Notes: generated by a model from the letters alone, not told the origin. A stretch of 29,269 nt of DNA from Chthonomonadales bacterium (GCA_038217285.1 JBBQPO010000041.1:1-29269), one strand, 5' to 3'. Numbered from the stretch's first letter, positions 1 through 29,269 are shown. Program-made: numbers and translations.

Positions 1-2
1 GT

Positions 3-347
3 TACAGTCTCGTCCGGTGCGCTGCCGGGGACGGGGTCATCGACTTCCCGTCCATCCTTCGTATCGTGCGCGACAATGGACATGCGGTGCTGCCGTCTAT
101 CGAGATCGCGGCGCAGGCCACGCGCACGATACCCCTGCTGGAGTCGACCTGGTGGGAACACCACCGACCGGCTCAGACACAGCATCTGATCGCGGCTTTG
201 CGGGTGGTATGGGATCATCTCGGAGCGCACGAGGCGTCCGGTTCGAGCGCGTGGGCTCGCGGCGAAAGCTCGGAGGTCATTGTTCGCGAGGAGTGGGAAC
301 TGGTCGAGCGGAGCGTAGACTATTTCGGACGCCTGCCCTTAGCTTGA
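3..347 (+). CDS. Sugar phosphate isomerase/epimerase (xylose-isomerase-like TIM barrel), 5'-truncated by window edge
   Basis: Frame 3 is open from base 3 and reads YSLVRCAAGDGVIDFPSILRIVRDNGHAVLPSIE. The G-x-G-x-IDF...I followed by a conserved E is typical of the C-terminal part of this family. Stop TGA at 345-347. Confidence 0.6.
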   Translation, partial: YSLVRCAAGDGVIDFPSILRIVRDNGHAVLPSIEIAAQATRTIPLLESTWWEHHRPAQTQHLIAALRVVWDHLGAHEASGSSAWARGESSEVIVREEWELVERSVDYFGRLPLA

Positions 348-893
348 GGCAGGCTCGGCGGAACCGTCCGGCGCCACCTGAATGTCGCGGACATCATGTT
401 TAGTGCGCCGGGTTTCGGCACGACGCGGCACGACATTGATGGTGCCGTCCACCTCCAACACGGCGAACAGGATGTCATCGAGCTTGTTCTCTTCCCGTTC
501 GCGCAGCGCCTCCATGACATCTTCTTCCGTCAGTCCTGCCCTTCGGAGATGATCCTCGATGAATTTGCCGTTGTGGACGAGGAGCATCGGGTTGCCGACG
601 ACCAGTTTGCGCAGGCGTCGAGAGCGAACGACAAAGAAGGCCAGCGTTCGGTTCGCCACCAGCAGCGTGAAGGCGCAGACCAGTCCGGCCTGCAGCGACG
701 TATCGCCGTTGACCATCGCCGTTTCGACCGCACTTCCCATCACAATGATGATGACCAGATCGACGACGGACAACTGCCCGAGTGTTCGCCGCCCGATCAT
801 TCGCATCAGAAAGATCAGGAAGAAATAGATCACGATAGTGTGTCCCGCGATCCACAGCATAGGCTGAATCGCGGCCAAATAAGTTGAGGGCAT
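339..893 (-). CDS. DUF421 / YetF-like membrane protein (paralogue 1)
   Basis: Motifs R-x-IGRRTLGQLSVVDL, GNPMLLVHNGKF, LTEEDVMEALRE and AVLEVDGTINVV; three N-terminal hydrophobic helices. Start moved to ATG 893 (MPSTYL), which has an upstream GGAG. Confidence 0.9.
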   Translation of the reverse strand: MPSTYLAAIQPMLWIAGHTIVIYFFLIFLMRMIGRRTLGQLSVVDLVIIIVMGSAVETAMVNGDTSLQAGLVCAFTLLVANRTLAFFVVRSRRLRKLVVGNPMLLVHNGKFIEDHLRRAGLTEEDVMEALREREENKLDDILFAVLEVDGTINVVPRRAETRRTKHDVRDIQVAPDGSAEPASS

Positions 894-960
894 GTGCGTT
901 TTCTCCACAAAATGGTTCGGGACAGCGCGTACAATTACGTCACATAGGGAGATAAAAGAG

Positions 961-1497
961 ATGACGAAATGGTTGCTGGACGTGTTTTCCCACCCCGACC
1001 TGCGCGGGGGACTGATAATTGCCGCCAAAACGAGCGTCATCTATCTGTTTCTGGTCGCCGGCCTGCGGCTGCTGGGCAAGCGTGAACTCGGGCAGATGAA
1101 TATCTACGATCTGGTCCTGCTCATCGTCATCGCCAACGCTGTGCAGAACGCGATGGTCGGCAACGATACATCCCTCGGCGGCGGTATCATTGCGGCGATC
1201 ACCCTGCTCGTCTTTAACCGGAGCTTCGCGGCGCTGATGGAACGCTCGCCCAAACTGGAAAAATTCATGGTCGGCGAGCCCACGCTGATCGTCAATGATG
1301 GGCAGATCATCGCGGACAAAATGAAGCGCGAGGGCGTGACCCGCGACCAGCTCATGGCGGCGCTCCGCGAACACGGCATGGAAAAGGTGGACGAGGCCCA
1401 CATGTGCGTGCTGGAAGTAGACGGTACGATCAGCGTCGTGCCACAGAGTTCTACGGTCCACAAGACCCGCCACCATTTCAAAGCTTTGCGGCTCTAG
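961..1497 (+). CDS. DUF421 / YetF-like membrane protein (paralogue 2)
   Basis: Motifs LRLLGKRELGQMNIYDL, GEPTLIVNDG and CVLEVDGTISVV. ATG 961 is preceded by AGGGAG. Confidence 0.92.
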   Translation: MTKWLLDVFSHPDLRGGLIIAAKTSVIYLFLVAGLRLLGKRELGQMNIYDLVLLIVIANAVQNAMVGNDTSLGGGIIAAITLLVFNRSFAALMERSPKLEKFMVGEPTLIVNDGQIIADKMKREGVTRDQLMAALREHGMEKVDEAHMCVLEVDGTISVVPQSSTVHKTRHHFKALRL

Positions 1498-1509
1498 AAA
1501 GGCAGATCG

Positions 1510-2040
1510 ATGCACCTTATGTCTTCCGACTACGCGGCCTTTCTGGCTGCCATCGCTACTCGCACCGTCGTCGTCATGGTCTTCCTGGCGGCGGGGCTAC
1601 GCCTGCTGGGCAAGCGCCAGATCGGACAGATGAACCTGTTCGACCTGGCGCTCATCATGCTGGTGGCGAACGCGGTTCAAAACGCTATGACGAACGGCAA
1701 TGGTAATCTATCGACCGGTATCGTCTCGGCTTCCGCTCTCCTGATCGCCGGCCGGACGCTCACGGCGTTTATTCTACGCAATCCGAAACTGGAGAAGCAT
1801 GTGATCGGGTCGCCTACGGTCCTTGTCAATGAGGGCGAGTTCGTGAAAGATCACATGAAGCGCGAACATATCTCCGAGGCGCAGGTACTCGCCGCGATGC
1901 GCGCACACGCGATCTGCGAACTCAGCGAAGTGGCGATGGCGGTGCTCGAGGTAGACGGAACTATCAGCATCGTCCCCTGCGAGTCCGAGCAGCATCGCAC
2001 CAAAAAGCGGGTCGCCCACTTCCGCAAGACCGGCACGTAA
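1510..2040 (+). CDS. DUF421 / YetF-like membrane protein (paralogue 3)
   Basis: Motifs LRLLGKRQIGQMNLFDL, GSPTVLVNEG and AVLEVDGTISIV. Starts 12 nt after paralogue 2, with an AAAGG RBS. Confidence 0.92.
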   Translation: MHLMSSDYAAFLAAIATRTVVVMVFLAAGLRLLGKRQIGQMNLFDLALIMLVANAVQNAMTNGNGNLSTGIVSASALLIAGRTLTAFILRNPKLEKHVIGSPTVLVNEGEFVKDHMKREHISEAQVLAAMRAHAICELSEVAMAVLEVDGTISIVPCESEQHRTKKRVAHFRKTGT

Positions 2041-2042
2041 GG

Positions 2043-2735
2043 CTACCAGTATTTCCAGTTGTGGGTGACGATAACCCAGATCCCAAGCGCCAGATTTGTC
2101 ACGCCATGCGCGACGATGCAGGCGAACAGACTGCGGCTCTGCCGCAGCAGCAGCGCCATCGCGCACGCAAAGAGAATCGCGACCAGCCACTCCGGATGTG
2201 CGACACCGAACCCTGCGGCCACAATGGCGAACGCCCCCCAGGAGAACGTGCCCACCGGCAGCTTCTCGAAATCCTGATCCGTGATCCAGCGCAGCAGAAA
2301 CGACCGCCAGAACAGCTCTTCCATGACCGGGACCACCAGCGCGAGCCCATAGAACCGCACGGCCAGGAAAAGCGCGCGCACGGTCGGGTCCGCAATCTCC
2401 TTAAAGGGATTGTACTCCGTGCGGGTGCCCAGGAATTTGAAATGCGGCGTTAGCGGATCGATCAGCACCCATCCGGCGAAACAGGCGAGCCCGACGACCG
2501 TGCCGAGCAACAGCATCGGCCCGTTCCATTTTACCTCGCGCTTCCAGGTGGAACGCCCCGCAATCAACAGCGCCGTCACCAACACCGCCTTCGCGATATA
2601 GATCCAAATGTACTGTTTTGGGGCGGACCCTTCCAGAGCGGTGATGCCCAGAAACGCCACCATCGGCGCGACGTACCCTATCCACGCCCTGGACGCCCCC
2701 GGTGCCTCGATGCTGCTTGTCTCATTCCCTTCCAA
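2043..2735 (-). CDS. CAAX prenyl protease-related (CPBP/Abi family) intramembrane glutamic endopeptidase
   Basis: Multi-TM protein with PVMEELFWRSFLLR (EExxxR), FGVAH (FxxxH) and AHGVTN (HxxxN). TTG start preceded by AGGAG. Confidence 0.88.
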   Translation of the reverse strand: MEGNETSSIEAPGASRAWIGYVAPMVAFLGITALEGSAPKQYIWIYIAKAVLVTALLIAGRSTWKREVKWNGPMLLLGTVVGLACFAGWVLIDPLTPHFKFLGTRTEYNPFKEIADPTVRALFLAVRFYGLALVVPVMEELFWRSFLLRWITDQDFEKLPVGTFSWGAFAIVAAGFGVAHPEWLVAILFACAMALLLRQSRSLFACIVAHGVTNLALGIWVIVTHNWKYW

Positions 2736-2784
2736 ACCGTTGCTCCTTTTTCTCGGGCGTCAAAATAGTGAGGTCGGACGTGCA

Positions 2785-3789
2785 CTACAGCCAGCGCGCG
2801 TTTGGACCAAAGTCGGCCGTATAGTAGTTGCTGACATGGGTGCCGGGCTCGAAAATCTGATTGATGCGCTGGAGATCCTCGTCCGTGGGTTTGAGTTCGA
2901 GGCAAGGAAGGTAGTCTTCCAGTTGTTCCATCGTGCGCGGCCCGATGATCGGGCTGGTCACGCCCGGCTGCGCGGCGCACCAGGCCATCGCGAAGTGGGT
3001 CGGGGAGTACTGGCGCTCCTCGCAGAACGTCAGATACTCCTCCACCTTCGCCAGCGCGAGATCGTTGTCGCGGTTGTTGAAGGCCCCTTTTTCGTATCGT
3101 GCGCCCGAGGGCCTGGTCTGACCAAGACGGTATTTGCCGGTGAGAAGCCCCCCAGCGATGGGCGCCCAGGGGATCACGCCGAAGCCGTAGGTGCGGCAGG
3201 CGGGCAGCAGTTCGCGTTCAATACGGCGGTCGAGCAGGTTGTAGGGCGGCTGCTCGCAGACGAAGCGGTTCAGCCCCATCTCTTTCGCCACCCAGAGTGA
3301 TTCGACCAGTTGCCACGCGCCGAACGTGCTGGTCCCGATGTAGCGCACTTTGCCCTGTCGGACCAGGTCGTCGAGCGCACGCAGTGTCTCGTCGATGGGT
3401 ATCGAAGCTTTAGGCCGGTGGACTTGATAGAGGTCGATATGGTCGGTGCCGAGTCGGCGCAGGCTCTCCTCGACAGCCTTCATGATATGAAACCGATGGC
3501 TGCCCCAGGCGTTTGGATCGTGGTCGTCCATGCGGTTGTAGAACTTGGTCGCCAGGAAAACGCGATCTCGTTTGCCGTCCGCCAGCGCCTTGCCTGTGAT
3601 GGTTTCACTGACGCCCCGACCGTAAACGTTGGCGGTATCGAGAAAATTGATGCCCGCATCGAGAGCGCGGTGGACAATCCGGATCGAGTCCGCCTCCGTC
3701 GCGCCGCTATGCGTATCCCCGAAATTCATACAGCCCAGACAGAGCGCACTCACCTGCGCCCCCGTCCGCCCCAGAGACCGGTACTCCAT
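2785..3789 (-). CDS. Aldo/keto reductase
   Basis: MEYRSLGRTG...LCLGCMNFG, GINFLDTANVYG, LATK, SLRRLGTDHIDLYQVH, GKVRYIGTS, QPPYNLLDR and PIIGPR. The D/Y/K/H catalytic tetrad is present. Confidence 0.95.
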   Translation of the reverse strand: MEYRSLGRTGAQVSALCLGCMNFGDTHSGATEADSIRIVHRALDAGINFLDTANVYGRGVSETITGKALADGKRDRVFLATKFYNRMDDHDPNAWGSHRFHIMKAVEESLRRLGTDHIDLYQVHRPKASIPIDETLRALDDLVRQGKVRYIGTSTFGAWQLVESLWVAKEMGLNRFVCEQPPYNLLDRRIERELLPACRTYGFGVIPWAPIAGGLLTGKYRLGQTRPSGARYEKGAFNNRDNDLALAKVEEYLTFCEERQYSPTHFAMAWCAAQPGVTSPIIGPRTMEQLEDYLPCLELKPTDEDLQRINQIFEPGTHVSNYYTADFGPNARWL

Positions 3790-3934
3790 CGCCCCTCACC
3801 CCCATCAGTTGATTTGCTCCCCTATTGTGCAAAGAGCGGCTTTTCTCCTGCGCAACGACCGGAGAGTCACGATAGTTCCGTTCTCAGTATACGCTTTTCG
3901 GGGGTGCTGCCTGAAGGTGCTGCGGCATAAAATC

Positions 3935-3968
3935 GAGGGCCGTCTGCCAATTTCGGCGGACGGCCCTC
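3935..3968 (-). terminator. Probable intrinsic terminator downstream of the beta-propeller gene
   Basis: Inverted repeat GAGGGCCGTCTGCC-AATTTC-GGCGGACGGCCCTC (14-bp arms, one imperfect position), followed on the minus strand by GATTTTAT, about 30 nt after the stop at 3997. Confidence 0.65.
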
Positions 3969-3996
3969 TTCTAACGGCGAATATCGTAGGATAGAC

Positions 3997-5815
3997 CTAT
4001 CGGGGAGAGGGCAAGACAGCGCTCTCGGAAAGCCTGCCGGAACTGCCGAACCCTGCCCCTAACGTCGGCGCTTTCACAGCCTGCGCTATTTCGTTTTTAT
4101 CGCCGGGCTTCTCTGTCGGCCCTAATACATGCAGGGCGCCATCTGTGAAGAAGAGGAGACCATTGGAGAGGGCCAGGTTGCCGGGACGCGGCACATCCTG
4201 GGTCCAGACCTCTTTGCCCTCTTTCAGATCTACCGCCACCAGGCGATTGGCCTTGGTTCTCGCCACAGACCATACCGGCTCCCGAACTCCGTTACGTGTG
4301 GTGGAGATGCAGAAAACCAGATGTTCCGGGGTGGCGACGATCGAGGTAATCACATCCATCGGGCCGATCGGATATTTCCAGACTACCGTCCCCCCAATCC
4401 GATTCAGCGCGACAACCGTGTGGTTTACCTCGCCATAGATATTCTCCTTTGTCACCACCAGACCGCTGTTGCTCCAGTGCTGGAAAGGACTGGTGGAATA
4501 GGGCTGAAGCACGGGGACGGGAACCATCGCCGTACTATAACCTTTTAACTCTACCGGATACAGCTTCCTGCCATTGCGCGGATCGGTAACCGTCCTGTTT
4601 GCCGAACCATAGACAGGCACCTCAACGCTTCTGGGTGACAGGATCTGCTGGTACTGCTGGGGATCGGGCGCCGGATCTTTCGGCGCGTACATCCACTCGA
4701 GGTGACCGTTCTGCGGATCCAGCGCCACAATGCCGCTCACGCCTCCCGCACCGCCAAACCCGGTATAGAGAAAATGATCCCCCACCGCTGGAACGCCCAG
4801 AGAATGCATGATGTCCCGATGCCACTGTTGTTGTGTCTGCCCGGTGATTAACGCCAGGAAGCGATGGGTGGTCTCGTCAGCGACAACGAGGCCATTCTCG
4901 GCATAGGCGGGAGGATAACCGCCGAACCGCGCCGTCGGGCTGATGTCCCGATCAACATCAGGCAAAGGATGGTGAATTCGCGTCATGGTCCACTTGACTT
5001 CCGGCTCCCAGTGGAAGAGAAGATCCGAAGCGGACAGTGCAAACAGCGCATTGTTGACGATCAAGGGGTGCCCCAGATACTCCGGGACATTCAGCATTCA
5101 AGGCGGACATCCGGCCATCGTCGGTGGGACTGCGGCGACCTCCTTCCCGGCTTGGGTCTCCAGCAGCGAGACTCGGGGCAGCACCCCATTGGCTCCCATG
5201 GCCGCCATCGGAAAATAGGAGCCTTCCTTACCAGTCATGGCGTCGAAAGTCCGCACAGCAAAGCAATCAACGACGCTCGGAGCCATCGAGCACGGCAGTG
5301 AAGCTGACTGGGAAGAGATGGCGTCTATCAGGGCTTTGACCATCGGTCGATCCTTGATCGTCACCCAGTCATAGACGAAGACTCGCCCCGATTCGGTGAC
5401 AGCAGGACCGGAAATGTCAGAAATGGTGAAATTCAGACGTTCCGCTTGGAGCCGCTGCCGCCACTTTACGACTCCGGTCTTTGCGTCGGCGCAGATCAAA
5501 AAGCGCCAGTCCTTCTCGGAAGCGGTGAAGTAGATCAATCCGTTTCGGATGACGGAGTGGTAGAGCGGCCTGTGTTTGGCAGGCCCCGTGGTATTCCAGG
5601 TCCAGAGCTCTTTGAGTGGAAAATGCAGTTTGTCCTGGCTGACTGCCGAGTGAGTTGCGTCGTGCCGGAACTGAAGCCAATCGTCCCCGCGCGCGGGAGC
5701 GGACAGGTATTCGCGACGGAATCGGAGGCGAAAAAGGCCAATCGTCCCCGCGCGCGGGAGCGGACAGTACCGGCAGAAGAGAAAGTAGAGCCAAACCTAT
5801 AGAGACGCGAGCCAT
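3997..5815 (-). pseudogene. Exported PQQ-binding-like (BamB-type) beta-propeller gene, interrupted by a 61-bp frameshifting insertion and an in-frame TGA
   Basis: Signal peptide MARVSIGLALLSLLPVLSAPARG from ATG 5815 with a GAGG RBS. Removing 61 bp (5707-5767) gives ...ARGDDWLQFRHDATHSA...GLIYFTASEKDWRFLICADAKTGVVKW. That frame runs to TGA 5100-5098 and continues in frame through ORF 3997-5097. PQQ-repeat motifs: CADAKTGVVKW, ALDPQNGHLEW, ALNRIGGTVVW, AVDLKEGKEVW. Restored length is 585 codons including the TGA. Confidence 0.8.
5676..5767. repeat. Two identical 31-bp direct repeats separated by a 30-bp unique spacer (61-bp period); CRISPR-repeat-like mini-array inside a coding sequence
   Basis: GCCAATCGTCCCCGCGCGCGGGAGCGGACAG at 5676-5706 and 5737-5767. 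Spacer GTATTCGCGACGGAATCGGAGGCGAAAAAG at 5707-5736. The repeat contains the perfect palindrome CCCGCGCGCGGG. Confidence 0.9.
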
Positions 5816-5869
5816 ACCCGCCTCACTTTCCGGAGCGGCAGCACCCGAGAAGATTGCACCGCGCCCTAA

Positions 5870-5980
5870 TGACCAGTATACATCTTATAACTACCTACTT
5901 GAATATATGACTATTCATTCCCTTTATATGGTTCGGATTCTGTAATCAAGATATTATTTCGAAAGGCACATTTCTATAGA
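5870..5980. promoter_or_regulatory. AT-rich upstream region with an IHF-consensus match
   Basis: Visibly AT-rich relative to its flanks. AATCAAGATATTA at 5944-5956 matches the WATCAANNNNTTR consensus. Lies upstream of the beta-propeller gene. Confidence 0.4.
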
Positions 5981-6158
5981 GGCGGTAGACGCGGAAGTCC
6001 GAATCGATGGTAAAAATCTGAGTGACTCCCAGTGCCTCGGCGGCAACAAGGGAAGCGTCGGCCAGATCCATTGGAGTGTCTCTGTTGTGAACCGAATCAT
6101 CGGCATCTACCTGTGACAAACCCATTCCGCATTGCGACTGTGTTCAGGCGAGAATCGA

Positions 6159-6188
6159 AGAGACCTTCCGCGTCATCGGAAGGTCTCT
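6159..6188 (-). terminator. Stem-loop downstream of the DUF1501 gene (probable terminator)
   Basis: Perfect 12-bp inverted repeat AGAGACCTTCCG-CGTCAT-CGGAAGGTCTCT about 45 nt after the stop at 6234. The U-tract is weak. Confidence 0.6.
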
Positions 6189-6233
6189 GTTCGGTCAGTC
6201 TATTTGCACGGCACCTTGCTGGTTCATCGCAGA

Positions 6234-7649
6234 CTACGCGATGATGTCGTGGGCGACTTCTCCGGCCACGTCGGTGAGACGGTAGTCGCGGCCACCGTAG
6301 CGGTAGGTGAGTTTCTTATGATCCATGCCCATCATGTGCAGCATGGTGGCGTGAAGGTCGTGGATGTGCATCTTGTTCTCGGTGGCGTAGTAACCGTAGT
6401 CGTCGGTCGCCCCATAGATAGTGCCGGGCTTGACGCCGCCGCCTGCCATCCAGACGGTGAAGCCGTGCGGGTTGTGGTCACGACCGTCGGTGCCCTGCGC
6501 GGTCGGAGTGCGTCCGAACTCGCCGCCCCAGAGGACAAGCGTGTCTTTGAGCAGGCCGCGGGCTTTCAGATCCTTCAGCAGCCCTGCGATGGGCTTGTCT
6601 ACCTCATGAGCATTGTTGGAGTGTCCGTTGCGCAGGTCGCCGTGCTGATCCCATTTGTAGCTATGCGTCGCCTGTACAAACCGAACCCCTTTTTCGGAGA
6701 AGCGGCGGGCGAGCAGACACTGGCGTCCGAAGTTGTCCGTATGGTCTTCGTTGATGCCGTAGAGGTCGAGGGTCGCCTTGCTCTCATCGGAGATATCCAT
6801 CAGCGTCGGCGCTTCGGTCTGCATGCGATAGGCTAGCTCGAACGACTCGATGCGCCCTTCCAACTGTGGATCGTGTCCGAAGTGACTCAACTGTTCATGA
6901 TTCATGCCCTGGAGCATGTCGAGTTGCATCCGCTGCGCTGCGGCATTGCCTTCCGGGTTCTTGATATAGTTGATCTGCGCGTCTTTCGCCTTGATACTGG
7001 CGTTTCCTATCGGAGTGCCCTGATAAGGGGCGGGCAGGAAGGCGCTGGACCAGTTCTGTACGCCGCCGTGGCCAAGAGTCGGGCAGATGGTCACGAAACC
7101 GGGCAGGTTCTGGTTCTCGGTGCCGAGGCCGTAGGTGATCCAGGAGCCCATGCTCGGTCGAACCTGTGTGTCCGAGCCGGTGTGCATCGCCAGCAGCGCG
7201 CCGCCGTGGGCCGGGTTGCTGCCGTACATCGAGCGCACCACGCACATGTCGTCCACCATCGTCGCGACATTCGGGAACAGGTCGCTGACCTCGATCCCAC
7301 TCTGGCCGTACTTCTTGAACTCCCAGGGCGATTTCAGCAGGTTACCGGTCTGGGCGAACTGCACACGCGGCTTGGCGAAGGGCAACGGCTTGCCATTATC
7401 GCGGGTCAGCAGCGGCTTCGGGTCGAACGTGTCCACCTGAGACGGGCCGCCATGCATGAACAGATAGATCACGCGCTTGGCTTTGGCCGGGAACATCGGC
7501 GCTTTCGGAGCCAGCGGGTTCTTATAGACCCCGACGGCCCGCGCCTCCTGCTCACTCATCAGCCCTGCCAGCGCGAGCATTCCGAACCCGACACTGCACT
7601 GCGTCAGCATCTCACGACGTGTATAGGATTTTATAAAATGCGTTCCCAT
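6234..7649 (-). CDS. DUF1501 domain protein (planctomycete-type, alkaline-phosphatase/sulfatase-like fold), Tat-like N-terminus
   Basis: TRREML...FGMLALAGLM, AKAKRVIYLFMHGGPSQVDTFDPKP, RPSMGSWITYGLG, FGRQCLLARR...GVRFVQ, WDQH, GEFGRTP, GRDHNP and HDLHATMLHMMG. Confidence 0.93.
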   Translation of the reverse strand: MGTHFIKSYTRREMLTQCSVGFGMLALAGLMSEQEARAVGVYKNPLAPKAPMFPAKAKRVIYLFMHGGPSQVDTFDPKPLLTRDNGKPLPFAKPRVQFAQTGNLLKSPWEFKKYGQSGIEVSDLFPNVATMVDDMCVVRSMYGSNPAHGGALLAMHTGSDTQVRPSMGSWITYGLGTENQNLPGFVTICPTLGHGGVQNWSSAFLPAPYQGTPIGNASIKAKDAQINYIKNPEGNAAAQRMQLDMLQGMNHEQLSHFGHDPQLEGRIESFELAYRMQTEAPTLMDISDESKATLDLYGINEDHTDNFGRQCLLARRFSEKGVRFVQATHSYKWDQHGDLRNGHSNNAHEVDKPIAGLLKDLKARGLLKDTLVLWGGEFGRTPTAQGTDGRDHNPHGFTVWMAGGGVKPGTIYGATDDYGYYATENKMHIHDLHATMLHMMGMDHKKLTYRYGGRDYRLTDVAGEVAHDIIA

Positions 7650-7717
7650 TGCTTATGCTCTCTTCCTCTGCTGTCGACTGTGTTACCGATCCGCCCACTC
7701 CACGGCGTTGCCGCCCC

Positions 7718-10700
7718 TTAGTTTACGTACAGAAACTCATTGGACGCCAGAATGATCTGGCATAGGCTGTCCCACGCCCGCTCTCTGCGCTTCTTGGTGT
7801 CCGGTTCCGAGGCCGTCAGGCTGTCGGCGTACTTCGCGAGGAAGTTCTGACACTTCTGCACCTCTTCCGCAGTCGCCGGACGGCTATACGCGCGCATATA
7901 CGCCGTTTTCACCCGGTCGGCGTCGGTGAGCGTCTGCTGGTTCAGCAGCAGCGCCGCGAACGTTTTCGCCTGCTCCAGGACGAACGGACTGTTCATCACG
8001 TAGAGCGCCTGTGGGGCGACGGTGGTGGTGGCGCGGTGCGGGTTGACCATCGTCGGGTCGCCGAAATCGAACGCCTGGAACATATCGTACAGGGCGTTGC
8101 GGATGATCGGCAGATAGATGCCGCGTCGGTGCGCGTTGTACTGCGCCGCGTTGCCGGACTGGTCGTTGGTCACATAGTCGTGATTGGCGGTCGTGAGCAG
8201 ACTGCCGCCCATCGTCAGGTCGAGATTACCGGCCACGGCCAGCAGGGAGTCTCGGAACGGCTCCGCATCCAGACGTCGGCGCGGCATGCGCCATAGCAGC
8301 GTGTCTTCCGTATCGATCTTATCGGCCATTGCGGTCGTCTTTGGGTCGGCGACCGTGCTCATCTTGTACGTATTGGAGAGCAGGATCAGCCGGTGCAGCT
8401 TCTTCACGCTCCAGCCCTGTTCGGTGAAGGTGCGCGCCATCCAGTCCAGCAGTTCGGGGTGCGTCGGCAACGCGCCCAGCAGACCGAAGTTCTCCGACGT
8501 CTTGACGATCCCGGTGCCGAAATGGCCCTGCCAGATCCGGTTGACTTCGACACGCGAGGTGAGCGGGTTGGCCGGGTTGGTCAGCCACTTCGCGAGTTCC
8601 AGGCGGCCGCTCTGCCCGTCTTTGGCTACGATCTTGTCGCCGTCCAGCACGGAGAGGAAATGGCGTGGGACGGCGTCGCCGAGGTTCTGCGTATCGCCCC
8701 GGACATGGACGCGGCAGTTCTCGATCTTGCCCTCTTCAACGGCCATGACCATCGGCGGCTTCGTCTCGCTGTCCTTAAGGGCCTTGAACGATTTTTCGGC
8801 GGAGGCTACCTGCTTCTTCAGGTTGTCCGGGTAGAACCCATCCGGCTTTTCTGGCAAGGTGACACGTGCCGTGAACTTGCTCACGGCCGCTTGCAGATCG
8901 GTAGCCGTAAATTTCGACGGATCGGACTTGACGTCGCCCAGGAAACGCATGCTGTGACGAACCAGCGCCACATTGACGCCATACTGTTTCGCGATCTCGT
9001 CCCCGGTACGAATCGGCAGCCCGCCCACACGCGGTTTGGCCGGTACGATCAGGATTTTGCTGAAGTGCGGGATGACATTCGCGCTCGCGATCTTGAAGAC
9101 GTTCTTACCCTGCTTGAACGCATAGATCCCCTCGACTTCCCACTTCTGGCCGTCCGGGAAAAAGCTGCCTGTATTTGCGCCCGCCGCGTCCTCTTTCAGG
9201 ATCTTGCCGTTTAGGAGCAGGTGTACCGGTCGGTTCTGGGCGGAGGCGTAACGCAGTTCCACCTGATAGTCTCCTGCGGTCGGAATATTGACATCGTACT
9301 CCGCCGTGTCCGGCAGGCCGACATTGAGGATAACGCCGATGCCCTTGCCAAAATTGTCCGTGTCGCGGAACACATTGCCGCGATTGAACTTCGTGGCGGG
9401 AATCTCGATTCGCGCCGGATCGCCCGGTTTCACAGGCGTCTCTGCGACGGAGACCGGTTCGGCCTGCTGCGAGAGTTCCCAGGCGGCCTGGAGATATTTG
9501 CCGCTGTCTTTGCGGAATTCGGTCAACAGGGTATCGTTGGCTTTGCCTCGAACAGCGTTAAAAGCCGTCTCCGCCTCTTTGATCTTGCGCGCATGCTCTG
9601 CCATCTCCGTCTCGCTCTGCTGCGTGACGAGCGGACGCTCCTGCCACATCGCGACCGTGTTCAGGGTCGCCATCGACTTGGTGCTTTTGAAGATGCCCGC
9701 GAGCGCATAGTAGTCCTTGGTCGGGATAGGATCGAACTTGTGGTTGTGGCACCGGGCGCAGGCGACCGTCAGGCCCATGAACGCCTTACTGGTGACCTCG
9801 ATCTGTTCGTCCACGATGTCCATGACCAGCTTCTCTTTATCCGGCTCCGCGAGAACTTTCGCGCCCAGAGAGAGAAATCCCGTCGCGGTAAGGCGCTCGT
9901 TCTGCGTTGCCGGATCGGCAGGCGGCAGCAGATCGCCCGCCAACTGCTCCGTCAGAAAAACATTGTAGGGAAGGTCCCTGTTGGTGGCATCGACCACATA
10001 GTCGCGATAACGGAAGGCGTTGGCAAAGGCGACATTCTCATCCAGGCCGTTCGAGTCGGCATAGCGAACGTTGTCGAGCCAGTGACGTCCCCAGCGTTCG
10101 CCATAGTGCGGATTGGCGAGGAGGCTATCGACGACCTTCGCCCACGCGTCGGGAGCTTTGTCGGCGACGAAAGCCTCGACCTGTTCCGGCGTCGGCGGCA
10201 GGCCGATCATATCGAAGTACGCGCGGCGAATGAGGGTGCGGCGGTCGGTGGCAGGGGCGGGCTTAAGGCCCTTCTCCTCCAGCTTCGCCAGGATGAAGCG
10301 ATCAATAGGCGACAGGCACCAGGCAGCGTTCTTCACCTTCGGCGGGTCGCGCTTCACGATCGGGCGGAACGACCAGAAGTTTTTCTGTGCGGGCGTCAGG
10401 ATCAGGTCGGGAGCCTGACCGGGATTGGTGAGGCCGCCTGTGCCTTTTGTCGCAGGCCAGGGCGCGCCCATCTTGATCCAGGCCGACAATGCGGCGATCT
10501 CTTCCGGACGCAGTTTGCCGGTCGGAGGCATCTTGATCGCGCCGTCGTAGTGCACCACTTTGAGCAGAGCGCTCTTCTCGGGATCACCAGCGACCAGCGC
10601 GGGACCGTGCGCGTTGCCTTTGAGGATGGATTCGAGTGAGTCGAGTTTTAGACCACCCCGCGACTCCGACCCGGCATGGCAGGCGTAGCAGTTGTTCGCC

Positions 10701-10867
10701 AGGAGCGGTCGGATTTTGCTCTCAAAGAACGTGGCCTGCTCGGGCGTGACCGCTTTCGGTTCGTCCGCAGCCCTCCCGGCGGAGCCACATAAAACGAGCA
10801 GTATCCCGCTCGCGATGGCCCCGGCGACAGCTCCGCTGCGCAAAATTCTCGTGGTCTGATGTCCCAA
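7718..10867 (-). CDS. PSCyt1 / DUF1549 (PSCyt2) / DUF1553 (PSD1) planctomycete cytochrome c protein with an inserted CBM6/35-like beta-sandwich
   Basis: Signal peptide; FFESKIRPLLANNCYACH (CxxCH); HYGERWGRHWLD; ACARCHNHKFDPI (second CxxCH); SGRLELAKWL; PTHPELLDW; RRLDAEPFRD; QALYVMN; SNEFLYVN. The central AEYDVNIPTAGDYQVELRYAS...LNGK...GKNVFKI segment resembles CBM6/35. TTG start is uncertain. Confidence 0.92.
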   Translation of the reverse strand: MGHQTTRILRSGAVAGAIASGILLVLCGSAGRAADEPKAVTPEQATFFESKIRPLLANNCYACHAGSESRGGLKLDSLESILKGNAHGPALVAGDPEKSALLKVVHYDGAIKMPPTGKLRPEEIAALSAWIKMGAPWPATKGTGGLTNPGQAPDLILTPAQKNFWSFRPIVKRDPPKVKNAAWCLSPIDRFILAKLEEKGLKPAPATDRRTLIRRAYFDMIGLPPTPEQVEAFVADKAPDAWAKVVDSLLANPHYGERWGRHWLDNVRYADSNGLDENVAFANAFRYRDYVVDATNRDLPYNVFLTEQLAGDLLPPADPATQNERLTATGFLSLGAKVLAEPDKEKLVMDIVDEQIEVTSKAFMGLTVACARCHNHKFDPIPTKDYYALAGIFKSTKSMATLNTVAMWQERPLVTQQSETEMAEHARKIKEAETAFNAVRGKANDTLLTEFRKDSGKYLQAAWELSQQAEPVSVAETPVKPGDPARIEIPATKFNRGNVFRDTDNFGKGIGVILNVGLPDTAEYDVNIPTAGDYQVELRYASAQNRPVHLLLNGKILKEDAAGANTGSFFPDGQKWEVEGIYAFKQGKNVFKIASANVIPHFSKILIVPAKPRVGGLPIRTGDEIAKQYGVNVALVRHSMRFLGDVKSDPSKFTATDLQAAVSKFTARVTLPEKPDGFYPDNLKKQVASAEKSFKALKDSETKPPMVMAVEEGKIENCRVHVRGDTQNLGDAVPRHFLSVLDGDKIVAKDGQSGRLELAKWLTNPANPLTSRVEVNRIWQGHFGTGIVKTSENFGLLGALPTHPELLDWMARTFTEQGWSVKKLHRLILLSNTYKMSTVADPKTTAMADKIDTEDTLLWRMPRRRLDAEPFRDSLLAVAGNLDLTMGGSLLTTANHDYVTNDQSGNAAQYNAHRRGIYLPIIRNALYDMFQAFDFGDPTMVNPHRATTTVAPQALYVMNSPFVLEQAKTFAALLLNQQTLTDADRVKTAYMRAYSRPATAEEVQKCQNFLAKYADSLTASEPDTKKRRERAWDSLCQIILASNEFLYVN

Positions 10868-10895
10868 TAGTTCTTTCCCTCAATCGTTACAAGGT

Positions 10896-10930
10896 GATGG
10901 CGTTGACATATTAGGTATGACAACGCCATC
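10896..10930. promoter_or_regulatory. Long intergenic inverted repeat (terminator/stabilising hairpin or operator)
   Basis: GATGGCGTTGACATA-TTAGG-TATGACAACGCCATC: 15-bp arms with one mismatch, between the binding-protein stop and the PSD1 start. Confidence 0.55.
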
Positions 10931-10973
10931 CTCGAGTTGTTGCGTCAGAATCGTCCGTATCGTCGTGACGCCG

Positions 10974-11999
10974 CTACTTCGGCGGCAGCAGCTTCATGAT
11001 ATCGGGGTCGGTCATGTTCTGCTTCGTGACGACCTTGAGACCGCTATCCAGCGTCTTCTCGGTAATCGGTTCCTTCTTGATCGCCTTCTCGACGGTCTTC
11101 ACCCCTTTATACCCCATCTGATACGGGTCTTGCACCATCAGGGCCAGGATCGTACCGTCTTCCAGAGCCGCCACTTCCTCTTTCGAAGAGTCGAAGGCGA
11201 CCAGGGTCACCTTGCCGTTCAGCTTGCGCTGTTTGAGAGCGTTCGCCGCGCCGACGCCGTTGGGCTCGCTGGTGGAGAAGATCCCAACGAGGTCGGGATG
11301 CGCCGTCAGAATGTTGGTGGTCTGATCGACGGCGGTATCGACTTTGTTCGCCGTGTACTGCGTGGCGACCAGATGGATATTGGGATACTTCTTGATGCCT
11401 TCCTTAAAGCCCTGATCGCGCTGATCCGATGAGGCCGCGCCTTTGACCATGCTCAGCAGGGCGACATTGCCTTTTTCGCCGATCGCCTTTGCCAGCGTGT
11501 CGGCCGCAACTTGCCCGCCCTTGACATTGTCCGTCGCGATGTAGCAGACGGGCGCGGTCGTGTCGTTGATGCCGCTGTCTATCATTACGACTGGGATGCC
11601 CTTCTTGACCGCTTCCTGCACCGACTTCACCAGGGCGTTGGAGTCCGTCGCCGCCAGCACCATGCCGTCTACCTTGTTCGTGATCTGGGTATCGACCAGG
11701 TTGATCTGGTTCTGAATATCGCCTTCCGGCGTCGGGCCATCGAAGAGGATCTCGACATTGTCCTCTTTACCGGCCGCTTCCGCCCCAGCCTGCACCGTCT
11801 TCCAGAACGAGTTCGCAGTGCCCTTGACGATCACGGAGATCTTGAGCTTTTTGCCCGGTTCTGCCTGGGCTCCGGTGGGTTTCGTACCGGTCATTCCATT
11901 GTCGGCCCCTGGCATAGAGTTGTCTTTCGGACAACCGAGTGTGGTCAGGCTCAACGCCGTGACTGCCATAAATCCGCCGTAGCGCATCCATTTATGCAT
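10974..11999 (-). CDS. Sugar ABC transporter substrate-binding lipoprotein (RbsB-like)
   Basis: True start is ATG 11999 (MHKWMRY) with an AAGGAG RBS; lipobox LTTLGC. Motifs NSFWKTVQAGAEAAGKE, GIPVVMIDSG, IATDNVKGG, AFD and QDPYQMGY. The ORF-track extension to 12185 runs through the tandem repeat and is spurious. Confidence 0.93.
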   Translation of the reverse strand: MHKWMRYGGFMAVTALSLTTLGCPKDNSMPGADNGMTGTKPTGAQAEPGKKLKISVIVKGTANSFWKTVQAGAEAAGKEDNVEILFDGPTPEGDIQNQINLVDTQITNKVDGMVLAATDSNALVKSVQEAVKKGIPVVMIDSGINDTTAPVCYIATDNVKGGQVAADTLAKAIGEKGNVALLSMVKGAASSDQRDQGFKEGIKKYPNIHLVATQYTANKVDTAVDQTTNILTAHPDLVGIFSTSEPNGVGAANALKQRKLNGKVTLVAFDSSKEEVAALEDGTILALMVQDPYQMGYKGVKTVEKAIKKEPITEKTLDSGLKVVTKQNMTDPDIMKLLPPK

Positions 12000-12090
12000 T
12001 CTTTTCTCTCCTTTGTAGGCGCCAGGTGGCATTGGTAGTCCAGTTTGGTTCTGATGTTGCCTCGTCCGAAGGACGATCCGGCGGAGCCGC

Positions 12091-12218
12091 GTAGCGAGGG
12101 GTAACACCCCTTGAAAGTAGCGAGGGGTAACACCCCTTGAAAGTAGCGAGGGGTAACACCCCTTGAAAGTAGCGAGGGGTAACACCCCTTGAAAGTAGCG
12201 AGGGGTAACACCTCTTGA
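12091..12218 (+). repeat. Tandem array of a 26-bp GTAG-hairpin (REP-like) unit: four perfect copies and one partial variant copy
   Basis: Unit GTAGCGAGGGGTAACACCCCTTGAAA at 12091, 12117, 12143 and 12169. Fifth copy at 12195-12218 has one C>T change. Each unit is GTAG followed by the hairpin CGAGGGGT-AAC-ACCCCTTG. Confidence 0.95.
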
Positions 12219-12222
12219 TGAT

Positions 12223-13884
12223 TCATTTTCCGATGCAGACGACCTCTTTGAGGCTGCGGTTGTAGAGTCGGCCGTCGCTGTAGCTGAGGGAGTTCAGGCT
12301 CCAGGTCTCGCCGGACGGACCGAGATCGCTGACGCCTAGCAGCGCCCGCTCGTCGAGCACTCTCGCTCTGCCGTCGATGACGTAGGTGATGCCGAGCATC
12401 GTGCTCATGTAGATCTTGCCGTTGATCGCGATGGGGCTGCCGAAAAAGGCGGGAACCTGCCAGCCGTCCGTGCGAGAGCGGTCTTCCGGCGCGACATCCC
12501 GTCCATTGTTGTCCGTGGTTTTGGTCGTCTGCGCCTCTCCATAGACGTAGCGTTCCGGCTGTCCCGGTTTCCGGATCACAGTGACCGGCACTTCAAGATA
12601 TTCGACCTTGCCCGTCTCCACGTTGACCCGCCCGATACAGTGCGAAGGGCCGCTCAGGCCAGGCGGTGCATGCCCGTTGCGCCGGTGTCCGGTCGAGGTG
12701 AAGAAGTAGTGATAGCCGTAGGCCGCAATGTTGGCGTGCCAGTTCGGAAAGACATGCAGCACTTCGTTCGGCTGGAGCGGCACACGGGGTGAGAGATCCC
12801 GCATATCGCGAATGTTCACGTTCTTATAGACGATATACTTTTGCGCCTTCGGGTCCCACTGCCGATAGTCTACATTGCGAATCAGAGACTGGGCGCGAAG
12901 CAGCGCACCCGTTTTCGCATCGAACACCAGATGCGACTCCTCGGGGGCATGGCGAAACCAGTAGGCGTACTTCTCGTCCCAGGTCATGGTGTAGAGCGCC
13001 TGAAAGGTCGTTCCGTCCACGGGTCCGCCCGGAAGGTCCTGCGGCGTGTAGCGCCACAGTGTCTTGCCCTCGTGCCCCGGCGCGAGGCTGGTCAGGCTCA
13101 GGCCGATAGGTCTCTCCGGCACATCGTGTGGGCCGCCGCGCCCGTGCAGGATCGCCGGTGTGCCGTCCGGCAGTCGCCCAAATACGGAGGTGCAGTAGTA
13201 GGTCGAGGCGTCTTCGGCGGTCCAGAGGGTTTTGCCGCTGGTCTTGTCGATACCCCGCAGATAGTGCCAGTTCTTGCGGTCGGCCCGAAACCCAGGCTCC
13301 TCGGGCGCGAGCGGTTCCATCGAGATAAGGGTATTTCCGAAGAGCATCGGCTCGTGCTGTTTGTTGAACGGCTCGCCGGGCGCGAGAAATTTGCGCCGCC
13401 AGACCACTTTGCCGGTGAAGTCCCAGCAGCCCATCTCGCCCGAGCAGTTGAAGAACCAGACATGTTTGCCGTCCGTGACCGGTGTCCATGAGGTTGAATC
13501 GCTGTAGGCATACATCAGCGGGCTGGCGTTCTCCCCGGTGAGCGTGACCGACCAGAGAATTTTGCCCGTTTTGGCATCCAGGCAGTGCCCCTGAATCGTC
13601 GCGCCATACTTCGGGTCGCCCTCTTTGTACTCTGGGAAGGTCGTGAGAAACAGGCGGTCGCCCCACTTGATGATGCCGCCCTGCCCGCCGTTCGGCATCG
13701 GCGAGCGCCAGACGATATTCTTGTTGAGCGCCACGCTCCAGAACGACGGCGCGTTGCCGGTCGCCAGTCGCCAGGTGCCGTTCGGCCCGGCAGGCTGCGC
13801 CCAGTTCTGGGCCACCGTCGAGCGCACCAACAGCGCCGCCAGCAGCATCGCCAGCCCCGCGCATACGGCAAATTTAGATCGCAC
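12223..13884 (-). CDS. Exported PQQ-binding-like beta-propeller protein
   Basis: Signal peptide; NWAQPAGPNG, NIVWRSPMP...G, HCLDAKTGKILW, TPVTDGKHVW, CWDFTGKVVW, GIDKTSGKTLW, GSPIAINGKIY and GRLYNRSLKEVVCIG. GTG start with GGAG RBS overlaps the permease end. Confidence 0.88.
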   Translation of the reverse strand: MRSKFAVCAGLAMLLAALLVRSTVAQNWAQPAGPNGTWRLATGNAPSFWSVALNKNIVWRSPMPNGGQGGIIKWGDRLFLTTFPEYKEGDPKYGATIQGHCLDAKTGKILWSVTLTGENASPLMYAYSDSTSWTPVTDGKHVWFFNCSGEMGCWDFTGKVVWRRKFLAPGEPFNKQHEPMLFGNTLISMEPLAPEEPGFRADRKNWHYLRGIDKTSGKTLWTAEDASTYYCTSVFGRLPDGTPAILHGRGGPHDVPERPIGLSLTSLAPGHEGKTLWRYTPQDLPGGPVDGTTFQALYTMTWDEKYAYWFRHAPEESHLVFDAKTGALLRAQSLIRNVDYRQWDPKAQKYIVYKNVNIRDMRDLSPRVPLQPNEVLHVFPNWHANIAAYGYHYFFTSTGHRRNGHAPPGLSGPSHCIGRVNVETGKVEYLEVPVTVIRKPGQPERYVYGEAQTTKTTDNNGRDVAPEDRSRTDGWQVPAFFGSPIAINGKIYMSTMLGITYVIDGRARVLDERALLGVSDLGPSGETWSLNSLSYSDGRLYNRSLKEVVCIGK

Positions 13885-14914
13885 GGTTGCTCTCCCTGTT
13901 CTCCAACATGCGCCGGAAGAACGGCTGTCCGTAGCGGTCGTACAGGACGGCCAAAATAACGACGGCTCCGATCACGGCGCGTTCGACTTCGGGCTTGATA
14001 TTCATCAGGGCGCAGCCGTTGCGGATCGTGAACATCAGCAGCGCGCCGATGATGGTTCCGATCACACCGCCCTGCCCCCCGAACAGCGACGTGCCGCCGA
14101 TGACCGTGGCCGCAACCGCGTAGAGTTCATACCCTGTGCCGGCGTCGTGCGCCGCCACACTGGAACGCGCGATATTGACGAGGGCCGCGACACCCGCTAG
14201 AAGGCCGGAAAATGCGAACACGGCGGTAATGGTTTTCGGCAGGCGCACCCCCGACAGGCGCGCCGCTTCGGCGTTCCCGCCGATGGCAAAGAGAGAGCGA
14301 CCCCAACGCGTTCGGACCAACAGAATGTGGGAGACGACCGCCACCAGGATCATGACCAGAATGATATAGGGAATGCCGTCGCGGGTTTCGGTACCGAACA
14401 GTTCCGATGAGCCGAAATCGGTAAAGGATTTGGGCAGGCCACCGATGTTTTGCGATTTGGAGATGATGCCGCCTAGCCCATAGTAGATCCCCATCGAGCC
14501 GAGCGTGACGATAAACGAGGGGATCTTCCCCACGGAGGTGATGAAACCGTTGACCGCGCCTGCCGCGATACCAACCAGACAGGCGATCAGGGCCGCGCCG
14601 GGAATACCCACGCCGTGATTGGCCATGGCGTCCGCCGCGCAGATGCCGGAAAGAGCCATCATCGCGCCGACAGAGAGATCGATGTTTCCGGAGATGATCA
14701 CAGCGGTCTGCCCGCAGGCGAGGATGGCGATAGCCGCCGCCTGCACCAGGATCTGTTTTAGATTGTCTCGGTCGTGGAAATGCGGTGTCAGGAAGGAGAG
14801 AACGATCCCCAGGCCAAAGAGAAAGCAGAGTGGTGCAATCAAGTTGATGAGCGGAGCGATCTGGAAGGTTCGGTTCGGACGCGAGGTCAGGGATGTTTCG
14901 GGGTTGACCGACAC
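13874..14914 (-). CDS. Sugar ABC transporter permease (RbsC-like)
   Basis: GQTAVIISGNIDLSVG, IPSFIVTLG, TRWGRSLFAIGGNAEAARLSGV, GTGYELYAVAATVIGGTSLFGG. Start placed at GTG 14914 (GAAAGG RBS, downstream of the sigma70 promoter). Confidence 0.93.
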   Translation of the reverse strand: MSVNPETSLTSRPNRTFQIAPLINLIAPLCFLFGLGIVLSFLTPHFHDRDNLKQILVQAAAIAILACGQTAVIISGNIDLSVGAMMALSGICAADAMANHGVGIPGAALIACLVGIAAGAVNGFITSVGKIPSFIVTLGSMGIYYGLGGIISKSQNIGGLPKSFTDFGSSELFGTETRDGIPYIILVMILVAVVSHILLVRTRWGRSLFAIGGNAEAARLSGVRLPKTITAVFAFSGLLAGVAALVNIARSSVAAHDAGTGYELYAVAATVIGGTSLFGGQGGVIGTIIGALLMFTIRNGCALMNIKPEVERAVIGAVVILAVLYDRYGQPFFRRMLENRESNRAI

Positions 14915-14945
14915 GATGGGACACCTTTCGTCGTTCGTTTCCGAT

Positions 14946-14974
14946 ATGATAACAGAGACGCCCCAGCTTGTCAA
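14946..14974 (-). promoter_or_regulatory. Sigma70-type promoter for the permease-propeller-binding-protein operon
   Basis: Minus strand reads TTGACA-N17-TATCAT with TG at the extended -10 position. Confidence 0.75.
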
Positions 14975-15009
14975 TTCATGCCTGGGATTCTCCCCTGATT
15001 CACCCACGT

Positions 15010-15954
15010 TCAGACACGGTACGCGGCGAAACCGGCCTCTACGCTCTCCAGCAACTGCGCGTGCAGAGTAGTGTTGGAAGCGGCAAGAAGGGAGCCAAAA
15101 TTCGCTTCGGTCGTGTCCAGCAGATTCCAGTCGTCGAGGGAACGGCCCCAGGCGTCGGTGATAACACAGCCCGCCTCCTGCGCTATCAGCCCCGCAGCCG
15201 CGATGTCGTACCCATAGAGGCAGAGCAGTCTGCCACCGCCATAGGTGACGAACTCATCGCGCAGCGTGGGATAGTCACACAGCAGTCGGTTGCGCACGTC
15301 GATGATGCCCGCCATCTGCCCTGTGACGAGACGGGTGAGCTCGAACGCGCTGCTGTTCAGAATGAAGAGGCCGCCGCGCACCGTAGTACGACTGGTGAGG
15401 TCGTTCAACGCCGTGAAGATGCGCTGCATAGGCGCGCCGACGACTTCGATAGAGCAGGCCATCGTCCCAAGGTCGGTCGTCGGCAACGGCGAAGGTTGTC
15501 GCAAGTTGCCGGCCCCGTCCACGATCTCCACGCCCCCACCCCGCACCGCCGAGAGCGTCAGGTCGCCCTTGATCTCCGTGATGGCGCCATAAAGCACATC
15601 CCCCATCGTCGGCGCGGCGCTGTAAGCCGTCCACGCTACCGAGACGACACACGATTCCAACCCCGCAATCGCCCCACGCGTGCCATCGATCGGATCGATG
15701 ATGAGGATCCCCTCCGGATTCCTACCCGGAAACGGATGCACCAGGCCCCGATCTTCCGAGTAGTAGGCGACATTCAGATCATTGTCGTGAATGTACGCCT
15801 CGACCGCCGCCTCGGCAATGTCGTCGATGTCGAAGGTCGCATCTCCACTGGCAGCGATCCCCGTCACTTTGCGCGCCCGCCACGTTCCCAGGTGCGGCAC
15901 GACGGCGGCCTTCACATGCGCGGCCAGGGCGCGGATAGTCAGTTGCGGTGTCAC
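15010..15954 (-). CDS. Inositol monophosphatase / FBPase (FIG superfamily) protein
   Basis: ID...E, YSED, IIDPIDGT and YDIAAAGLIAQEAGCVITD. GTG start preceded by GGAGGGA. Confidence 0.88.
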   Translation of the reverse strand: MTPQLTIRALAAHVKAAVVPHLGTWRARKVTGIAASGDATFDIDDIAEAAVEAYIHDNDLNVAYYSEDRGLVHPFPGRNPEGILIIDPIDGTRGAIAGLESCVVSVAWTAYSAAPTMGDVLYGAITEIKGDLTLSAVRGGGVEIVDGAGNLRQPSPLPTTDLGTMACSIEVVGAPMQRIFTALNDLTSRTTVRGGLFILNSSAFELTRLVTGQMAGIIDVRNRLLCDYPTLRDEFVTYGGGRLLCLYGYDIAAAGLIAQEAGCVITDAWGRSLDDWNLLDTTEANFGSLLAASNTTLHAQLLESVEAGFAAYRV

Positions 15955-16053
15955 GTTGCGGTCTTCCCTCCCTCAGGGCGGTCAATTCACAGCTCTGTTT
16001 AGGATACCCGAAACCCTCTCAGGTTCTGTCTCGTTCGCGTAGGGAGTCGAGCA

Positions 16054-16082
16054 TTGACTCTATGCGGAAGGACGGTTATAAT
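16054..16082 (+). promoter_or_regulatory. Sigma70-type promoter for trxB
   Basis: TTGACT (16054-16059), N17, TATAAT (16077-16082). Confidence 0.8.
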
Positions 16083-16206
16083 CAGAGGCATGCAATAGCC
16101 TGTTCTCGCTGGCACTCTGCCCACCTGTGGAGCGTAGGAAAAGAGGCGAAAGACTATTTTGTAACAGCGATGTTATGCCCTAGGGGAGGAGCAAGCGTTT
16201 TTCATT

Positions 16207-17202
16207 ATGATTCACAAACTGATTATTATAGGTTCCGGGCCAGCGGGTTACACCGCCGCCCTCTATGCGGCGCGGGCGAACTTGAAGCCCCTGATGATCG
16301 ACGGCGGCGTGGGCAAAGGGCAGGATATGCTGGGTGCGGGCGGGCAGTTGACGATTACGACCGAGGTGGAGAACTATCCCGGATTCGAGCATGGTATTCA
16401 AGGCCCGGAGCTGATGCACGTTATGCGGAAGCAAGTGCTGCGGTTCGGCACCGAAATCGTCGAAGACATCGTTACGAAGGTAGATATGAGCGAACGGCCC
16501 TTCAAAGTCTGGGTGGGAGACGATCTCTATCAGGCGCGGACGCTGATCATCGCGACCGGAGCCTCCGCCAAATGGATAGGAATTCCGGAGGAGAAGCCGG
16601 TCTGGGAAGGCGGCCTGGGCGGAGCCGGAATCTCGGCATGCGCGACCTGCGACGGCTTCTTCTTCAAAGGCAAGGAGATCGGAGTCGTGGGCGGTGGGGA
16701 TACCGCGATGGAAGAGGCCGTCTATCTGACCAACCATGCCAGCAAGGTCTACGTCATCCATCGCCGTGACACGCTGCGCGCCTCGAAGATCATGCAGGAG
16801 CGCGCCTTCAAGAATCCCAAGATCGAGTTCATCTGGAACGCCGCGGTCGAGCGCGTACACGATCCTGTCGCCAAGCGCGTTACCGGGGTCACCCTGCGCG
16901 ACACCGTCACCTCCGCGACCCGCGAACTGCCGATTCAGGGCCTCTTTGTCGCTATCGGTCACCGGCCGAACACCGACCTCTTTGCGGGCCAACTGGAGTG
17001 CGATGAGAACGGTTATCTCCGCACCGAGTATGATGTCCGGACCAACAAATACGCCGTCTTTGCCTGCGGCGATGTGCAGGATCACGAATACCGACAGGCA
17101 ATCACAGCGGCAGGGTCAGGCTGCATGGCCGCGATCCAGGCCGAGCGTCTGCTTGAACTGGAAGGCGACACCGATATTCTGGAAACCCCTACACACTGGT
17201 AG
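16207..17202 (+). CDS. trxB: Thioredoxin-disulfide reductase
   Basis: IIGSGPAGYTAALYAARA, GGQLTITTEVENYPGF, SACATCDG (CxxC), VGGGDTAMEEA, HRRDTLRA and FACGDVQD...RQAITAAGSGC. Confidence 0.97.
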   Translation: MIHKLIIIGSGPAGYTAALYAARANLKPLMIDGGVGKGQDMLGAGGQLTITTEVENYPGFEHGIQGPELMHVMRKQVLRFGTEIVEDIVTKVDMSERPFKVWVGDDLYQARTLIIATGASAKWIGIPEEKPVWEGGLGGAGISACATCDGFFFKGKEIGVVGGGDTAMEEAVYLTNHASKVYVIHRRDTLRASKIMQERAFKNPKIEFIWNAAVERVHDPVAKRVTGVTLRDTVTSATRELPIQGLFVAIGHRPNTDLFAGQLECDENGYLRTEYDVRTNKYAVFACGDVQDHEYRQAITAAGSGCMAAIQAERLLELEGDTDILETPTHW

Positions 17203-17293
17203 GAGTTTGCCGTTGAGGCGCCGATACCCTGCGGCGTAAGAGCCTATCCCAATTAGGAGGGCTTTCCCGCTCCTCTGTGCGCCATTTCAAGAG

Positions 17294-18709
17294 TCAGTGC
17301 GCTCTGCCCGTCGCCAGGGCATAGAACATGAACGCCGCTGCCGCGCCCATCAGAGCGACCGCAGTCCAGCCCAGCAGGTTAGACCACATGCGGTTGCTCC
17401 GTCCGGCCATCACTTTGCGGTTGTTGCAGATCAGCAGGAGCAACACGATAAGCGGCGGGGCGACGACCGCATTCAGCACGGCGGAGTAGAGCAGCGCCTT
17501 GATTGGACTGAACTTCTGGTAGAAGTTGAGCAGATAGCCGGCCACCGTCACCGCGATGATGGTCCAGTAAAACTTATCCGCGCGACGGAACCGACGATAA
17601 AGCCCATAGCGCCAGCCCATCGTCTCCGAAACCGCGTAGGCCACCGACCCGGTCAACGTAGGAATAGCGAGCAGGCCCGTGCCCAGAATGCCGACGGTGA
17701 AGAGCACGTAGGCGGCATTTCCAAGCGGCTTCAAAGCCAGTGCTGCATCCTGCGCCGTGTTGATATCGGTCGTGCCTTTGGCGTGGAGCGTCGCGGCAGT
17801 ACAGATCATGATGAAGAAGGTCGCGACCTGAGAGGCCACCATGCCGACAATCGTGTCCGCGCGGATAGCCCGGATTTCAGATGTGGTCACGCGGTGCGTA
17901 CGGCGCCCCGGCTCGATGGCAGCGCCTTCCGCAATCTCCTCTTCCACGGTTTCACCGGCTTGCCAGAAGAACAGGTACGGCGAAATGGTGGTGCCGAGAA
18001 ACCCGACAACCGTCAAGATGAAGCCAGGGCTGTGCGACCAGCGCGGCACAAAGCCCCGCGCCATTTCACCCCAGTTGTGATGTACGGTGGGCCAAAAGGC
18101 CGTCGCAACATAAGAGAGCAGCGCCAAACTTAGCCATTTCAGTATTTTTACGTAGCGGCGGTAGGGAACGAACACCTGCAAGACGATTATCGTCAGGGTA
18201 AGGACGGCGAGCCAGAAGTGAAAGGGCAGTCCAAACAGCATTGTGGCGGAGGCTGCCATGACGTTCAGGTCGGCGTAGACATTCGCTGTATTGGCCCCGA
18301 TCAACAGAAACACGGCCCCGAACATCATCCATTTCGGGTAGTGTTCCTTCAGAACGCCTGCGAGGCCTTTGCCGGTGACTGCGCCGATGCGCCCGCACAT
18401 CTCCTGAACCGCGATCATCAGGGGGATACAGACAGGGACGAGCCACAGCAGTCCATAACCGAACTGCGCCCCCGCGACCGAATACGTGCCGATTCCCGAA
18501 GGATCGTCGTCCGCCACACCGGTGATGAGTCCCGGTCCAAGCCGCTGGAGAAAACTTTTCTTCTTCGCCTCGATCGCCTCGCAACGCGCGTCGATCAGAT
18601 CCGCTTCATCGAGCTCCTGCTCGTCGGGTGGTTCGTCAGGAAAGTGGTTGACGCCGTCGGCTTGCGCCACCTCCTTACACTCGTCTACCGGGCTCTTTTC
18701 TTCAGGCAT
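17294..18709 (-). CDS. NRAMP-family divalent metal (Mn2+/Fe2+/Mg2+) transporter
   Basis: LGPGLITGVADDDPSGIGTYSVAGAQFGY, QEMCGRIGAVTGKGL and GTTISPYLFFWQ; multi-TM. Start placed at ATG 18709 (MPEEKS) with a GGAG RBS. Confidence 0.92.
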   Translation of the reverse strand: MPEEKSPVDECKEVAQADGVNHFPDEPPDEQELDEADLIDARCEAIEAKKKSFLQRLGPGLITGVADDDPSGIGTYSVAGAQFGYGLLWLVPVCIPLMIAVQEMCGRIGAVTGKGLAGVLKEHYPKWMMFGAVFLLIGANTANVYADLNVMAASATMLFGLPFHFWLAVLTLTIIVLQVFVPYRRYVKILKWLSLALLSYVATAFWPTVHHNWGEMARGFVPRWSHSPGFILTVVGFLGTTISPYLFFWQAGETVEEEIAEGAAIEPGRRTHRVTTSEIRAIRADTIVGMVASQVATFFIMICTAATLHAKGTTDINTAQDAALALKPLGNAAYVLFTVGILGTGLLAIPTLTGSVAYAVSETMGWRYGLYRRFRRADKFYWTIIAVTVAGYLLNFYQKFSPIKALLYSAVLNAVVAPPLIVLLLLICNNRKVMAGRSNRMWSNLLGWTAVALMGAAAAFMFYALATGRAH

Positions 18710-18838
18710 CCTGATTCTCCATACTGTTATTGCTGATAAAATGGCCCCGTCAGGAACCCCATTCGCAGACATGACGACAGAGTCCGTTCGGTTCTTCCCG
18801 GCCTGCGCATCCCGGGAGCCGACACCATGGAGCACAAA

Positions 18839-19870
18839 ATGATCTGCCCTCTCCCGATCCAAAAGTATACTGGCTGTCTGCTAGGCGCGGCCATCGGCGA
18901 CGCTCTGAGTACGCCCTTTACCGGAATGACTGGTGAGCAGATCGCGGAGACGGGCCGCGTCGGGCAGTTTCAGCCGGCACGAGAATCCCGCTCTTTCCTC
19001 ATTCCCATAGGCGAGATCGCCGAAGCAGAACTCGGCGACCGATTGACCGCAGGACAGTGGACGGAAGACGTCCAGTTGCTCCTGGCGCTGGCGGACGCGC
19101 TCATCGACGAGAACGGCGCCTTTATTCCCGAGGCCTGGGCGCACAGTCTGGTACGCTGGCTCAACGGCGAACCGCGCTCCCCTGGTGTCTCGACCCTGCA
19201 GGCCGCCATCCAACTGCGTACGAGCGGTGTGCTCTGGGATGAAGCCGCCGATCCCGAAGGGGCCGGTTGCGGCGCGGCCGCCCGTGTTGCGCCTGTCGCC
19301 CTGCTGTTCCCCACGAACGCGAAGGAACGCGGCAGGGTCGCCGTCACCCAGGCGCTGGTGACGCATGAGCATCCGGATGCCCAGGCCGCAGCGCTCGCTG
19401 TCGCAGAAGCCATCGCGATGGTGCTGCCGCTCGAAGGTTCCGACCTCGCACAGTGGGACGGCTCCGCCTTCCTCGCGGAGTTGATCGCCCGTGTCGCGGC
19501 GCACTCTCCACACTTTGCAGAGTTTGCCCGCTGCCTTGTTCTCGCCCGAACTCTGCTCGAGGACGGGGTGGAACTTGCCACCGCCGTGCGCGTCCTTGGA
19601 ACCACCGGCTGGTCGCGCGAGGCCGTGCCCTGTGCGCTCTTCTGCGTGGCGCACTCACCGCAGAGCTTCGAAGCTCTGCTGCTTCAAGTCGTTGCGATGA
19701 CGGCAGGGTCAACCGAGGCCTTAGCCTGCATGGTCGGCGCGATAGCAGGGGCGATGCACGGCCTGGACGCGATTCCGATGCACTGGCGGGCAGGTGTCGA
19801 AGCGGGCCAGAGCATCCTCGGGACGGCGCGGACTCTCCACGCACTCGCCAACCCTGCACCCTCCTCTTGA
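18839..19870 (+). CDS. ADP-ribosylglycohydrolase (DraG/ARH) family protein with degenerate metal-binding motifs
   Basis: GCLLGAAIGDAL, GQWTEDV, GCGAAARVAPV, VTHEHP and GAIAGAMHGLDAIPMHW. ATG 18839 has a GGAG RBS; ATG 18827 is an alternative start. Confidence 0.85.
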   Translation: MICPLPIQKYTGCLLGAAIGDALSTPFTGMTGEQIAETGRVGQFQPARESRSFLIPIGEIAEAELGDRLTAGQWTEDVQLLLALADALIDENGAFIPEAWAHSLVRWLNGEPRSPGVSTLQAAIQLRTSGVLWDEAADPEGAGCGAAARVAPVALLFPTNAKERGRVAVTQALVTHEHPDAQAAALAVAEAIAMVLPLEGSDLAQWDGSAFLAELIARVAAHSPHFAEFARCLVLARTLLEDGVELATAVRVLGTTGWSREAVPCALFCVAHSPQSFEALLLQVVAMTAGSTEALACMVGAIAGAMHGLDAIPMHWRAGVEAGQSILGTARTLHALANPAPSS

Positions 19871-19896
19871 CAAGAGGCCGCTCTTCCCACTATTAT
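19863..19896 (+). promoter_or_regulatory. Sigma70-like promoter for the DeoR gene with a palindrome over the -35 box
   Basis: TTGACA (19867-19872), N18, TATTAT (19891-19896). CCTCTTG-A-CAAGAGG at 19863-19877 is a perfect 7-1-7 palindrome. Confidence 0.55.
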
Positions 19897-19949
19897 AGAC
19901 CCACATCGCCTCCTGATTGTAGCAGGGCGGCAGATGATCGACAGGCGAA

Positions 19950-20762
19950 ATGAGAAACAGTGTGAACGAGGCCGGGGAGCGAGAACCTCAAAACGGGCTT
20001 TTTGCCGAGGAGCGACAGCGGGCCATTCTGGAGCTGCTCCGGCAGAAGGGCAAAGTCACGGTCGAAGAGTTGACGCTCACCTTTCGCGTATCTCCCCCTA
20101 CGATCCGTACCGATCTCTCCCGGCTGGAAGAGCAGGCGCTGCTGCGCCGAACGCATGGTGGCGCGCTCGCTATCGGCAACACGCTCTACGAGCCGCCCTA
20201 CGCCGAACGCGCCGTGCTGCGACAGCAGGAGAAGCGCGCTATCGCCCGCGCTGCCGTCGCGCTGGTGCATGAAGGCGAGACGCTGCTGCTGGACGCAGGC
20301 ACCACCTGCCACGAAATAGCGCTGCTGCTGAAGGAGTTCTATCGCCTGACCGTCGTCACCAACTCCCTCACGTCGGCGCAGGTGCTGGCGGAGAACGACA
20401 ATATCGAAACCATTGTCATCGGCGGCACCCTGCAGCCGCGCCGCTGCGCGACGCTCGGTACGCTCGCGGCGCACTTTCTGGAGCCGATCCGGTGTGACCG
20501 CTCCTTTGTGGCCGTAAGCGGCGTCCATCCGCTGGCCGGTTTCACCGTCGTCGATTTCGACGCCGCCCAGGTCAAACGCAAGATGTTGGAGAAGGGCAAA
20601 CAGGCGGTCGCGGTCGCGGATTCGAGCAAACTGGGCCAGGTGGCCTTCGCCTGCGTCGCCTCACTGGCCGATGCCGACCTTTTGATCACCGACTCAGGCG
20701 CGACCGCAGACGATCGCATCGATCTGGAAGCCGCCGGACTACGCGTCCATATCGCCGGCTAG
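19950..20762 (+). CDS. DeoR/GlpR family transcriptional regulator
   Basis: EERQRAILELL...VSPPTIRTDLSRLE...LRRTHGGA (HTH), EKRAIARAA, LDAGTT, TVVTNS, ADSSK and LITD. Confidence 0.95.
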   Translation: MRNSVNEAGEREPQNGLFAEERQRAILELLRQKGKVTVEELTLTFRVSPPTIRTDLSRLEEQALLRRTHGGALAIGNTLYEPPYAERAVLRQQEKRAIARAAVALVHEGETLLLDAGTTCHEIALLLKEFYRLTVVTNSLTSAQVLAENDNIETIVIGGTLQPRRCATLGTLAAHFLEPIRCDRSFVAVSGVHPLAGFTVVDFDAAQVKRKMLEKGKQAVAVADSSKLGQVAFACVASLADADLLITDSGATADDRIDLEAAGLRVHIAG

Positions 20763-20767
20763 GTACG

Positions 20768-21550
20768 CTACCACGTACCGGGCATCTGGACCGGAGCGCC
20801 GTTGGCAATGGCGGCGGGATTCGTGGCGCAGAGGCGGTGGGCGGTCTCGACACCGAACATTTCGATGAGACGGCGGTAGGCGCCGCGCAGGGTGGGCGGA
20901 CGCCAGGTCGGAGAGTGGCAGTCGGAGGAGATGAGGCCCGCCATTCCCTGCTCCAGAATCCAGGTGGAGGCCGAGAGCGCCCATTTGCCGTTGTCGCCTT
21001 CGAGGCTCATTGCGGTCAGTTGGAGCAGTGCGCCCGCCTCGACATATTCGCGCACCAGTTCCGGATCTCGCTGGATGACGGCGTTGCGTTCCGGGTGCGC
21101 CAGGACCGGGCGAATGCCGACCGCGACGATACGCGCCAGGGCGTCGGCGATCCAGCCAGGCAGGTTGTCGAAGGGCGGCTCGACCAGGCAGTATCTGCCT
21201 GTATCGCCGAGGGAAAGCACCTTTCCGGCCAGGAGCTCTTCCGCCGTTTCCGGGCGCAGAGGTATCTCCTGCCCCGGCAGCAGAGTGATGCGACGACCCG
21301 CCGCGCGCTGTACCAGTTCGGACTGAACATCGGCGGTGAGGCGGCGCACGAGATCCGGCGTATTCTCCCGTCCGCCCCAGTAGCGGTGCGGTGTCGCGAT
21401 CATCACGCGGGTGCCGTAGCGCGCCGCCACGCACAACATCCCCAGGGAGTCCTGCATCGAGGCCGAACCATCGTCGATCGCGGGCAGCGGGTGAGAATGA
21501 ATGTCAACGCCTTCGGAGAAGCGGTGCGTCGGTTCGGGCGGTGCGGTCAA
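20768..21550 (-). CDS. CpsB/CapC (YwqE-like) PHP-family protein-tyrosine phosphatase
   Basis: DIHSHPLPAIDDG, IATPH, PGQE, LVE, PVLAHPERN and SSDCH...R. TTG start with AAGGAG RBS. Confidence 0.92.
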   Translation of the reverse strand: MTAPPEPTHRFSEGVDIHSHPLPAIDDGSASMQDSLGMLCVAARYGTRVMIATPHRYWGGRENTPDLVRRLTADVQSELVQRAAGRRITLLPGQEIPLRPETAEELLAGKVLSLGDTGRYCLVEPPFDNLPGWIADALARIVAVGIRPVLAHPERNAVIQRDPELVREYVEAGALLQLTAMSLEGDNGKWALSASTWILEQGMAGLISSDCHSPTWRPPTLRGAYRRLIEMFGVETAHRLCATNPAAIANGAPVQMPGTW

Positions 21551-21645
21551 TGGAACACTCCTTGCAGGGTCACAGGGCCGACGTAAGTGCGTTGCCCCCC
21601 TTTACAGTTCGGCTTCGCCGCCCCGAACCCCTGCCGAGAATCGTC

Positions 21646-22098
21646 ATGCCAGACACGCTGCGGCGTAACACGCGCAAACTCGGTCTGTTCTGCCTTACCG
21701 TCGCCGGGCTCGCGCTGGCGGCGGCCGTCCCGCTGAACTGCGTCCCTGCCGCCCTCCGCGTTGGCGGCGGCTCTCTACTGGCGGGCATGGGACTGGGCCT
21801 CTCTCTGGCACTGGTGACCCGCACCCGGCGTCCGTGGCTGATCTATCTGGCGCTCGCCGTCGGTGTGCTTACCTTTGTCCCCATCCTGCGGGAGTGGCCC
21901 GCAGGAGATGCCTGGGACGTCCATCCGTGGCACGGCGCGCCGCCGGTGGTCTATGGCTATCTGGATGGGCTGCGCACCCTGCTCTATCTGCTCGGGATTT
22001 TCTGGCCGTTCGTCCATTTCGGCCATCATGCGCCCGATCCCATCCCAATCTCACCGCCCTCCGAAAACGACTTCACGGGTGAATCGGAGAAACTGTGA
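21646..22098 (+). CDS. Hypothetical membrane protein (about four TM segments)
   Basis: Hydrophobic 150-aa ORF from ATG 21646, divergent from the phosphatase gene, filling the gap before htrA. No family recognised. Confidence 0.6.
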   Translation: MPDTLRRNTRKLGLFCLTVAGLALAAAVPLNCVPAALRVGGGSLLAGMGLGLSLALVTRTRRPWLIYLALAVGVLTFVPILREWPAGDAWDVHPWHGAPPVVYGYLDGLRTLLYLLGIFWPFVHFGHHAPDPIPISPPSENDFTGESEKL

Positions 22099-22206
22099 CC
22101 GACATCCATGCGTCTTACAGAGTGTGCAGTGGGCCCCTGTCGCCCCTGCACCTCCATCCTGACATACGAATCTACCTTCCGGCGCTTTGTACGGAGAGGA
22201 ACTGCG

Positions 22207-23364
22207 ATGAACCGCCCTATACCCGAACATGATCCTAAACGCCGTTTTTCCTGGCGACCCGTTTTGCTGGTTATCGGGGCCTTCCTGTTGGGAGGGCTTC
22301 TGCTCCCGAATCTTCAGATCCGCTGGCAGGAACCACATAGCAAGGCCGAAACAGGCGTCGGACTCGGGGTCGTCCCGGACGCGCCCGCGCCGCTCGCGGA
22401 ATCGGAGATGTATGCCCGCGCGGCGCAGATTGCCGGACCCGCGATCGTCAAGATCGATACCCAGCAGAACGTGCCGGCCGACGTCATGAACGAAGGCTGG
22501 ATGAACAGTGGCGGCTCCCAGGTGCAGAAGTCGGAAGGCTCCGGCATCATCATCAACAAGAACGGCGACATCCTGACCAACGAACATGTGGTCGGCCCCG
22601 TCAATGAGGCCGGCAAACAGATCGTCGTCACGCTTAACGACGGCACGGGCCGCAAAGTCCCCGGCACGGTGATCGGTGCCGATCATCAGACGGATGTCGC
22701 GCTGGTCCATATCGACGCGCCGGATCTCCATGCCGCCCATATCGGCACGGTCAAGGGGCTGGTTCCCGGCCAGTTGGCGGTCGCCATCGGCAATCCACTC
22801 GGCTTCCAGTTCACCGTAACGCACGGCGTTATCAGCGCCCTGGGCAGACCGATCGCCGAAGAGCGCCAGGGCCGTGTCTATGAGAACCTCATCCAGACCG
22901 ACTGCGCCATCAATCCCGGCAACTCCGGCGGCGCTCTTGTCAATATTCAGGGGCAGGTGATCGGCATCAATACGATCGTCGCGACGAATGCCCAGGGTAT
23001 CGGCTTCGCCATTCCGATCGATACCGCGCTGCGCGTCGCCGAGGAGTTGAAGCGCTTTGGCCGGGTGAAACGCCCCTGGCTCGGACTGCTGGTGATGACC
23101 AACAACAGCGCCTTCGCCAACTACTACAATCTGCCGAACATCGCCGGTGTGGTTGCGCTGAAGCTCTCGGGGAACGGTCCCGGCGCGGAGGCGGGCATCA
23201 ACCGGGGCGACGTCCTGACAAAGATCAATGCCCAGTCCGTCCATTCCGAAGAGGAGTTCAAGACCATCGAGAGAAAACTCGCCATCGGGCAGAAGGTGAC
23301 CGTCGAGCTGATGCGCGGCGATCAATCGGGCAAAGGCACCCTCACAGTAGGCGAGGCCCCATGA
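22207..23364 (+). CDS. HtrA/DegP-family trypsin-like serine protease with one PDZ domain, N-terminal membrane anchor
   Basis: GSGIII, LTNEHVV (His), TDVAL (Asp), AIGNPLG, IQTDCAINPGNSGGAL (Ser), GIGFAIP, and RPWLG followed by a PDZ domain. ATG 22207 with GGAGAGGA RBS. Confidence 0.95.
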   Translation: MNRPIPEHDPKRRFSWRPVLLVIGAFLLGGLLLPNLQIRWQEPHSKAETGVGLGVVPDAPAPLAESEMYARAAQIAGPAIVKIDTQQNVPADVMNEGWMNSGGSQVQKSEGSGIIINKNGDILTNEHVVGPVNEAGKQIVVTLNDGTGRKVPGTVIGADHQTDVALVHIDAPDLHAAHIGTVKGLVPGQLAVAIGNPLGFQFTVTHGVISALGRPIAEERQGRVYENLIQTDCAINPGNSGGALVNIQGQVIGINTIVATNAQGIGFAIPIDTALRVAEELKRFGRVKRPWLGLLVMTNNSAFANYYNLPNIAGVVALKLSGNGPGAEAGINRGDVLTKINAQSVHSEEEFKTIERKLAIGQKVTVELMRGDQSGKGTLTVGEAP

Positions 23365-24095
23365 CAACCCGCCGGAGCGCGATGGAAAAGGGAGAGGAAA
23401 GGGACGCATTGCGGGCGATCGTCCTGGTTTCGGGAGGAATGGACTCCTGTGTGACGGCGGCGATTGCCCACGCCGAAGGCGCGGAGCTCTGCTTCCTGCA
23501 TCTGAACTACGGACAGCGCACGGAACGGCGCGAACTCCAGGCGTTTACGGACCTGGCCGACCACTATGCCGTTCCGCCGTCCCGGCGCATGGCCGCTTCC
23601 ATCGCCCATCTCGCGACTATCGGCGGCAGCAGTCTGACGGATGCCGCCATCCCCGTCACGCAGGCCGATCTGGAGACGACGGAGATTCCCTCCTCCTATG
23701 TGCCGTTCCGAAACGCTCATATCATCAGTGTCGGCGTCTCGTGGGCCGAAGTCATCGGCGCGAAACGGATCTATATCGGCGCGGTCTACGAAGACAGCAG
23801 CGGCTACCCGGACTGTCGTCCCGAATACTACGCCGCCTTCAACCATCTGATCGCGCTGGGAACGGCAGCCGGAGATATTCGCATCGAGACGCCCATTATC
23901 TTTATGACCAAGGACGCGATCATTCGCCGGGGGTTGGAACTTAAGGCTCCCTTGAATCTAACCTGGAGCTGCTATCAAAACGAGGATCGGGCCTGCGGTG
24001 TCTGCGATAGCTGCGCGCTTCGTCTGCGCGGCTTCCAACAGGTCGGCATCGAAGACCCGATTTCCTACGTCGTGCGCCCTCACTATGCCGTTTGA
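23361..24095 (+). CDS. queC: 7-cyano-7-deazaguanine (preQ0) synthase
   Basis: VLVSGGMDS, YGQR, GGSSLTD, YVPFRN, SGYPDC, TWSCY and CGVCDSC (Zn ligands). ATGA overlap with the htrA stop. Confidence 0.95.
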   Translation: MTTRRSAMEKGEERDALRAIVLVSGGMDSCVTAAIAHAEGAELCFLHLNYGQRTERRELQAFTDLADHYAVPPSRRMAASIAHLATIGGSSLTDAAIPVTQADLETTEIPSSYVPFRNAHIISVGVSWAEVIGAKRIYIGAVYEDSSGYPDCRPEYYAAFNHLIALGTAAGDIRIETPIIFMTKDAIIRRGLELKAPLNLTWSCYQNEDRACGVCDSCALRLRGFQQVGIEDPISYVVRPHYAV

Positions 24096-25033
24096 ACGCC
24101 TATTTTGGGGGGAAGGCGGCGATCTATCCGCCCCGCATCCAAACGCGGGATCCGGATGGAAAGAAAGAGAGGCGCCGACCGGCATGGAAACAGGCGATAA
24201 GACGGCGTCCTGTCCTTGTCTTTCTGCTCGTCGCCTTCGCTCTGGTGGGGGGCCTCGTCTGGCACCTCCTGGTTCGTCCCCACGTCGTCGTTCTGCCCTT
24301 CGCCTACAGCGCCGCCCAGGGCTCGATTCGGTTCCGGGTCCAGGTGGCGGACCAGTCCCACCTGGTAGAGTTCGACACCGTGCTTCCAAAAACAACCCTG
24401 GGCCACCGTCTGTACCACCAACTGACCCATGATGAGATAGGCCTGGATCAGATGAACCCCTCCGCCGAATTTGCATTGGGAAGTTTTCGGTATCGTCTCT
24501 CCTACCATCAGATCGAGGAAACGGACCTGCACCCCCATACCGACGGAATTGTTGGCTGCGACCTGTTCGCCCCCTCCCCCGGTTTCGATGGCACGGCCGA
24601 CAGGCAGGGCGCGCGGATCACCCTCGACTTCAAGGCACATCTCCTGACGCTGGAAGACGGCCCGATTCTGGGGCCGCTACACCTGCCGAAAGGCACACTT
24701 CAGACTCCCCTCCTCCGCGACGGGGACGGCGTCTACTACGTTCTCTTGCCGCTCAACAACGGAGCAAGTTACCGTTTCGCGCTGGGAATAGGCACCCGAG
24801 ATGTAGTGCTTCCGGCTGGATCGGTGCTCTTCCCCTCCTCCTCTGGACAAGGCTATGTAAACGCGGCTGGTGTTGTTCCCGTCACGCTAACCGTCCGTGG
24901 TCAGGATCTTACTGTTCTAGCGGTCGCACTCCCCGGCAACAACGCCACCGGTGTGTTGGGCATGAGCCTGCTGGCCAACTACCGTGTCATCATAGATTTT
25001 CGCAGCCTCCGCCTCTACCTTGAACCCACTTAG
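24092..25033 (+). CDS. Membrane-anchored protein with two degenerate retropepsin-like (aspartyl protease) domains
   Basis: TM helix VLVFLLVAFALVGGLVW. First repeat VEFDTV...DGIVGCDLF...ITLDFKAHLLTL; second repeat FALGIGT...GVLGMSLLANYRVIIDFRSLRLYL. These match the GxLG-x(n)-DF architecture of double aspartyl-protease proteins. TTG start is uncertain. Confidence 0.6.
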   Translation: MNAYFGGKAAIYPPRIQTRDPDGKKERRRPAWKQAIRRRPVLVFLLVAFALVGGLVWHLLVRPHVVVLPFAYSAAQGSIRFRVQVADQSHLVEFDTVLPKTTLGHRLYHQLTHDEIGLDQMNPSAEFALGSFRYRLSYHQIEETDLHPHTDGIVGCDLFAPSPGFDGTADRQGARITLDFKAHLLTLEDGPILGPLHLPKGTLQTPLLRDGDGVYYVLLPLNNGASYRFALGIGTRDVVLPAGSVLFPSSSGQGYVNAAGVVPVTLTVRGQDLTVLAVALPGNNATGVLGMSLLANYRVIIDFRSLRLYLEPT

Positions 25034-25138
25034 GTCTGTAAAAGTATAGCTTCCCAAGTCATCCAAGTGGAGTTGCCGTTCTCGGGCGCAGTGGGGCGTT
25101 CTACTGCGGACATATCTCGTGGTACAGGAGCAGTTTCG

Positions 25139-27463
25139 ATGAGGAACGATTTCAATCCGGTCTCTTTCGCTATCGGCTTTCTGGTGTTGACAACAACAGC
25201 TATCAGCCAGACACTTCCGCCGAAGGCGACGCCGCCTCTGTGGGGGAAAGCGATTGCAGGACAGCGATTCGATACACAGCCGTTCCATGAAATCGCGGTG
25301 CCCGCCTGGCTGGAAGAGACGACCCGCGTGACCTACTGCTTCTCCGTGATGAGTGCAGCGATGCGTGACCGTGCGACACAGGCCGGAAGTCAGGTGAGCG
25401 AAATGGGATTTGTGAATCCTTTCTTCGCCAACTACCCCAGCGCGATCCTCAAAAAGCGGGATCCCAATCTTCCTCAAGACTACATCGACAAGGAGATCGC
25501 CGATTACAAACGACGGCATGTCCGCATCCTCGCAGTGGTCCCTCCCGGACTTCAGGGCGAGATCTATGCGGCCCACCCCGACTGGCGGCGCATCTACACA
25601 GATACCCATTCGATTCCCCAGGTCGATATGAACGTCAGTCCTATTGGAGGGCCGCTCTGTCTGCTCGGGCCGTGGGGCGACAAACTGATCGACATTCTGG
25701 CGGAGATCCTCACCAAATACCCGGATGTCGATGCGTTCAGTTTTGACGGCCTGCACCATTCCGGCTACTGCTACTGCGAACACTGCCGTGAGAACTATCT
25801 CAAGGAGACAGGCCAGGAGATTCCTCCCGTCAACATGAACGACGTGGCCTTTCGGCGCTATCTGCTCTGGGAAGATCGCCGCCTCGAAGCGCTCCTAGAG
25901 CGGATGCAGACCCGCTTAAAAGCCATCAAGCCGACGGTTGCGCTCCTCACCTGGACGACCAATGCGGGACGATTCGGGCATTTCACGGACATCCCGCGCA
26001 ACATGTCTGCGCGCATGAATCTGCTGTTGGATGCGCCGGACCAGGAGTTCTGTATGGACGAGAGCAACCGGGGCAACACGCTGGTACCGGCATTTGCGAA
26101 CGCCGTGATCTGGGCGATGAGCAACCATCGTGTCGCGTTCAGTTCCCCCTATCTGTTTTCGCACGGGAATCCGTATGGCCCAGACAGTTTTCCGCCCCAG
26201 GAGGTGCTGCGGCGGATGCTGCTCGCCATGACCTATGGAGCGAGGCCGAGCATGGCGCTTGCGCAGCCCGCGACCCTGCAGGACGCCACCTACCAGAGCC
26301 TCCACGAGATTGCCCGATGCGAACCCTGGATCACGCATGTGCAGCCCGAGCCATGGGCGGCACTGCTGATGAGCGACACCACGCGCGTGTTTTATGGGCG
26401 GGAATCAGGAAGGGTCGAGGAGCGGTACCTGGCGAACGTGCTCGGTGCATTTCGCACCGGTGTCGAGGAGCACCTGCCCATTACAGTCATCAACGACTGG
26501 AACCTGAACGCTGAAGACCTATCGCGCTATAAAGTTCTGATCCTCCCGAACACGGCCTGTCTCAGTGAGGCCCAGGCGCATGCCATCGCCGACTACGTGA
26601 AGAACGGTGGAGGGCTGGTCGCGACGCTGGACACCTCGCTCTTCGACGAGATGGGCGAGCCGCGCAAGGATTTCGCGCTGGCCGATCTCTTCGGGGTGCA
26701 TTATAAGGGCATCCCAAAAGGCGACGGCGGCAAAACGGACGCACTAGACGTGAACTTTCTTAAAGGACTGGATACGACCTACTGGGAGAAGCGCAAGAAT
26801 ATCTACGATTTCCGGATGGCGACGAACTCCCTGAAAGATCCGGCGTGGGCCAATCCTCGCCTGCGTGCGTATATCGGGGAGGAACCTGTCACGTTTAAGG
26901 GGCAGGCAGTCGCGGTCGGGGATGTGAGCGCGGACGCGCACGTCATCGGCACCTTCGGCGTTCGGAGCATGCCGGGAACGCCTCTGCCCGCGATCGTGAC
27001 ACACGCCTACGGCAAAGGCCATGTGGTCTATATGGCGGCAGGGTTCGATGCAGCCTACTATAGCTACGCCTATCCCTACTACAGGCTGCTCCTCGCACAG
27101 GCGATTCGGCAGGTGGCGTCCACTCCCTTTGGGATCAGCGTGGAAGCGCCGATGTGTGTTCATGCGACCTACTACCGTCAGGACAAGCCGATTCAGGCGT
27201 CGCATACGCGCCTGGTCGTGCATCTCTACAACGATCTCAACAGTACAGGCGGGCACTCCAAGCCGGACGACGATGTTCCGCTGCGTGAAGAGATCGTTCC
27301 GATCCATGACATCCGCGTGCGCTTTTCGGGATACAACATCACCAGGGTTCACCTGGAGCCGAACAGTCGCCTGCTGCCGCTCAAACGCACAAAAACAGGC
27401 GTAGAGGTGATCGTGCCTTCCCTGGATATTCATAGTATGGTCGTCGCGGAACTCGCGCCCTGA
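25139..27463 (+). CDS. Exported glycoside-hydrolase-like protein (TIM barrel plus GH42-type trimerisation/GATase-like domain)
   Basis: Signal peptide; AAHPDW, DAFSFDG, YCYCEHC Zn-like cluster, LSRYKVLILPNTACLS...IADYVKNGGGLVAT...TSLFDE-G...DFALADLFGV, and YGKGHVVY. ATG 25139 with AGGAG RBS. Confidence 0.8.
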   Translation: MRNDFNPVSFAIGFLVLTTTAISQTLPPKATPPLWGKAIAGQRFDTQPFHEIAVPAWLEETTRVTYCFSVMSAAMRDRATQAGSQVSEMGFVNPFFANYPSAILKKRDPNLPQDYIDKEIADYKRRHVRILAVVPPGLQGEIYAAHPDWRRIYTDTHSIPQVDMNVSPIGGPLCLLGPWGDKLIDILAEILTKYPDVDAFSFDGLHHSGYCYCEHCRENYLKETGQEIPPVNMNDVAFRRYLLWEDRRLEALLERMQTRLKAIKPTVALLTWTTNAGRFGHFTDIPRNMSARMNLLLDAPDQEFCMDESNRGNTLVPAFANAVIWAMSNHRVAFSSPYLFSHGNPYGPDSFPPQEVLRRMLLAMTYGARPSMALAQPATLQDATYQSLHEIARCEPWITHVQPEPWAALLMSDTTRVFYGRESGRVEERYLANVLGAFRTGVEEHLPITVINDWNLNAEDLSRYKVLILPNTACLSEAQAHAIADYVKNGGGLVATLDTSLFDEMGEPRKDFALADLFGVHYKGIPKGDGGKTDALDVNFLKGLDTTYWEKRKNIYDFRMATNSLKDPAWANPRLRAYIGEEPVTFKGQAVAVGDVSADAHVIGTFGVRSMPGTPLPAIVTHAYGKGHVVYMAAGFDAAYYSYAYPYYRLLLAQAIRQVASTPFGISVEAPMCVHATYYRQDKPIQASHTRLVVHLYNDLNSTGGHSKPDDDVPLREEIVPIHDIRVRFSGYNITRVHLEPNSRLLPLKRTKTGVEVIVPSLDIHSMVVAELAP

Positions 27464-27567
27464 ACGCCGGAACCGTACGAGACGACAGGAGAGGAAAGAC
27501 ACGAACCGAGGCATCGAAACCCTCATCCTGATGTTATTGGCGATTGCTCAGAGGGTGCCTTCTTGGC

Positions 27568-29175
27568 TCAGTTGCGCTTTTTCGAGACGTTGCGTTCTTC
27601 CAGAGGATACTTTTGCAGGTAATCTTCGTAAGTGCCGGGGAAATCGACCCAGCCTTCCGGGGTGTAGGAGAGCAGACGGGTGGCGGCATCGGAGATCAGG
27701 TCGCGGTCGTGCGACACCAGAATGACGGTGCCGGGGAACTGCGACAAGCCCTCGCCCAACGCATTGACCGACTCCAGGTCCAGGTGGTTGGTTGGCTCGT
27801 CGAAGATCAAGACAGGGTCTTTCTGAAGCATCAGCTTCGCCAGCAGCAGCCGGGCCGTCTCCCCTCCCGACAGTTTGTCGGTCTGTTTCAGCGCCTCGTC
27901 TCCGGCAAACAGCATGCGGCCGAGAAGGCCACGCACGATCTGTGCATCGCCGTTCGGTTCGAACTGCATAATCCATTCGAGCGCTGTGATACCGGGCGGG
28001 ATCACTTCCGAGGTGTCCTGCGGATAGTAGCCCCAGCTCATGCCACTGCCCCACTTCACCGTCCCCGAATCGCTGGGCATATCGCCGATAAGGCAGCGCA
28101 GCAGGGTCGTCTTGCCAACGCCGTTGCCGCCGATGATCGCCAGTCGGTCGCCGCGCATGATCTCCAGGTTGACCTTGTTCAGAATAGGTTGATCGAACGC
28201 CTTGCACAGATCGCGGACGACGACCACCTCGCGCCCGGAAGGCTTGTTCTGCTCAAACCGAATGAAGGGCCGCTGAATGTTGGAGCGTTTCAGCTCGGTC
28301 GCACTCAGGCGAGCCATCTCCTTACGACGCGACTGGACCTGGCTCGACCGCTGACCGGCGGCGAAGCGGGAGACGAACTCCTGCAACTGCGCAACCTTTT
28401 TGGCCTTGTCCCGGTTTTCATTCTCGACGGTCGTGCGCGACTGCATCTTCTGCTCGACCATGTCGTCGTAGTTGCCGGTATAGATGATGATCGTATCGTA
28501 ATCGATGTCGGCGATATGGGTGCAGACCGCGTTGAGGAAGTGACGGTCGTGCGAAATGACGATGAGGGTGCCTTCGTAAGCGGTGAGGAACTCCTCCAGC
28601 CAGTGAATGGACTCCAGATCCATGTAGTTGGTCGGCTCGTCCAGGAGGAGCGCCTGCGGGTTGCCGAAGATCGCCTGCGCCAGCAGAACGCGAAACTTCA
28701 GGTCGTTGGGCAGCGTGGACATCGGCTCGGAATGCTGGGTGTCCGAGATGCCGATACCGCGCAGGATCTCCGCCGCCTCGATCTCGGCCATATAGCCGTT
28801 CTCATCCGCGACCGTGACCTCCAACTCGCCCAGTCGATCCATCATCTTATCGGTAAATTCGGCGGCGTTGCAGAGTTCGTTGCGCTCTTTGAGGGCGCTC
28901 CACAGCACGGCGTTGCCCATCATAACGGTATCGACAATGCGCTCGTTATCGAACGCATACTGGTCCTGTCGCAGCACGCCGACCTTCTTGGGCCGAATGA
29001 CCTTGCCGCGGTTCGTCGGCTCGACATCGCCCGTCAGGATCTTCATAAAAGTCGATTTGCCCGCCCCATTAGGCCCGGTCAGACCGTAGCGGTTGCCCGG
29101 AATGAACTTTACGGAGACTTCTTCAAACAGTACCCGTGCGCCAAAACTTTTTGTAACTTCGCTTACGACTATCAT
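27568..29175 (-). CDS. ABC-F family ATP-binding protein (YbiT/YkpA-like ribosome-associated ATPase)
   Basis: Two NBDs and no TM segments: GPNGAGKST...LLLDEPTN...ISHDRHFL, a helical linker, then GGNGVGKTT...LSGGE...FDEPTNHLD...VSHDR. Confidence 0.95.
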   Translation of the reverse strand: MIVVSEVTKSFGARVLFEEVSVKFIPGNRYGLTGPNGAGKSTFMKILTGDVEPTNRGKVIRPKKVGVLRQDQYAFDNERIVDTVMMGNAVLWSALKERNELCNAAEFTDKMMDRLGELEVTVADENGYMAEIEAAEILRGIGISDTQHSEPMSTLPNDLKFRVLLAQAIFGNPQALLLDEPTNYMDLESIHWLEEFLTAYEGTLIVISHDRHFLNAVCTHIADIDYDTIIIYTGNYDDMVEQKMQSRTTVENENRDKAKKVAQLQEFVSRFAAGQRSSQVQSRRKEMARLSATELKRSNIQRPFIRFEQNKPSGREVVVVRDLCKAFDQPILNKVNLEIMRGDRLAIIGGNGVGKTTLLRCLIGDMPSDSGTVKWGSGMSWGYYPQDTSEVIPPGITALEWIMQFEPNGDAQIVRGLLGRMLFAGDEALKQTDKLSGGETARLLLAKLMLQKDPVLIFDEPTNHLDLESVNALGEGLSQFPGTVILVSHDRDLISDAATRLLSYTPEGWVDFPGTYEDYLQKYPLEERNVSKKRN

Positions 29176-29269
29176 CTATGGCTGGTATCCTTCAACGCGT
29201 GTTTGACACGCAGATAGAGATCCTCTCTATCCACGGTTGGCGACAGGCAGAAGGGACGCCAAAAACAGC

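What the first reader, a model, noticed from the sequence alone, without database searches (positions are those of the whole stretch)
5676..5767. Repeat-spacer-repeat insertion inside a gene: candidate natural off-target Cas1-Cas2 spacer integration (neo-CRISPR)
Seen: the 31 bp encoding LSAPARGDDW of the propeller signal peptide is duplicated exactly around a 30-bp sequence unrelated to the flanks. Deleting one repeat plus the spacer (61 bp) restores a clean ORF (ARG-DDWLQFRHDATH), so this is an insertion with a long target-site duplication and not simple slippage. The duplicated sequence is palindromic (ATCGTCCCCGCGCGCGGGAGC) and resembles type I-E repeats (ATC.TCCCCGC....GCGGGGA.CAC pattern). 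Known: type I-E adaptation expands arrays by 61 bp (28-bp duplication plus 33-bp spacer in E. coli), and Cas1-Cas2 can integrate at repeat-like off-target sites. Inference: a coding sequence that mimics the host repeat captured a spacer, knocking out the gene and creating a one-spacer array downstream of an AT-rich promoter. Caveat: the apparent split is 31+30, so 28+33 or 29+32 requires 2-3 coincidental junction matches. No cas gene is in this window.
Basis: partly seen in the sequence, partly recalled or inferred. Interest (0 to 1): 0.85.

Follow-up and report, generated by a model that had tools for sequence, protein, structure and literature searches.

The report
Misplaced CRISPR spacer breaks a gene
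A 61-base insertion that breaks a secreted-protein gene looks like a CRISPR memory enzyme pasting a spacer into the wrong place, and the same genome carries two more such scars, a kind of event rarely documented in nature.

Summary
Window 5676-5706 and 5737-5767 are an exact 31-nt direct repeat around 30 unrelated bases, spacing 61.

It is a real, recent insertion. Two relatives carry one copy and no insert. Contigs from three other sequencing runs also lack the 61 bp. An independent k=31 assembly of the probable source run contains repeat-insert-repeat with 0 mismatches.

The genome holds a complete type I-E system. Its array has a 28-nt repeat plus a mostly G 29th base, 33-nt spacers in 43 of 50, and a 61-bp period. 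The best register (duplication 5678-5705, spacer 5706-5738) matches the native repeat at 16 of 28 positions, corrected p about 0.005.

New here: the genome has two more 61-bp insertions, C137 (28+33) and C194 (29+32), each breaking a gene. Spacing 61 is the only enriched non-coding spacing.

Not supported: a working one-spacer array driven by a promoter. No protospacer or PAM was found.

Verdict: natural off-target Cas1-Cas2 spacer integration, a known kind. This scan has noted similar footprints on other DNA.

The parts
5676..5706 (+). Apparent repeat copy 1 (31 nt exact). Under the 28+33 model the duplicated target is 5678-5705.
   Evidence: exact 31-nt repeat; offset 2 gives 16 of 28 identity to the native I-E repeat, and the next base is G.
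5706..5738 (+). Inferred 33-nt spacer (GGTATTCGCGACGGAATCGGAGGCGAAAAAGGC). Its first base and last two bases happen to match the target flanks, so the visible unique insert is 5707-5736.
   Evidence: 33 nt, GC 0.58, starts with G, ends with C. Native spacers are 33 nt in 43 of 50 and G-first in 47 of 50. It is absent from relatives and skipped by contigs of runs X2 and X3.
5737..5767 (+). Apparent repeat copy 2 (31 nt exact). The duplicated target copy is 5739-5766.
   Evidence: The Logan contig of run X1 spans 5677-5766 with 0 mismatches (record 5).
5101..5815 (-). Disrupted gene: signal-peptide-bearing first ORF of a PQQ-like beta-propeller pair. ATG at 5813-5815. The frame is lost after ...SAPARGDDW because of the 61-bp insert.
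   Evidence: Weak PQQ_2 hit (E 0.0073, below cut-off). The intact 235-aa orthologous ORF is in G003.
3997..5097 (-). Downstream PQQ-propeller ORF, in the same frame and separated by TGA at 5098-5100 followed directly by ATG. The junction is conserved in G003, so it is not part of the damage.
   Evidence: PQQ_2 E 4.7e-10 and PQQ E 7.4e-07.

Best explanation
The 61 bp are the scar of one off-target spacer integration by the genome's own type I-E Cas1-Cas2 integrase. Inferred sequence of events:
1. The integrase held a 33-nt prespacer whose first base G comes from the PAM.
2. It attacked the two strands of ordinary coding DNA 28 bp apart, at a site that partly mimics the CRISPR repeat (window 5678-5705, + strand orientation).
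3. Gap repair duplicated the 28-bp target on both sides of the spacer, adding 61 bp.
4. Three junction bases of the spacer happen to equal the flanks, so the repeat looks 31 nt long and the insert 30 nt.

The consequence is a frameshift right after the signal peptide of a secreted PQQ-like propeller gene, that is, a knock-out. The same process hit at least two other genes in this genome (contigs C137 and C194).

Shown: the insertion, the empty alleles, the resident I-E system and its 28+33 geometry, the repeat-likeness of the targets, and the recurrence.
Inferred: that Cas1-Cas2 did it, the exact register, and the orientation.

The units are most likely inert scars and not working CRISPR arrays.
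For: (1) It is a real insertion. G003 (same genus, about 87-93% identity over the two aligned pieces) and G013 (another genus) have a single copy of the segment and no insert. Contigs of runs X2 and X3 from other studies join 5675 to 5737, skipping 61. One further contig in X3 and one in X4 pass from 5706 straight into sequence resembling the right flank. The X1 k=31 contig 5677-5766 has 0 mismatches at depth 6.9.

(2) A matching resident system exists. C74 carries Cas3, Cse1, Cse2, Cas7e, Cas5e, Cas6e, Cas1 and Cas2e, then an AT-rich leader and 51-52 repeats. The period is 61 in 43 of 50, 62 in 6 and 63 in 1. Spacers are 33, 34 or 35 nt in 43, 6 and 1 of 50, and G-first in 47 of 50. The other array (C73) has periods of 69-82.

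(3) The target is repeat-like. It matches at 16 of 28 positions in one register. The genome-wide fraction at 16 or more is 5.8e-4, about 0.005 after correcting for 8 registers. C137 and C194 each match at 14 of 28. The Fisher combined p is 1.8e-4. C1, C11, C15-G16, G20 and A26 are shared by the native repeat and all three targets.

(4) It recurs. C137:8394 is 28+33 and C194:9421 is 29+32, both at spacing 61. Spacing 61 is the only spacing with 3 non-tandem events among 81 tested. P of 2 or more further events at 61 is about 0.01. The three inserts are unrelated to each other and to the genome.

(5) The other two are gene disruptions as well. Removing 61 bp lengthens the frames to 355 and 897 aa. 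Four homologues read through the C137 junction. P0010 aligns at residues 297-789 and 796-892 to the two C194 ORFs.

(6) Cse1 was not found in any of the 4 other same-genus genomes, including G003, which has the empty site.

(7) Background. Cas1-Cas2 alone integrates outside arrays in vitro, IHF gives specificity, and the repeat's last G derives from the AAG PAM (review PMC10011333, passages). Off-target integrations were detected in E. coli over-producing Cas1-Cas2 (passages citing Nivala 2018).
Against: - No protospacer was found, so neither the spacer boundaries nor an AAG PAM are verified. The 30-mer and a 22-nt core give 0 hits in viral contigs. The 22-nt core hits 2 genome and 7 metagenome contigs, all one archaeal AAA-ATPase motif matching exactly 22 nt and no more. 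Nothing was found in phages, and plasmid matches are only at chance level (E 0.9). There is no source in the organism's own assembly.
- For the C41 event alone, the 31+30 appearance needs 3 coincidental junction bases, P about 0.04-0.06.
- About 7,200 genome positions are at least as repeat-like (16 of 28 or better), so similarity alone does not explain why this site was hit.
- The bases just upstream of the three targets (AAGC, TGAT, AACC, read) do not resemble the native leader end (ATGT).
- G-first is weak evidence, because the inserts are GC-rich and two of them would be G-first in either orientation.
- All three events and the cas locus come from one metagenome bin. C74 and C194 are mild tetranucleotide outliers (0.932 and 0.941, against a 5th percentile of 0.947).
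- X1 is probably the source sample, so its contigs are not independent reads.
- C137 and C194 have no empty-site allele on record. Neither locus was found in any of the 40 relatives searched.
Confidence: 0.87

Rival explanations
1. An undescribed, non-CRISPR insertion process adds a fixed-length unit (short filler plus a compensating target duplication). Its 61-bp unit coincides with the I-E period by chance.
For: No protospacer or PAM was found here.
Against: - The length equals the modal period of the resident I-E array, and the split is 28+33 exactly in C137.
- The targets are significantly repeat-like in the register set by the duplication.
- The fillers are not copies of the organism's own DNA, unlike what that note describes.
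- The relative with the empty site lacks the I-E system.
Confidence: 0.07
2. The insertion is an assembly or sequencing artefact, such as a mis-join at a repeated k-mer or a chimera.
For: The genome is a 459-contig metagenome bin. X1 is probably the same read set. Two strains co-occur at this locus in X1, seen as records 2 and 3 differing at 12 of 189 positions.
Against: - A second assembler (Logan, k=31) gives a 90-nt contig carrying both junctions with 0 mismatches. Its depth of 6.9 is similar to the flanks at 6.6-7.8.
- An artefact would not give three events of exactly 61 bp with unrelated fillers.
Confidence: 0.03
3. The unit arose by slippage or tandem duplication of native coding sequence followed by divergence. 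Alternatively, it is an ancestral element lost in relatives.
For: The GC-rich palindrome CCCGCGCGCGGG sits in the repeat and could stall replication.
Against: - The 30-nt filler matches nothing nearby or elsewhere in the genome.
- The two copies are 31 of 31 identical, while the filler shows no trace of similarity to the flanks.
- 61 is not a multiple of 3 and it breaks the frame.
- Two relatives from different genera and contigs of three other runs all have the short form, so the short form is ancestral.
Confidence: 0.02

Closest known systems
Non-canonical (off-target) spacer integration by type I-E Cas1-Cas2, 'neo-CRISPR' loci (Nivala, Shipman and Church 2018, Nat Microbiol 3:310). The paper itself was not held. 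It is known here from passages in citing papers and from recall.
   Same: A spacer-length insert is flanked by a repeat-length duplication of non-CRISPR chromosomal DNA. The geometry is type I-E (28 + 33 = 61). The target partly resembles the native repeat. A matching I-E system is resident.
   Different: - The E. coli events needed over-produced Cas1-Cas2 and were rare reads in a culture. Here three events sit in the consensus of a wild, uncultured population and each inactivates a gene.
- A citing paper says IHF-site-like motifs favour off-target sites in E. coli. Here no HU/IHF-family gene was detected and the upstream flanks do not resemble the leader.
- Natural cases in that paper were called 'circumstantial evidence ... 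in two other species' by a citing preprint.
Canonical type I-E CRISPR adaptation at the leader-proximal repeat (E. coli model; review PMC10011333, passages read)
   Same: A 28-bp repeat is duplicated and a 33-nt spacer is added. The spacer's first G derives from the PAM and appears as a 29th repeat base. The period is 61 bp.
   Different: The site is coding DNA with no leader. The 'repeat' matches at only 14-16 of 28 positions. Each site has a single unit that was never extended.
Mini or orphan CRISPR arrays (a repeat-spacer-repeat unit without adjacent cas genes). This comparison is from recall; no call addressed that literature.
   Same: One spacer sits between two direct repeats, far from cas genes.
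   Different: Here the repeats are host coding sequence with demonstrable empty alleles. They are not copies of a bona fide repeat. The hairpin needed by Cas6e is weak (C41) or absent (C137, C194).
Similar footprints noted earlier by this scan in other genomes (e1-4538044, e1-4538045, e1-2962822). These are unchecked AI notes.
   Same: Unique 32-33-nt inserts are flanked by fresh 28-bp duplications. Some split genes, and some genomes hold several.
   Different: In this case the resident I-E system, its repeat, its period and its spacer statistics could be read from the same genome. Empty alleles were seen both in relatives and in other sequencing runs.

Membership tests
Off-target type I-E Cas1-Cas2 spacer integration (neo-CRISPR unit) | The unit length equals the period of the resident array. 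| tested here: met
   The unit is 61 bp. The native period is 61 in 43 of 50 intervals.
Off-target type I-E Cas1-Cas2 spacer integration (neo-CRISPR unit) | The target duplication has repeat length (28 bp) and the insert has spacer length (33 nt). | tested here: inconclusive
   For the window event the visible split is 31+30. It fits 28+33 only with 3 junction matches (P about 0.04-0.06). The sister events are 28+33 exactly (C137) and 29+32 (C194).
Off-target type I-E Cas1-Cas2 spacer integration (neo-CRISPR unit) | Cas1 and Cas2 of the matching subtype are encoded in the same genome. | tested here: met
   C74 carries a 316-aa Cas1 ORF and the Cas2e domain, plus Cas3, Cse1, Cse2, Cas7e, Cas5e and Cas6e, next to the array. 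Caveat: they share only a metagenome bin, and the C74 tetranucleotide correlation is 0.932.
Off-target type I-E Cas1-Cas2 spacer integration (neo-CRISPR unit) | It is an insertion relative to an ancestral empty site. | tested here: met
   G003 and G013 have a single copy. X2 and X3 contigs skip the 61 bp, and one further contig each in X3 and X4 lacks the insert.
Off-target type I-E Cas1-Cas2 spacer integration (neo-CRISPR unit) | The target site resembles the native repeat. | tested here: met
   16 of 28 in the duplication-defined register, corrected p about 0.005. Across the three events the combined p is 1.8e-4. About 7,200 other genome positions score as well.
Off-target type I-E Cas1-Cas2 spacer integration (neo-CRISPR unit) | The insert derives from a protospacer with the system's PAM (AAG type). 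| tested here: inconclusive
   No protospacer was found in the organism's own genome, viral contigs, genome or metagenome contigs (22-nt core only), phages or plasmids. The first base of all 3 inferred spacers is G, but that is weak evidence in GC-rich DNA.
Off-target type I-E Cas1-Cas2 spacer integration (neo-CRISPR unit) | There is leader-like or IHF-site-like sequence upstream of the target. A citing paper reports this as favouring E. coli off-target sites. | tested here: not met
   The four bases upstream of the targets are AAGC, TGAT and AACC, against ATGT in the native leader (read). No PF00216 (HU/IHF) gene was detected in the genome. Only these short flanks were compared; no formal IHF-site scan was done.
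Functional CRISPR array | The repeats form the Cas6e hairpin, and the unit has a leader or promoter and is expressed. | tested here: not met
   The native repeat folds at -13.2 kcal/mol with a 7-bp stem. The C41 neo-repeat folds at -9.7 kcal/mol, and 36 of 200 shuffles do as well. C137 and C194 fold at -3.8 and -3.1 kcal/mol. No promoter-like site lies in 5300-6100. Expression was not testable because no RNA runs were laid.
Transposable element or MITE insertion with target-site duplication | Copies share an element sequence with terminal repeats, and the target-site duplication is short and fixed. | tested here: not met
   The three 33-nt inserts share no sequence with each other or with anything else in the genome. 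I recall no transposon family with a 28-bp duplication.

The most novel reading that the evidence does not exclude
This lineage runs a type I-E adaptation module without any HU/IHF-type specificity factor. As a result it suffers recurrent off-target integration as a genuine mutational process. The genome shows three gene knock-outs present in the assembled consensus of a 6.2-Mb genome. The three natural targets would then reveal the integrase's intrinsic target code: C1, C11, C15-G16, G20 and A26 of a 28-bp window. The window unit keeps a partial hairpin and could be a seed from which a new array might grow.
Probability: 0.3. Interest if true: 0.72.

Novelty: new member of a known kind. Interest (0 to 1): 0.62.

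Why it matters
Off-target spacer integration is well documented in vitro and in E. coli over-producing Cas1-Cas2. In the held literature, natural chromosomal cases are described only as circumstantial, and the term 'neo-CRISPR' occurs in a single held paper.

In this case the whole chain can be read from sequence:
- the resident I-E system and its exact geometry;
- three independent 61-bp scars;
- empty alleles in relatives and in other samples;
- three broken genes.

It shows that CRISPR adaptation has a real mutagenic cost in a wild population. It also provides natural target sites for studying what Cas1-Cas2 recognises without a leader, possibly in a host with no IHF or HU. It is raw material for the idea that new arrays can be born from ordinary DNA.

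It is not a new kind of system. This scan has already noted similar footprints in other genomes.

Tried and rejected
- **Protospacer searches, all negative or at chance level.**
  - Exact 30-mer in viral contigs: 0 hits.
  - 22-nt core in viral contigs: 0 hits.
  - 22-nt core in genome contigs: 2 hits. In metagenome contigs: 7 hits. All are one archaeal AAA-ATPase motif (AVATESEANF) that matches exactly 22 nt and nothing beyond, so it was rejected as the source.
  - Cores of the C137 and C194 inserts in viral contigs: 0 hits each.
  - blastn of the 33-mers: no phage match for the window insert. Plasmid matches for all three have E 0.9 only. The C137 and C194 inserts were not run against the phage collection.
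  - blastn-short against the organism's own genome: best partial matches are 14-20 nt. The 17-nt match on C218 lies in unrelated coding sequence and does not extend.
- **Empty alleles for C137 and C194.** Neither locus was found in any of the 40 relatives searched. Homologous proteins were used instead.
- **Older, diverged events.** A relaxed scan (at least 24 or 22 of 28 identical) found no further events at spacing 61 or 62. The four weak events at spacing 63 were not examined.
- **Minus-strand reading of the window unit.** Registers within the duplication give at most 12 of 28 identity to the native repeat.
- **The second CRISPR system as the source.** The C73 array has a 37-nt repeat and periods of 69-82, with Cas1-Cas2 on C56. 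It was rejected because the period does not fit.
- **In-frame TGA at 5098-5100 as a sign of pseudogene decay.** Rejected because G003 has the same junction.
- **Nivala et al. 2018.** The paper could not be read by DOI or by PMC id. Its details here come from citing passages and from recall.
- **Reads in X1.** Whether X1 also holds an empty allele could not be decided from the contigs.

Full report
**1. The observation**

Window 5676-5706 and 5737-5767 are identical 31-mers separated by 30 unrelated bases, with start-to-start spacing 61. The window is a whole contig (C41) of a 459-contig, 6.21-Mb, 60% GC assembly rated 95% complete. Neither the repeat nor the insert occurs anywhere else in it.

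On the minus strand the repeat encodes LSAPARGDDW at the end of a signal peptide. That ORF starts at ATG 5815 and loses its frame at the insert. Neighbouring genes are DUF1501 and PSCyt1/PSCyt2/PSD1 proteins. From recall, that pairing is typical of Planctomycetota.

**2. It is a true, recent insertion**

- A same-genus relative (G003, 87-93% identity over the two aligned pieces) and a relative from another genus (G013, about 73%) both have one copy of the segment and no insert.
- G003 shows the intact 235-aa ORF. It also has the same TGA-ATG junction to the downstream propeller ORF. The in-frame stop at 5098-5100 is therefore conserved and is not decay.
- Contigs were laid from four public runs.
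  - In X1, the probable source, a 90-nt k=31 contig covers 5677-5766 with 0 mismatches. Its depth of 6.9 is similar to the flanks.
  - In X2 and X3, from other studies, contigs of related populations join 5675 to 5737, skipping exactly 61 bp. They show 6 differences in 179 nt and 17 in 316 nt.
  - One further contig in X3 and one in X4 leave the first repeat copy straight into sequence that, by my count, matches the right flank at 25 of 30 and 26 of 29 positions.
- The two copies are 31 of 31 identical, so the event is young.

**3. The resident system**

C74 carries Cas3, Cse1, Cse2, Cas7e, Cas5e, Cas6e, Cas1 and Cas2e. These are followed by an AT-rich leader and 51-52 repeats.

In the transcribed orientation the repeat is CTATTCCCCGCAGACGCGGGGGTGAACC, plus a 29th base that is G in 48 of 51 copies. 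Periods are 61 in 43 intervals, 62 in 6 and 63 in 1. Spacers are 33 nt in 43 of 50, G-first in 47 of 50, and have mean GC 0.58. This is the E. coli-type 28+33 geometry with a PAM-derived G (review passage).

A second array (C73, 37-nt repeat) has periods of 69-82 and cannot account for a 61-bp unit.

**4. Register and repeat-likeness**

There are 8 possible 28-nt registers within the 31-mer, counting both strands. One stands out: + strand, 5678-5705, with 16 of 28 identity to the native repeat and G as the next base. Genome-wide, 5.8e-4 of positions reach 16 of 28, so the corrected p is about 0.005.

The model is therefore a duplication at 5678-5705 and 5739-5766, with the spacer at 5706-5738 (33 nt). 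Three junction bases match the flanks by chance, P about 0.04-0.06.

**5. Two more events**

I scanned the genome for short-range direct repeats. It found C137:8394 (28-nt repeat, 33-nt filler) and C194:9421 (29+32), both at spacing exactly 61.

Across spacings 40-120, spacing 61 has 3 non-tandem events. Each other spacing has 0-2, 12 events in all, mostly at multiples of 3 as expected for coding repeats. The Poisson P of 2 or more further events at spacing 61 is about 0.01.

In the orientation that best matches the native repeat, each of the two is 14 of 28 identical. The three sites combined give p = 1.8e-4. C1, C11, C15-G16, G20 and A26 are invariant among the native repeat and the three targets.

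The three 33-nt inserts are unrelated to each other. All start with G and end with C.

Both extra events also break genes:
- Removing 61 bp gives frames of 355 and 897 aa.
- Four homologues (P0002-P0005) run continuously through the C137 junction, in a gene with a weak, below-cut-off Exo_endo_phos (EEP) match.
- P0010 (903 aa) aligns at residues 297-789 to the upstream ORF of C194 and at 796-892 to the downstream ORF.

**6. Context for mechanism**

- Cse1 was found in none of the 4 other same-genus genomes, including G003. It was found in 5 of 24 genomes of other genera in the same family and in 3 of 14 of a sister family. The system is patchy, and the insertion is seen only where the system is.
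- No HU/IHF-family gene (PF00216) was detected in this genome. The same search rings in 9 of 14 control genomes.
- In E. coli, IHF is the specificity factor, and Cas1-Cas2 alone integrates outside arrays in vitro.
- The start of the abstract of a 2026 paper (PMC13769266; search listing only) names IHF as promoting leader-proximal integration in the E. coli type I-E system. Its title assigns a similar fidelity role to HU in a type III-A system.
- A link between the missing factor and off-target integration here is inference.

**7. What is not supported**

- No protospacer or PAM was found.
- The upstream flanks are not leader-like.
- No promoter-like site lies near the unit.
- The native repeat folds into a 7-bp hairpin at -13.2 kcal/mol. 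The C41 neo-repeat folds at -9.7 kcal/mol, no better than shuffles. The other two barely fold.
- These are scars, not demonstrably working arrays.

**8. Caveats**

- Everything comes from one metagenome bin, with 0.88% estimated contamination.
- C74 and C194 are mild compositional outliers.
- X1 is not independent of the assembly.
- The exact register and orientation are inferred.
- Nivala et al. 2018 could not be read. Supplements were not consulted.

**9. Verdict**

This is a natural off-target type I-E spacer integration, confidence about 0.87. It is one of three in this genome, and each knocked out a gene. It is a new member of a known kind. Earlier notes of this scan report similar 28+33 footprints in other genomes and none on this genome.

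Noticed in passing
G000 contig C137:8394-8482 (L021:1495-1583): A second 61-bp unit: an exact 28-nt duplication (GTTACAGCCCGTCGCGCGCAGAGTGATG) around a 33-nt insert. It frameshifts a gene with a weak, below-cut-off Exo_endo_phos match. Four homologues read straight through the junction.
   Followed up: yes
G000 contig C194:9421-9510 (L022:1522-1611): A third 61-bp unit: a 29-nt duplication plus a 32-nt insert. It frameshifts the C-terminal part of an approximately 900-aa protein with no Pfam match. Homologue P0010 is continuous across the site. C194 is a mild tetranucleotide outlier (0.941).
   Followed up: yes
window 5095-5100 (minus strand): The two PQQ-like propeller ORFs are in the same frame, separated only by TGA followed directly by ATG (...GCPP*MLNVPEY...). 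The identical junction is present in relative G003. This could be two genes, a split propeller, or read-through or recoding; it is undecided.
   Followed up: partly
window 5477-5665, run X1: Two variants co-occur in the probable source sample: records 2 and 3, 189 nt each, differing at 12 positions, with depths 6.9 and 7.6. A second strain is therefore present. Whether it carries the insert could not be told from contigs.
   Followed up: no
G000 contigs C73:1-1415 and C56:23776-25039: A second CRISPR system. The array has a 37-nt repeat ending ...ATTGAAAC, 19 copies and periods of 69-82. A separate strong Cas1 with an adjacent small downstream ORF (not scanned against Pfam; possibly Cas2) lies at a contig end. 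The subtype was not determined.
   Followed up: partly
whole genome G000: No HU/IHF-family (PF00216) gene was detected in a 95%-complete assembly. The same search rings in 9 of 14 control genomes.
   Followed up: partly
window 5711-5732: A 22-nt stretch of the insert is identical to the Walker-region codons (AVATESEANF) of an AAA ATPase in two archaeal genome contigs and seven metagenome contigs. Identity stops exactly at 22 nt. It is probably chance or convergent codons, not the protospacer.
   Followed up: yes
window about 12090-12220: A direct repeat of about 51 nt at spacing 78 lies inside the window. The spacing is a multiple of 3, so it is probably a coding tandem repeat. It was not examined.
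   Followed up: no
G000 contigs C50:1 and C340:1: Direct repeats of 38-47 nt at spacing 82 lie right at contig starts. They may be assembly-edge effects. They were not examined.
   Followed up: no
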